Below are positions 1 through 64,000 of a stretch of DNA of 64,000 nt, piece after piece. Source of the stretch: Candidatus Latescibacterota bacterium (GTDB taxonomy: Bacteria; Latescibacterota; UBA2968); NCBI GenBank assembly GCA_965222605.1, contig OZ244960.1:3712001-3776000 (forward strand), read 5' to 3'. Position 1 is the stretch's first letter, and every line of letters starts with the position of its first letter. Below the pieces are notes generated by a model. It had not been told where the DNA came from and ran no database searches. It saw only the letters and a list, made by a program, of their open reading frames with translations. The translations under genes and the position numbers were made by a program.

Positions 1-3000
1 GCGGGGAAGGTCTAAGCCGTACTGATAATAATCGTTGCCAGCCGAACTGGAAACGGCCGACAGGTTGTAGTCTTGCTGATTGAACAGGTTGAATACTTCG
101 AGGAAAAACTCGAGTTGCCTCTCACCAAAGTCGAATCTCCTCACGACGCCTAAGTCCACAGTTGACTGCATGGGTTTGGGTTTTATTTCTCGAGGTCCCA
201 CCAGGGGCCGGAACTGGAACGGTCCGCCCGTCACCAGTCGATAGACCAGATTGACGTTCAGGTTTTCCAGCGGTGCGAAACCCCGGATCCTGGGACCATA
301 CTCGGAGGGCGATGCAAAGAGAAATGCCAATGATCCTTGGCTTCGCCTATCATCTGCGATGCTATTTCTTCTCGCTCCGTACCCCGACTGCCGCCAGACC
401 AGGAAGCGCTTCATCCCCGGGTAGTCCTCGAAATCCATCAGTTCCCCTTTGATTCCGTTGAACTGAAGGGTCGTCGGGTCGTAAGCGGCAATGGCTGCAT
501 CGGCAATATCGGCCAATTCTCGTGCGCGCGCCGGATCTGCTTTGCTGATTGGAATCAGGCGCTCGCTGCCGTCTGGCTGAGGCTCCCAATACTCGTCTGC
601 GCCGTTGGGCGCGTAGTGGTCACTCATGACGAACTCGCCGGTTGGCAAGTAGAAATCGAATGTGACGCCGCCTTCGCCCTCTGATTCCCACTGCAGATTG
701 TAGGCGGCTAAAAAAGAGAAGTTATGGCTGAATTTCTTGCGGAGTCCCAACTCGAATCCGCGGACATCGTTAAATTCCTTCCGCAGGGACGAATACCGGA
801 AAGCGATTCCGGCTCCTGTGGGACGCCTTACACCTGCCGGGTCGTTCATGCGACTGAACCCGGAGCCGTTGACCTGATCGTTTTGGCTCTTGTGGAATGT
901 CGCCAGGCTCAGCGTGTAGTCGCTGACAAAATTCCAGTCGAAGCCGACCTCGAATTGTACGGTCTGTTCCCAGGCCTGCTCCCGGGGGTCTCCGTACTCA
1001 TCCGATGTCCTCAGGCGATTGTACAATTCAGTCTCAGGATCGATGCGTCCATTCTGATTGACATCTACATCTGCCTCGTTGCCACGCCATTCTTCGCCGA
1101 ACATCTGATGGAAGTTGTTGATCTGGTAGAACTTCCCGAAAAAGTAGTGGAGTTTCGCACGCTCTGTGATGGGGTGCGAGATTCCAATGCGGGGAGAGAA
1201 ATTTTTGATGACAGGTCCATCTACCGTAGGTGCTTGACGGTTCCGCGTGTAGGTCGTATAGATGGCTGGCCATCCGTGCCATGCTCCAATCGGCGTGTTC
1301 GTGTCGAACAGGTCTCCGCGAATGCCGACGTTGATGATCAGTCCCAGGAACTCCATTTTATCCTGGGCGTACACGGAGTATTGACGTGGTGTAACGCCTT
1401 CGCCCATCTGATGGGCTTTTCCCATAAAGAGGATCCGTCGCGAGTTCTCAGTGGTTTTAATGATGCGCGAACCCCAGGTGTCGTAGAAGGTCGCGTCGAA
1501 GCCAGCCTTGATAAAGTGGCCTCGGGTCACCTGATTCGAGAGGTCGAATTTGATGCCAACGCGTTTTTGGTTGCCGATCTGGACGCTGACCGTTGGCCGC
1601 GGACGAATGTAAAACCAATTGTCATTATCGCGGAATTCGGGACCTGCATTGCGGACGTCATCCAGCGATGGTACCCCCGAGGAATCGCGCTTGCTTTCGG
1701 AGCGGAAAATGCGGACTTCGTAAAACATCTTAGGCGTCAGGGAATGAGTCAGGGTGGCGTAGAACAGGTTGTCCGATTCGATCCACTCTCCCGCTCCGGA
1801 CACACCCGAGGGCAGGAAGATATTTCGTCCGCTGTTCGACATGTTCCGCACCGTGCCTTCGCCTCCGTTGATGAACCCTCTGGCTCTGGAATAGAAGCCG
1901 CCAGCGGTGCCCCTGATATTGGGCGAGATATCGAAGGTTAGCTTGCCAATATTATGGGAGTTTGGCGGCGAGGTATCCTCCGGGCCTGGAATTGTCGCTG
2001 GCTGGAGGTTGTAGCGCGAACTGGCGAAGAAAGAGGCTTTTTCACCAATGGGTCCAGAGAGATTTCCTTCAACAAAATGCCCTGAGACCTCTGTGTAGTT
2101 TGTCCTCTGGTGGACGAGGCGACCGGTCAGGGGATAAATTTCGTTTACCCAGTCGATGTCGTCGAATTTCATACGGTCTCGATGCACTGGAGAGTCATAT
2201 ACATTTTCTCCCCAGTGTCTTTGGGTAGATGGCGTGAATCGGTATTCCAGCCGTCCTCCCATGTCCTTTCCGCCCGATTTGGTTACGATATTGATGACGC
2301 CGCCCTGTGCGTTGCCGTATTCGGCTTCCATACCACCGGTCACGACCGTTAGTTCCTGGATGGCGCTGTTGTTGAATCCCTGGAAGTAGCGGGACCTATC
2401 CCAGCCAGTGTCGTTGTTGACAATTTTGATGCCATCCAGGTAGTAGGTGACATCTCCGGCCTCGACGGTGTCGCCCCCTCGGATCCGCTGTCGTCCGTCA
2501 TTCGAGACCCCTGCCTGAAGCTCGATCAGATCGTCGAAGCCCCGAATCAGGGGAAGCGCCTCAATGTCACTGGCGTCGATGACATATTTGCTGGATGTTT
2601 TATCCGGTTCCACCGGGGGCCGCTCCGCCACTACGGTCAGGACATCCATTTCCAATACCGTCGGCGGCAGCGTGAAATTTACGGTCGTGGTATAGTCTGC
2701 ATTCACCCGTACCTGTGTCTTGGTCCGGGGTGTGTAGCCGACCAGGCTGGCCGTCATTGTGTACGTTCCCGGTTCCACAAGCAGGATGACGTAATTTCCT
2801 TCCGCGTCGGCTGTCGCCCCCCGCTGCGTGCCCTCAATAACCAGATTTGATCCGGGGAGGGGGCTGCCATCTGGGTCCAGCACCTGACCGGTTATTTTGC
2901 CCGTTGTTCCTGCGAGGGCAGATCCAGATAGCAGTAAACTCAGCACAAAGGTCAACAGCCCGGTCGCGAATATAGAAAGTACAACTGATTTGGGCTGATT

Positions 3001-3003
3001 CAT
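1..3003 (-). CDS. TonB-dependent receptor with N-terminal carboxypeptidase-regulatory-like domain (3' end runs off the window)
   Basis: Manual minus-strand translation from ATG 3003 gives MNQPKSVVLS...ALAGTTGKITGQVLDPDGSPLPGSNLVIEGTQRGATADAEGNY..., then the plug motif ELTVVTGGMEAEYGNAQGGVINIVTKSG. It is absent from the ORF track, presumably because no stop codon falls in the window. Confidence 0.85.
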   Translation of the reverse strand, partial: MNQPKSVVLSIFATGLLTFVLSLLLSGSALAGTTGKITGQVLDPDGSPLPGSNLVIEGTQRGATADAEGNYVILLVEPGTYTMTASLVGYTPRTKTQVRVNADYTTTVNFTLPPTVLEMDVLTVVAERPPVEPDKTSSKYVIDASDIEALPLIRGFDDLIELQAGVSNDGRQRIRGGDTVEAGDVTYYLDGIKIVNNDTGWDRSRYFQGFNNSAIQELTVVTGGMEAEYGNAQGGVINIVTKSGGKDMGGRLEYRFTPSTQRHWGENVYDSPVHRDRMKFDDIDWVNEIYPLTGRLVHQRTNYTEVSGHFVEGNLSGPIGEKASFFASSRYNLQPATIPGPEDTSPPNSHNIGKLTFDISPNIRGTAGGFYSRARGFINGGEGTVRNMSNSGRNIFLPSGVSGAGEWIESDNLFYATLTHSLTPKMFYEVRIFRSESKRDSSGVPSLDDVRNAGPEFRDNDNWFYIRPRPTVSVQIGNQKRVGIKFDLSNQVTRGHFIKAGFDATFYDTWGSRIIKTTENSRRILFMGKAHQMGEGVTPRQYSVYAQDKMEFLGLIINVGIRGDLFDTNTPIGAWHGWPAIYTTYTRNRQAPTVDGPVIKNFSPRIGISHPITERAKLHYFFGKFYQINNFHQMFGEEWRGNEADVDVNQNGRIDPETELYNRLRTSDEYGDPREQAWEQTVQFEVGFDWNFVSDYTLSLATFHKSQNDQVNGSGFSRMNDPAGVRRPTGAGIAFRYSSLRKEFNDVRGFELGLRKKFSHNFSFLAAYNLQWESEGEGGVTFDFYLPTGEFVMSDHYAPNGADEYWEPQPDGSERLIPISKADPARARELADIADAAIAAYDPTTLQFNGIKGELMDFEDYPGMKRFLVWRQSGYGARRNSIADDRRSQGSLAFLFASPSEYGPRIRGFAPLENLNVNLVYRLVTGGPFQFRPLVGPREIKPKPMQSTVDLGVVRRFDFGERQLEFFLEVFNLFNQQDYNLSAVSSSAGNDYYQYGLDLPR

Positions 3004-3015
3004 CAAGACCTCCTT

Positions 3016-3735
3016 CTATTTGAAATAGAATTTTATTCCCGCACTCATATCGAATAGCTGGATCGGAAATGTATGTCCGATGTTGTATTGCACGACTTCG
3101 CGCATTTCGCCTATCACCATGTTATACCGCGCCCGCACATCCAATGCCCAGTTTTCGATGATGAAGGCCTGAGCACCAAGCCCGAGGTTGAAACTCAAGG
3201 CCGTGCGCGTATCGCTGAAGGGGTGAAGGACAAGAGTTGTGTCGAGCGGGGGTGTCGTCTGTGCGCCAAAGACCAGATTTTCATTGTAAAAATCGTAGTC
3301 GTAAAATCCGACGCCGAAAGCAAAATAGGGAGAAATACCACCGCGTGTGAAGGCGTGACCGCTGGGTGGATGCACCAGGAGGTTCACAATGGCACTTTTA
3401 AGTGTCATCTCCGATACAGCTTGAGGGCTGCTATAGGAATTGCCATCTACCGGCCAGACAAATTCCAGGTCCTCGAGCTTCCCGTTGTTAAACTTGGCGT
3501 AATAGCCCTCCAATTCCAGGATCGTGCTGGGGGACATCACATAGCTGAGTGTTCCCCCTACCTTCCCGGTATCGGTGACCCGATCTCTCAGACCCATTAA
3601 TGGCACGTTGAGGCTCCAATATCCCCCCAAACCGAGCCGCCATTGGGTCTTGTCCTGGGCATGTGCCTCCTGGGCTTTGCTATTGAAAGCGAGACACATT
3701 AGCCCGCACATTGTTAATGCTTTGAGTAGCTTCAA
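3016..3735 (-). CDS. Outer-membrane beta-barrel protein (OmpW/OMP_b-brl-like)
   Basis: Signal peptide, alternating beta-strands, SPYFAFGVG and terminal GIKFYFK; GGAGG SD upstream; 12 bp from the TBDR start. Confidence 0.75.
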   Translation of the reverse strand: MKLLKALTMCGLMCLAFNSKAQEAHAQDKTQWRLGLGGYWSLNVPLMGLRDRVTDTGKVGGTLSYVMSPSTILELEGYYAKFNNGKLEDLEFVWPVDGNSYSSPQAVSEMTLKSAIVNLLVHPPSGHAFTRGGISPYFAFGVGFYDYDFYNENLVFGAQTTPPLDTTLVLHPFSDTRTALSFNLGLGAQAFIIENWALDVRARYNMVIGEMREVVQYNIGHTFPIQLFDMSAGIKFYFK

Positions 3736-4146
3736 TGTCTGCCCTCCTTTTGGTTTTGATAGACTCGTTCGCTGCTGTAGGCTAAATTTTTATTCGATAA
3801 AATTATATAAAAAATAAGATTATATTTATTGAAATGTCAAGCAATTTTTTGTTTAAAATTCTATGTTACTATTGGGTTATACATATTTATCTATTTTTTC
3901 TACTGTCGAGATTTTAGACTACAGCAATATATATCAATAATATATATCAATAATTTATCTACAATAAGATATTATCTAATATACTTCTTTTATTTTTTGG
4001 TATATATTGCCTTTTGATCCAAAATACTTGAATCTGCACCCAGCAGAATGCGTTTCAGAAGGTGCTATAATCGAAACGCTTTTGTCTATTGAGGCGTCCA
4101 CATAGATAAACTTTCAATATTCCACTCTTATGGCGTGGGTAAAGCA

Positions 4147-5078
4147 ATGTCTGATAGAGGAAAAGACAGGCTCGTACTGGTGACGGGAGCCAGTGGGTAT
4201 GTTGGTGGGCGGTTGGTTCCGGCACTTGAAGAGCGGGAAGCGCGCGTGCGTTGTCTGGCTCGCAATCCCCTGTATCTGGCTGGTCGGTTTTGTCCCGATA
4301 CCGAAATTGTCGCGGGGGATGTGCTGGATCGGGATTCGCTCAGGGTTGCTTTGGAGGGGGTGAATACGGCGTACTATCTGGTGCATTCTATGGGGTCCAG
4401 GTCCAATTTTGAGGAGCAGGATCGCATTGGGGCACAAAATTTTGCTCGCGTCGCGCGCAGCAGGGGGTTCGGCGCGTTGTTTATTTGGGGGGTCTGGTTG
4501 GGGATAGCCAGCTTTCTTTGCATCTGGCGAGTCGTCGGGAGGTGGGGGCTATTTTGGCTTCTGAGGGACCTGCGACTCTGGAGTTTCGCGCTTCTATTAT
4601 TATTGGTTCGGGGTCGCTGTCTTTTGAGATGGTGCGCAGTCTGGTCAATAAGTTGCCGGTTATGATTACGCCGAGCTGGGTCTGCACGCCAACCCAGCCG
4701 ATTGCGATTGAGGATGTGATCGCTTATTTGATCCGGGGGCTGGATCTGGAGGAAGAAGGTAGCGCGATTTTTGAGATTGGGGGTCCGCAACAGGTGACTT
4801 ACGGCGGGTTGATGCGCGAATATGCCCGCCAGATCGGTGTGCGGCGTCTGATGATTCCGGTGCCTTTTTTGAGTCCTCGTCTTTCCAGTCTGTGGTTGGG
4901 GCTGGTGACGCCTCTTTATGCGCGGGTGGGTAAGAAGCTCATAGATAGTTTGCGGAATGAGACGGTTGTTCGAGATGGTGGTGCGCGCGAGCGTTTTCCC
5001 GTCTGTCCTCTTAATGTGCGTCAGGCGATGGCACGTGCGCTTGAGGAGGAAGACCGGGAGATGGCTCAGACCCGATAA
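4147..5078 (+). pseudogene. NAD(P)-binding SDR/epimerase (YbjT-like), frameshifted and 3'-truncated
   Basis: VLVTGASGYVGG in the first frame; the protein continues as GVRRVVYLGGL...RASIIIGSGS in another frame (shift at about 4455-4465); it stops at EMAQTR without the usual C-terminal DUF2867 domain. Confidence 0.8.
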
Positions 5079-5094
5079 TACGAAAATTCTTTAG

Positions 5095-5439
5095 TCAGTG
5101 ATCTTTAAAAGCCTGCCAGCCCCCCTTCCGGGATAGGTTCGCGAGTTGGCGCCCGGGTAAGCATAGCCGTTTATAAAGACGCGCCGCGGTTTCTGCGAGT
5201 AGTACGGGTTCGGCTGCCCCGCACCAGGAGATGCGCTGAATGATGACCCGTCCCGATTCCTTTCTTTCTATGGCAAAGTCGGAGCCTTTGTGGATCCCGG
5301 GTTCCGATAGCGCGTAGGCCATTTTTTGCAGACGGTCAAATCCGGCTCGCATTTCTTCGATTTCGGTTGGCGCAAAAACGTCCGATACGATGACGAATCC
5401 GATTTCGAAGAATGCTTCGATCTGTTCGTCACTGAGCAT
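5095..5439 (-). pseudogene. Phytanoyl-CoA dioxygenase (PhyH) family N-terminal fragment
   Basis: MLSDEQIEAFFEIGFVIVSDVF start is typical of PhyH; similarity is lost after about 80 aa, with no HxD motif. Confidence 0.65.
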
Positions 5440-6413
5440 TGGAGATAGAGATAGGTTGCTCCTGATACACCTCCCTAAAAAGCGAAAGGTCCCGAGAGAT
5501 CCCAGGACCAACTGCCGACCGGGAACAACCCCCAGTCCAATACCCGAATATAGTCCTTAAGAGCTTATTATGTCAAGAATGTGTTTTTGAAATAGTGCGA
5601 TAAGCAAAACAATTTTTTCTATTATTGACAAGTATTGTGTGATTATCTAAATTGATATTGGATGGTTACAAATAGGAGATATTCCCAACACTCAGAGGTG
5701 CATCATGGTCATTACTTCCAAAGAGATCGGACAACGATTGCGATTTGCACGCGAAAGCCGACATATCACTCAGGAGGCTGCCGGTATAGTGCTTGGCTTA
5801 CAGAGATCTGCGATTAGTCTCATGGAATCCGGCCAACGGCAGGTTTCCACGCTTGAACTGACCCGTCTTGCGGATTTGTACGGACGTTCGGTCGAGTGGT
5901 TTGTCAATCCGGATAGCCCGCTTAAGCAGGAAGATCCGGTGGTCGCGCTTTTTCGCGCAGAGCCAGACTTGCAAAGCGAGGTCGTTCAGGAGCAAGCCCG
6001 ACGTTGTTTGCGTTTGCTCAGAGAAGGCGCGTCGCTTAGACGGCTGACGGGTCGTGGGACAGATGTTTCTCTGCCCAGTTATGATCTTCCGCCCCCTCGG
6101 TCGGTGGGACAGGCGATTGCCCAGGGCCAGCTTGTGGCCGAGCAGGAGCGTCGGCGTCTCGATTTGGGTAATGCGCCTGTTAAGGTGCCCGAGACTCTGG
6201 CTCGTCAGAATATCTGGACAGCTACTTTGCCATTGCCCGATGAAATTTCGGGTCTTTTTTTGAGTAGTCCCGACTTTGGCATGGCGGTGCTGGCTAATTT
6301 AAATCAGGCGCCGGTGCGGCGGCAGTTTTCGTTTGCACACGAACACGGTCACGCGCTTATGGACCGCGATGAGGCGGCTACTGTTACGAGTGCTCATAAT
6401 GCTAAGACGAGGA

Positions 6414-7880
6414 GACGATGTGCCTATCTTAGTTGAAATAGTAGAGGCTCCGATGTAAATTGGATACAGCAGATTCAACCGTGAAAACGCTGTGTCCTCA
6501 ACCAAAGGAGCCCGTGATGAAAAAAGTATCGCACAAAGCCCCCAAAGTCAAGGCCATCCACAAAGACGATGCAACGCCAGAGACACCCCTTGAAGAAGAA
6601 GTGGGCGCACTGGATACACGCATCGCGTTGATCCAGGCCTTGATCCCATTAGGATTAGACGCCGTGGCAGAAGAATTGCAAGAAGAAGTGACCCGCTTGG
6701 CAGGTCACAGATACACACGCAAAGACACCCAAAACCCCAATCGTCGGTGGGGCAGTCAACAAGGGTCTGTGTATCTCTCCGATCAGAAAGTGCCCATACC
6801 TGTTCCCAGGATACGTAATGTGGTGACCGATGAGGAAGTCTCCTTACAGACCTATCATCATCTTCAGCACCCCCGCAGGATGGATGAAGGGCTGCTCCTG
6901 CGTATGATAAAAGGCATTGCCACACGCGCTTATCAAGCCTGTGCTGAGGCGATACCCGAAGCCTTTGGGCTCTCCTCATCTACCGTATCGAGACGCTTTA
7001 TCAAGGCGTCGGCACAAAAGTTGAAACAGTTCAAGGAACGCTCTTTAGCACAGTATGACCTCGTCGCCCTATTTATAGATGGAAAGACCTTTGCGGATCA
7101 GGAGATGATCATTGCCCTTGGCGTAACGATAGAAGGAGACAAAATCCCCCTCGGCTTTGTCCAGGCTGCGACCGAGAACGAGCGTGTCTGCCGACAGTTT
7201 ATACGGTCCCTCCTAAAGCGTGATCTGGTCTATCACAAGGGCCTGCTGTGTCTTATTGACGGCTCAAAAGGCTTGTATGCTGCCCTTACAAAGGCACTTG
7301 ATGGCTATGTGGTCATTCAACGTTGCCAATGGCACAAACGTGAGAATGTCATTTCCTATCTGCCTAAAGGAAAGCAAGATGAGATCAAAAAGACCCTCCA
7401 AAATGCCTACGATCTGCCCACCTACAAAGAAGCTAAAGCTGCTCTTGATGCCCTTAAACCTGAATTGACTTTGATCAACGAAGACGCGACAAAAAGCCTT
7501 GAAGAAGGTCTTGAAGAAACCCTGAGCCTGCATCGCCTAAGACTCATGCCGCAGTTGAAGCAGTCTTTCCGTACCACTAACTGCATTGAGTCCCTCAACT
7601 CTATGGTGGCACAACTCACCAGGGATGGTGTACAACGTGTCGCTTTCCAGACACGTTCATGTGAAGCGATGGACAAACTCGAATCAACGCACACGCTGGT
7701 TAGCCACTGCGCTGTTGGATATTGAACCGCGCTTGCGAAGGGTTAAAGGCTTCCGAAGCCTGCCCAAGCTCAGGCGCGCACTGCAGAAGGACTTGAAACT
7801 CGATACAGACTGGCAAGACGCGCTTGCTGCTGATTGAAACCACCGGCCTCGATTATTTCAACTAAAAATAGCACTTGACC
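6414..7880 (+). mobile_element. IS256-family insertion sequence
   Basis: Imperfect terminal IRs of about 35 bp sharing TTAGTTGAAATA..GAGGC; 9-bp target duplication AGACGAGGA at 6405-6413 and 7881-7889. Confidence 0.92.
6517..7837 (+). pseudogene. IS256 (Mutator-type DDE) transposase, frameshifted near the C-terminus
   Basis: Motifs ALFIDG, LIDGSKGL, QRCQWHK and TTNCIESLNS; a 34-bp insertion at 7624-7657 moves HVKRWTNS... into another frame. Confidence 0.88.
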
Positions 7881-8644
7881 AGACGAGGACGGAACAGCGG
7901 GCAAATGCTTTTGCAGCCACTTTTCTGATGCCCGAAGAGGGTGTGCGGGATTTTCTACATAGTCTGGGCAAGGGAAGAAGTGCCCGGCGCGAGGAAGCGG
8001 CGATGGATGCTGTTACTGGAGAGGGTATTCAGGGCGCGTTGCGCAGTCCGGCGCGTTCGCAGAATATAACCTATGTGGATGTGGCGCTTTTGGCCCGGCA
8101 CTTTGGTGTGAGCTATGCGGCGGCGGTTTGGCGGTTGCGCGGTTTGAATCTCCTGGGTAGTGAACAAACCGAACCGCTTCTCGATCAGACGGAAGAAGCC
8201 AATCGCTATTTGCGCGCTGTGAGGGCTTATGCCAATGTAGAAGATTCCGAAGACGAGGCGCATTTGGACCACGAGTTGGATTGGCAGGTTCTTTGGCTGG
8301 CTCTGGAAGCGTGGTGGCGCGAGGAGATTTCACAGGGACGACTGCTCGAAGTGGGCCGCCTGTTGAATATTGAGGACGAGACGATTCTGGATTTGGCGAA
8401 TTGAGGCTTTCTGAATGCTACATCTGTCTCTCGTATGCGGGCATTTTTTTGCTGGAGCTCTATGCGATTTATTTGGGGGTAACAGCGAAGATGTTTTTGT
8501 ACCGGTTAAGAGTTATTGACGCGGTGCTTGACATAAGGCAAGTTATTCCGTAACAAATAAGGACACTGAACATGACATGCGTGCCGCGTGGGAAGCACTG
8601 TTGTCCTTCTGCACGAAGCGCAATACTGTGAAAGAACTGTGGCT

Positions 8645-8920
8645 ATGATCTATGCGATTGTACCTCTTCAGCGGAGTAACGAAGAAAAACTCCGCCAGAA
8701 AATAGAAGCCTTTAGGACGAGTGGAAGGCATGTCTATACTGACTACGCGCCAATTGCTTACTTTGTGTCTTACAAAGGAACGACGCGCGAACTGGCTGAA
8801 GAGATTGGCTTTAGCGGAGGTGAATCGGGCACTGGTATCGTCATACCGGTCTCGAATTACTATGGTTACGCTGCCAAAGACCTCTGGGAGTGGATGAAGA
8901 TCTATGGATATGACACCTGA
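8645..8920 (+). CDS. Small hypothetical protein (possible ferredoxin-like fold)
   Basis: 91-aa ORF ending NYYGYAAKDLWEWMK; overlaps the next start codon. Confidence 0.6.
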   Translation: MIYAIVPLQRSNEEKLRQKIEAFRTSGRHVYTDYAPIAYFVSYKGTTRELAEEIGFSGGESGTGIVIPVSNYYGYAAKDLWEWMKIYGYDT

Positions 8921-9275
8921 GCGAAACGATAACACAGAAAATAGCGAGGATCGAGAACTCGGATCTCCGACACCATCAGAATCTCCATCTCCACCTCATG
9001 CAGACCTAAATGAGTGGATCATGCAGGGTCTCAATCAGCTCAATGAGCGGTTCAACCGGATTGAAGGCAGGCTTGACGAGATTGGGAAAGATGTAGGCGA
9101 TTTGAAGGAACGAGTCGCTCGGGTCGAAGAAAAGATCACGTCGATACCACAGATTGAAAAAAAATTGTGGAGTCTTCAACGCAATATGTGGGTCGCCACT
9201 GGAATTTTAATCGTTATTGTTTTTTTGGCGCGAATATTTTTACCGGATTTCGACATCACTATCACGCCGAAGTGA
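8904..9275 (+). CDS. Coiled-coil protein with C-terminal TM helix
   Basis: Heptads LNERFNRIEGRLDEIGKDVGDLKERVARVEEK, then TM MWVATGILIVIVFLARIFL. Confidence 0.7.
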   Translation: MDMTPERNDNTENSEDRELGSPTPSESPSPPHADLNEWIMQGLNQLNERFNRIEGRLDEIGKDVGDLKERVARVEEKITSIPQIEKKLWSLQRNMWVATGILIVIVFLARIFLPDFDITITPK

Positions 9276-9319
9276 CCCTTGCCAAACCGCGCACATCTCC
9301 GCATATAGCTACTATACCT

Positions 9320-9352
9320 AACTCCTGATGATTAGTCATTCAGGAGTTTTTT
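9320..9352 (+). terminator. Rho-independent terminator
   Basis: AACTCCTGA...TCAGGAGTT followed by a T-run. Confidence 0.6.
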
Positions 9353-9396
9353 GGTATATTGTACAGTCATTCTGAGCGGAGGACCGGTGGGAGCTT

Positions 9397-9627
9397 ATGG
9401 ACAAGGAAATAAAAATGAACTGCATCCACTGTCATGGGCAAATGAAGCGCTCGAATGCGCCTTTCCACGTTGACCGAAAGGGCTATCATCTGATGTTTGA
9501 CACAGTCCCCGCCTGGGTCTGTGATCAGTGCGGTGAAGCGTATTTCGAAGAGCGCGAAGTCACCGCAATTCAGAGTGCGATTAAGGGGCTGGACCAACAA
9601 GCCCGGCAGCTTGTTGCAGACACTTGA
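9397..9627 (+). CDS. YgiT-type zinc finger (MqsA-like antitoxin domain)
   Basis: CIHC...VPAWVCDQCGEAYF. Confidence 0.85.
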   Translation: MDKEIKMNCIHCHGQMKRSNAPFHVDRKGYHLMFDTVPAWVCDQCGEAYFEEREVTAIQSAIKGLDQQARQLVADT

Positions 9628-9700
9628 GATGCTTAGCGCAGGGTTGCGGCACATGGTTACTGCGCCACTAATAATAGGAATCAGCGAAAGGACGCGTACA

Positions 9701-9946
9701 ATGCCAGAGACAAGGATCGAGTGGGGCATAGATATGGAGACAATATCGAGCAAGTGGGGAATAGGAGACGGAGGAAAAGAAAAAGAGATACGAATCGCGG
9801 GAAGGTGCAAAAGTTGCTGGGGAGGACTCATAGGAAGAAGGAACGAAGCATATGAGTTGACAGGAATCAAATGTCGAGTGTGTGGAACGAAGGTAGAAGG
9901 ACAGGATGCAAAAGAAGAACATGAAAGAATGTCAAATAAAAGAATT
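9701..9946 (+). pseudogene. Zn-ribbon hypothetical protein, interrupted by IS4 and then IS701
   Basis: CKSC...CRVC motifs; the reading frame is cut at the IS4 target duplication. Confidence 0.55.
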
Positions 9947-11142
9947 CAAAGTACACGACAAAAAATAAAAGACCTGTGAAAATTGCTAAAAAGAGTTAGG
10001 TTTGAATGTCCAAAACGAACCTTTCTCATCTCAACAAAGCACAGGTCTATGTCCTCTGAAACTATCGAACTTCAAGAAGTTATGCAAGGATATTTTCCAT
10101 GGCATAAAGCGCGCGTGACATTCATCGCCGCGTTCATTGTGTCTCTGATTAAATTGACCAGCGTCAATTTTACCAAACTGGCAAACGCACTCAATGGAAA
10201 TGTTAAGCAAAAATCCAACTATCGTAGAATCCAACGCTTCTTTGCACACTTTGATTTATCCTATGATTGCCTAACAGGGCTGATCTTGCACTTGTTACCT
10301 GTAAAGTCCGATTTCACCCTCTCAATAGACCGTACCAATTGGAAGTTGGGTAAATTTAATATCAACATCCTGACCGCAGGGATTATCTATCAAGGCGTGG
10401 CATTTCCCATCTGTTGGATGCTGTTATCCAAACGGGGCAATTCTAATACACGGGAGCGCATCCATCTGATGAAACAGGTGCTCCAACGCATCCGTAAATC
10501 CCAAATCCACGTTGTGGTTGCAGATCGGGAATTTATTGGGCAAGAATGGTTTGCGTGGTTAGACACACAAAATATCCCTTTTGCCATCCGCATCAAGGAA
10601 AACGCCATCGTCAAATCAGACAATAAAGAGATACCCCTAAAAAAGCTGTTCGCAAACCTGCAAATACACCAGCAAACGATCTTACGTAAACCCCGTCGCG
10701 TTTATGGGCATTCTCTCTATCTGTCTGCGATACGATTGAAGGATGAATGCCTCATTGTTGCCAGTAAAGCACAAGGCCAGTGGGCATTGGCCGCATACAA
10801 AAAACGCTGGGGCATTGAAGTCTTTTTTGCGAACCTTAAAAGTCGAGGCTTTGATCTGGAAGCGACCCATCTCGTCCACGAAGACCGCATTGAAAAACTC
10901 GTTGCACTTCTGGCCATTGCATGTAGTTGGGCGCATATCGTTGGCGAATGGGTTGCAAAACATCATCCGCTGAAAATTAAAACGCATGGACATCGGGAGA
11001 AGAGCCTCTTTCGATATGGACTTGATTACTTGCAGTATCTTCTCCTGAATATTCAAGCCCATCGGTGTGAGTTTAAATACTGTCTCGCACTCTTAAAAAA
11101 ACTATGACTTCAACCTTTTTTGGCGTTTTGTCGTGTACCATG
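9947..11142 (+). mobile_element. IS4-family insertion sequence
   Basis: IRs CAAAGTACACGACAAAA and TTTTGTCGTGTACCATG; 9-bp TSD AAAAGAATT at 9938-9946 and 11143-11151. Confidence 0.9.
10049..11107 (+). CDS. IS4-family DDE transposase (intact)
   Basis: SIDRTNWK, VADREF and YKKRWGIEVFFANLK (YREK signature). Confidence 0.9.
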   Translation: MSSETIELQEVMQGYFPWHKARVTFIAAFIVSLIKLTSVNFTKLANALNGNVKQKSNYRRIQRFFAHFDLSYDCLTGLILHLLPVKSDFTLSIDRTNWKLGKFNINILTAGIIYQGVAFPICWMLLSKRGNSNTRERIHLMKQVLQRIRKSQIHVVVADREFIGQEWFAWLDTQNIPFAIRIKENAIVKSDNKEIPLKKLFANLQIHQQTILRKPRRVYGHSLYLSAIRLKDECLIVASKAQGQWALAAYKKRWGIEVFFANLKSRGFDLEATHLVHEDRIEKLVALLAIACSWAHIVGEWVAKHHPLKIKTHGHREKSLFRYGLDYLQYLLLNIQAHRCEFKYCLALLKKL

Positions 11143-11167
11143 AAAAGAATTACAAATTTAATGAATT

Positions 11168-12303
11168 AGGACTTACGCAAGCACCATGTGAATAGTAGGC
11201 GCTTTGAGTTGTTGTTTCAAATAATCAGCTAACAAGCCGTATTTGACCTGATAAACGGATTGTCGTGTTTGATAGGCGACCTGTGCAAATCGCACCCAAA
11301 CGAGGAAGGCACATCCGATGTGATTGCGAACAATGCGTGGCAATCGACATTGACACTTTTCAAGACCCGTCACTTGTTTTGCTTCTCGGTGAAATTGCTC
11401 AATTTTCCAACGCCAGTGACACGCCTGTTGTGCCACTTGGGTATCGTTTTGGGCCTGGTCGTTAGTCACGACATATTCCGTGCGTCTGGTAGAAGACATC
11501 ACCCGAAATAATTTCACTTTATGGTCTCTTGGAAAGCCTCTGATTTTAATGCGTTTGCCAGCTTTTGTCTCGCTGACCGTCCAATCTAAGCGGTCTATGC
11601 GTTGATAGGGTTTAGCACCTGAAGAATCATCCACACGCCGATTCGATTTGAGAGGGCAGTAATAGGTTTTTTGCAGTTTCTCAATGTGTAGCATGACCGT
11701 CCTGGTGGCATACCAGCTATCCATTAACACGGTCTGAAAAGGCAGTTTTCTGGCATAGACCAAGACAGATAACATCTCCTGTAGATGATCTAACTTGGTT
11801 TTGCCATCCCCCTCAGGGTCATAAATGCGATAGTCAATGAAAAAGAACCGATCCTGATCGGGATGAACTGCTGGCGCAGTTGTACCCCGTTCGACATAAA
11901 CGCAAGTGACGACCCCGATGCCGTTGATGACCCCTTTGGCATTGCCGCTATATTGACGCCGCACCAACGCAATCTTGTGGGCATGACGCTTGTCCAGCAC
12001 TGTGTCATCGAAGATCACATAGCCCTTTGGGGTCACTTGAATGTGGTCTTTGACGTGTTCCCACACCAGGCGAGGCGGGATGCGATCACCGGATAGGTAA
12101 CGGTTGATCATATCATGACTGAACCTTTGGCTGTGGTCTGCGAAATGGGTCAGCGTATAGTTGATTGGACTGCTCAGCAAATACTGACAGTAATCCAAGC
12201 GGGTTGGTTTATCCATCCTCACCTCCTCGGTGCTCAGGTTAGGCTCCAATCCCGTCAATTTAAAGATTGGAAAACCTTGGGGCTATTGTTTTGCGTAAGT
12301 CCT
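11168..12303 (-). mobile_element. IS701-family insertion sequence
   Basis: Perfect IRs TAGGACTTACGCAA (11167-11180) and TTGCGTAAGTCCTA (12291-12304); exact ends uncertain by 1-2 bp. Confidence 0.85.
11173..12216 (-). CDS. IS701-family transposase with a 9-aa in-frame insertion
   Basis: IFDDTVLDK, VLMDSWY and RWKIEQFHRE; extra ERGTTAPAV between CVYV and HPD. Confidence 0.85.
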   Translation of the reverse strand: MDKPTRLDYCQYLLSSPINYTLTHFADHSQRFSHDMINRYLSGDRIPPRLVWEHVKDHIQVTPKGYVIFDDTVLDKRHAHKIALVRRQYSGNAKGVINGIGVVTCVYVERGTTAPAVHPDQDRFFFIDYRIYDPEGDGKTKLDHLQEMLSVLVYARKLPFQTVLMDSWYATRTVMLHIEKLQKTYYCPLKSNRRVDDSSGAKPYQRIDRLDWTVSETKAGKRIKIRGFPRDHKVKLFRVMSSTRRTEYVVTNDQAQNDTQVAQQACHWRWKIEQFHREAKQVTGLEKCQCRLPRIVRNHIGCAFLVWVRFAQVAYQTRQSVYQVKYGLLADYLKQQLKAPTIHMVLA

Positions 12304-12493
12304 AAAATATTAAAATAGAGGGAAGGGAGTGCCCTCCAAAGAACGTATAATGAACACAGATAACAGAAGCAAAAACAACAGAGTAAGAGCCAGATACAAA
12401 ACTCTACACTATCTTGCGAGTGGTGTGTTCTATTCAGGCATCTTGAATACGTTTGTCTATTGCTCTACTCTCTGTCCTACAAGGAGAACTTCA

Positions 12494-12763
12494 ATGGAAA
12501 TTTACGAACTTGTCCTTGAAATGAAGCGGCTTGAACGGCGGCTCACGCTCTATGAAGAAAAATACGGGATTCTTAGCCAGGATTTTTACGATATTTTAAT
12601 GGCGGGAAAACTATCGCGCTACGACGATTTTGATGAGACACGAACGGATTTCAGTCGGTGGAAAGGCATTTACGAAACCTGGCAACGCCGCAAGACGGCC
12701 TATAACGAACAAATCCAACAAAGCGATCCGGCAGACGTATTGCGTGTACAACCCGCTTATTGA
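12494..12763 (+). CDS. Putative antitoxin (TumA-like)
   Basis: AGGAG SD; LERRLTLYEEKYGILSQDFY...DFSRW pattern typical of small antitoxins paired with DUF6516/TumE toxins. Confidence 0.55.
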   Translation: MEIYELVLEMKRLERRLTLYEEKYGILSQDFYDILMAGKLSRYDDFDETRTDFSRWKGIYETWQRRKTAYNEQIQQSDPADVLRVQPAY

Positions 12764-12822
12764 TGCTAAAAATTCCCTTGAATTATTTGTGAAGACCAAC
12801 TTTTCCCACCTGGAAATCCGCG

Positions 12823-14202
12823 ATGAATTTTGTTTCTAAAATCAAAGAGAATCCTCTGTTGATTTTTCAGGTCGTTCTTATCGTTCTGTTAATTGTGTTG
12901 GCGATAGTTTTTGTGGTCGTCATGTGCTTCGAAGATCCCAAGAGGATTTTCAACCTGTTAGGGGTATCTGAAAAAGAGCAACCAAAATACGAGGTTCTGA
13001 AATTTTTGGGAATCAGCATGGGCGGCATACTGATCGCCTTGCAAGCTCTGATGTCCTACAAGCGTGCTAAGGCAATGGAAGATACCGCGAAAGCTCAGGC
13101 CGATGCAGCGAGCGCCCAAGCGGATGCAGCGCAAGCTCAGGCCAGAGCCACAGAGGAGCAAGCGAGAGCCAATGAGAATACTGAGCAAGGACTACGGCAG
13201 GAACGCCTGAAAAATGCTATTGAACATCTGGGGCACGAAAGAGACTCCGTGCGTCTCGGTGGGGCATACGAACTTTTCCATCTGGCGGAAGACAACAAAG
13301 ATTTGAGAAAAACGGCATTCGACATGCTCTGCCTTCATATCCGCCAGACGACGGGCGAAAAAGAGTATCAGGAAAAGCACGAATCTAAACCCTCGGAAGA
13401 GGTCCAAAGTCTGTTGACATTGTTGTTCGTGCAAGATCACGAAGTTTTCAAAGGTCTCCAAATCAACTTGCAGAGAAGTTATCTGAACGGGGCTAATCTC
13501 AGGGAAGCACGTTTAGCAAAGGCTGTTCTATCCGGAACATACTTACAGGGGTGTGATCTTCACGGGGCATACCTGCAAGGAGCTGATCTTCACGGGGCAT
13601 ACCTACGAGGGGGAACTCTTAGCGGGGCATATCTGCAAGGGGCTGATCTTCGTAAGGCACATCTACAAGGAGCAAGTCTTGGCTGGGCACATTTGCAAGG
13701 AGCAAATCTTGGCGGGGCACATCTGCAAGGAACACGTCTCTATGTAGCACATTTGCAAGGAGCAAATCTTGGCGGGGCACATCTACAAGGAGCAAGTCTT
13801 AGCTGGGCACATTTGCAAGGGGCTGATCTTTGTGAGGCACGTCTGCAAGGAGCAAGTCTTGGTGGGGCACATCTGCAAGGGGTGGGCGGAGAATATTTGA
13901 TTCCTTTTGATTCTTTTGGAGATCATATCCGGAACCAGATTGACAAAGAAACCGATTTATCTGGCGCTATTTTCGCGGGCGGATTGAGTACGGGAGATAT
14001 GTACTCAATCATAGAAGACTTGTCTGATGAAAAAGCAAATGAGTTGCGAGAGAAATTGGAACCACATATTGACCAGCCGATAAGCAATGAACTGCCAGAA
14101 GACAGTGATGCTATTACCGGTGCCTACACGAAAGAAGAGGCCGAAGAATGGATTGCTGAATACGAGAAAGCCATGTCAGAAGTGCCGAAGGATGATAGTT
14201 AG
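12823..14202 (+). CDS. Membrane-anchored pentapeptide-repeat protein
   Basis: Two TM helices, AIEHLG..VRLGGAYEL, then an (AHLQG/ANLGG)n repeat block. Confidence 0.9.
   Translation: MNFVSKIKENPLLIFQVVLIVLLIVLAIVFVVVMCFEDPKRIFNLLGVSEKEQPKYEVLKFLGISMGGILIALQALMSYKRAKAMEDTAKAQADAASAQADAAQAQARATEEQARANENTEQGLRQERLKNAIEHLGHERDSVRLGGAYELFHLAEDNKDLRKTAFDMLCLHIRQTTGEKEYQEKHESKPSEEVQSLLTLLFVQDHEVFKGLQINLQRSYLNGANLREARLAKAVLSGTYLQGCDLHGAYLQGADLHGAYLRGGTLSGAYLQGADLRKAHLQGASLGWAHLQGANLGGAHLQGTRLYVAHLQGANLGGAHLQGASLSWAHLQGADLCEARLQGASLGGAHLQGVGGEYLIPFDSFGDHIRNQIDKETDLSGAIFAGGLSTGDMYSIIEDLSDEKANELREKLEPHIDQPISNELPEDSDAITGAYTKEEAEEWIAEYEKAMSEVPKDDS
13486..13881 (+). repeat. 30-bp coding tandem repeats (pentapeptide units)
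   Basis: Recurring GGGGCACATCTGCAAGGAGCAAxTCTT units. Confidence 0.85.
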
Positions 14203-14298
14203 TTTATATTGAACCAACTGCAAGAAGACGTGTATGAAATGATGGCGATGCCAGATCGGTATCGTGTCTATCTTAAGGCGGTTAGAGGAGACAACATC

Positions 14299-14523
14299 AT
14301 GGCGAGTACAATTCAGTTGGCTCCCGAAGCTGAGAAACGAATTGATTCCCTCGTGGCGCGGACAGGGCGTAGCAAGGATTTCTTTCTCAAGGAGATTATC
14401 AAACGCGGTCTTGAGGATGTGGAGGATTACTATCTTGCCGCAGAAGTGTTGGAGCGCGTCCGGAAAGGTACGGAGGCGGTGTACTCAGATGCTGAAGTGA
14501 GACGAGAACTTGACCTTCCATGA
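14299..14523 (+). CDS. RHH/CopG antitoxin (RelB/DUF6290-like)
   Basis: GAGGAG SD; STIQLAPEAEKRIDSLVARTGRSKDFFLKEII...EDVEDYYLA. Confidence 0.8.
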   Translation: MASTIQLAPEAEKRIDSLVARTGRSKDFFLKEIIKRGLEDVEDYYLAAEVLERVRKGTEAVYSDAEVRRELDLP

Positions 14524-14539
14524 GAATGTTCAGAAAACA

Positions 14540-14795
14540 AGCAGTCAGCAGTTAGCGGGTGACCGCAGGGGGGCGCCCCTACAACCAGCATTAACAATAT
14601 CATCGTAGGGGACGGTCCCTGTGCCGTCCCGTGGTAGTCAGCGAAAAATCTCCTGGATTGCGGCTTTAATCATGCCGCAATGACCATTGGTACTCGTCAC
14701 GCCTGCATGCCTGAAGCAGGCGTCCAGGATGGGTGGGTGAAAGCTGATCGCTGATCGCTCCTTACTCTGTGTTTATCTGTGTTCATCTGTGGTTG
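14540..14795. repeat. Composite cluster of REP-like palindromes and short tandem repeats
   Basis: Back-to-back GTAG-type REPs (14557-14582, 14605-14630), CGTC-type palindromes (14653-14684, 14695-14727), GCTGATC x2 and ATCTGTGTTCATCTGTGG. Confidence 0.75.
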
Positions 14796-14811
14796 CTTTT
14801 GTTTTAAATAA

Positions 14812-15837
14812 ATGGAGACAAATTTGAAGACGATGCTCATTACAGGCGGTGCCGGGTTTATCGGCAGCCATTTTGTGCGATATGTTCTCAATACGTATCG
14901 CGATTATCGCGTTATCAATTTGGATAAGCTGACGTACGCGGGCAATCTGGACAATTTGCTGGATGTTGTGGATAATCCCCGATATGAATTTGTGAAGGGT
15001 GATATTTGCGATGCCGGGTTGGTCAATGATTTGATGCAGCGGGTTGATCTGGTGGCGAATTTTGCTGCGGAGAGCCATGTTGATCGGAGCATTATGGGTG
15101 CCGAGGAGTTTATGAAGTCCAATGCGTTGGGTGTGTACACGTTGCTCGCTGCAGCGCGAGATCGTGGCGTTGAGCGATTTTTGCAGGTGAGTACAGATGA
15201 GGTGTATGGGTCTTTGGAAGAGAGTGAAGATCCATGGACGGAAGATGCACCTGTTGCGCCGCGCAATCCATACTCAGTGGCGAAAGCATCTGGCGATCTT
15301 ATGGCGCGGGCGTTTGCCATTACGTATGGTTTGCCCGTGGTGATTACGCGCGCGTCCAATAATATTGGTGGGTTTCAATATCCCGAGAAGCGCGTGCCCA
15401 TTTATATTGCCAATGCGATTGACGATATTGCATTGCCCGTATATGGCGCGGGAACGGCGATTCGCGATCATCTTTATGTGACGGATCACTGCGAGGCGAT
15501 TGATCTGGTGCTTCACGAAGGTGCGCAGGGCGAGGCTTATAATGTGGGGGGTGAGAATGAAGCGGATGGTCTTTCTGTTGCGGAAAAGATTTTGGAGTAT
15601 TTGGAGAAGCCCAAAGATTTAATGCAGCATGTGGCTGACCGGCCCGGGCACGATATGCGGTATTCGTTGGATGCATCAAAAATTATGGCGCTGGGGTGGA
15701 AGCCAAAGTACAATTTTGAAGAGGCGTTGCGCCTGACGGTTGAATGGTATTTGGGCAATGAAGATTGGTGGCGAAAAATTCGAGATAGCGAGAGTTATCG
15801 AGAATATTACAGGCGGCAATACGAAGAGCGGAAATAG
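14812..15837 (+). CDS. rfbB: dTDP-glucose 4,6-dehydratase
   Basis: ITGGAGFIGS, DKLTYAGN, AAESHVDRSI, STDEVYG, YSVAK and DRPGHDMRY. Confidence 0.93.
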   Translation: METNLKTMLITGGAGFIGSHFVRYVLNTYRDYRVINLDKLTYAGNLDNLLDVVDNPRYEFVKGDICDAGLVNDLMQRVDLVANFAAESHVDRSIMGAEEFMKSNALGVYTLLAAARDRGVERFLQVSTDEVYGSLEESEDPWTEDAPVAPRNPYSVAKASGDLMARAFAITYGLPVVITRASNNIGGFQYPEKRVPIYIANAIDDIALPVYGAGTAIRDHLYVTDHCEAIDLVLHEGAQGEAYNVGGENEADGLSVAEKILEYLEKPKDLMQHVADRPGHDMRYSLDASKIMALGWKPKYNFEEALRLTVEWYLGNEDWWRKIRDSESYREYYRRQYEERK

Positions 15838-15861
15838 GTGGAGAAATATACTCACATATCA

Positions 15862-16878
15862 TTATTCTGGAAATCCCTCTTTCCGAATGCGCTCGCCTAC
15901 CGCAAGTAATACGGATACATCCCTCTCGTCCAGTGAACCATCAGGCAAGGGACCGCAATTTAACAACAGATTACAATCGCCCTCACGCGCTGTACTCAAC
16001 GTCTCCCAAACACCCTCCTCATCCTTGTAATTCACTCTTTCAGCAAAATATCCCCATCCACCGCCCATTGTCGTACATATCTCCATAGGTTTGCCAGTCC
16101 CTTCTATTGCACGATGCTCAGGCGCATAAAAATCTTCAGTACCCAACAAACCCTGCTTATAGGAAACCAACACCTGCGGTTGCATGCTGTGAATATGGTT
16201 ATATAACTCTTGACACTTAAACTTCGACTCATCGCCACTCTTAGGCGTCATGATGCCATCTAACCAAATCGCGGCTATGGGACCATAATTGGAAAGCAAT
16301 TCTGTAATCTGCGCTTGTACAAAATCGAGGTATATCTGTAAGTTGTGTTCCGACCCTGTGGCGTAACTCGGCTCAGGCGGGTCATACTCAGGTCTCGCAT
16401 GACCGCCCCATTCGTCATTGTTGGGCGCGTGAGGATGCTTCCAATCACGCCCATGAGAATAATACAAACACAACCCCAATCCATACTTGTCACACGCCCT
16501 GGCTAATTCGCCAACCAAATCGCGTCCCGCTGGCGTATTCATACTGTTAAAATCCGTCTCCGCAGTATCAAACAAACAAAACGAATCGTGATGCTTCGTC
16601 GTGATGTTGATATATCTCATCTCACTGTCAACAGCGAATTTTGCAATACGCTCGGCGTCAAAATTTTCAGCCGTAAAATCGTTGATGAGCTTCCCATACT
16701 CAGAAACAGGGATGAGTTCCCGCAACTGTACCCACTCTCGTCGCCCTATCAAAGAATATAGTCCGTAATGTAAAAATAAACCGTAACGCGCATTGCGAAA
16801 CCATTGTCGTGCTGCAACTCGTGGATTGTCAGCGTAAAGGTCGGCGTAATCTCTCAAATAGTTTGGAACGTTACTCAT
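15862..16878 (-). CDS. GH29 alpha-L-fucosidase-like (catalytic domain only)
   Basis: YGLFLHYGLYS, TTKHHDSF, IWLDG and LLLNCGP. Confidence 0.85.
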   Translation of the reverse strand: MSNVPNYLRDYADLYADNPRVAARQWFRNARYGLFLHYGLYSLIGRREWVQLRELIPVSEYGKLINDFTAENFDAERIAKFAVDSEMRYINITTKHHDSFCLFDTAETDFNSMNTPAGRDLVGELARACDKYGLGLCLYYSHGRDWKHPHAPNNDEWGGHARPEYDPPEPSYATGSEHNLQIYLDFVQAQITELLSNYGPIAAIWLDGIMTPKSGDESKFKCQELYNHIHSMQPQVLVSYKQGLLGTEDFYAPEHRAIEGTGKPMEICTTMGGGWGYFAERVNYKDEEGVWETLSTAREGDCNLLLNCGPLPDGSLDERDVSVLLAVGERIRKEGFPE

Positions 16879-16899
16879 GAAACCTCCCGAAAAAGAATA

Positions 16900-19653
16900 C
16901 TATGTGGTGGCGGTTAAAATTTCTTTCAGGAAACGGCCCGTGTGAGAAGAGGGGACTTTGGCAATGGTCTCTGGCGTGCCGGTTGCGACGATGTTGCCGC
17001 CGTTTTCGCCAGCGTCGGGACCGAGGTCAATGACCCAGTCTGCGCGTTTGATAACGTCGAGGTTGTGTTCGATGACGAGAACGGTATTGCCGCGGTCAAC
17101 GAGGCGGTCGAGCACTTCGATGAGGACGCGGATGTCGTCAAAGTGCAAACCCGTGGTGGGTTCGTCGAGCAGATAAAGCGTTTTGCCCGTGGCGGTTCGC
17201 GCCAGTTCGGTTGCGAGTTTGACGCGCTGTGCCTCGCCGCCAGAGAGAGATGTGGCCGGCTGACCGAGGCGCAAATAACCCAGGCCCACGTCGGCGAGTG
17301 ATTTGAGTTGTCGCTGCGCGGCCGGGATATTGCGGAAGAAGGTGCGGGCTTGATTTACGGTCAGGTTTAGTACGTCGGCAATTGAACTGCCTTTGTATCG
17401 GACCTCAAGGGTTTCTCTGTTGTATCGGCTGCCACCGCATACGTCGCAGGTGACGAAAACATCGGGCAAGAAGTGCATTTCGATACGGCGCACGCCATCG
17501 CCCTGGCAGGCTTCGCAGCGCCCGCCTTTGATGTTGAAGCTGAAGCGCCCGGCGCCATAACCGCGGACTCGGGATTCGGGCAATCGGGCGTAGAGTTCGC
17601 GTATCGCTGTAAAAAGGCCCGTATATGTGGCGGCATTTGATCGCGGGGTGCGCCCGATTGGGGATTGGTCTATGCGAATGACTTTGTCGATTTGTGCAAC
17701 ACCTTCGATGGTTTTGTGAGGCAATGGTTCTGTGCTGGCGCGGTGGAGTTGTCGGGCAAGTGCGGGATACAGGGTGTGATTGATGAGCGAACTTTTGCCC
17801 GAGCCAGATACGCCAGTGACGCATACAAAGACGCCCAGTGGAATATCGACATTGACGTTTTGCAAGTTGTGTCCGCTGGCACCCTTGATTGAGAGATGTC
17901 CGCGCGGTTGGCGAATGTCGGGAGGTGGGGGAATGGTTTTTCGTCCGGAGAGATAATTGCCGGTGAGAGAGTTTTCGTCTGCGATCACGGTTGCTGGTGG
18001 TCCCTGTGAGATAATTTTGCCGCCGCGTTCACCCGCGCCCGGGCCTAAGTCAATGAGGTGATCGGCCATTTCTATGGCTTCGCGGTCGTGTTCGACTACG
18101 ATGACCGTGTTGCCCAAATCGCGCAGGTTGCAGAAGGTGTTGATGAGTTTGCGATTGTCGCGGGGGTGCAGGCCAATGCTGGGTTCGTCGAGTACGTAGA
18201 GAACGCCGACGAGGCGGGTTCCGATTTGTGTTGCGAGACGAATGCGCTGAAATTCACCACCTGAGAGCGTTGCAGCTCTGCGGTTGAGCGCGAGATAGCC
18301 CACGCCGACATCGACGAGAAATGCGAGGCGGTTTTCGATTTCGCGTATGAGGGGGGCAGCGATCTCAGCCGCGTTGTTTTTGAGGTCGAGCGTTTGGAAG
18401 AATTGCCCGATTTTTGCAATGGGCAGGCTGGCAATGTCGGCAATTGTAGAATTGGAAATTGTGACGGCAAGAGCTTCTGGGCGCAAGCACGCGCCCTGGC
18501 AATCAGGGCAGGTTTGCCCCCGCATAAAACGCTCGATTTTTTCCCGGGCCTCGTCTGGGGTAGCTGCTTTGTATTGGTGCTGGAGATCGGGTATAACGCC
18601 GTCTCTGCCTCTGAGGATTGCTCTTTGAACGGTTTTGGGAAGTTTGGAAAAGGGTGTTGAGGGATCGAAGGAGAGATTGCGCGCCAGGCGTTGACGTTGC
18701 TCTACCTGGCGTTTGCCCTTGGGAATACCCCAGGGGGCAATCGCGCCCTCGAGGATGGATTTTGAAGGATCGGGCACGACGAGGTCGGGATCGACTTCAA
18801 AAACTGTACCCGTACCGCTGCAAGTGGGGCAAGCGCCGTGCGGGCTGTTGAAGGTAAAGAGGCGCGGTTCTAATTCTTCGATTTCAAAGTGGCCCTCTGT
18901 GCAGGCAAAGCGCGTGGAAAATGTCCATTCTCGATCGTCAATAATGTCGAGTGTGGCGGTGCCGTTGGCCAGGTCGAGGGCTGTTTCGAGTGAGTCCGCG
19001 AGGCGCGCGGCCATGTTCCCGCGCACAACGAGGCGGTCAATGACGGCTTCGATGTTGTGCGCTGTATTTTTATTTAGGTGGATATCGCTGTCAAGTGATA
19101 CAACTGTGCCATCAACGCGTACTCTGAGATAGCCTTCCTGGCGCAACTGCTTAAAAATATTCAGGTGGGTACCTTTGGCATTTCGGATCAGAGGTGCGAG
19201 AATCTGAAGGCGTTGTCCTTCGGGCATTGCGAGTACGCGATCGACAATTTGCGCGATGGTCTGGCGCACAATGGTCTGGCTGCATATCGGACAATGGGGT
19301 GTACCTATTCTGGCAAATAAGAGACGCAAATAGTCATAGACTTCGGTTATCGTGCCCACTGTTGAACGCGGTGTGCGGGGAATGCCGCGCTGTTGAATCG
19401 CCACAGCAGGCGATAGACCTTCTATGCTATCGGCATCGGGTTTATCCATGAGATCGAGAAATTGCCGCGCATAAGCGGATAGCGATTCGACATAACGTCG
19501 TTGTCCTTCGGCATAGACCGTATCAAAGGCCAACGACGATTTGCCCGATCCCGAAGGTCCGGTGATGACAACGAGGCAGTTGCGCGGGATATCCAGATCG
19601 ATGTTTTTGAGGTTGTGCTGACGCGCACCTCTGATGGTGATTGTATCGCTCAT
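16900..19653 (-). CDS. uvrA: Excinuclease ABC subunit A
   Basis: GARQHNLKN, two Walker A motifs (GSGKSS), zinc fingers, LDEPSIGLH and LDEPTTGLH. Confidence 0.97.
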
Positions 19654-19678
19654 TGGTGTGATAAAAAGATGAAAAAAA

Positions 19679-19708
19679 TTCAGGCACTTAAAAATTAAGT
19701 GCCTGAAA
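19679..19708 (-). terminator. Hairpin/terminator downstream of tRNA-Arg
   Basis: TTCAGGCACTTAA-AAA-TTAAGTGCCTGAA flanked by A/T runs. Confidence 0.65.
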
Positions 19709-19715
19709 AAGAAAG

Positions 19716-19789
19716 TGCGGCAGAGAGGACTCGAACCCCCAACCCTCTGGTCCGAAGCCAGATGCTCTGTCCAATTGAGCTACTGCCGC
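19716..19789 (-). tRNA. tRNA-Arg (UCG), CCA not encoded
   Basis: Cloverleaf GCGGCAG TAGCTCAATTGGACAGAGC ATCTGG CT-TCG-GA CCAGA...GGTTCGAGTCC...CTGCCGCA. Confidence 0.93.
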
Positions 19790-19915
19790 TGTGCAAATAA
19801 TATACGGATTGTGGTCGTGTTTTGCAAGGGGAGGAATTAGCTTGACAGGATAAAATGAGAGGTGTAATTAAGATGTTGTCTTGAAATTCCATTTGTCTTC
19901 TCACGGAGGTGTAAT

Positions 19916-21205
19916 TTGAGTACGCGTTCAAAAGCGCTATTTGATGCAGCACAACAGGTGATTCCCGGCGGTGTGAACAGTCCTGCACGAGCATTTGGTC
20001 CCGTAGGTGGTGATCCCCTCTTTATTGTGAAAGGAGAGGGGGCGCGAATTGTCGATGCCGATGGAACATCTTATATCGACTTTGTGGGTTCCTGGGGACC
20101 GCTTATTTTGGGCCATGCACATCCGGAAATTGTCGCGGCTGTCAATGAAGCGGCTGATGAGGGCACGAGTTTTGGTGCGCCAACTGAAATCGAAGTGAAG
20201 ATGGCGCAATTGGTCACCGAAATAGTGCCGAGTGTGGAAATGGTGCGGATGGTAAATTCGGGTACCGAAGCCACGATGTCGGCTATTCGGCTGGCTCGCG
20301 GACACACGGGGCGAAACAAAATTGTCAAATTTGAAGGATGCTGGCACGGGCATGCCGATAGTTTTCTGATTCAGGCGGGGTCTTCGGCACTCACGATGGG
20401 CGCGCCGAGCAGCCCGGGAGTTACACCTGGAACTGCAGCAGATTCGATTACGGTGTCCTTTAATGATCTGGAAGCTGTAGAAAAAGCCGTTGTGGAAAAT
20501 AGGGATGAAATCGCTGCTGTTATTGTCGAACCCGTAGCTGGCAATATGGGGGTGATTCCGCCGGCGCCGGGTTTTTTGCAGGGTTTGAGAGATGTAACAA
20601 CAGAAATGGGTATTGTGCTGATTTTTGACGAGGTCATCACCGGATTTCGCGTCAGTTGTGGCGGAGCGCAGGAGCTTTATGGCGTAACGCCCGACTTGAC
20701 GACTTTGGGAAAGATTATTGGCGGTGGGTTGCCCGTTGGTGCTTTTGGTGGCAAGCGAGAGATTATGTCAGATATATCACCCCTGGGAAAAATGGTGTCG
20801 CAGGCCGGCACATTGTCGGGCAATCCCCTGGCTATGACAGCGGGATATGAGACGCTCAGACGCCTGCAAGAACCAGATGTTTATGACGTGTTGGAAGCAA
20901 AAGCGCAGGCTCTGGAGATAGGTATTCTGGAAAACTTAAAAGCTCTGGGATTGAAATATCAGACCAATCGGGTGGGTTCGATTATGACCTTGTTTTTTAC
21001 GGAAGTACCAGTGACATCATTTGATGCTGCCAATGCGTGTGATCAGGATTTGTTCGCCCGGTATTTTCGGGAGATGGTCAATCGAGGTATTTATCTGGCC
21101 CCGTCACAGTTTGAGGCTGCGTTTGTTTCCCTGGCTCATTCTGATGCGGATATTGACGCGACTATAAAGGCAAATTACGAAGCCCTAAAAGCATGCATCA
21201 GTTAA
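19916..21205 (+). CDS. hemL: Glutamate-1-semialdehyde 2,1-aminomutase
   Basis: [30 protein letters not shown] and [10 protein letters not shown]. Confidence 0.96.
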
Positions 21206-21675
21206 AAAAAATACTGCCAATACTTTTGCTTTTCTTATCTGGTTGCAGCTCTCCACACGACGATTATCTTCGTCAATTGCGATCGGGTTCGGTTGATCAG
21301 CGCATCGATGCGGCGTCCTTTTTGGGTGCGCAGCGGGTTGTTGAGGCCATTCCCCATTTGCGCGCTGCTTTGCGCGACTCTGTCACACCTGTGCGCACAA
21401 AGGCCGCCTGGGCGTTGGGAATGTTGCGGGCAAAGGAGGCATTGCGCGATCTGATCCGGATGCTTGGAGACAAAGACCGGGATGTGCGCCAGATTGTCGC
21501 ATGGACATTGATGCAAATTGAAGAACCCGAAGCCATTTCAGCACTTGAACGCGCTATGGTGTCTGAACCCGACGCCTGGGTAAAAAAAGATATGGAGCGG
21601 GCAGTGCGCTACTTAAGGCAGTTCGATGGTGAGGCAGATGTTGAAGAAGGTCGTGTGAGAGGAGAATTTTTCTAA
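21193..21675 (+). CDS. HEAT-repeat lipoprotein
   Basis: Lipobox LSGC; [10 protein letters not shown] and VRQIVAWTL repeats. Confidence 0.8.
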
Positions 21676-21682
21676 AAATGGT

Positions 21683-21777
21683 TTGACTTTCGGATTTCTA
21701 TTCTTTATATTGTGCTTTCTACACTAAAAAATGGGGCAGAGTTTTTCCTTGACTTGTGAAAGTCGATTCTGTACATT
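21683..21777 (+). promoter_or_regulatory. Tandem rrn P1/P2 sigma70 promoters
   Basis: TTGACT-17-TATATT (21683-21711) and TTGACT-17-TACATT (21749-21777); boxA-like TGTTCTTTGAAAA at about 21818. Confidence 0.7.
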
Positions 21778-21932
21778 TGCTCCTTACCGGCACTTTGTAA
21801 ATAAAAAGTGCCTATTTTGTTCTTTGAAAATCAAATAACGTGCATGTGTTATTAAAAGCTTGGTAGGTTCTCAAGGTTTCTTGAGAATTCAGTAATTGCA
21901 AAAAAAAGCCCATAATATGGGCACTCTCATTT

Positions 21933-23483
<1,551 letters not shown>

Positions 23484-23599
23484 GGGAGACGCGATGTAAG
23501 GCCATAGGCGCTTACATCTACTCCTAAGGTCAATGCCAGGCTTGGCATGTGCACGTTATTTGGTTTTTAAAAGCCGGGATTTTTCCCGGCTTTTTAGGC

Positions 23600-23676
23600 G
23601 GGCCTATAGCTCAGTTGGTTAGAGCGCGCGCCTGATAAGCGCGAGGTCAGTGGTTCAACTCCACTTAGGCCCACCA
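23600..23676 (+). tRNA. tRNA-Ile (GAU)
   Basis: GGGCCTATAGCTCAG...CT-GAT-AA...CCCACCA in the ITS. Confidence 0.97.
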
Positions 23677-23691
23677 AATTATAAAATATTC

Positions 23692-23767
23692 GGGGATATA
23701 GCTCAGATGGGAGAGCGCCGGCTTTGCAAGCCGGAGGTCACCGGTTCGATCCCGGTTATCTCCACCA
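23692..23767 (+). tRNA. tRNA-Ala (UGC)
   Basis: GGGGATATAGCTCAG...TT-TGC-AA...CTCCACCA with the G3:U70 pair. Confidence 0.97.
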
Positions 23768-23896
23768 AAGATGTAACTTTTATAGAATTTTCAACTGCTC
23801 TTTGACAATTGAATATGGATTGGGTAATACAATTTGCCAAACTGAAGTATGGATTCTTTTGCAGAGCACAGTAGTGATCTGCTGAAAACCTGTTTT

Positions 23897-26925
<3,029 letters not shown>

Positions 26926-26996
26926 TTTTTAAACTTTTTTCAGCAGATCGCTTCTGTGCTTTGTTTTGGCGCTCAATCCATATTCATTTAAATTTT

Positions 26997-27114
<118 letters not shown>

Positions 27115-27118
27115 ATAC

Positions 27119-27153
27119 AAAAAAGCCCGGATATAAAAATCCGGGCTTTTTTT
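27119..27153 (+). terminator. rrn terminator
   Basis: AAAAGCCCGGAT...ATCCGGGCTTTTTTT. Confidence 0.85.
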
Positions 27154-27277
27154 CTTGTACAAGATCAAAAGAGTGCTTGACAAAACCCATTTGTTTTGCA
27201 ATTATACGCGCCTTATTTTTGTACGGAGGTTGATATTTTCAAAGCAATTATTTAATACTGATATTAAGGAGGTTACT

Positions 27278-29359
27278 GTGAATAGATATACACCTGAAAA
27301 TATCAGGAATATCGCCCTCTCGGGACACGGCGGCACGGGCAAAACGTCCGTTGCCGAAGCCATGATGTTTTCTGCTGGTGCAACCAATCGACTCGGGTCG
27401 GTCGATGAGGGAAATACTGTGTCAGATTATACCGATGCAGAGATTGCGCGTAAAAACTCTATCAGTACATCTATGTTGCACTGCGATTGGAAGGGCACCA
27501 AAATGAATATTTTGGATGGTCCGGGTTATGCCGACTTTATTGGCGATGCAAAAACCGCAGTTTGGGCATCTGATATTGCCCTTACGCTGGTCAATGCGGC
27601 CAGTGGTGTAGAGATTGGAACGGATAAGGCGTTTGGTTTTGCCGGTGAATTTAATCGCGCAACGGTGTTTTTAGTCAATCACGTCGATCGGGAGTTTGCC
27701 GATTGCGATGGTGCGTTTTCAGCAATTCAGGAGCATTTTGGAAATGGGGCTATTCCCTTTCAGATTCCGGTCAATGCCGGCGAAGAGTTTAATCAGATCA
27801 TCGATGTTTTGCAGATGAAATTGGTAACCTATACCGATGGCAAAGCTGCAGCTTCGGAGATTCCCGAGGAATGGCAAGATCAGGCTGAGGACTTGAGGGA
27901 ACAGGTGGTTGAAGGGGTTGCTGAAAGTGATGATGACCTGATTGAGTGCTATTTAGAAGAAGGAGAATTGACAGACGAAGAGATTGCACAAGGGGTAAAA
28001 ATTGGGATGGTCAATCGCACTTTGTTTCCCATTTTTGTGAGTGCTGCCAGCAAAAATATCGGTGTTGACTTGTTGCTCGATTTTTTATCTACCTTCGCGC
28101 CCGGTCCGCTCGACTTGCCAATTCCCGCAGCATACAAAGAAGGGTCTGAAGAAGAAGTGACACTTGCCGTAAGCGATGATGACTCTTTGGCTGCCGTGGT
28201 GTTCAAAACGATTTCCGAATCTGTAGGCGATTTGTCATTTTTGCGCGTGTATTCCGGTAGTGTCAAACCTGGCGACGACGTATTTAATCCCAACCGCCGA
28301 GCCACTGAGCGCATCGGTCAAATTTATTCGATGAGTGGCGGAAAGCGCGACGATATGGACGTTTTGGGCGCGGGTGATATTGGCGCGTTGATCAAGCTAA
28401 AGGACACGCATACGGGCAATACTCTTTGCAGCAGAAACACGCGCTTGCAAATTCAGCCGATCGAATTCCCACACCCTTTGATTCGCGTGGCCGTAGAACC
28501 CAAATCGCGAGGCGACGAAGACAAAATTAGCGCGGGATTGCACAGCATTCACGAAGAAGATCCGAGCTTTGTCGCCGGGTATGACTCGGAATTGCGACAG
28601 ATTATTGCCCAGGGACAGGGCGAGTTACATTTGACGGTTGTGTTTGACAAGTTGAAGAGTAAGTTTGGCGTGGATGTAGAAGTGGCCGAACCCCGAATAC
28701 CGTACCGCGAGACTATTCAATCGCGTGCAGAAGCTCGGTATCGGCACAGAAAACAAAGCGGTGGACGCGGTCAATATGGCGAAGCTTATTTGCGCGTTTC
28801 GCCCATGCAGCGCGGTGATGGCTTCGAATTTATAGACGAAGTCGTAGGTGGTGCGATTCCCGGAAAATTTATTCCGGCTGTTGAAAAAGGTGTTGTAGAG
28901 ACCATGCAACGCGGTGTGCTCGCCGGATATCCCGTTGTCGATACGCAGGTCACGGTTTACGATGGGTCCTTTCATGCGGTTGACTCTTCTGATATGGCTT
29001 TTAAGCTGGCCGGTTCTTTCGCATTTCAAAATGCATTTATGGATGCCAGACCCATTTTGTTAGAACCCATTTACAAAGTTAGCGTCGTTGTTCCGGATTC
29101 CTATATGGGGGATGTGATGGCGGATCTCAATGGGCGACGCGGGCGCATTCAAGGCATGGATCCCGAAGGCAATTTCCAGGTTATTCACGCCGAAGTTCCA
29201 CTGGTAGATCTCTACAAATATTCAACCTCTTTGCGTTCTATGACACAGGGCACAGGCGATTATACCATGGCGTTTTCCCACTACGAGCCTGTCCCTCACG
29301 ATGTGACACAAAAGGTCATTGAGGCTTCCGAACACGATCGCGAATTGGTCGAAGCATGA
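27278..29359 (+). CDS. fusA: Elongation factor G paralogue (EF-G2-like)
   Basis: AAGGAGG SD with GTG start; GHGGTGKT, DGPGYADF, KQSGGRGQYG and LRSMTQG; outside the str operon. Confidence 0.9.
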   Translation: MNRYTPENIRNIALSGHGGTGKTSVAEAMMFSAGATNRLGSVDEGNTVSDYTDAEIARKNSISTSMLHCDWKGTKMNILDGPGYADFIGDAKTAVWASDIALTLVNAASGVEIGTDKAFGFAGEFNRATVFLVNHVDREFADCDGAFSAIQEHFGNGAIPFQIPVNAGEEFNQIIDVLQMKLVTYTDGKAAASEIPEEWQDQAEDLREQVVEGVAESDDDLIECYLEEGELTDEEIAQGVKIGMVNRTLFPIFVSAASKNIGVDLLLDFLSTFAPGPLDLPIPAAYKEGSEEEVTLAVSDDDSLAAVVFKTISESVGDLSFLRVYSGSVKPGDDVFNPNRRATERIGQIYSMSGGKRDDMDVLGAGDIGALIKLKDTHTGNTLCSRNTRLQIQPIEFPHPLIRVAVEPKSRGDEDKISAGLHSIHEEDPSFVAGYDSELRQIIAQGQGELHLTVVFDKLKSKFGVDVEVAEPRIPYRETIQSRAEARYRHRKQSGGRGQYGEAYLRVSPMQRGDGFEFIDEVVGGAIPGKFIPAVEKGVVETMQRGVLAGYPVVDTQVTVYDGSFHAVDSSDMAFKLAGSFAFQNAFMDARPILLEPIYKVSVVVPDSYMGDVMADLNGRRGRIQGMDPEGNFQVIHAEVPLVDLYKYSTSLRSMTQGTGDYTMAFSHYEPVPHDVTQKVIEASEHDRELVEA

Positions 29360-29388
29360 CCGGTTTTTGTTTGCCGTTTCCATAGGAG

Positions 29389-30264
29389 ATGATGATGTCA
29401 GCCGGGCGCAGGTTCAGGGCGGCACTGGACGCAGAACGACCCTTACAGATTGCGGGTACCATCAACGCCGTATCTGCGCTAATGGCAAAACAGGCTGGAT
29501 TTCGCGCGCTGTATCTTTCCGGTTCGGGCGTGGCTGCTGCTTCTTATGGATTGCCCGATTTGGGCATTACAACGCTGGACAATGTGGTCGAGGATGCCCG
29601 GCGGATTACCGATGTGGTGGATTTGCCGCTGTTGGTTGACATTGATACCGGGTTTGGCGGCACCTCTTTTTCTATAGGTCGCGCGGTAAAGACGCTGGAA
29701 AAAATTGGCGTTGCTGCTGTTCACATTGAAGACCAGGTGTTGCAAAAACGCTGTGGACATCGCCCCGGAAAACAGGTGGTATCTGCCGAGGAGATGTGCG
29801 ACCGAATCAAGGCCGCGGTTGATGCTCGGTCAGATTGCGGGTTTGTGATTATGGCGCGAACCGATTCTGTGGCGAATGAAGGTTTGGAGCGCGGTCTCAA
29901 TCGCGCCCAGGAGTACATTTCTGTCGGTGCCGATGCGATTTTTGCAGAGAGCTTGAGTTCACTGGAAGATTTCCGCACCTTTGCCCGCAATCTCTCTGTA
30001 CCTGTGCTGGCGAATCTCACCGAGTTTGGGCAAACGCCTCTGTTTGGTCTGGGCGAGATGAGAGGTGCGGGTGTCGCCATGGTGTTGTATCCTCTTACGG
30101 CGTTTAGAATGATGAATGCGGCTGCTCACCGGGCGTATAAAACGCTGCGGACACAGGGCGCACAGGGGGCGTTGATAAACGAGATGCAGACGCGGGAAGA
30201 ACTCTACGAATTGCTGGATTATTACGCGTATGAGGCGCAGGTCAATCGACTTTATGGCGCGTGA
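29389..30264 (+). CDS. prpB: 2-methylisocitrate lyase
   Basis: LYLSGSGVA, DIDTGFG and KRCGHRPGK. Confidence 0.95.
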   Translation: MMMSAGRRFRAALDAERPLQIAGTINAVSALMAKQAGFRALYLSGSGVAAASYGLPDLGITTLDNVVEDARRITDVVDLPLLVDIDTGFGGTSFSIGRAVKTLEKIGVAAVHIEDQVLQKRCGHRPGKQVVSAEEMCDRIKAAVDARSDCGFVIMARTDSVANEGLERGLNRAQEYISVGADAIFAESLSSLEDFRTFARNLSVPVLANLTEFGQTPLFGLGEMRGAGVAMVLYPLTAFRMMNAAAHRAYKTLRTQGAQGALINEMQTREELYELLDYYAYEAQVNRLYGA

Positions 30265-30287
30265 ATCGACTGAGGAGATTTTACGGG

Positions 30288-30325
30288 AAAAGGTCGTGAG
30301 TGAAAATGCTCACGGCCTTTTTTTG
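30288..30325 (+). terminator. Hairpin with T-run between prpB and prpC
   Basis: AAAAGGTCGTGAG...CTCACGGCCTTTTTT. Confidence 0.55.
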
Positions 30326-30348
30326 ACTGAGCCTGATAGGAGGATATT

Positions 30349-31446
30349 GTGAGCAAACAGACGGTAACAACAGGCCTGAGGGGCGTTAAAGCTGGCAATA
30401 CATCGATTTGTACTGTAGGCGCAGAAGGTCACGGTTTGCACTATCGAGGCTATGCTATTGAAGACCTGGCACAATATGCCTGTTTTGAGGAAATCGTGCA
30501 TTTGTTGTTGTGGGATGCACTGCCCTCTGAAAGGGAATTGGATGCGTTGAAGACGCAGTTGCGGGCGCACCGGCAGTTGCCGGATCTGGTTGTGCGAGTT
30601 TTGAGTTCGCTGCCTTCAGACGCGCATCCGATGGATGTGTTGCGAACCGGTGTGTCGGCGCTTGGCATTGCCGAGCCAGAGCAGGGTTTGGAGGACACTG
30701 TGGCTGTGCGGCTTTTGGGTGCATTGCCCTCTATGCTGGGGGTCTGGCATCTGGGTGCTGATGTTTTGGATGTGGATGAGCACGCGACTTATATCTTGCA
30801 TATGCTCAAAGAACAGACGCCTTCTGAGTTGGAATGTCGGATGATGGATGCGTCGTTGATTTTATATGCCGAGCACGAGTTTAATGCTTCGACATTCACG
30901 GCCAGAGTATGCGCCTCTACACTTGCCGATTTTTATGGATGTATTACCGGGGCAATTGGTACTTTGAGCGGACCTTTGCACGGGGGCGCAAACGAGCGGG
31001 CAATGGAATTGATTGAACAGTTCGAGACTCCCGAAGACGCGGCAATGGGCGTGCGAGAGATGCTGGCGCGCAAAGAATTGATTATGGGGTTTGGGCACGG
31101 GGTTTATCGCGTGCGAGACCCGCGCAATGCGATTATTAAAGATTGGGCGCGTCAGGTGAGCGAAGCAAAAGGCGATATGAGTCTTTACGAAGTTTCTGAA
31201 GCGATTGAGCAGGTTATGTGGGATGAAAAAAAGCTGTTTCCAAATCTGGATTTTTATTCGGCAACAGCGTATCATATGGCCGGTATTGAGACGGCGCTTT
31301 TCACACCTGTATTTGTACTCAGTCGTTGTAGCGGTTGGGCTGCTCATGTGATGGAACAGCGAGCAGATAATAAGCTGATTCGGCCTCTGGCGGAATACAC
31401 GGGGGTAGAGGCGCGAGATTATGTGCCGTTGGAAGAAAGGGGTTGA
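30349..31446 (+). CDS. prpC: 2-methylcitrate synthase
   Basis: [20 protein letters not shown] and FPNLDF; lies between prpB and prpD. Confidence 0.93.
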
Positions 31447-31462
31447 TAGATTGAGGATTGCC

Positions 31463-32893
31463 ATGGATGATCGGGCACCGGATAGAGAACTGGTGGCTAT
31501 TGCACAGTACGTGCTGGATTGCGAAGTGAATTCTGCGGAGGCTTTTCAGACGGCTCGATTGTGTCTGATGGATAGTTTGGGGTGTGCGGTATTGGCATTG
31601 CGGTTTTCTGAGTGTACCAAGATGCTCGGCCCCGTGGTTCCGGGAACGATTGTGCCGTGCGGTGCGCGGGTGCCGGGAACTGATTACGAACTCGATCCGG
31701 TGACTGCTGCGTTTAATATTGGGACAATGGTGCGTTGGCTGGATTTTAACGATACGTGGTTGGCGGCTGAGTGGGGTCATCCTTCGGATAATCTGGGTGC
31801 AATTCTCGGTGTGGCGGACTGGGTGTCGCGCACGCAACGCGCACAGGGGCGAGATGCGCTGGTCATGCGGGATGTGTTTGTGGCGATGATCAAAGCGCAT
31901 GAAATTCAGGGCGTGATGGCACTGGAAAACAGTTTTAATGCCCGGGGGCTGGACCATGTGATTTTGGTGAAGTTGGCGAGCGCGGCGATCTCTGCTGGTC
32001 TGTTGGGATGTGATGAGGCGCAGATCGTCAATGCATTGTCTCAGGTGTGGTGCGATTTGGGTCCTTTGCGAACTTATCGCCATGCACCCAATACTGGATC
32101 GCGCAAGAGTTGGGCGGCGGGAGATGCTACTGCACGTGGCGTGTTTTTGGCATTGCAGACAAGACGCGGCGAAATGGGATATCCAAAGGCATTGTCTGCA
32201 CCCGTATGGGGTTTTTACGACCGATTGTGGAATGGGGACCGGTTTCAGTTTCAACGTTTGTATGGTTCTTATGTGATGGAAAACGTTTTGTTCAAAGTGT
32301 CTTTTCCTGCCGAATTTCACGCACAAACAGCGGTAGAAGCTGCGTTTGCGTTGCACAATGAGGTGGCACCGCGTTTGGAGGCTGTCGAGCGGGTGGTGAT
32401 CGAGACGCACGAAGCCGCTATAAAAATTATCGATAAGACCGGTCCGCTGTACAATCCAGCAGATCGGGATCACTGTTTGCAATATATGGTGGCTATAGGG
32501 CTGATTTCTGGCGTTTTGACCGCAGATGACTACGAAGAGGAGCGCGCAGATGACGAGCGTATTGATGCGTTGAGAGAGAAGATGGTGGTGACAGAAAACG
32601 CGCGGTTTACGCGGGATTATCACGACCCACACAAGCGGTCAATTGCCAATACTGTGCAGGTGTTTTTCAAAGATGGATCGGCGACAGAGGCCGTGACGGT
32701 TGAATATCCCATTGGGCATCGAAGAAGGCGGCAGGAGGCCGCGCCCTTGTTGGTGGAAAAGTTTGTGAAAAATATGACGACGCGGTTTGAGATGCGGCAG
32801 GTGCAAGATATGTTGGCTGTGTTTGAAGGTTCGGATTTGGATACCATGCGCGTGTGGGAATTTATGGATATGTTGCACATCCGCGCGTCTTAA
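31463..32893 (+). CDS. prpD: 2-methylcitrate dehydratase
   Basis: [31 protein letters not shown] and [11 protein letters not shown]. Confidence 0.96.
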
Positions 32894-32989
32894 ATAGCGT
32901 ATTTCCTATTGCACAATGGCGGGGTTCTGACTACATTTGGATTGGGATATGGGATGTGAGAATACCACTGAATAAAGGAGTACGGCAGA

Positions 32990-33739
32990 ATGGCTGGACA
33001 TTCTAAATGGGCAAATATCAAGCATCGCAAGGGCCGTCAGGACGCGGCCCGAGGCAAAGCGTTTACCAAACTGATTCGAGAGATTACTGTGGCAGCCCGC
33101 GAGGGTGGCGGCGATGAAGCGAATAACCCTCGTCTGCGTGCGGCTGTCTCAGGTGCCAGGGCAGAAAATATGCCCATGATCAATATTGAGCGCGCGATTA
33201 AAAAGGGTACGGGAGAGCTTGAAGGCGAGTCTTATGAAGGTGCGATTTACGAGGGATATGGACCGGGCGGTGTGGCCGTGTTTGTTGAAACGCTGACAGA
33301 TAATCGAAATCGCACGGTATCTGAAGTGCGGCATTTGTTTAGCAAATACAATGGCAGTATGGCCGAAAGTGGTTCTGTGGCTTGGGTGTTTGAGCAAAAG
33401 GGTCTGATTTCTGTGTCCAAAGAGGGCGTGGAAGAAGAAGAGATGATGCTGATAGCTTTAGATGCTGGTGCCGAGGATATTGCAGAAGAAGAGAATATCT
33501 ATGAAGTTTATGCATCCCTGCCCGATTTTGAAAGCGTTCGCAAAGCGATTGAAGATGCGGGTGTCGAAATTGAGCGCGCTGAATTGACGCGCGTTCCGCA
33601 AAATACCGTGCCCGTTGAAGGCAAAACCGCGCAGCAATTATTGGCCTTGATGGAAATGCTCGAAGACAATGACGATGTGCAGCGGGTATATGCCAATTTT
33701 GAGATTGACGACAAAGAATTAGCAGTCCTGACAGTTTGA
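32990..33739 (+). CDS. yebC: YebC/PmpR family protein
   Basis: [14 protein letters not shown] and YEGYGPGG. Confidence 0.96.
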
Positions 33740-33828
33740 TTTCCCCCTCCCAAATTTCTTGTCAGTCCCAGCCCGCTAGCTCCCCAGTTCACACTTCCTA
33801 CTTCACACTTCCACGAAAGGTGGTCCGC

Positions 33829-34449
33829 GTGATCATTCTGGGTATTGATCCGGGTAGTGTGGTGACTGGTTTTGGTCTGGTTGAGCACCAGAACCGGAAA
33901 AATCGGTTGCTGCAATGCGGCTGTATTCGGCCCGGTAACAAATTGTCTTTCCCCCGGCGCTTGCTTTATATCTACGATCACTTGCTCGCACTGGTCGCGG
34001 ATGCAGGCCCACATGAAGTCGCGCTTGAATCTGTTTTTTACGGTGTCAATACGCAATCGCTGATTAAGTTGTGTCAGGCGCGAGGGGCTATTGTGACGGC
34101 TCTGGCCAATTCCGATCTGCCCATTTCTGAATACGCGCCCCGCGAAGTAAAAAAAGCCGTTGTGGGCCGGGGCAGTGCGTCCAAAGAACAGGTGCAATTT
34201 ATGATCCAGCGGTTATTTGGCAAAAATGCACTGGATCAGACACTCGATGCGACAGATGCCGTGGCGATTGCCCTGTGCCACGCGCATCAGAAGGTTGCCG
34301 CGCGAGGGCCTGGAATACGGGAAAATAAACTGGCAGAGAAAATCGAGGCATTGAAGCAGGACGGCAGAGAACAAAGTCGATTTGATGAAAAACTCAAAGA
34401 AATCGGCGTGAATGCGAAGTCGCGGCGGCGATTGACAGGAGGGCGGTAA
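33829..34449 (+). CDS. ruvC: Holliday junction resolvase RuvC (with C-terminal extension)
   Basis: ILGIDPG, KKAVVGRG.ASKEQV and DATDAVAIA. Confidence 0.93.
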   Translation: MIILGIDPGSVVTGFGLVEHQNRKNRLLQCGCIRPGNKLSFPRRLLYIYDHLLALVADAGPHEVALESVFYGVNTQSLIKLCQARGAIVTALANSDLPISEYAPREVKKAVVGRGSASKEQVQFMIQRLFGKNALDQTLDATDAVAIALCHAHQKVAARGPGIRENKLAEKIEALKQDGREQSRFDEKLKEIGVNAKSRRRLTGGR

Positions 34450-34453
34450 TAAG

Positions 34454-35050
34454 ATGATTGCGTTTTTAGAAGGGCGACTGGTCGAAAAACATCCGACCCA
34501 TGTCATTGTCGATGTTCAAGGCGTGGGGTATCACGTCAATATTTCACTGTCGAGTTATGAATCGCTTTTGGTTGAGGATGGGCGCGTCAATGTGCTTACG
34601 CATCTCTATGTGAGGGAAGACGCGATGACGCTTTACGGATTTGCCTCGGTGTCCGAGCGCGATTTGTTTGAACGCCTGATTGGGGTTTCGGGTATTGGGC
34701 CACCGATGGCATTGAAAATTTTGTCCGGTATTCCCATTGCCGATTTCAGGCGGTTGGTTGCCGCAGAAGATGCTCAAGGGTTGACGCGCATCAAGGGTAT
34801 TGGTCAAAAACTCGCGCAGCGTCTGGTGCTGGAAATGAAGGACAAAATTGGCGATATTGCGCCAGAAGATTTTACATCCGATGCCGTGGGGCATGCAGAT
34901 CCGGATGTATTAGACGAAGCCGCTGCTGCCCTATCGGGTTTGGGCGCGAATCCGGTGCAGGCGCGCAAAATTGTTGCGACTGTTTTGCAGGAGATGGGCG
35001 ACGACGCGCCGATTGAGGAAGTGATTAGGCGGGCATTGAGGAGTATTTAG
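34454..35050 (+). CDS. ruvA: Holliday junction branch migration protein RuvA
   Basis: DVQGVGY, LYGF and GVSGIGP. Confidence 0.95.
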
Positions 35051-35070
35051 CAGTCATAAGGCCAACTTTT

Positions 35071-36096
35071 ATGGATGAACGATTTACCGATCCCGAATTT
35101 CAGGATGGCGACGAACTCGAGCGCGATCAGCGGATTCGTCCGATTCGATTTGACGATATGGTCGGGCAAGAAAAGGTGAAGACGAATTTGCGTATTGCTG
35201 TGGAGGCTGCGCGTCATCGCAATGAGGCTATGGATCACATTTTGTTGCACGGGCCTCCCGGCCTGGGCAAGACCACTCTGGCTTATGTGATAGCGCACGA
35301 GCTTGGGGTTGAAATTCAGGTGGCATCGGGGCCGATACTGGAACGCCCGGCTGATCTGGCGGGGATTTTGACGAATTTGAATGAGCGCGATGTGCTGTTT
35401 GTCGACGAGATCCATCGCATGAATCGGGTGGTAGAAGAACATCTGTATTCGGCAATGGAGGATTTTACGCTGGATATTATGATCGATAGCGGGCCGAGTG
35501 CCAGGTCGTATCAAATTCCGCTGGAACCCTTTACTCTGGTGGGCGCAACAACGCGAATGGGACTGCTCACAGCGCCGATGCGAACGCGCTTTGGTTTGCT
35601 GGAGCGGCTGGATTTTTACGCCCCCGAGGAGTTGCAGGCCATTGTGGTGAGGGCTGCGCGTATTTTGGGTATTGAGATTGAAGAGGATGCCGCGCGTGTG
35701 ATTGCCCACAGGTCGCGGGGAACAGCGCGCATTGCCGGGCGTCAGTTGTCGCGGTCTCGCGATTATGCACAGGCACGTGCCGATGGGATGATTACAGAAG
35801 AAGTTGCGGTTAAGGCACTGGCGTTGTTGGGGGTGGATGCAAAGGGGTTGGATGAAATGGATCGGCGATTATTGGAAACGCTGATCGATAAATTCGACGG
35901 GGGTCCCGTTGGTTTGAATAATTTGGGGGCTGCGCTGAGTGAAGAGACAGATACGCTCGAGGAGGTGTATGAACCCTATCTGATTCAGGAGGGGTTCCTG
36001 GTGCGCACGCATCGGGGGCGCCAGGCGACGGCGCGGGCGTATTTGCATTTGGGGAAAACGCCTCCGGAAGAGGGGTCACAAAATACGTTGTTTTGA
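35071..36096 (+). CDS. ruvB: Holliday junction helicase RuvB
   Basis: [19 protein letters not shown] and YEPYLIQ. Confidence 0.97.
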
Positions 36097-36107
36097 GGTA
36101 TTGCAAG

Positions 36108-36800
36108 TTGACAAAAATTTTGGGTATTGAGACTTCAACACCGGTATGCAGTGTGGCTTTGGCCTGCGATGCACGCGTGGTTGTGGAATACACTTTGGAA
36201 TTGGGGTCACATCATTCGGAACGGTTGCAGCCGATGATTGAGATGGTGTTGCGAGAGGCGGGTGTAAGTGTTGGCGATCTGGATGGCGTGGCTGTGGCTG
36301 CTGGTCCCGGCTCGTTTACGGGGTTGCGTATCGGTATGGGCCTGGCGAAGGGGTTGTGTCGCGGTGCCGATCTTGTGTTTGTGCGCGTATCAACCCTTGC
36401 GGGCATGGCTTTTGGGGCAGGGGTAGAAGGGATGCCTGTTTGTCCAATGCTGGACGCTCGGCGAGGCGATGTGTATGCGGGGGTATATGATCTCGTGGCG
36501 GGGGATCCGATTTCGAGAATGCCCGATCGCGCAGATGCGGTTTCCAATTGGATCACACATCTGCCGCGTCCCGTGACCGTGGTGGGAGATGGCGCCTGGG
36601 CGCATCGCGATGTTATTGTCAATGCTTTGGGGCGAGATGCGTATTTTGTAAACGCAGCTCTGGGCCGCCCCACTGCTGGGGCTGTTGCCCTGCTGGGTCA
36701 GGCGCGTTGCGAACGGGGAGAGGTGGATGATATGGAGATGGCCGAGCCTTTTTATTTGCGGCGAACACAAGCAGAGCGCGTGCGAGGATTTGACAGGTGA
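36108..36800 (+). CDS. tsaB: t6A biosynthesis protein TsaB
   Basis: ILGIETST, GPGSFTGLRIG, DARR and EPFYLR. Confidence 0.93.
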   Translation: MTKILGIETSTPVCSVALACDARVVVEYTLELGSHHSERLQPMIEMVLREAGVSVGDLDGVAVAAGPGSFTGLRIGMGLAKGLCRGADLVFVRVSTLAGMAFGAGVEGMPVCPMLDARRGDVYAGVYDLVAGDPISRMPDRADAVSNWITHLPRPVTVVGDGAWAHRDVIVNALGRDAYFVNAALGRPTAGAVALLGQARCERGEVDDMEMAEPFYLRRTQAERVRGFDR

Positions 36801-37303
36801 TGGATAATCCGATGACGCCCGTGCTGGTGCAGATGATCCCTTCGCATCTCAGATGGGTTGTAAAAATTGAAAGGGCTGTTTTTCCCTCTCCATGGAAATG
36901 CCGCGATTTTGAGTTTGCGCGGGATCGCAAAAACGGCTTTTGCTGGGTGGTTATGGTGGAGCGCGAGATTGTGGGCTATGTCGTGGGTTTTTTGATTGAT
37001 CGGGAATTTCATCTGGCGAATTTCGCTATTGCGCCTGATTTTCAACAGAGGGGATTGGGAAGAAAGACGATAGAAGCTGTATTTGATCTGTTGGAGACAA
37101 AGGCGCGCGTGGTATCTCTGGAAGTGCGTATGTCCAATTGGGTTGCGATTGATCTCTATAAGAAGATGGGGTTTGAGACCATGGCGATTAGAAAAGCGTA
37201 TTATACACACCCTCGCGAAGATGCGCTCGTGATGTTAAAACCGCTCAATACCCGATTATCCGATTGGGTGTCGCAGATGTTTCAAAGCAAGCAGGGCGTT
37301 TAA
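36797..37303 (+). CDS. rimI: Ribosomal-protein-alanine N-acetyltransferase
   Basis: GNAT motifs QQRGLG, LEVRMSN and YY..PREDA; follows tsaB. Confidence 0.88.
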   Translation: MMDNPMTPVLVQMIPSHLRWVVKIERAVFPSPWKCRDFEFARDRKNGFCWVVMVEREIVGYVVGFLIDREFHLANFAIAPDFQQRGLGRKTIEAVFDLLETKARVVSLEVRMSNWVAIDLYKKMGFETMAIRKAYYTHPREDALVMLKPLNTRLSDWVSQMFQSKQGV

Positions 37304-39259
37304 TTAGTCTCCCCAAAACAGATTGTGCCCTTGCCCGGGGAACCAGATGAGATCGACGCTCATGCTCACAATAAGCGATAGGGTGTATCCCACAATCATG
37401 CCGAAGAAAAAGGGTTTTGCCCTGCGATATAGTGCGATTCCTCCCAGGCGAAAAATAACAAATTTAATCAGCCAGGTCAGAAATATGGATAAAATAGCGG
37501 TGCGCGCCGAATAAAAGGTTACTACTGTAAAACCGATGGGATGGAGAGGCCACCAGGTGAACCGGTATTGGCACAGGGTTAAGATGCCCATTGCCAATGC
37601 GCCAAATACCGTAAATGCCATCCGAAGAACGTAATGGGTTTCTTTGCCAATGTCGCGGATGGACGATACAATGCCATCGTAATAACGCGGCGCGGCAACC
37701 CGAAACATGTACGAGCCAAAATTAAACGCGCCATCGGTATAGCCCAGATAAATTGTGGATGCGGCTGCTGCAATGAGCGAAAACACAAATGCAAATGCGA
37801 TGGTCAAGCCCAATACACGCGCCCGATTGCCCAGGCCGATACTCAACCGCGCGGCATGGGCGGCAGCGGGCATGGTAAAACTTTTGCCATTTTGATACAT
37901 GCTGCCCACTTGTTGCCGCACGACAATTGTGTTTGATGACAGTGAATCGGGGGGTGCGAATCCCATAATGCCCGTGCCCAGGCTGCTGGGCGATTCCAGG
38001 AATACGAGTCCGGTCATTGCTACGATTTTGGCAAATCCGGTGTAGAAAATAAACCAGAATACCGCGACCAATACCGCCCAAAATGGTGTCATCCCACCTT
38101 TGAACAACCAGAACATGATAAATAGCGCACAGGCGAGAAATGTGGTGACCGCTGTGCGGTAGGACATCAATTCGTTCCGGTCGTCCATATTTTTGGTCTG
38201 TCGAAATGCCTGTTGAAAGACTGCTTTCAGGTGGTGCCGCGCAATCCACAATCCCCACAGACAAAAGACGATAAATCCCCCCAATGCTTGCTGTCGCGTG
38301 CCGGCGAATTCGCCAAGGCCCTCGGCCAGGCCCAGGCGATTGGTCATCCCTATTTGTAGCCAGGTGAATATCCAGAATACCCAGATCGAAAATAAGACCT
38401 GCAAATCGGTAAAGTACGCAAATCCGATAATCAAAAAGTTGAGCCGTCCGTGCAAGAACGGCACGTATCGTCCCAATGAGATCGTGTGATTCTGAATCCC
38501 CACGGTAATCACGGGGAAGCTGGGGTCGAAGTAGCCGATGATGTACCACAGGACGATAACTGAGGGAATGGAAAAGCCAGCCCAGAATAGCGGCTGTTTC
38601 ATATATTCGGGAAATCCTTTTGGCCCCGCTGTTTCTGCCAATTCTTCGGCGACTTGTGCAAAGGGAAATGGCAACCGCTCTTGCTCGACCCATTGCCGGC
38701 GCAAGATCGTTGCCAATGCGACTGATCCCAGGCCAAGCGCAGCGATAAAGCTCAGCCACCAGAATGTGGGGCGTATCCAGATTGCCCAGGGAATTGTTGC
38801 GTTGCGAGGCAGGCCCTCGTAAAACCAGGCCAGTTGCTCTTCGGCATCTTCGACTACGAGATAGGGTTGAACGAGGCCAAAGACGTATTCTTCCCAGAGA
38901 TTTTCCGGCGTTGCCATGTAGTGCATTACGGCATAAGTCGCCAGTACGCGCCCCAGCAGTTCATTGATGGACATGCTCACGTAGCCCACGGCAAAAATGA
39001 AGATCAATTCCCAGGGTTGTAATGCACATCCCAGAGCGCGTAGCGTGGGATTTACGATAAAGATCAGTACCAAAAATGGCATAAAAATACCCATCGGTAT
39101 CATGCCTTCGACCAGTGATATGGTGTGCATGTAATGATGGGTATAGGGAATGATTGCGTTTATTGATACCGTGATAAACACGGCCAATGCAATTGCCCAC
39201 CAGGGCGATCGTTGCGTCAGGGATTGGGATTGGTGAATGTCGGTAGCACGAATTGACAC
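37304..39259 (-). CDS. DUF6785/DUF6784 multi-pass membrane protein (putative peptide transporter)
   Basis: Many TM helices; RRQWVEQERLPFP, WWPLHPIGF and GGIALYRRAKPFF. Confidence 0.8.
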   Translation of the reverse strand: MSIRATDIHQSQSLTQRSPWWAIALAVFITVSINAIIPYTHHYMHTISLVEGMIPMGIFMPFLVLIFIVNPTLRALGCALQPWELIFIFAVGYVSMSINELLGRVLATYAVMHYMATPENLWEEYVFGLVQPYLVVEDAEEQLAWFYEGLPRNATIPWAIWIRPTFWWLSFIAALGLGSVALATILRRQWVEQERLPFPFAQVAEELAETAGPKGFPEYMKQPLFWAGFSIPSVIVLWYIIGYFDPSFPVITVGIQNHTISLGRYVPFLHGRLNFLIIGFAYFTDLQVLFSIWVFWIFTWLQIGMTNRLGLAEGLGEFAGTRQQALGGFIVFCLWGLWIARHHLKAVFQQAFRQTKNMDDRNELMSYRTAVTTFLACALFIMFWLFKGGMTPFWAVLVAVFWFIFYTGFAKIVAMTGLVFLESPSSLGTGIMGFAPPDSLSSNTIVVRQQVGSMYQNGKSFTMPAAAHAARLSIGLGNRARVLGLTIAFAFVFSLIAAAASTIYLGYTDGAFNFGSYMFRVAAPRYYDGIVSSIRDIGKETHYVLRMAFTVFGALAMGILTLCQYRFTWWPLHPIGFTVVTFYSARTAILSIFLTWLIKFVIFRLGGIALYRRAKPFFFGMIVGYTLSLIVSMSVDLIWFPGQGHNLFWGD

Positions 39260-39265
39260 AATAGA

Positions 39266-40312
39266 TCAGGCTCCTTCTCCCGGAAATCCCTCTTTTCTAA
39301 TGCGTTCGCCCACTGCGAGCAATACGGGCACATCTTTTTCATCGAGTGATCCATCGGGCAGGGGACCGGAATTTAGCAATAAATTGCAACCGCCTTCCTG
39401 CGCTGTTGTCAATGCCTTCCAAACTTCTTCCTCATCTTTGTGGTGGCCTCCTTCGGCGAGATAGCCCCACGATACGCCCTTCCCACCTGGTCCAGAGCAC
39501 ATTGTCGTACAAATTTCCATGGGTTTGTGTGCCTGTTCTACGGCCTGATGTTCAGGTGCCTGAAAGTCTTCGGTGCCCAGCAAGCCCTGTTTGTAGGAGA
39601 CGAGTACCTGTGGTTGCATGTTGTGAATATAGTCGTAGAGTTCCTGACACTTAAATTTTGTGTTGTCGCCGTTGTTGAGAACGCCAATCCCATCCAGCCA
39701 GATTGCAGCTACGGGACCGTAATTTGTGAGTAGTTCTGTAATTTGCGCCTGCATAAAATCGAGATAGATTTGCAAGTTGTGCGCCGAACCCGTAGCATAG
39801 CTCGGTTCGGGTGGGTCGTATTTGGGTCTTGCTTGCCCCCCCCATTCGTCATTGTTGGGGGCATGTGGATGTTTCCAATCCCGTCCATGGGAATAGTACA
39901 AACACAAGCCGAGTGCGTGTCGATCACATGCTTCGGCCAGTTCTTTGATCAAGTCGCGGCCCGCCGGGGCATTGACACTGTTAAAATCCGTTTCCGCTGT
40001 GTCGAATAAGCAAAATGAATCGTGATGTCGCGTGGTGATATTGATGTATTTCATTTCGCAGTCAACGGCAAATTGTGCTATGCGCTCGGCATCGAAATTT
40101 TCAGCGGTAAAGTCGTTGATGAGTTTTGCATATTCGGCAACGGGAATGAGTTCTCGCAATTGCACCCATTCGTGCCGACCTATCAGAGAGTACAATCCAT
40201 AGTGTAAAAATAAACCGTAACGGGCCTCGCGGAACCATTGCAGTGCGGCAGCACGCGGATTATTGGCGTAAAGGTCGGCGTAATTTTTCAAATAATTGGG
40301 AGTATTGCTCAT
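39266..40312 (-). CDS. GH29 alpha-L-fucosidase-like (paralogue of 15862-16878)
   Basis: Same motifs: HYGLYS, TTRHHDSF and IWLDG. Confidence 0.85.
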   Translation of the reverse strand: MSNTPNYLKNYADLYANNPRAAALQWFREARYGLFLHYGLYSLIGRHEWVQLRELIPVAEYAKLINDFTAENFDAERIAQFAVDCEMKYINITTRHHDSFCLFDTAETDFNSVNAPAGRDLIKELAEACDRHALGLCLYYSHGRDWKHPHAPNNDEWGGQARPKYDPPEPSYATGSAHNLQIYLDFMQAQITELLTNYGPVAAIWLDGIGVLNNGDNTKFKCQELYDYIHNMQPQVLVSYKQGLLGTEDFQAPEHQAVEQAHKPMEICTTMCSGPGGKGVSWGYLAEGGHHKDEEEVWKALTTAQEGGCNLLLNSGPLPDGSLDEKDVPVLLAVGERIRKEGFPGEGA

Positions 40313-40346
40313 GAGGATCTCCGCTGGTAAGTGGGTTCAGAATCGT

Positions 40347-41285
40347 CTATGCTTGTAAGAATTCAGGTACGCTGAAATACCGCTCGCCCGAGTCGCAGAT
40401 TATAGTTGCGACTCGCTTTCCCGGACCCAGGTCGCGGGCAATTTGCAGGGCAGCGAATACATTTGCCCCGGCTGATATGCCGGCCAGGATGCCTTCTTCG
40501 CGACCCAGTTTGCGAGCTGTTTTAATGGCGTCTTCATCGCGTACACATATTAGGGCGTCAAAAATATTGCGGTTGAGTACTGAGGGAATGAATCCTGCAC
40601 CGATGCCCTGGATGCCGTGTAGGCCGGCTTTTCCGCCCGATAGGACCGGGGATTTGGCGGGTTCGACGGCGATCACGCGTACGTGGTCTAATTCGGCTTT
40701 TAAGACCTCGCCTACACCTGTAATGGTTCCGCCCGTGCCTATTCCGGCTACAAAAGCGTCGAGGTGCCCGTCAACGGCTTCTAATATTTCTCGGGCGGTG
40801 GTTTGGCGGTGTATTTCCGGGTTGGCCGGGTTGTTAAATTGTTGTGGCATAAAGGTGGTTTCGGGTGACTTTTTTACGAGTCGTTCGGCTTCTGAGACGG
40901 CGCCGGACATGTCGAGATCGCCCGGTGTTAATATCAATTCGGCACCGTAACTTTCGAGCAGGTCGCGTCGCTCCCGGCTCATAGAATCGGGCATGGTTAA
41001 AAGCAGGCGATAACCTCGCGCTGTGGCAACCATTGCCAGACCAATGCCCGTGTTGCCGCTGGTCGGTTCGACGATGGTCATGCCCGGTTTTAAGTGTCCG
41101 TCGCGTTCTGCGGCTTCGATCATGGATAGGGCAATGCGGTCTTTTACCGTGCGGGCCGGATTTAGTGATTCCATTTTGACGACGACTTCGGCCATGTCGG
41201 ATGTCGCCAGACTGTTTAAGCGTATCAGGGGCGTGCCGCCGATCAATTGCATGAAATCATCGACAACTGCGTTGTTTTCAGGCAT
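40347..41285 (-). CDS. cysK: Cysteine synthase A
   Basis: IGGTPL, NPARTVKDR, PTSGNTG, GTGGT and IQGIG. Confidence 0.93.
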   Translation of the reverse strand: MPENNAVVDDFMQLIGGTPLIRLNSLATSDMAEVVVKMESLNPARTVKDRIALSMIEAAERDGHLKPGMTIVEPTSGNTGIGLAMVATARGYRLLLTMPDSMSRERRDLLESYGAELILTPGDLDMSGAVSEAERLVKKSPETTFMPQQFNNPANPEIHRQTTAREILEAVDGHLDAFVAGIGTGGTITGVGEVLKAELDHVRVIAVEPAKSPVLSGGKAGLHGIQGIGAGFIPSVLNRNIFDALICVRDEDAIKTARKLGREEGILAGISAGANVFAALQIARDLGPGKRVATIICDSGERYFSVPEFLQA

Positions 41286-41300
41286 GTGTTTTTCCTTTTT

Positions 41301-41813
41301 TCACCATCCTCCCACCTGCGTTCGATCTACGACGTCTTTGGTGAGCATGTGCAGCGCATCGCCGATGCCCTTTGTGCGAGCGAGGTCGCGTTGGCTTGCC
41401 GCATCGTAAATGCCGTAACCGCGCATGCGGTCAATTTCCCAGAGTGTTTGCTTTTCCCGCGTATCGTAAAAGGCCATTTTTACAAAGACAGAAATTTGAT
41501 ATTGTTCGGCACCCGGTTGACCGCCATAGGTAAAGGGTTCTTCTTTGATTTCCAGTACAGTGCCTTGCAATACGGCATCGGCCTGGTCTTCTTCGACGAC
41601 GCGCAAGGCCGCATCAGAGACAAATCCCTGAATTAAGCTGTCTGTCAATGCCTGGTGAATACCGGCTTCGAGGCTTTCATTTTCGAGTAGAGGTACAGCG
41701 ACGGAGCGAATGCCACCACTGCCCGTGGCTGATGTGGAATAATAAGCACAACTCAAAGGTAGATACATAATGAGTAGTAAGCAATAAGCTGACCACTTGT
41801 TTGGCGCGCTCAA
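41301..41813 (-). CDS. LptE-like lipoprotein
   Basis: Lipoprotein-like N-terminus, IRSVAVP and ADAVLQGTV. Confidence 0.65.
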   Translation of the reverse strand: MSAPNKWSAYCLLLIMYLPLSCAYYSTSATGSGGIRSVAVPLLENESLEAGIHQALTDSLIQGFVSDAALRVVEEDQADAVLQGTVLEIKEEPFTYGGQPGAEQYQISVFVKMAFYDTREKQTLWEIDRMRGYGIYDAASQRDLARTKGIGDALHMLTKDVVDRTQVGGW

Positions 41814-42172
41814 CTCTTTTCCTCCACTTCGTTCTCAGAGCTGTTATCTGGTGTCTGTTCCTCTTCTGGTGCTTGATCTTCAGAAGATTCGTCCTTTTTG
41901 AGTTCATCTATATAATTCATTCGCAGTTCAAATAAGGCGTGTTCCAGTAGTCTTTGCTCATTGTCGGTTAAGTTGCCTTTTGTTTTTTCGTCCAGCATGC
42001 CGAGGAGGTCAATCATGTTTTTGGCTTGTTCCAGATTGCGCTCGATCTGGTTGGTCATGGGATTCATCACTTTGCCCAGGTTTTGCAATGCCATGCCTTG
42101 AAACATCATGACCAGTTGCATGAATAGCAGTTCGTTTTGTTGATCTTGTGTCGGAATGTTTTGGTCGGCCAT
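41810..42172 (-). CDS. DUF1844 family protein
   Basis: LGKVMNP...AKNMIDLLGMLDEKTKGNL. Confidence 0.8.
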   Translation of the reverse strand: MADQNIPTQDQQNELLFMQLVMMFQGMALQNLGKVMNPMTNQIERNLEQAKNMIDLLGMLDEKTKGNLTDNEQRLLEHALFELRMNYIDELKKDESSEDQAPEEEQTPDNSSENEVEEKS

Positions 42173-42366
42173 TTCTGCGCTCTCCTTCCCGTTTTTGGTT
42201 GCGGATATAATTCCCTAATATTTCAAAACTTCGTATTGATGTCAAGGCGATGTTTGCTGTCTTGTGAATGTACGAGAAATACGCGCTTATCAGGTTGCAC
42301 AAAATTTTGATTGTGGGTATTTTTTATTATTAGCACGTCCAGTCTTTCTTATTCGGAGGATTTTCC

Positions 42367-42972
42367 ATGAGTGCGATTGCATTACAAACAGACCAAAATG
42401 CTCTTACGCTACATTTCGGGCCTGTATTGCGCATGGATAGGCATGAGTTTTTTGAATTCTGCCAGGCCAATCCCGATCTGAGAATGGAACTCACTTGCGA
42501 AGGAGATGTGATCATTATGCCGCCAACAGGGAGCAAATCTGGACAGCGGAACTTTGGACTTATTGGTCAATTTTATGCTTGGATGCAATCTGATGAAACG
42601 GGTTTTGGCTTTGATTCATCCGCGGGGTTCACGCTTCCCAATGGCGCTGTGCGTGTTCCTGATCTGGCGTGGATTCGCAAAGAGCGATGGGAAGTGCTTT
42701 CAGAAGATGAGCAGGAGGAGTTTGCTCCAATTTGTCCCGATTTCGTCGTCGAACTGCTTTCTCGAACGGATCGCCTTGATACCATAAAAGATAAGATGCA
42801 GGAATATATCGATAATGGCGCGCAACTCGGCTGGCTTATCGATCCGAGAGAGAGAAATATTTATGTTTATCGTCCAGATGAAGCGGTTATTTGTCTGTCC
42901 GATCCCGAGGTTGTCTCGGGCGATCCCCTGTTGCCCAATTTTGAACTCGATGTCCGCAGGCTCTGGGAATAG
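42367..42972 (+). CDS. Uma2 family endonuclease
   Basis: FDSSAGFTLPNGA, PDFVVEL and KMQEYIDNGAQLGWLIDP. Confidence 0.92.
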   Translation: MSAIALQTDQNALTLHFGPVLRMDRHEFFEFCQANPDLRMELTCEGDVIIMPPTGSKSGQRNFGLIGQFYAWMQSDETGFGFDSSAGFTLPNGAVRVPDLAWIRKERWEVLSEDEQEEFAPICPDFVVELLSRTDRLDTIKDKMQEYIDNGAQLGWLIDPRERNIYVYRPDEAVICLSDPEVVSGDPLLPNFELDVRRLWE

Positions 42973-42980
42973 GTAGCGAT

Positions 42981-43589
42981 CTACCTCAATGCGGTCTGCA
43001 GGTGAGCCAATACGGTTTCCGCATCGTTATACCCTCTGGTGATAAAGGTTACGGATGCGTTGTTCCTGACGACGAGACCTGGAAATTGATTGGCATTCAT
43101 CGATCGCCTGATGTTAAATCCATCCTGCATCTGCTGTTCTATTTCGGGTGAAGATAGGTCGCATGCAAACTGCTCTGTATCTAACCCGATTTCACCCGCT
43201 AATGCAACGAGGACTTCTACATCCGATGGGTTGCGCGCTTCCTGATAATAAGCGCGTTGAATGGCTTCAAACATCGCAGTGCCAGTTCCTTGATTTTGAG
43301 CCGCATAAAATGCCCTACAAGCGGGGTAGGTGCATCGCCGCGGTTTGCATTTTTCCCAAAAGTCCCAGTTAAAACGCGCGCCTGTTATCGCAGCGACTTC
43401 GCGCCATGCGCGCTGGATATGCGCGCGCACCGCATCGGGCATGAGGTCATCGGTGTCGCGTGCCAATCCACCCATGATATATACGGGTGACAATTCTTCG
43501 GGTAGGGCTTCTTTTACTTTTTCCAGTACTGGCTGAAATCCCCAGCACCAGGAACACATGGGGTCGGCGACGTAATAAAGTGTTTTCAT
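42981..43589 (-). CDS. DsbA-family protein
   Basis: DPMCSWCWGF, YPACRA and cis-Pro FP. Confidence 0.85.
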   Translation of the reverse strand: MKTLYYVADPMCSWCWGFQPVLEKVKEALPEELSPVYIMGGLARDTDDLMPDAVRAHIQRAWREVAAITGARFNWDFWEKCKPRRCTYPACRAFYAAQNQGTGTAMFEAIQRAYYQEARNPSDVEVLVALAGEIGLDTEQFACDLSSPEIEQQMQDGFNIRRSMNANQFPGLVVRNNASVTFITRGYNDAETVLAHLQTALR

Positions 43590-43775
43590 GGTTTTCTCCT
43601 GTTTTAAGTTTTATTTTTCAACATAATGAGAAAGTGATGTTTTGCCAAGATATCTAATCCCGACCTTTGTCGCCAAAGCCTCCCAAAAACTATTTGCATC
43701 GCGTTCTCATGCGCCATATCTTGCGATAGAGTGTAAGTTTATTCCTTCTTCCCCCCCTTTACAAAGGAGGCTTGC

Positions 43776-44240
43776 GTGAAAATTGAAGTCACTGTGAACG
43801 GGGAGCATCAAAGCTACGATGTCGAACCGCGTATGTTGCTCGTGGATTTTTTGCGCGATGTCGTCGGGCTTACTGGCACGCACGTAGGCTGTGAGACCAG
43901 CCTTTGTGGCGCGTGCAGTGTGATGCTCAATGGAGATGCTGTCAAATCGTGTACGGTTCTGGCAGTGCAAGCCAATGGTGCCGAAATCACCACAATTGAG
44001 GGCTTTGCCCAAAATGGTGAATTGCACCCCATTCAGGAGGGCTTCTGGGAATGCCACGGATTGCAATGCGGTTTTTGCACGCCGGGCATGATTATTGCCG
44101 CGCACCAGCTTTTAGAACGCAATCCCAAACCCAGCGAAGCCGATATTCGACGCGGTATAGAAGGCAATCTGTGCCGCTGCACAGGGTATCAACACATTGT
44201 CGATGCGGTTCAATACGCGTCGAAAAAAATGACCACATAG
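43776..44240 (+). CDS. coxS: CoxS/CutS-like 2Fe-2S subunit
   Basis: [15 protein letters not shown] and NLCRCTGY. Confidence 0.88.
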
Positions 44241-44250
44241 GAGGCGCCCC

Positions 44251-46584
44251 ATGCCTATTAGCAAAACTGTTGGCGCCCGTATTAAGCGCCGCGAAGACCC
44301 CCGACTGATCCAGGGCCTGGCACATTATGTCGATGATATCAGGCTGCCCAATATGTTGCATGTCGCGATTTTGCGAAGCCCTTATGCCCATGCGCGCATC
44401 AACAGCATCAATACCGATGCGGCTCAGAATTTCCCCGGTGTCAAGTCTGTTGTCACTGGCGATGATGTCAAAGACGTAATTGGTGGGATTCCCTGTGCGG
44501 CTACAGATCCGGCGGGATTTCCGGGTATTAAAGTGCCCCACCATCCCGTGCTTGCTACGGGAAAAGTGCGTTTTGTTGGTGAACCCGTCGTCGCTGTTGC
44601 AGCGACTGACGCGTACATTGCCCGAGATGCACTGGACTTGATCGAAGTCGATTACGATCCTCTCGATGCCGTCAACTCGGCCGAAACGGCTTTTGCCGAT
44701 GATGCGCCTATTATCCACGAAGATTGGGACGATAATATGGCTTTTACCTGGAGCATTGCCGGGGGCGATATTGACGCGGCTTTCGCCGAAGCCGATCAAA
44801 TTGTCAGCCAGCGCATTGATCATCAACGTCTGGTTCCCAATCCAATGGAAACGCGCGGTGTGGTTGCCCAATACCTGCCGGGCAAAGACCAGCTCAACTT
44901 GTGGTCATCCACGCAAATTCCCCATCTCTTGCGCACGCAAATATCCGTTATGCTCAATATGGCCGAAAACCATGTGCGCGTTATCGCGCCCGAAGTGGGC
45001 GGTGGCTTTGGCTGCAAACTCAATGTGTATGCCGAAGAAGCCCTGCTCGGGCACATGGCGAAATATCTCGTGCAACCCGTTAAATGGATTGAAGGCCGCC
45101 GTGAGAATTTTTTGCATACCATTCACGGACGCGACCAGACTGGGGATGTCGAACTCGCGGTCAAAAACGACGGCACGATCCTCGGTCTTAAATACACGGT
45201 CACGGCAGATGTGGGGGCTTATTATCAGTTGCTCACGCCAGCCATTCCCACGCTCACGGGTTTGATGCTGTGTGGTTCTTACACATTTAAAAATGTGCAG
45301 ATGAATCTCAAAGCCGCTTTTACGAATAAGATGTCGACTGATGCCTATCGGGGTGCGGGGCGTCCCGAAGCTACGTATCTCATCGAACGCATGATCGATG
45401 TGATGGCGCACGATCTGGATCTGGATCCTCTGGAGGTGCGGCGCAAAAACTTCATCGGTAAGGACGCCTTTCCTTATGAAACGGGAACTGCTGTGGCTTA
45501 TGATAGTGGCGACTATACGGCTGCGCTCGACAAGGCGCTTAAGATGGCGGATTACGAGGCTTTGCGCGAGCAGCAGGCCAAATTGCGCGAAGAGGGCCGA
45601 TACCTGGGTATTGGGTTTTCTACCTATGTGGAGATTTGCGGTATGGGTCCTTCTGCTGCGATGCCCGCTGGCGGTTGGGAAAGCAGCACGGTGCGCGTAG
45701 AGCCTACCGGCAAGGTAACAGTGCTCACGGGTGTATCGCCCCACGGGCAAGGGCAGGAGACGACGTTTGCCCAGCTTATTGCCGATGGTCTGGGCGTTGA
45801 TATTGACGATATTCGCATTATCCACGGCGATACCGATACGGTGCAATACGGCATTGGCACATTTGGCAGCCGCGCGACGGCTGTGGGCGGCACGGCGATG
45901 GTACATGCGATGGGTAAGGTGAAAGACAAAGTGATCAATATCGCCGCGCATCTGCTGGAGAGCAACCCGCAGGATATTGTGGTTGAAGATGGCAAATATT
46001 GTGTTCAGGGTGCGCCCGAGTCGGGTCTCACATTGAGCGAAATCGCGATGGTGGCTCATGTGGGTGTACAACTTCCCGAGGGCACAGAACCCGGTCTTGC
46101 CGAATCGCACTTTTTTGAGCCGCCAAACTTTACCTATCCCTTTGGTACGCACATCGCCGTGGTCGAGGTGGATGCCGATACGGGTGAGGTTGAGATGCAG
46201 CGTTATATCGCCGTTGATGATTGCGGGAATATTATCAATCCGTTGATTGTCGAGGGCCAGGTACACGGCGGTATTGCGCAGGGTGTGGGACAAGCCCTTT
46301 ACGAGGAAGCCATTTACGACGAAAGCGGGCAGATGATCACCGGTTCATTTATGGATTATGCCTTGCCCAAGGCGCACAACTTTCCGCGCTTTGAATTGGC
46401 GAATACGGTCACGCCTTCGCCCGTCAATCCAATGGGTGTCAAAGGTGTGGGCGAAGCGGGTACGATTGGTTCCACGCCCGCGATAGCCAATGCGGTGATT
46501 GACGCGCTAAAACCTTTTGGCGTGCGGCATATCGATCTGCCTTTGCGCCCTGAAAAACTCTGGAAACTCATGCAGGAGACCTAA
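44251..46584 (+). CDS. CoxL-like molybdopterin subunit (form II / aldehyde oxidoreductase type)
   Basis: VGGGFG, AYRGAGRPE, GQGQET and KGVGEAG. Confidence 0.9.
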   Translation: MPISKTVGARIKRREDPRLIQGLAHYVDDIRLPNMLHVAILRSPYAHARINSINTDAAQNFPGVKSVVTGDDVKDVIGGIPCAATDPAGFPGIKVPHHPVLATGKVRFVGEPVVAVAATDAYIARDALDLIEVDYDPLDAVNSAETAFADDAPIIHEDWDDNMAFTWSIAGGDIDAAFAEADQIVSQRIDHQRLVPNPMETRGVVAQYLPGKDQLNLWSSTQIPHLLRTQISVMLNMAENHVRVIAPEVGGGFGCKLNVYAEEALLGHMAKYLVQPVKWIEGRRENFLHTIHGRDQTGDVELAVKNDGTILGLKYTVTADVGAYYQLLTPAIPTLTGLMLCGSYTFKNVQMNLKAAFTNKMSTDAYRGAGRPEATYLIERMIDVMAHDLDLDPLEVRRKNFIGKDAFPYETGTAVAYDSGDYTAALDKALKMADYEALREQQAKLREEGRYLGIGFSTYVEICGMGPSAAMPAGGWESSTVRVEPTGKVTVLTGVSPHGQGQETTFAQLIADGLGVDIDDIRIIHGDTDTVQYGIGTFGSRATAVGGTAMVHAMGKVKDKVINIAAHLLESNPQDIVVEDGKYCVQGAPESGLTLSEIAMVAHVGVQLPEGTEPGLAESHFFEPPNFTYPFGTHIAVVEVDADTGEVEMQRYIAVDDCGNIINPLIVEGQVHGGIAQGVGQALYEEAIYDESGQMITGSFMDYALPKAHNFPRFELANTVTPSPVNPMGVKGVGEAGTIGSTPAIANAVIDALKPFGVRHIDLPLRPEKLWKLMQET

Positions 46585-46587
46585 ACG

Positions 46588-47445
46588 ATGACCCCCTTTG
46601 ATTACCACGCACCCAAAACTTTGAGAAGCGCGATGCGTCTGGTACAGGAGTTCGGCGACGATGCCAAAGTACTGGCGGGCGGTCACAGTCTGATTCCGTC
46701 TATGAAATTGCGTCTTGCCGCGCCTTCGGTTGTTATTGACCTGGGCGGCATTGCCGGCTTAAAAAAAGTGACTGCGGGCAATGAGGCCATTACCATTGGT
46801 GCCCTGGCCACGCATTATGCTGTGGAAAGCCATCGCTTGTTGCCTTCAAAATGTTCACTCTTGCCCGAGACGGCAGCGGAAATTGGCGATATGCAGGTGC
46901 GGAATCGAGGCACTGTGGGCGGGAGTATTGCCCATGCCGACCCGGCTGCGGATTGGCCGGCGACCATGCTTGCCCTCGATGCACAATTCGATATTGCCGG
47001 TCCCAATGGTGAACGCACGGTTTCTGCGTCTGATTTTTTTCTGGATCTCTTTATTACAGATTTGCAACCCGGCGAGGTCCTCACGGGCATTCGCATTGCC
47101 ACTCCGCCCGGGAATTCGGGTGGTGCGTATGTCAAGATGCGACAGTCCGCGTCCGGTTTTGCTCTTGCGGGCGTTGCGGCTCAGGTTACTCTGGATGATG
47201 CGGGTAACTGCGCTTCTGTGGCTGTGGGTGTTACCGGTGTTGCGCCGGCGGCATATCGCGCCCATGCGGTCGAAGACGCACTTGTAGGGCAGGGTATTGA
47301 TGCTGTTGCCGATGCGGCAGCCCATGCGACGGATGGCGTGGAAGAGTTTCAGGGAGATCACCACGCTTCTGGCGATTACCGCGCCCATTTGGCCCGTTTG
47401 TTTGCACAACGGGCATTGAGTCGGGCAATTGAACGCGCAGCTTGA
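46588..47445 (+). CDS. coxM: CoxM/CutM-like FAD subunit
   Basis: LAGGHSLIP and VRNRGTVGGS.AHADPAAD. Confidence 0.88.
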   Translation: MTPFDYHAPKTLRSAMRLVQEFGDDAKVLAGGHSLIPSMKLRLAAPSVVIDLGGIAGLKKVTAGNEAITIGALATHYAVESHRLLPSKCSLLPETAAEIGDMQVRNRGTVGGSIAHADPAADWPATMLALDAQFDIAGPNGERTVSASDFFLDLFITDLQPGEVLTGIRIATPPGNSGGAYVKMRQSASGFALAGVAAQVTLDDAGNCASVAVGVTGVAPAAYRAHAVEDALVGQGIDAVADAAAHATDGVEEFQGDHHASGDYRAHLARLFAQRALSRAIERAA

Positions 47446-47450
47446 TTTCA

Positions 47451-47490
47451 CGGCCCTCTTCTCTTTTTGGGGAGAGGGCCGTTTTTTTTT
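47451..47490 (+). terminator. Rho-independent terminator between coxM and coxG
   Basis: CGGCCCTCT...AGAGGGCCG followed by T9. Confidence 0.7.
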
Positions 47491-47500
47491 AGGAGGCGTT

Positions 47501-47944
47501 TTGGAACTAACGGGTACACACACCATTGGCGCAAATGTTGAGCGCGCTTTTGCGTTGCTTATCGATCCCGAGGTGCTCGCTCGTTGTATGCCCGGTTGCG
47601 ATAAGCTGGAACACAGGGCAGATGGCGTTTATGACATGGCGGTTTCAGCAGGGGTTGGTCCCGTTCGCGGCAAATACACGGGTAGCGTCACTCTTTCAGA
47701 TATTCAACCGCCCGACCGCTATACAATGGTGGTCGATATCAAGGGCGTGACGGGATTTGTCAAGGGGCAGGGCGTTGTGGAACTCGCCCCTGAAGGCGAA
47801 AATACGCAGATTTCGTTTGAGGGTGATGTACAAATCGGCGGGCCAATCGCTGCTGTGGGACAGCGCCTGCACGCCAGCGCAGCCCGCTTGATGACCCGGC
47901 AACTCTTTGGCGCGATTGATGCGGAGGCGCGCGCGTCTGCTTGA
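47501..47944 (+). CDS. coxG: CoxG (SRPBCC) protein
   Basis: AGGAGG SD with TTG start; DPEVLARCMPGC and GGPIAAVGQRL. Confidence 0.85.
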   Translation: MELTGTHTIGANVERAFALLIDPEVLARCMPGCDKLEHRADGVYDMAVSAGVGPVRGKYTGSVTLSDIQPPDRYTMVVDIKGVTGFVKGQGVVELAPEGENTQISFEGDVQIGGPIAAVGQRLHASAARLMTRQLFGAIDAEARASA

Positions 47945-47952
47945 GGGATAAT

Positions 47953-48219
47953 ATGCAAATGTACGGATATCAATGCGATTATTGTGATGGCACAGTACAG
48001 GCAAAGTCATTAGAAAACGAAGTATTTAAACACAAAAATGGATTTGTGATTTTAGAAGATGTCACTATCGGTGTTTGTGATTCGTGTGGCAATCGCTATT
48101 ACTCTGCAGAACTTCTGCACGCAGTTCACGATATTGCTACAGGTGTGCAGTCTCCTGAGAGAACAGAAAATATACCTGTTGCCCATTTTCCGAAGGCTGA
48201 ACAAGATGTCATTTATTGA
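47953..48219 (+). CDS. YgiT-type zinc finger protein
   Basis: CDYC...IGVCDSCGNRYY. Confidence 0.8.
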   Translation: MQMYGYQCDYCDGTVQAKSLENEVFKHKNGFVILEDVTIGVCDSCGNRYYSAELLHAVHDIATGVQSPERTENIPVAHFPKAEQDVIY

Positions 48220-48568
48220 TTGGGATAAATATCCCGCTAATGAAGTGGCGCCCGGCGTACGCCTTCGGACCCCTTATGGCGAAAATTTGATGCTCTCTCG
48301 CGTTGAATTTGATGCGGGTGCTGTTGTGCCGATGCACAGCCATCCCCACGAGCAGGGGGGGATGATGCTCGAGGGAAAGATGAAGTTTACTATTGATGGT
48401 GAGACCCGCACAGTTGAACCCGGCGAGGCCTTTCTCATTCCCGCCCATGTGCCACACCGGGCCGAGGCAGTAGATGGTCCCTGTGTCGCTCTCGATATTT
48501 TCTCGCCGATTCGCGAGGATTATGTCGAACTCGTCAACCGCTATATTCCTTCCGAAGATCAAACATAA
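48206..48568 (+). CDS. Cupin domain protein
   Basis: HSHPHEQ...IPAHVPH and DIFSPIREDY. Confidence 0.88.
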   Translation: MSFIDWDKYPANEVAPGVRLRTPYGENLMLSRVEFDAGAVVPMHSHPHEQGGMMLEGKMKFTIDGETRTVEPGEAFLIPAHVPHRAEAVDGPCVALDIFSPIREDYVELVNRYIPSEDQT

Positions 48569-48684
48569 CATTTTCTATTCACGGATCGCTTATTGGTCTT
48601 TCAAATAAGTTTATTTATTCACTTAATCCAGAAGGTTTGGTTGTCATTACGCCAGTAATCCAGTCCGTCAAATAAGAACAACAA

Positions 48685-49536
48685 ATGTTAGCTAATTTTT
48701 TTGAGAGACCATTTATCTCGTCTTTCTTTTTTTTTCGTCCTTTCAAAGCCTGCCCGATAAAAAGGGTTTTGTGTCTTCTGATATTGCTGTTGGGATGTAC
48801 AGAGGGTTATGCGGCTGATGTGGGAGAGAAAGTAAAAAATCTCGATATCGGGACGTATGTCGAGGGTGCGTATTTTGTTGGTGAGCAAAAAAGGCGGTTT
48901 CGAGGCTATATCAATCGCACACAGGGGTATGCGGTTACAATTGTCACAGATCAATTGCCCTATAGACGCCGTATTATCTACCAGTCTATTGATCATCTGC
49001 GCGTAAAGAAGACGAAAAGAATCGCCGTGCAGTTTAACCCCCAGGCGCGTGGATTTTTGGCTCGGACTGGCGTTATACCCGGGCATCGAGCCGTTATTGG
49101 CATTGCGGAAGCAGCAGATAGCCGGTTTGCGGGTATTATTGCGAGTGTAAGCGACTCTTTGCTCGTTTTGGCAGATACGCATAAGCGCGATGAGCACAAA
49201 ACTTTGACAGTTTCAGAACTCGATCAACTGTCGATTAATCTGAGCAAGACATCCCATATCAGAAAGGGCTTCAAAGCCGGTCTGGTTACGGGTTTCTGTA
49301 TTGGTGTTATTTTTTCTTCGTCCGATTTGAATAATAGTACCGAGACCGGATGGTCAGCCCTTGCCAATATTGTTCTAAGTCCAGAAACGGTTGTTATTTC
49401 TGTGGTCGGTGCCGGTGTCGGCAGTATTATTGGCAAACTTGCCAGCTACGAGACCTGGCAATCTATCCCATTGGACCGCCTCAAATTCAACCGCTCTCAC
49501 ACGCCTTTGTCCCTCTCTGCATCTTATTCGTTTTAA
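48685..49536 (+). CDS. Hypothetical exported/membrane protein (start uncertain)
   Basis: Hydrophobic signal-like stretch and C-terminal Gly-rich hydrophobic helices. Confidence 0.55.
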   Translation: MLANFFERPFISSFFFFRPFKACPIKRVLCLLILLLGCTEGYAADVGEKVKNLDIGTYVEGAYFVGEQKRRFRGYINRTQGYAVTIVTDQLPYRRRIIYQSIDHLRVKKTKRIAVQFNPQARGFLARTGVIPGHRAVIGIAEAADSRFAGIIASVSDSLLVLADTHKRDEHKTLTVSELDQLSINLSKTSHIRKGFKAGLVTGFCIGVIFSSSDLNNSTETGWSALANIVLSPETVVISVVGAGVGSIIGKLASYETWQSIPLDRLKFNRSHTPLSLSASYSF

Positions 49537-49581
49537 TTGCTCGCCCATACCTCAATAATCCAGAGTCTAAATTTGCTTGTA

Positions 49582-49646
49582 TTGTAAATTTACAACAGGT
49601 TTGTAAATTTACATTGTTTTTTTCCAATAGTTTTGTAAATTTACAA
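49582..49646. promoter_or_regulatory. Three copies of the palindrome TTGTAAATTTACAA (putative operators)
   Basis: 49582-49595, 49601-49614 (13/14 match) and 49633-49646; the last ends 1 bp before the ATG. Confidence 0.6.
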
Positions 49647-49647
49647 T

Positions 49648-50829
49648 ATGAAAAATACTTTGTTAAAACGCCTTCTGGCATTACCCGATCGCTCATTTTT
49701 TCTTTTCGGACCGCGCTCAACAGGCAAAAGTACTTATTTGCGCCAGGTTTTGCCCGGTGCGATTTATCTCGATTTGCTCGATTCCTCACTTTACCTCGAG
49801 CTTTCTCAGTCGCCCCATCATCTCGAGGCTTTGATCGGCAATCGTCCAGAGCAGACCTGGGTTGTCCTGGATGAAGTTCAAAAAATTCCCGCTTTGCTAA
49901 ATGAGGTTCATCGGTTGATTGAAAACAAGCGGTGGCGGTTCGTGCTTTGCGGTTCTTCTGCACGCAAACTGCGCCGGGGTGGTACTAATTTGCTTGCTGG
50001 TCGCGCAATTACTCGCCATATGGAATCGTTTAGCAGCGCAGAACTCGGCGCGCTTTTTGATCTCGATTTTTCACTGCAATACGGCTTGTTGCCCACCGTG
50101 CAATTAGACCGCAAGTATGCCCGCGATATTCTCGATGCTTATGTTAATACCTATATTAGAGAAGAAATTAAAGAGGAGGGGATTGTGCGCAATCTGCCCC
50201 CTTTTCTCCGTTTTTTAGGTATTGCAGGTCAGATCAATGCCCAGCAGGTTAACGCGCAAAATCTCGCTCGAGATGCGGCGGTTTCTCGTAGCAATATCGA
50301 CATCTATTTTTCGATTCTTGAAGATACGCTTTTGGGGCACAAACTTTTGGCCTATCGCCCGAATATTAAAGTTCGGGAGCAAACCCGACCCAAATTTTAT
50401 TGGTTTGACCCGGGGGTTGCGCGTGCAGCAGCGGGATTGCTCGATGAACCGCTTGACCGCATCTGGTTGGGAACGGCTTTGGAAACTTTGATTTATCACG
50501 AGTTGCGCGTGTACAATCACACGCGAGAAAAACACCGTCCTATTGCATTTTATCGCACAGCTACAGGGGGAGAAATTGATTTTATTATTGAAACGCGCAA
50601 GCGAACGGTATCTTCTCGGGCGCATGTGGTATGTCTCGAAGTTAAGCTGTCTGATCAGTGGGATAGACGTTGGGAACGCCAGATGCGCGATATGAGTCAG
50701 TCTCCACAGATTTGCGTCGATCGCATGGTGGGGGTTTATACGGGCAAGCGGAGCTATCACTTTGATGGTGTGGATGTTTTGCCTGTCGCAGAGTTTTTGC
50801 AGCAGTTGTATCAGGGCGATATTTTTTGA
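49648..50829 (+). CDS. AAA_14 ATPase with DUF4143 (PD-(D/E)xK-like) domain
   Basis: GPRSTGKS, LDEVQK, GSSARKL, NLLAGRA, KFYWFDPGV and EIDFI...LEVK. Confidence 0.9.
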   Translation: MKNTLLKRLLALPDRSFFLFGPRSTGKSTYLRQVLPGAIYLDLLDSSLYLELSQSPHHLEALIGNRPEQTWVVLDEVQKIPALLNEVHRLIENKRWRFVLCGSSARKLRRGGTNLLAGRAITRHMESFSSAELGALFDLDFSLQYGLLPTVQLDRKYARDILDAYVNTYIREEIKEEGIVRNLPPFLRFLGIAGQINAQQVNAQNLARDAAVSRSNIDIYFSILEDTLLGHKLLAYRPNIKVREQTRPKFYWFDPGVARAAAGLLDEPLDRIWLGTALETLIYHELRVYNHTREKHRPIAFYRTATGGEIDFIIETRKRTVSSRAHVVCLEVKLSDQWDRRWERQMRDMSQSPQICVDRMVGVYTGKRSYHFDGVDVLPVAEFLQQLYQGDIF

Positions 50830-50843
50830 TAAGGAGTTTCAAG

Positions 50844-51773
50844 ATGGAATATCGGCAACTCGGCAATTCTGGGCTTCAGGTTTCGGCTATTGGGTTGGGG
50901 ACCAATAATTTTGGCAGGCGTCTTGATGCCAGGGGTACGGCGCGTGTTATGAATCAGGCGTTGGATGAAGGGATTACGTTTATCGATACGGCGAATATTT
51001 ATGGGGGGTCGCTGTCGGAGTCTTATATTGGCCGGGCGATCAGGGGCAAGCGCGATGCGTTTATCCTGGCGACCAAAGTGTCGATGAATATGGGCGATGG
51101 TCCCAATATGCGCGGCAATTCGCGTTACCATATTCTCAAAGAGGTGGAGGAAAGTCTCAGACGTCTCAATACGGATTATATCGATCTCTATCAGATTCAT
51201 CAGACCGATTCCAATACGCCTATTGAGGAGACTTTGCACGCGCTTGACCATCTCGTTTCTCAGGGCAAAGTGCGCTATATCGGCTGTTCCAATTTTATGG
51301 CGTGGGAGGTCTGCGAGGCCTTATGGACTTCGCGTGCGAAGAATTTGGTTTCATTTTCGACTGTGCAACCCCGATATAGTATGCTCGACCGCGAGGTTGA
51401 GGCCGAGCTTGTGCCTTTTTGCAAGTCTTATGGTATTGGCATTTTGCCCTATTTCCCCCTTGCCAGCGGTTTTCTTACGGGTAAATATCGCCGAGATGAA
51501 CCGCCGCCCGAGGGTACGCGTTTGGCAGAGAGAGACCGAGGTATGTTCACGGATAAAAATTTCGATATTATCGAAGCGTTGGAAAAATTTGCACAGGAAC
51601 GCGATCATACCATTCTCGATCTGGCTTTTGCCTGGCTTCTCGCCAATCCCTGTGTGTGTTCTGTGATCGCCGGGGCTACTACGCCCGATCAAGTCACGGC
51701 AAATGCCGCGACCGTTGGCTGGCATCTCAGTGATGAGGAGATGGCGGAGATTGATGAAATTCTCTCTCAATAA
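50844..51773 (+). CDS. Aldo/keto reductase
   Basis: LGNSGLQVSAIGLG, DTANIY, DLYQIH and GKVRYIGCSN. Confidence 0.93.
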   Translation: MEYRQLGNSGLQVSAIGLGTNNFGRRLDARGTARVMNQALDEGITFIDTANIYGGSLSESYIGRAIRGKRDAFILATKVSMNMGDGPNMRGNSRYHILKEVEESLRRLNTDYIDLYQIHQTDSNTPIEETLHALDHLVSQGKVRYIGCSNFMAWEVCEALWTSRAKNLVSFSTVQPRYSMLDREVEAELVPFCKSYGIGILPYFPLASGFLTGKYRRDEPPPEGTRLAERDRGMFTDKNFDIIEALEKFAQERDHTILDLAFAWLLANPCVCSVIAGATTPDQVTANAATVGWHLSDEEMAEIDEILSQ

Positions 51774-51791
51774 TTTGAAAATGAAAAATAC

Positions 51792-51826
51792 AAAAAGGGA
51801 CGCGAACTGTTTCGCGTCCCTTTTGT
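51792..51826. terminator. Bidirectional terminator
   Basis: AAAAAGGGACGCGAA...TTCGCGTCCCTTTT between convergent genes. Confidence 0.8.
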
Positions 51827-51847
51827 TTTGAGTATTACCTATAGCAC

Positions 51848-53131
51848 TCACTGTGTCTCGTTCATTCCAATGACCCACTGCAATTGATGCGCCATTGCCA
51901 CGCTGAAATCAGTGCCTAATCCCTTGCGTTCATATCGAATTTGTCCGTTCTGATCTATGATGCATGTATATGGAATCTCGTCGGATCCAAACGCTTTTCG
52001 CATTTCCAGATCGCCTAAAGCAAAGGTTAAAAGCGGTGCGCTCTGGTAGCGAAAGCTGGCGACCATATCCCGGCGCATTGAGCTATCCTGGTCGATATTT
52101 ACTGCTAAGAATTCAACATTTTGTTTGCTAAATTGCTCTTTGAGGTTTTGGAGATAGGGCAGTTCTTCAATGCACGGGTTGCACCATCCCGCCCAAAACG
52201 TTACGACCACTGCTTTGCCCTTTAAATCTGCTGAAGTGATTTTCTCACCGTCCAGTTTTTGGACTTCAAAGGTCGGTGCAGGGCGTGAAATGCGGTTTTT
52301 TTCGACGCGTTGGATAACTTTCTTATCCCACCCGGCTTTTAAGGCAGTATATGCTTTGCTCATTCCTGCGCCTGAACCGAACTTGCCGACATAAGCTTGG
52401 CTCCACAGTTCTGCGATATTCCGACGTATGGCTGAGGTTAGCAATAGTTCTGAGGCGAGTTCATAAGCCTTTGTCCATGCTTTTTGGTCGATATAGATCC
52501 GAAGCAAGCTGGTCTTTGCTTTATCTACAGATGCCTGCCGAGATGCCAGTTCCAGGTCGCCTAAATCCTTGCGGGTTTGCCAACCCCGAATCACGGTCTT
52601 TATTTCTTCGACAGCACGATCGTGTTGCCCAACGAGTTGGTGAGCACGCGCCAATAGATCGCGGCAGATTAGTTCACCTCGACCATTACCTCCCCATTTT
52701 TTTTGTTTCTGCAATGCTTCTTTTAATGCGTTTTGTGCATATAGAAGCGTTTTATCAGATCGAACTTCCTTATCTACGAGTACCCGAGCAGCCGTTTGGT
52801 AAGCACCGTTGGAATACATTTGCAATGCGAGCATTTTGTCAGATAGCTCTATCAACAGGTGTGGATCATCGGTGACATTCTGGTAATATTTCAATAGGGT
52901 GATGGAGATGTCGCCTTTTAGGAAGGTGTTGGGATAATCTGCAAGCAGTTGCTCAAGTCCCAATATGCCTTCCCAATACTGCTCTGGGGTCTCGGGACGG
53001 TATCCACCCGCAAATTGGCTGAATCGCTTCATTTCTTCTTTGGAATGGGTAGGTTGTTGTGCAAAGCACACGGAATATGCACTCAGGCACAATACCAGAC
53101 TCACTACCAGTTTGCACTTGTTGAAATACAT
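51848..53131 (-). CDS. Exported TPR-like + TlpA/redoxin disulfide reductase
   Basis: Signal peptide, helical repeats, then APTF...FWAGWCNPCIEELP...IPYTCIIDQNG. Confidence 0.85.
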   Translation of the reverse strand: MYFNKCKLVVSLVLCLSAYSVCFAQQPTHSKEEMKRFSQFAGGYRPETPEQYWEGILGLEQLLADYPNTFLKGDISITLLKYYQNVTDDPHLLIELSDKMLALQMYSNGAYQTAARVLVDKEVRSDKTLLYAQNALKEALQKQKKWGGNGRGELICRDLLARAHQLVGQHDRAVEEIKTVIRGWQTRKDLGDLELASRQASVDKAKTSLLRIYIDQKAWTKAYELASELLLTSAIRRNIAELWSQAYVGKFGSGAGMSKAYTALKAGWDKKVIQRVEKNRISRPAPTFEVQKLDGEKITSADLKGKAVVVTFWAGWCNPCIEELPYLQNLKEQFSKQNVEFLAVNIDQDSSMRRDMVASFRYQSAPLLTFALGDLEMRKAFGSDEIPYTCIIDQNGQIRYERKGLGTDFSVAMAHQLQWVIGMNETQ

Positions 53132-53139
53132 GCTGAGCC

Positions 53140-55032
53140 TCACTTTCTTTCTGTCCAAATTAGATTCTCTCTGCGACGCACGACATAAGGAGAATAAGGA
53201 GATCCCTGTAATGTGAAATCTCGTCCGGCTGCCATCTTCACCCAGTATGTTCCATTAGGTAATCCCCTTTTAGATAAGAACGCAGTATAAGAACCGGGTG
53301 CGTGTGTTTTATTGACTGGCCTGGCTACCATCATATTCTGATTATTGAAGAAAATGATTTCTACAAAGGCGGGGTGGAACCCTTCTGGAATCGAATACAC
53401 GATTTTCACCAGTGAATCTTGTGGCGAACTTTCTATTTTTAAGTCTATTGGATATTTGGGTTCTGTTCGATTCCTGTATAGCCAAATCAGATTCAATGAG
53501 CGTCGCACCGCATTTTCCTCTGATCGATTTGCTCTTAATCTCACAAAGTATGTTCCGTCGGGAAGTCCCCGTTTAGGCAAGAACGCGGTATAAGAACCGG
53601 GTGCGTGTGTTTTATTGACCGGTTTGGCCACCCTTGCGCCCTGAATATTGAAGAAATCGAGTTCTATAAAGACAGGGTCTGAATAAACCTTTCCTGGAAT
53701 CCAATACGCAATTTCCATTATTGGATCCCTCGGTGAACTTACTATTTTAAAGTCCATCTTTTGTTGTACATTGCCTCCATATTGATATCTGTATCTCCAA
53801 ACCAACTCCAATGCGTGATGTACCTCCTGATGTTCTTTCAGCGATTGCTGTGTTGCTGATAACCTCACTAAGTATCTTCCATCAGGCAATCTCCGTTTGG
53901 ATAAGAACGTCGTATAAGAACCCGGCGTGTGCATTTTATTGACCGGCTTGGCGGCCCTTGCCCCATGACTATTGTAGAAATCGATTTCTACAAAGACGGA
54001 GTCTGAATAAACCGCTTCTGGGATCCAATACACGATTTTCACCAGTGAATCTTGTGGCGTACTTTCCATTCTGAAGTCCAGTTTTTCTGTTTTTGTATCG
54101 CCGCTTGTATTGGAATCGGATTTGACTTCCTGTTTGACCTCTTGTTGCGAGGATTCTACGCCCTCTGTCTCGTCAGTTTTCTCAGGAATGGGTTGCTCAT
54201 TTTGAGCGGGTTCTTCCAATTCGAGCTGTATTTGAGACGTTTGGGACAATTCATTGTTTTCTTGTCCCCAATTCAACACTGCCGAAATCCCACCGAAATA
54301 CAATCCCGTTCCCGCGATACCTGCGCCGATGATACCCATTATTTTTATCATGCCTGTTCCTTTCAGTTTGGCGAGCAGACTCGCCTGCGTTGGCATTGCG
54401 TACAATAGCGGGGGTAATGCGGCCATTATTTTGCGCGTCAATTGGCGTGTCGGACGTTTTTCGCAGAGTGTGTCTTCTACCAGCGGTATCAATTCGTCGC
54501 GCAAGCGATTGCGTGCAACCTGAAGACGACCCGTTACTGTGCTTTCAGGGATGTCGAGAAAAACGGCGATTTCGGAATAGGTCATGCCTTCCATGTAGTG
54601 GAGCAATACCGCTTCCCGATAAATGTCTGGCAATGTATCAACGGCGGTTAGAACGGTTTCTTTAAGTTCGGATTTTTCCAGCACTTCGTCGGGTAGGTCT
54701 GGCAATGGAAATTCCGATATTTCAGGGGTTATATCCCGCGATGTGTCGTCAATTGAGATGATTGGACGCTTTTGCTGAAGCCATTTGTTCGACAAATTGA
54801 GTGCGATTCCCCGCAGCCAGCCTGCGAATTTTTCGGGCGATTTTAGAGACTTGAGATGCATGTATGCCTCCACAAACGCATTTTGAACGATGTCTTCAGT
54901 TGCGGAAAAATTGCGGATTCGACCAGCCACAAAGGCAAAGATGCGCCCTTGATATGCCTCGACCAGCGGTTCGTAAGCAGCCTGATCGCCAGCCAATATT
55001 TTTTGAACTTGCTCTGCATCGCGTTTGCTCAT
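53140..55032 (-). CDS. ECF sigma factor fused to a TM helix and three ~100-aa FlgD-Ig/CTD-like repeats
   Basis: Sigma2 (EDIVQNAF, FAGWLRGIA), sigma4 (YSEIA..LDIPESTVTGRL), TM IIGAGIAGTGLYFGG, then 3x KIVY.IP...FYN..G...PVNK.H.PGSY..FL.KRGLP.G.Y. Confidence 0.85.
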   Translation of the reverse strand: MSKRDAEQVQKILAGDQAAYEPLVEAYQGRIFAFVAGRIRNFSATEDIVQNAFVEAYMHLKSLKSPEKFAGWLRGIALNLSNKWLQQKRPIISIDDTSRDITPEISEFPLPDLPDEVLEKSELKETVLTAVDTLPDIYREAVLLHYMEGMTYSEIAVFLDIPESTVTGRLQVARNRLRDELIPLVEDTLCEKRPTRQLTRKIMAALPPLLYAMPTQASLLAKLKGTGMIKIMGIIGAGIAGTGLYFGGISAVLNWGQENNELSQTSQIQLELEEPAQNEQPIPEKTDETEGVESSQQEVKQEVKSDSNTSGDTKTEKLDFRMESTPQDSLVKIVYWIPEAVYSDSVFVEIDFYNSHGARAAKPVNKMHTPGSYTTFLSKRRLPDGRYLVRLSATQQSLKEHQEVHHALELVWRYRYQYGGNVQQKMDFKIVSSPRDPIMEIAYWIPGKVYSDPVFIELDFFNIQGARVAKPVNKTHAPGSYTAFLPKRGLPDGTYFVRLRANRSEENAVRRSLNLIWLYRNRTEPKYPIDLKIESSPQDSLVKIVYSIPEGFHPAFVEIIFFNNQNMMVARPVNKTHAPGSYTAFLSKRGLPNGTYWVKMAAGRDFTLQGSPYSPYVVRRRENLIWTERK

Positions 55033-55070
55033 TGGAACTCCAAATAGACGACTGTTGGTGTTTGGCTACT

Positions 55071-55150
55071 GGGGACGGTCCCCGTGCCGTCTGTCATCGC
55101 GGCATGTTTTTAGCCGCGATCCAGAAGGTTTTTAGCTAACCGCTGACCGC
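55071..55150 (+). repeat. Composite GTAG/CGTC-type REP unit
   Basis: GGGGACGGTCCCCGTGCCGTC plus GTCATCGCGGCATG...GCCGCGATCCAGAAGG; near-identical to 56260-56329. Confidence 0.75.
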
Positions 55151-55223
55151 TTGTTTTTCCGACCGCTATATATATGTGACTCCTGAGTGCGGATTTCTAA
55201 ATAAAAATTTCGCCATAATATTC

Positions 55224-55254
55224 AAAAGCCCTGTATCTTGACTCACAGGGCTTT
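55224..55254 (-). terminator. Terminator downstream of the PhyH gene
   Basis: AAAGCCCTGT...ACAGGGCTTT. Confidence 0.6.
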
Positions 55255-55279
55255 CTGGTTTTGATAGGCGTAGTGCGAT

Positions 55280-56119
55280 TTATCCACGCGATGGCTCGGA
55301 CATTTCTTTTCTTGCGTGAGCGGAGAGTTCGGCGAGGTGACCGTCGTGCGCCATGACTTGTGTCAGATGTTTTTTGCGTTCGGGACCAGCGGTTGCGAGC
55401 ATGATTTTTCCGTAAGCGCGATCATTCCAGAACCGCGCGCGTGCGGCAATCTGTGTTTTTAACTGTGCAATGTGTTCTTCGTCTTCAGGGAAGCGTTCGC
55501 TACAATTAATGGTGAACATTCGCCGACGTGAACTGCCGCCAAAGGCCGCGTGTTTCAGATTGTGGTTGAATACGACGACATCGCCCGGATTGGTTTCCAG
55601 TGCTAACGCGGGCACGTCCTGACCGTGAATGCCCCATTGCGCGTGAGAATTTCGGACGGTTTTTTCAATCTCGTTTGCATATTGATCTGCGAGATGGTGA
55701 CTTCCCGGTATGATGCGCAAACAACCCGTGTCGCGCGTCAGGGGATCCAGGTACAGGGCAATTTTTACAAATCGAATTTCCTTGCCCCAGCCGTCCGAAT
55801 GCCATTGCGTGTCTCCGGCATAATAATTTCCGTCTGACCCCATGTAATTGAAGTTTTCACCCAATAGTCCAGCCAGGATCCCGTTGATCCGCGGATCATC
55901 CAATAGGGCGCACAGCCGTTCGTGCTGGTCGATAAATGGCACGATGCACGATCGCCGCATGCCGTCGTGCGGTTGCCCATTGTGTCCCCCACCCCGTTGG
56001 CTCCATACGGCTTCAAATACATCGATAATTTCGTCGATGCAATCTGTTAATAACCCCGGAAACGCGAGAAATCCAAAGGTATCAAAAAACGATTTTTTTT
56101 GATCGGTGAGGATGACCAT
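55280..56119 (-). CDS. Phytanoyl-CoA dioxygenase (PhyH) family protein
   Basis: FFDTFGFL, WHSD, GCLRIIPGSH and PGDVVVFNHNLKH. Confidence 0.88.
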   Translation of the reverse strand: MVILTDQKKSFFDTFGFLAFPGLLTDCIDEIIDVFEAVWSQRGGGHNGQPHDGMRRSCIVPFIDQHERLCALLDDPRINGILAGLLGENFNYMGSDGNYYAGDTQWHSDGWGKEIRFVKIALYLDPLTRDTGCLRIIPGSHHLADQYANEIEKTVRNSHAQWGIHGQDVPALALETNPGDVVVFNHNLKHAAFGGSSRRRMFTINCSERFPEDEEHIAQLKTQIAARARFWNDRAYGKIMLATAGPERKKHLTQVMAHDGHLAELSAHARKEMSEPSRG

Positions 56120-56240
56120 CGCTTGCTCCTTGTAGTTGACGTATGGAGAAACTTCTGTTAAATTGAAGCGTTGATACCTGTAGTACAGGTAATACATTCA
56201 GGGTTGCAATTGTGATTATCCTGTGCGGTATATGAAAGTC

Positions 56241-56329
56241 GTCATCGCGGCGTGTTGTTGTAGGGGACGGTCCCCGTGCCGTCCCGTGCGTCATCGCGGC
56301 ATGATTTTAGCCGCGATCCAGAAGGTTTT
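56241..56329 (+). repeat. Composite GTAG/CGTC-type REP unit
   Basis: GTAGGGGACGGTCCCCGTGCCGTCCC flanked by two GTCATCGCGGC copies. Confidence 0.75.
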
Positions 56330-56477
56330 GACCGCCCACTACACCATCACTTAATATATATTCACTTCCACCAATATATGAGGATAAATACCATGCGCCA
56401 ATATCTATTATCCATCCCGATAATTCTACTCCTGCTCGTTGGGTCTGCTTCTGCGCAAACGGTTAATTTTTCTCTAA

Positions 56478-57404
56478 GAAGCTGTTTTAAAACTATTGTG
56501 AGTGAAGAAAAGGGTTGAAAAAGCGTATTCATCTGTCCAAATTCAGGTTATGCAAATCACCCTGAAACGAAAGGACAAAGATGAATACGCAAAGAGAATA
56601 TCCGACAAATGTCACCCAAGCGCAATGGCAACTGCTGATCCCCTTGCTGCCCAAACGCAAATGGCGAAAAGGAGGTCCCGGACGCCCTCCTGCCAATTTG
56701 CGCCAAGTGTTCAATGGCATCCTGTATCTGACGAAGACCGGCAGCCAATGGCGCATGCTACCCCATACCTTCGGCTGCTGGCAGACCGTGTATGGCTATT
56801 TCAATCGTTGGCGCGAGCAAGGCATCTTTGAGCAGGTGCAACAGGCACTCACGCGGCGAGAAAGAAAACGGCAGGGACGTAAGCCTACCGCATCAGCAGG
56901 CTGCATTGACAGCCAAAGTGTCAAGACAGCAACACAAGGAAAATCAAAAGGTTATGATGCTGGAAAAAAGGTCAATGGACGCAAACGCCATCTTCTCGTT
57001 GATACCCTCGGACTCGTCATCAGCACCTATGTCTCGCCTGCTGATCTCCAAGACCGTGATGGCTTAAAGCAGGTGCTCAATCAGTATTTTGACACGGGAG
57101 AGACACGCTTACGCAAGCTATGGGTCGATGGCGGCTATCGCGGTGAAGACCTCAAGAAATGGGTCGCTGCTAAGAAGCAGACGCATAAGATTGATCTTGA
57201 GGTTGTCACCCCAAAAGGCAAAGGCTTTCAACTCGTCAAACGTCGGTGGGTCGTCGAGCGCACCTTTGCCTGGTTATTTAATTTTCGCCGACTATCAAAG
57301 GATTATGAAGACTTGACCGACAGTAGTGAAGCCTTTATTTACATCGTTATGATTTACCTCTTAATCAACAGACTCGCTTAAGCGAGGGGTTTTAAAACAG
57401 CTTC
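56478..57404 (+). mobile_element. IS5-family (IS1031-like) insertion sequence
   Basis: Perfect IRs GAAGCTGTTTTAAAAC / GTTTTAAAACAGCTTC; TAA duplication at 56475-56477 and 57405-57407. Confidence 0.92.
56581..57381 (+). CDS. IS5-family transposase (intact)
   Basis: IDSQSVKT, GYDAGKKVNGRKRH, WVDGGY and RWVVERTFAW. Confidence 0.93.
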   Translation: MNTQREYPTNVTQAQWQLLIPLLPKRKWRKGGPGRPPANLRQVFNGILYLTKTGSQWRMLPHTFGCWQTVYGYFNRWREQGIFEQVQQALTRRERKRQGRKPTASAGCIDSQSVKTATQGKSKGYDAGKKVNGRKRHLLVDTLGLVISTYVSPADLQDRDGLKQVLNQYFDTGETRLRKLWVDGGYRGEDLKKWVAAKKQTHKIDLEVVTPKGKGFQLVKRRWVVERTFAWLFNFRRLSKDYEDLTDSSEAFIYIVMIYLLINRLA

Positions 57405-57484
57405 TAACGGGCCTCGACGGCAAGACATATAGTGCCTCTGACTATCGCGGCAAAGTGCTCGTGCTTGCGATCATCGGGCATACC

Positions 57485-57520
57485 TGACCGTTCTGTAGAG
57501 CGGCGGGTCCGTCACTCGAA
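57485..57520 (+). promoter_or_regulatory. In-frame UGA with SECIS-like hairpin
   Basis: TGA at 57485; GAG-C-GGCG-[GGTC]-CGTC-A-CTC stem-loop with the apical loop 18 nt after the UGA. Confidence 0.65.
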
Positions 57521-58639
57521 ACATTCTGGGAAAAATATAAAAACAACCCCAATGTTAAGATGCTCGGTCTTGATGTTTGGGGTGGCAGTCAGTCGCAGGT
57601 TCAGGCTTATAAGGACGCGGCACAAGTCACCTTTCCCCTGCTTATAGGAGCGAGTCGTTCTATTGCGCCCTCGCATGATTATCTCCTTGTAGTTGGTCCC
57701 GATGGGACTGTGAAATTGTCAAAAAGCAGTCTGAAATCATCCATTTCTGCTGCGGCAACGGCAACATTGGTTGATGATCTGGAAAAACAAATACCCGCAA
57801 GTGTGCCGACGATCACTGTGCAGCAAACGGCAGTTGATTTCGGCACTATTGACACGGGTCAAACAGGTCAACAGACGATTACGATTACGAACACGGGAAC
57901 TGCGCCTCTGGAGATTACAGGTATTCTGAGTGATGTGTCGGGTTTGACGTTTGAACCTTCTACATTTACACTATCTCCCAACAGTTCACAGACAGTTACG
58001 ATTATGTTTCCGAGTTCGACAGTGGGCACTTTTTCGGGGAATATCAATATTTCGAGTAATGACCCCGATCGTGCAACCCAGACACTATCCGTTTCTGTGA
58101 TCGTCCAACCGCCACCTGCGCCGACGATCGCTATTCAGGAACAATCAATTGATTTCGGCACGATTGACGCAGGTCAAACAGGTCAACAAACTATTACGAT
58201 TACGAATACGGGTACTGCGACTCTTGAGATAACGGGTATTGAGAGCAGCGATGTGCCGGGTTTGACGTTTGATCCTGCGATGTTTACACTGGAACCCGAC
58301 GGTTCACAGACAGTTATGATCGCTTTTCCGAGTTCGACAGCGGGCACGTTTTCGGGTAATATCAATATTTTGAGTAATGATCCGAATAATGCAAAACAGA
58401 CATTATCCGTTTCTATAATAGTCAAGGTTTCTTCTGCCAACCCCAAGGCCGATTTTGATGGCGATGGCGTGGTTGGTATTACCGATTTTCTCTTGTTTGT
58501 GGAGGCATTTGGATCAACCGATTCCAAATTCGATATCGATGGCGATGGCGTGGTTGGTGTGACCGATTTTCTCCTTTTTGTGGAGGCATTTGGAAAAAAG
58601 GTTGACGGATAGGTCGGCTTTTGAGTTGCGACTTTCGGC

Positions 58640-58668
58640 TTGACACCTGTAGCGTAAATTTCTATGTT
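58640..58668 (+). promoter_or_regulatory. Sigma70 promoter of the pheST leader
   Basis: TTGACA-17-TATGTT. Confidence 0.6.
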
Positions 58669-58676
58669 TTGCCTTC

Positions 58677-58950
58677 AAAGCTATGAAGGAGAAAAGTAGC
58701 CTGTTTCCAACTGCACAGAGAGGATGTGTCCTGGGCTGAAAGCACATCTGCAGGATGCACAGGTGAAGTTCCCTCCCGAGCTGCAAAGCCGAATGGAAAG
58801 ACAGTTTCTTAGTAAGCCGAGCCGGTGGGTCCGCCGACAATGGACAGGATGGTGACAGCCATCTACTGAGTGGTGCTTTTAAGCGCAAATAGGGTGGTAC
58901 CGCGGAAAGCTCTTTCGTCCCTATGATGACGAAGGGGCTTTTTGTTTTTT
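58677..58950 (+). ncRNA. T-box riboswitch (Phe specifier)
   Basis: AGTA, AGAGA and GCTGAA motifs; GAAG-TTC specifier (58769-58771); T-box AATAGGGTGGTACCGCG (58888-58904); terminator hairpin with T-run. Confidence 0.88.
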
Positions 58951-58974
58951 ATACTAACATTGGAGTTTCTATTA

Positions 58975-60513
58975 ATGGATCTCGCATCTTTACATGCTCT
59001 CGAAATTCGCATTTTGCGTGCATATAAAAATAATGCCAGTGCCGAGCAGTCCGATGCACAACTTCAAAAGGGCGCGGGCATTGGCGAAGGACAGGTTCGG
59101 CGCGCGGTTGAGTGGCTGATTTCCAAGCAATTGCTCGAAGTTACTGGAGAAAATACGCGCGTGACTGTTTCGCTTACGGAAGTGGGACGGGATTTTGCCT
59201 CAAAGGGCGCGACGCCAGAGACGGCACTTTTGACCCGGGCGAGCGCAGAGCGCGTTGGGATTCAAGATTTGCAAGCCGACGAGCGTTTTGACAGAGGTGC
59301 CTGGGGTAGTGCATTTGGCGGTTTGAAAAAGGATGGCATCATTGATCTGGACAAAGGGGCTATTGTTATTGTCGATGCAGATCGCGCTTCTTTTTTTGTT
59401 GATCGACTGATGCCAGAACTTTTTGCGAAATTTTCCGATACTGGAATTGAGATCGGTGATTTCCCCAGTGATATTGTCCAATATATTGAAGCCCATGCCC
59501 GAAAACGCGGCGGGGGCAGGGGACCTGTTCGTTTAGACGAGCGCACGGAGCGGATTTATCGCCTGACTGAAGAAGGACAGCGCGTGCTTGTGGAGGTTGT
59601 TAAAGCCAATCTCACGGGTGATGAAATTTCTCGTCTCACGCCCGAAATGATTCAGAAAGGCACATGGCAGGGTGCGTCTTTTCGCCGATATGATCTGTCG
59701 ATTAAGCCGCCGCGGGTGCTTATTGGGAAGCACCATCCCTATCGGGCTTATCTGGACAATGTGCGGCGCCGGTTGATGGCACTCGGTTTTGAAGAGATGA
59801 AAGGTTCGCTGGTCGAAACCGAGTTTTGGAATATGGATGCCCTTTTTATGCCGCAGTTCCACGCGGCACGCAATATTCACGATGCGTATTATGTGACGGA
59901 GCCGACGCGATCCCGAGAGGCTGAAGAACCCCATTTTTCGAGGGTGGCTGAGGCGCATCAAAATGGGGGCGAAACAGGCTCGCGTGGGTGGCGATATGAG
60001 TTCAATCCCGCACAGTCGCGTCGCCTTATTTTGCGGAGTCAGGGCACCGCGCTTTCGGCGCGTACGCTTGCTTCAGAGCCAAATATCCCGGGCAAGTATT
60101 TCGCCCTTGCCCGTTGCTTTCGGCCGGATGATGTCGATGCCACGCACGCAGCGGATTTTTTTCAGGCTGAGGGTATTGTGTTGGGCGAGGAAATAAATTT
60201 TCGCAGTTTGCTCGGTTTGCTCAAGCTGTTTGCCCTTGAGATCGCGCAGGCCGAAGCCGTGCGCTATGTGCCCGATTATTTTCCTTTTACCGAGCCTTCG
60301 GTCGAACTTCAGGCGAAGCATCCTGTTCTCGGCTGGATTGAGCTTGGCGGTGCGGGTCTTTTCCGTCCTGAACTCACCCGACCTCTGGGCGTGGATGTGC
60401 CAGTTATTGCCTGGGGGTTGGGGGTTGATCGCATGGCGATGGTCGCGCTGGGTATTAACGATATACGCGATTTGTTCAGTACGGATTTGGATTTGGTTAG
60501 AAATACGCGATAG
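58975..60513 (+). CDS. pheS: Phenylalanyl-tRNA synthetase alpha subunit, archaeal/spirochaete-type long form
   Basis: About 512 aa with N-terminal winged-helix-like region; FWNMDALFMPQFHAAR, DATHAADF, YFPFTEPSVE and AWGLGVDRMAM. Confidence 0.92.
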   Translation: MDLASLHALEIRILRAYKNNASAEQSDAQLQKGAGIGEGQVRRAVEWLISKQLLEVTGENTRVTVSLTEVGRDFASKGATPETALLTRASAERVGIQDLQADERFDRGAWGSAFGGLKKDGIIDLDKGAIVIVDADRASFFVDRLMPELFAKFSDTGIEIGDFPSDIVQYIEAHARKRGGGRGPVRLDERTERIYRLTEEGQRVLVEVVKANLTGDEISRLTPEMIQKGTWQGASFRRYDLSIKPPRVLIGKHHPYRAYLDNVRRRLMALGFEEMKGSLVETEFWNMDALFMPQFHAARNIHDAYYVTEPTRSREAEEPHFSRVAEAHQNGGETGSRGWRYEFNPAQSRRLILRSQGTALSARTLASEPNIPGKYFALARCFRPDDVDATHAADFFQAEGIVLGEEINFRSLLGLLKLFALEIAQAEAVRYVPDYFPFTEPSVELQAKHPVLGWIELGGAGLFRPELTRPLGVDVPVIAWGLGVDRMAMVALGINDIRDLFSTDLDLVRNTR

Positions 60514-60529
60514 GATAGCAGGAGTAAAA

Positions 60530-62251
60530 ATGCCAATAATTACAGTCAATAAACCCGATTTTGAACGTCTTGCAGGGCAGGCTTATTCTTTGGAGAGCCT
60601 GAGTGCTGCGCTTGAAACTGCCAAGGCAGAAATCGATGCTGAAGAGGGCGATACACTCCGTATTCAGCTCAAAGATACGAACCGCCCCGATCTCTGGTCG
60701 GCAGAGGGGCTTGCGCGGTTGCTCAAAAGCCATCGGGAGAATGTTCAACCGGATTATGTTTTTTTTGATGCGTCTGGCGTATCGCAGGAACGGGAGGTTA
60801 TTGTCGATGCCGGATTGCGAAATATCCGTCCCTTTATTGCCGCTTTTGCATGTGAAGGGATTGCGATTGATGATGCGGCACTTGACGCGCTTATCGAGGC
60901 GCAGGAAAAACTCGCCGATGGGTATGGGCGCGGTCGCAGCGTTGTTGCGATTGGGATTTACGATGCGTCCGATATTGTGTATCCGGTGCGATACGATGCG
61001 GTTGATCCCGATGCGACGGCTTTTATTCCTCTGGAGTTTGAGGAGGAGATGTCTTTGCGACAGATTTTGTCCGACCATCCCGCGGGCAGGATGTATGCAC
61101 ATCTTCTCGAAGGTAAGGATAAGTTTCCCCTGATCCGCGATTCGCGCGGCGAGGTTCTTTCCATGCCTCCGGTGATCAATAGCCAGAGCCTGGGGCGCGT
61201 TGAAGTGGGGGATACGTTTTTGTTTTGCGAAGCAACGGGGCCTGAACTCGATGCTATTCTCCTGTCTATGGCGATTATGGCGGTCAATATGGCTGACCGG
61301 GGCGGTCGCATTTATCCCGTAACCGTGCGCTATCCATATCACACGCCAAGAGGGCAAGTTCTGACCTGTCCGTATGATCTGACCGAGCCAGTGCAGGTGG
61401 ATGTAGATGAGATTTACAAAGTGGTTGGGTCACATATTTCGATGGGGCAGATTCAGACCGCGCTCACGGCAATGGGTTATCGGGATATCGATGTACAGGG
61501 CGGGCGTATCAGCGTGTGCCCAGCACCTTATCGCGACGATATTTTGCATCCCGTAGATATTGTGGAAGATGTTGTGATCGGTGTGGGATACGAGGCTTTT
61601 GAACCCGAGATGCCCCGGGATTTTACGGTTGGCAAAGCCGCGCCAGAAGAGGATCTCGCAGACCAATTTCGCAATCTCATGGTTGGGAGTGGATTTCAAG
61701 AGGTCTTTTTGCCTATTCTTTGTTCTCAAAAAGAACAGACCGTGGATATGAATAATCCGGATGCAAAGATTATTTCGATTTCAAATCCCATGTCCGAAAA
61801 TTACAGCGCGATTCGAGGAGCGCTGCTGCCCGGTTTGCTCAAGACCGAAGCGACAAGCCGCCGCGCGCTGTATCCGCATCGGATTTTTGAGGTGGGTGAA
61901 GTGGGGGTTCTCGATCCCGGGGAAAATTACGGCACGCGTACAGATATTCATCTTTGCGCGCTCGAAGCGAGTGACGAAGCCAATTTGTCTGGCGTTCAGA
62001 GCTATCTCGAGGTGTTATCCTATTATTTTAACTTTGAATACAATATTGCGCCGATTGATCATCCCACATTTTTGCCCGGTCGCAGTGGCGAGATCCGCAT
62101 AGGCGAGCGCGTTTACGGGCTTATTGGCGAAGTGCATCCCAGCGTTCTCGAAATCTGGGGTATAAATTATCCCGTTAGTGCATTTGAGGTTGATATTCGC
62201 ATTGTATCCAAACGGGCGGGCACAGGGGCACCGCCCCTACATAAGGATTGA
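60530..62251 (+). CDS. pheT: Phenylalanyl-tRNA synthetase beta subunit, archaeal-type short form
   Basis: AGGAG SD; MPIITV, DTNRPDLWSAEG, VLSMPPVINS and RDDILHPVDIVED; about 573 aa, lacking B2 and B8. Confidence 0.92.
   Translation: MPIITVNKPDFERLAGQAYSLESLSAALETAKAEIDAEEGDTLRIQLKDTNRPDLWSAEGLARLLKSHRENVQPDYVFFDASGVSQEREVIVDAGLRNIRPFIAAFACEGIAIDDAALDALIEAQEKLADGYGRGRSVVAIGIYDASDIVYPVRYDAVDPDATAFIPLEFEEEMSLRQILSDHPAGRMYAHLLEGKDKFPLIRDSRGEVLSMPPVINSQSLGRVEVGDTFLFCEATGPELDAILLSMAIMAVNMADRGGRIYPVTVRYPYHTPRGQVLTCPYDLTEPVQVDVDEIYKVVGSHISMGQIQTALTAMGYRDIDVQGGRISVCPAPYRDDILHPVDIVEDVVIGVGYEAFEPEMPRDFTVGKAAPEEDLADQFRNLMVGSGFQEVFLPILCSQKEQTVDMNNPDAKIISISNPMSENYSAIRGALLPGLLKTEATSRRALYPHRIFEVGEVGVLDPGENYGTRTDIHLCALEASDEANLSGVQSYLEVLSYYFNFEYNIAPIDHPTFLPGRSGEIRIGERVYGLIGEVHPSVLEIWGINYPVSAFEVDIRIVSKRAGTGAPPLHKD
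62213..62240 (-). repeat. GTAG-type REP inside the pheT 3' end
   Basis: Reverse complement GTAGGGGCGGTGCCCCTGTGCCCGCCCG. Confidence 0.7.
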
Positions 62252-62254
62252 ATT

Positions 62255-63445
62255 ATGGACAAACTCAAAGTTGGCATTCTGGGTCTCGGTCGCGGTTTTA
62301 CGCATTTCAGAAATTTTCTCGCTCTTGAAGAGGCAGAGGTTATCGGTGCTTGCGACCGCTTTCCGCGTTTGAGAGAACGCGCCGAGCAACATTTAATATC
62401 GGTTGGTGCATCGGCTCCGATTTTGCCTGAATTTGACGATTTGCTCGATCTCAAACCCGATGCTATTGTGGTTGCGACGAATGGCAAATTGCAGGTCGAA
62501 CACGGCTGTGAGGCCATGCGTGCGGGTTGTCATGTGCTTTCCGAAGTTCCCGGTGCTTATACGCAAGAAGAGTGTATGAATTTGCGCCAAATCGTTGAAT
62601 ACACGGGCAAAACGTATATGCTGGGAGAAAATACTTGCTATTGGGATTTTTTTCGCTATTTCCGCAAGTGGGTTGCCGAAGATCGCTTTGGTCCCATTTC
62701 TATTGCCGAAGGTGAATATATTCACCATTTGCCGGCTACGCTTTTTCGCCCCGATAGTTCGCGTTATACACCGACTCGAGCGCGAGCTGCTGGTCATACT
62801 GATACGAGGCCGATCTGGCGCGCCGACCAACCTCCTATTCAATATCTGACACATGACCTGGGGCCATTGCTCGAAGTGCTTGATGACCGCTGTATTTCTG
62901 TTTCTTGCCGCAGCGCGCCATTCCGAAGTGCCGACGCGCCTTTGCGTTCCGACGGACAAATCGCGGTGTTCGAAACAGCGAAGGGTGCGCTTATCAAGAT
63001 TATGGTTACGCTGAATACGGCCCGGCCTTCTGAACATCGCTATCGCATCTTTGGCGTTGAGGGCGGTGCCGAATGGTTTAGCTATGAAAAACTCGCCCGT
63101 CGCTTTTCGCGGGGTGCGGATCATCGCAGTGGTTGGGAGGTTCTGCCTGTTGGCCTGGGAGCGCTTGGCGATGATACTTCTGCAGGGCACGGCGGTGCGG
63201 ACTTAAAACTCGCCCGCCATTTTACACAGTCTATTCTCGATGGCAAACCATCGCCGATTGATGTGTATCGCGCTATTGAATACTGCTTGCCGGGGATTCT
63301 GGCAAATAAATCTGCGGAGTTGGGCGGTGCGCCAGTTCCCATTCCGGATTTTCGCCTCACGCCATTTGAACACACAATTTTTTGGGATAGTTTGGGCCTT
63401 CCCGAACGCGATCCAGAGTCCCGGCCTTATCAGCCGCTTGAGTAG
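62255..63445 (+). CDS. Gfo/Idh/MocA oxidoreductase
   Basis: VGILGLGRG, HVLSEVP, AEGEYIH and GHGGAD. Confidence 0.88.
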   Translation: MDKLKVGILGLGRGFTHFRNFLALEEAEVIGACDRFPRLRERAEQHLISVGASAPILPEFDDLLDLKPDAIVVATNGKLQVEHGCEAMRAGCHVLSEVPGAYTQEECMNLRQIVEYTGKTYMLGENTCYWDFFRYFRKWVAEDRFGPISIAEGEYIHHLPATLFRPDSSRYTPTRARAAGHTDTRPIWRADQPPIQYLTHDLGPLLEVLDDRCISVSCRSAPFRSADAPLRSDGQIAVFETAKGALIKIMVTLNTARPSEHRYRIFGVEGGAEWFSYEKLARRFSRGADHRSGWEVLPVGLGALGDDTSAGHGGADLKLARHFTQSILDGKPSPIDVYRAIEYCLPGILANKSAELGGAPVPIPDFRLTPFEHTIFWDSLGLPERDPESRPYQPLE

Positions 63446-63467
63446 ATCGCGGTTAGAGTTGTATTGA

Positions 63468-63504
63468 CAAAAAAATCCGAATCGTTGCGATTCGGATTTT
63501 TTTT
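63468..63504. terminator. Bidirectional terminator
   Basis: AAAAAAATCCGAATCG-TTG-CGATTCGGATTTTTTT. Confidence 0.8.
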
Positions 63505-63526
63505 ATAGAGATGAAAAGGGTAAGTA

Positions 63527-64000
63527 TTAGAACCGAACATGCAAGCTGCTTGTAATCAGGCGTCCGATCCAGGGCGCACCGATAAGTGATTGATATTCCT
63601 GGTTTAGCAAATTGCTGGCATTCAAATTTAAGGAGGTGCTGAAGCGATCTTTTGAAAGAGGCAACTGATAAGTGATATTCAAATCCAAAACAGTATGAGC
63701 ATCTACATTGCCGACATATATACCCGATTGCATTGGAAAACCATCGCGGTAGCGCAATTTTCCTCGGAACGTGAGCGGTACATTGGGCAGTTGACAATCG
63801 ATACCGATATTAAATTTGTGCCTGGGGGCATTGAGGGCAATGTCGCCGATGTTGTCTAAGTTGGGGAATAAGTCCTCGCTGACATAGGAGTAATTGCCTG
63901 TAAAAGCCCATATTTCGTTTGGGTAATAAGCAAACGATAGATCGGCACCGTAGAGTGTGATGTTGCCAAAATTGCGAGGTGCGACCATTACTGCAGTGGG
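63527..64000 (-). CDS. TonB-dependent receptor, C-terminal part (5' end outside the window)
   Basis: NFGNITLYGADL, NAPRHKFN, NASNLLNQEY and terminal F. Confidence 0.8.
   Translation of the reverse strand, partial: PTAVMVAPRNFGNITLYGADLSFAYYPNEIWAFTGNYSYVSEDLFPNLDNIGDIALNAPRHKFNIGIDCQLPNVPLTFRGKLRYRDGFPMQSGIYVGNVDAHTVLDLNITYQLPLSKDRFSTSLNLNASNLLNQEYQSLIGAPWIGRLITSSLHVRF

Follow-up and report, generated by a model that had tools for sequence, protein, structure and literature searches.

How tiny palindromic repeats spread without a dedicated transposase is an old open question, exemplified by CGTC-type REPs and cyanobacterial small dispersed repeats (SDRs). Among mobile elements built on hairpins, those of the IS200/IS605 type encode or depend on a Y1 TnpA transposase, carry two subterminal hairpins and show a replication-strand bias towards the lagging strand. 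Integron attC sites, imperfect palindromes of ~57-141 bp that contain R and L boxes, occur in cassette arrays beside an integron integrase. The SDRs of Nostocaceae, reportedly described by Elhai and colleagues in 2008, are said to be very small mobile repeated elements, with sequence families SDR1-8 in heterocystous cyanobacteria. SDRs are cited in PMC3116915, PMC2884548 and PMC5861425, and SDR5 has been reported to insert at HIP1 (PMC5861425). Tagged REPs comprise the GTAG and CGTC super-families (Di Nocera et al. 2013, PMC3733652), and REPs of the CGTC class are described there as having no dedicated transposase. Rickettsia palindromic elements (RPEs) are ~150 bp long and encode a conserved peptide (PMC10969869), and single-strand transposition of the IS200/IS605 type is treated in a preprint (10.1101/279083).

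We analyzed two short hairpin elements, E1 and E2, each located in a transposase gene within a 64,000-nt stretch (the window; genome positions 3712001-3776000) of an uncultured Latescibacterota genome (G000). They are probably copies of a genus-wide, very small (24-46 nt), non-autonomous, REP-like family of mobile hairpins. The family is new, and the closest known kind of element is the tagged REP repeat. No description of it was found in the main texts of the literature searched, and a paper on sponge-associated Latescibacterota (PMC12993501) mentions CRISPR as its only palindromic repeats.

Like this family, tagged REPs and REPIN-RAYT systems are built on palindromes of 20-40 nt, one end of which bears a conserved unpaired motif (PMC3733652, PMC3116915); tagged REPs also reach high and variable copy numbers and lie mostly in intergenic regions with some copies within ORFs, and some of their families insert inside small target palindromes (PMC3733652). 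The differences lie in the tag, which is GGKGTAC after GRRY rather than GTAG or CGTC (the string GTAC is absent from PMC3733652), and in the host, here an uncultured genus of Latescibacterota. Unlike REPINs, the copies listed for G000 form no regular inverted doublets, close pairs being same-oriented or nested, and the Y1 genes lack the flanking copies of a REPtron. With SDRs the family shares a length of a few tens of nucleotides, mobile behaviour, insertion into repeats or palindromes and a mobiliser that is not known, whereas the lineage is unrelated, as apparently is the sequence (SDRs were compared by description only), and the present elements combine a covarying hairpin with a fixed tag. 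RPEs likewise occur as palindromic repeats in frame within functional genes (PMC10969869), but the present elements measure only 24-46 nt and their in-gene copies are a small minority. The resemblance to IS200/IS605 elements is one of analogy only, resting on hairpin-defined ends, no target-site duplication (TSD) and a short specific target beside one end; the elements differ in their single hairpin, lack of an encoded TnpA, absence of strand bias and untidy 5' junction. MITEs are also non-autonomous, small and structured (PMC10969869), but the present family lacks a TSD and, apart from a 4-nt wobble complement, terminal inverted repeats, and no same-ended parent IS was found in G000. Only the AAC/GTT triplets are shared with attC sites, and the elements are shorter (24-46 nt) and dispersed.

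E1 lies at 7623..7659 on the plus strand, within a filled copy of an IS256-family insertion sequence (6413..7880, plus strand). It comprises 5' GGAT, the head GGTGTAC, the stem AACGTGTC/GACACGTT and the loop GCTTTCCA, followed by CA; its core (window 7627-7659, plus strand) is GGTGTACAAC, in which an 8-bp stem including AAC/GTT encloses an 8-nt loop, with GTTCA after it. Because the target and the element ends are both purine-rich, the ends of E1 are exact only to 1-3 nt. The net gain over empty paralogues is 34 nt, a frameshift: the N-terminal part of the transposase (6460..7622, plus strand, ~388 codons; Pfam Transposase_mut PF00872, E 6.6e-34) is followed by a C-terminal part of 58 codons (7661..7837, plus strand; VKRWTNSNQR...AAD, then stop), and the reading frame does resume in the +1 frame after the insert, as the first-pass annotation had implied.

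In blastn searches against this genome, four filled and three to four empty IS256-like copies align from ~6413 to 7880; at the right edge, contigs from sequencing runs X16 and X1 diverge at 7880-7882, and the IS ends are identical across all copies, filled and empty. Exactly the same 34 nt are present in four copies and missing from four paralogues (three full length, one partial), which are 81-88% identical to the filled ones. The filled copies form two sublineages that are 93.7% identical, among which the insert is 100% conserved. Between the filled lineages, the C-terminal +1 frame shows six synonymous and two non-synonymous changes, against 0-1 synonymous and 7-8 non-synonymous in the other frames. 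However, the IS copies are mosaic: over the 240 nt downstream, the filled c2042 and c310 are identical to the empty e4127, and therefore this substitution pattern need not postdate the insertion. Both ORF parts are free of stops in the empty paralogues e4127 and e2087, and one filled copy (c1451) already contains a stop codon. The simplest explanation for the four frameshifted copies is trans action of intact paralogues, whose transposases would recognize the same IS ends and may still move them.

E2 (11864..11892, minus strand) is located in a filled copy of a DDE_5/DDE_Tnp_1 (IS701/IS4-like) insertion sequence (11167..12314, minus strand). It consists of 5' GAAC, the head GGGGTAC, the stem AACTGC/GCAGTT and the loop GCCA, followed by CA; its core (11864-11888, minus strand) is GGGGTACAAC, with a 6-bp stem, a 4-nt loop and GTTCA after it. 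Here the net gain of 27 nt is in frame, and the 361-aa transposase ORF (11173..12258, minus strand) is intact, with nine additional residues encoded by the element. The 27 nt occur in two DDE_5-like copies and are missing from two paralogues (~75% identical).

The first-pass annotation had described two inserts in the same orientation relative to their genes, and this is confirmed: E1 and E2 are true, precise inserts, each sense-oriented relative to its host transposase gene and absent from paralogues in the same genome. The window contains three matches to the pattern GGNGTACAAC, where 0.25 would be expected, and none of 100 shuffles gave three matches, which makes chance an unlikely origin of the E1/E2 match. 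The third match (46063) lies within a gene and has no hairpin, and is therefore a chance match. Folded as single-stranded DNA, E1 reaches -7.2 kcal/mol (z = -2.75) and E2 -5.2 kcal/mol (z = -2.36). In agreement with the annotation, the genome-wide copy list holds no third copy within the window, and the window contains no mobilising gene. Rfam 15 covariance models gave no match to window 7000-12600 at E up to 1.

Beyond the window, the annotation's expectation of further copies with conserved ends was borne out. From 110 loose candidates in this genome, 81 were kept and five of these then dropped as chance matches, leaving ~76 copies of 24-46 nt. They can be written as 5'-GRRY-GGKGTAC-AAC-[covarying stem, G..A-closed loop]-GTT-C(A). 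In this anatomy, a 5' GRRY and the conserved unpaired tag GGKGTAC precede the hairpin and C(A) follows it; AAC/GTT always forms the base of the hairpin, the distal stem can vary as long as it remains paired, and G..A closes the loop. The pattern GGKGTACAACN{9,18}GTTCA was present in all 20 genomes of the genus, which is a sponge-associated one, with 14-278 matches each. Four genomes representing other genera of the family had no match, 5 of the 16 sister-family genomes had one match each, and the reversed pattern, used as a control, had no match in any genome searched; outside the genus the pattern is essentially absent. In a search of 185,579 species, Latescibacterota MAGs accounted for 77 of the first 80 loci among the matches listed.

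The first-pass reading of a non-autonomous micro-element with fixed ends and a covarying stem also held. In an unbiased set of 33-nt copies, all five free stem positions were paired in 15 of 20 distinct sequences, while in 1000 column shuffles the number of fully paired sequences averaged 4.0 and never exceeded 9. Compensatory changes occurred at stem pairs 1, 3 and 4, and G..A loop closure was found in 15 of the 20. Across genomes, 235 of 250 stem cells were Watson-Crick pairs; among mismatches, G-T (3) was not in excess over A-C (7). By replication strand, the copies in G000 were oriented 41 versus 35, showing no bias.

The mobility of the element is shown by filled and empty sites at orthologous and paralogous loci, by nesting and by independent insertions into a single terminator loop. 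Filled and empty alleles numbered four and four for the IS256-like and two and two for the IS701-like sequences. A DDE_Tnp_1_3 IS was filled once and empty in five near-identical copies, and a tyrosine-recombinase fragment was filled once and empty twice. Among orthologues, thiE was filled in 2 genomes and empty in 17, and tilS was filled in 16 and empty in 4, with a hairpin that decays with time. Additional pairs were found in which relatives are filled where G000 is empty. One intergenic locus represents four separate insertion events, with two different subfamilies at a single terminator-loop site in G014 and G020, and copies are nested within the loops of other copies. Because copies vary in stem and loop yet keep their pairing, and nest, the excision footprint offered as an alternative in the first-pass annotation is unlikely. 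Part of the copy number is due to larger repeats that carry a copy. G014 contains 20 composite copy-in-copy elements, which resembled a burst and might have indicated loop cargo; however, 18 of the 19 composites retrieved share a single carrier-repeat flank, and any composite mobility would therefore rest on ~3 different contexts only.

Most copies in G000 are intergenic or outside long ORFs. Nine of the 76, representing ~4 independent events among ~70 loci, lie in multi-copy repeats, which cover 6.07% of the genome. The element is thus not aimed at IS elements, contrary to the proposal of a system directed at transposase genes, and it does not appear to be an IS-silencing system. In-frame 27-nt copies are found in the host genes thiE and tilS. 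In-gene insertions would normally be purged by selection, and copies may survive in IS genes because there they would not be selected against; in the IS701-like gene, thiE and tilS, a 27-nt copy would just add nine residues.

At 12 filled/empty junctions we found no direct repeats longer than 1 nt, consistent with the insertion without target duplication suggested by the first-pass annotation. Insertion prefers purine-rich G-R-A|A sites (consensus G-R-A | A-T/C/A), with a target duplication of at most 1 nt. In the flank logo (n=143), positions -5 to -1 were G, G/A, A, G/A and C, position +1 was T more often than A or C, and nothing farther out was informative. The net gain was core+2 for 24/25-nt cores (seven cases) and core+1 for 28/33-nt cores (four cases) and one 25-nt case. 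The 3' junction was constant, whereas the 5' junction varied by 1-2 nt with bases foreign to the target. The base at -4 was G in filled alleles and A in every empty paralogue (DDE_Tnp_1_3, 5/5; carrier repeat, 6/6; IS701-like, 2/2; IS256, 4/4), and the element therefore appears to take the place of 2-3 target bases instead of simply being added, which simple cut-and-paste does not predict. A rule in which RY plus the core is inserted between GA and A fits most of the lengths, but at least four cases would require a changed purine at -4/-3, which leaves the true 5' end uncertain by 2-3 nt. A stem of at least 6 bp surrounds 15 of the 143 sites (10.5%), compared with 1.8% of 20,000 motif-matched controls, which were not restricted to intergenic DNA; a cruder test based on 60-nt MFE folding showed no enrichment of hairpin targets (15/73 versus 378/2000). 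The preference for hairpin loops is limited to a minority of sites; the hairpins entered are terminators, small palindromes or further copies of the element.

As to mechanism, a structure-specific enzyme provided in trans may recognize a folded single DNA strand and would cut and join beside the foot of the hairpin. Because no mobilising enzyme was found, we infer this single-strand mechanism by analogy. Among the Y1/RAYT HUH, reverse transcriptase, integron integrase and GIY-YIG proteins searched for, none tracks the element. In G000, GIY-YIG had three matches (proteins of 608, 481 and 143 aa), none near a copy, and the integron integrase model TIGR02249 had none above its cut-off (best 88 bits versus 265). 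Y2_Tnp (PF04986) had no match, with a control that likewise matched in no genome. A search of G000 for longer same-ended elements, as suggested in the first-pass annotation (head plus four stem bases and a matching tail within 6 kb) returned 18 pairs, all of them chance pairs or neighbouring copies.

Movement of classical REPs by a genome-encoded RAYT or IS200-type Y1 HUH transposase, in line with the HUH link drawn in the first-pass annotation, would fit the tagged-REP-like architecture, namely an unpaired conserved tag with a palindrome of 20-40 nt, mostly extragenic and without target duplication (PMC3733652). Three Y1 genes are present in G000, one IS200-like and two RAYT-like, in G011 a copy lies 34 nt downstream of a RAYT-like gene, and it has been argued in a preprint that such genes may vanish after a burst (10.1101/279083). 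We nevertheless regard this as unlikely, as these genes do not follow the element: PF01797 matches in only 12 of the 20 genus genomes and is absent from G010 (278 copies), G016 (171) and G014 (143), and a RAYT-like protein occurs in 8 of the 20, whereas the sister family, although it lacks the element, has it in 14 of 16 genomes. A copy lies within ~1.5 kb of 1 of 12 RAYT-like loci and of 1 of 32 PF01797 loci scanned (L001-L003, L016-L044), the same G011 locus in both cases. Moreover, the hairpins beside the IS200-like tnpA are unrelated to the element, its tag differs from GTAG, and the balanced orientation by replication strand argues against Y1/RAYT mobilisation. The lack of strand asymmetry between G-T and A-C mismatches speaks against copying through RNA by a reverse transcriptase with target-primed insertion, which would account for the precise 3' and fuzzy 5' junctions; since RVT_1 (PF00078) is found in only 9 of the 20 genomes, and in neither G000 nor G018 (264 copies), we consider this route highly improbable.

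Similar flanks at many copies (tandem 7-10-mers, an A-tract hairpin, the carrier repeat), seemingly co-converted bases at -4/-3, recombination among IS copies and genus-wide conservation could also be read as a host-useful motif, such as a site for protein binding or a module acting as terminator or mRNA end, spread among similar repeats between genes by gene conversion and not by transposition. This is very unlikely, given insertions into unique coding sequence without flank similarity (thiE, tilS, three unrelated transposases), occupation of one site by different subfamilies, a 20-fold variation in copy number between species and the decay of the tilS hairpin. That decay equally opposes a recoding element, which would allow interrupted genes to function and whose insert in the IS256-like gene would be removed or skipped at expression as a mini-intron or by translational bypass, a possibility raised in the first-pass annotation. 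The persistence of the frameshifted element in four copies of two sublineages, its predominantly synonymous downstream changes and its invariant insert favour such a role, but the mosaicism means that the changes may predate the insertion, and trans action by intact same-ended paralogues may suffice without splicing. Most copies are intergenic, genes that must work (thiE, tilS) carry only in-frame 27-nt copies, the mismatch counts argue against a role at the RNA level, and no Rfam family matched. Metatranscriptome contigs X6, X16 and X18 cover the IS256-like element, and none bridges 7614-7658; joined forms (7616>7659 with eight letters between, 7622>7659 with AA between) come from run X1, which is not recorded as RNA, and correspond to empty paralogues, and the loose end of an X16 contig at 7622 resembles paralogue p2603. 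The analysis gave no indication of splicing, and a recoding or splicing role is extremely improbable.

For the mobile, REP-like hairpin family that we favour, a tentative possibility is that the mobiliser belongs to an enzyme class hitherto unconnected with REP-like repeats, with the ends perhaps set by pairing of the 3' GTTC with the 5' GRRY and with two to three target purines replaced. The family offers unusually clean material, combining a fixed tag and a covarying stem with a dozen filled/empty junctions resolved at the base level, independent hits at one site and copy numbers that differ 20-fold among closely related genomes, most of them complete. The element is also relevant to annotation because genes may be frameshifted or lengthened by it (IS256-like and IS701-like transposases, thiE, tilS) and because it adds to the diversity of intergenic regions in sponge-symbiont Latescibacterota. 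If the proposed kind of mobiliser exists, this genus, with ~20 near-complete genomes, 14 to 278 copies in each and species-specific insertions, could reveal the long-sought mobiliser of transposase-less REP-like repeats.

Both hairpin sequences described in the first-pass annotation are present as stated. The core of the first (E1), counted from the head motif GGKGTAC through GTTCA, lies on the plus strand at window positions 7627-7659 and reads GGTGTACAAC, with an 8-bp stem including the AAC/GTT pairs and an 8-nt loop before GTTCA. The core of the second (E2) lies on the minus strand at 11864-11888 and reads GGGGTACAAC, with a 6-bp stem and a 4-nt loop, likewise followed by GTTCA. The window contains three instances of the head motif where 0.25 would be expected by chance, and none of 100 shuffles reached three; the third match, at 46063, was rejected, being located within a gene and lacking a hairpin. 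Folded as single-stranded DNA, E1 reached -7.2 kcal/mol (z = -2.75) and E2 -5.2 kcal/mol (z = -2.36).

E1 interrupts a Transposase_mut (IS256-family) transposase gene, and E2 a gene assigned by Pfam to DDE_5/DDE_Tnp_1 and provisionally labelled IS701-like. That both are inserts rather than native sequence was borne out by paralogues in the source genome (G000) lacking exactly 34 nt (IS256-like) and 27 nt (DDE_5-like). Four IS256-like copies carry the 34 nt (filled), and four others, 81-88% identical (three full length, one partial), lack exactly those nucleotides (empty); downstream of E1, the transposase reading resumes in the +1 frame. The DDE_5-like element has two filled copies and two paralogues (~75% identical) without the 27 nt, and the filled gene keeps an open frame, gaining nine residues. 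A third transposase gene between the two filled IS copies (DDE_Tnp_1, 374 aa; window 9983-11107, plus strand) is hairpin-free. The window also holds a complete rRNA operon (16S, two tRNAs, 23S and 5S; 21934-27114) and a T-box leader (58674-58925), both matched at Rfam gathering scores.

Across G000 (one contig, 6.34 Mb), we found 108 head motifs. A looser scan yielded 110 candidates, of which 81 were retained and 76 remained after removal of five probable chance matches within long ORFs (genome 1019713, 2423711, 2944216, 3321688 and 6153849). The copies form subfamilies with cores of 24/25, 28, 33 and 46 nt, between which stem and loop vary. All share the GGKGTAC head, the AAC/GTT closing pairs and CA at the end. 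Among 20 distinct 33-nt cores, picked regardless of pairing, 15 were paired at all five free stem positions, compared with 4.0 on average and at most 9 in 1000 column shuffles. Compensatory changes occurred at three stem pairs, and the loop began with G and ended with A in 15 of the 20 cores. When 143 non-redundant copies were pooled from several genomes, the 33-nt class had Watson-Crick pairs in 235 of its 250 stem cells; the mismatches comprised 7 A-C, 3 G-T and 5 others, and this ratio of A-C to G-T therefore gives no sign of selection on a one-strand RNA. No Rfam family matched the hairpins. A degenerate copy with the tail ATTCA lies at G000 3055920-3055952 (minus strand), in the apparent C-terminal region of another IS256-like gene, and no paralogue spanning this site was found. 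At 6101629-6101798, and also at 3341150, 4319139 and 4861280, an unrelated repeat of ~110 nt sits within the hairpin head, between GG and TGTACAAC, an arrangement found in four to five copies.

Filled and empty sites in G000 and its relatives (the other G-numbered genomes) show that the elements are real and mobile, and document this cleanly. At an orthologous intergenic locus (G000 5859501-5859800, aligned against 11 relatives), G019 and G017 are empty, and G000, G004, G014 and G007 carry a copy within a small A-tract hairpin; in G007, a second, inverted copy occupies the loop of the first. The loop of the neighbouring terminator holds copies in both G014 and G020, identically placed and oriented and from different subfamilies. 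A 27-nt copy in thiE is shared by G000 and G019 and absent from 17 other aligned relatives (G010 gave no match, and a partial G012 contig was left out). In tilS, G000 and 15 relatives (16 genomes in all) have a copy, and G008, G001, G016 and G018 have none, the G010 alignment being partial; the target there reads as a palindrome of 5 bp whose loop is A-rich, and the hairpin later decayed in several species. A DDE_Tnp_1_3 IS has one filled copy against five near-identical empty paralogues, a tyrosine-recombinase fragment has one filled against two empty, and in G000 two copies are nested in others (4034038 within 4034021; 4279300 within 4279282). For nested copy 4034038, G015 has the outer loop in precisely its uninserted form, and several relatives are filled at sites empty in G000.

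Net gains slightly exceeded core lengths. Cores of 25 nt added 27 nt in the IS701-like gene, thiE, tilS, locus L132 of G019, the tyrosine-recombinase fragment and a larger dispersed repeat recurrently hit by the hairpin (the carrier repeat), and 26 nt in the G014 terminator loop; the 24-nt core in the DDE_Tnp_1_3 IS added 26 nt. Cores of 33 nt added 34 nt in the IS256-like gene, in nested copy 4034038 and in composite copy-in-copy elements, and the 28-nt core of nested copy 4279300 added 29 nt. No direct repeat longer than one base was found at any of these junctions. Among the 143 copies, the upstream flank has five conserved bases (G, G/A, A, G/A, C) and the downstream flank one (T in preference to A or C, and hardly ever G), with nothing conserved beyond. 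Empty sites have the sequence G-R-A, with A as the next base. At the fourth base before the head, filled copies have G and every empty paralogue has A (DDE_Tnp_1_3 IS, 5/5; carrier repeat, 6/6; IS701-like, 2/2; IS256, 4/4). On the simplest reading of these alignments, the element would start with GRRY, replacing two or three target purines. GRRY is complementary to the 3' GTTC when G-T pairs are allowed, and pairing between these ends is possible.

A perfect stem of at least 6 bp surrounded the insertion point at 15 of 143 sites (10.5%), versus 1.8% of 20,000 motif-matched controls, a set not confined to intergenic DNA, in which terminators are common. An earlier 60-nt fold test showed no enrichment (15/73 versus 378/2000). 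Hairpin loops are therefore preferred as targets at a minority of sites. The carrier repeat (...CATTCTGAGCGGAGCG..GTCGAAG/AATCT...AAGATGCTTC) is empty at G000 249111-249177, 2199463-2199529, 2890458-2890534, 3658682-3658748, 5177884-5177949 and 1615989-1616037, and filled at 3805259 and 4211265; in G014 (L250-L269) it has multiplied with a composite copy aboard, with flanks common to 18 of 19 retrieved copies. Intergenic hairpins at G000 5877201-5877620, in relatives (L060-L068) and in the flanks of many copies have arms of tandem 7-10-mers opposed by reverse-complement units, for example (GAAGTGT)n, (AATAGACG)n and (CGCAGATGRR)n. Species differ in how many units they have, and a 182-nt block of G000 is missing from most relatives.

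The first-pass annotation had proposed a system directed at transposase genes, and the genome-wide counts do not support it. Multi-copy repeats (≥600 nt, ≥85% identity) cover 6.07% of G000 and contain 9 of the 76 copies, which derive from ~4 independent insertion events among ~70 loci, not above chance; most copies are intergenic or just upstream of starts. The contrast noted in the first-pass annotation, between IS genes that are hit and host genes that are not, is what relaxed selection predicts: host genes would retain only harmless in-frame copies, and IS copies would tolerate a frameshift. The IS256-like copies are themselves recombinant mosaics. Over 240 nt downstream of the insert, the filled copies c2042 and c310 are identical to the empty e4127, and over 320 nt upstream the same copies are just 85% identical; this jump from 85% to 100% (genome 2042520, 310739 and 4127218) falls exactly at the insert position. 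Because the copies are mosaic, the six synonymous and two non-synonymous changes between filled lineages in the downstream frame need not postdate the insertion. Where sequencing contigs join the gene across the insert site, as splicing would, the joined forms match the empty paralogues. The empty e4127 and e2087 are stop-free in both ORF parts and the IS ends are the same in all copies, which makes movement in trans the economical explanation; the filled copies would then have been moved by intact paralogues.

Y1 HUH genes are the textbook candidate movers of REP-like repeats, and HUH mobilisation had been suggested for these hairpins. Of the three Y1 genes in G000, one is IS200-like and two are RAYT-like (5722921-5723460, L002, and 3942129-3942623, L003; 180 and 185 aa), the latter inside apparent type I restriction-modification clusters; none of the three is flanked by hairpin copies. 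PF01797 matched in 12 of 20 genus genomes and in none of the copy-rich G010, G016 and G014. A RAYT-like protein occurs in 8 of 20 genus genomes versus 14 of 16 in the sister family, which lacks the element, and a copy lay near 1 of 12 RAYT-like loci. The Y1/RAYT distribution thus does not follow the hairpin family, which argues against this link. Reverse transcriptase (PF00078) is absent from G000 and G018, and 9 of the 20 genomes of the genus have it; no integron integrase matched above the cut-off, no GIY-YIG gene lay near a copy, and Y2_Tnp had no match, though its control likewise matched nowhere. Copies showed no replication-strand bias (41 versus 35; skew minimum near 3.05 Mb). Longer elements with the family's ends, which the first-pass annotation had envisaged, did not emerge from a search of G000.

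The pattern matched in all 20 same-genus genomes (14 to 278 matches each), in none of four genomes from other genera of the family, and once each in 5 of 16 sister-family genomes; the reversed-pattern control gave none in every genome. Screening 185,579 species, each represented by one genome, gave at least 111 matching stretches, and among the 80 loci listed, 77 came from Latescibacterota/Latescibacteria MAG records and three were single matches elsewhere. Runs containing the IS include sponge metatranscriptomes.

Tagged REPs are described as palindromes of 20-40 bp that carry an unpaired tag, either GTAG or CGTC; they are mostly extragenic, with some within ORFs and some in small target palindromes, and the CGTC class is without a dedicated transposase (PMC3733652). 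The hairpin family fits this kind, but with another tag; it differs from REP/REPIN systems in having neither a REPtron (a RAYT gene flanked by REPs) nor REPIN features, and RPEs are larger. A second precedent is reportedly that of Elhai 2008, on very small mobile repeats in cyanobacteria. These hairpins make up a new family within a known class of element rather than a novel system aimed at transposases. Because the stem covaries, the tag is fixed and unpaired and no target duplication is seen, we infer that the hairpin would be handled as a single strand by a structure-specific mechanism, and interest centres on which enzyme moves these hairpins.
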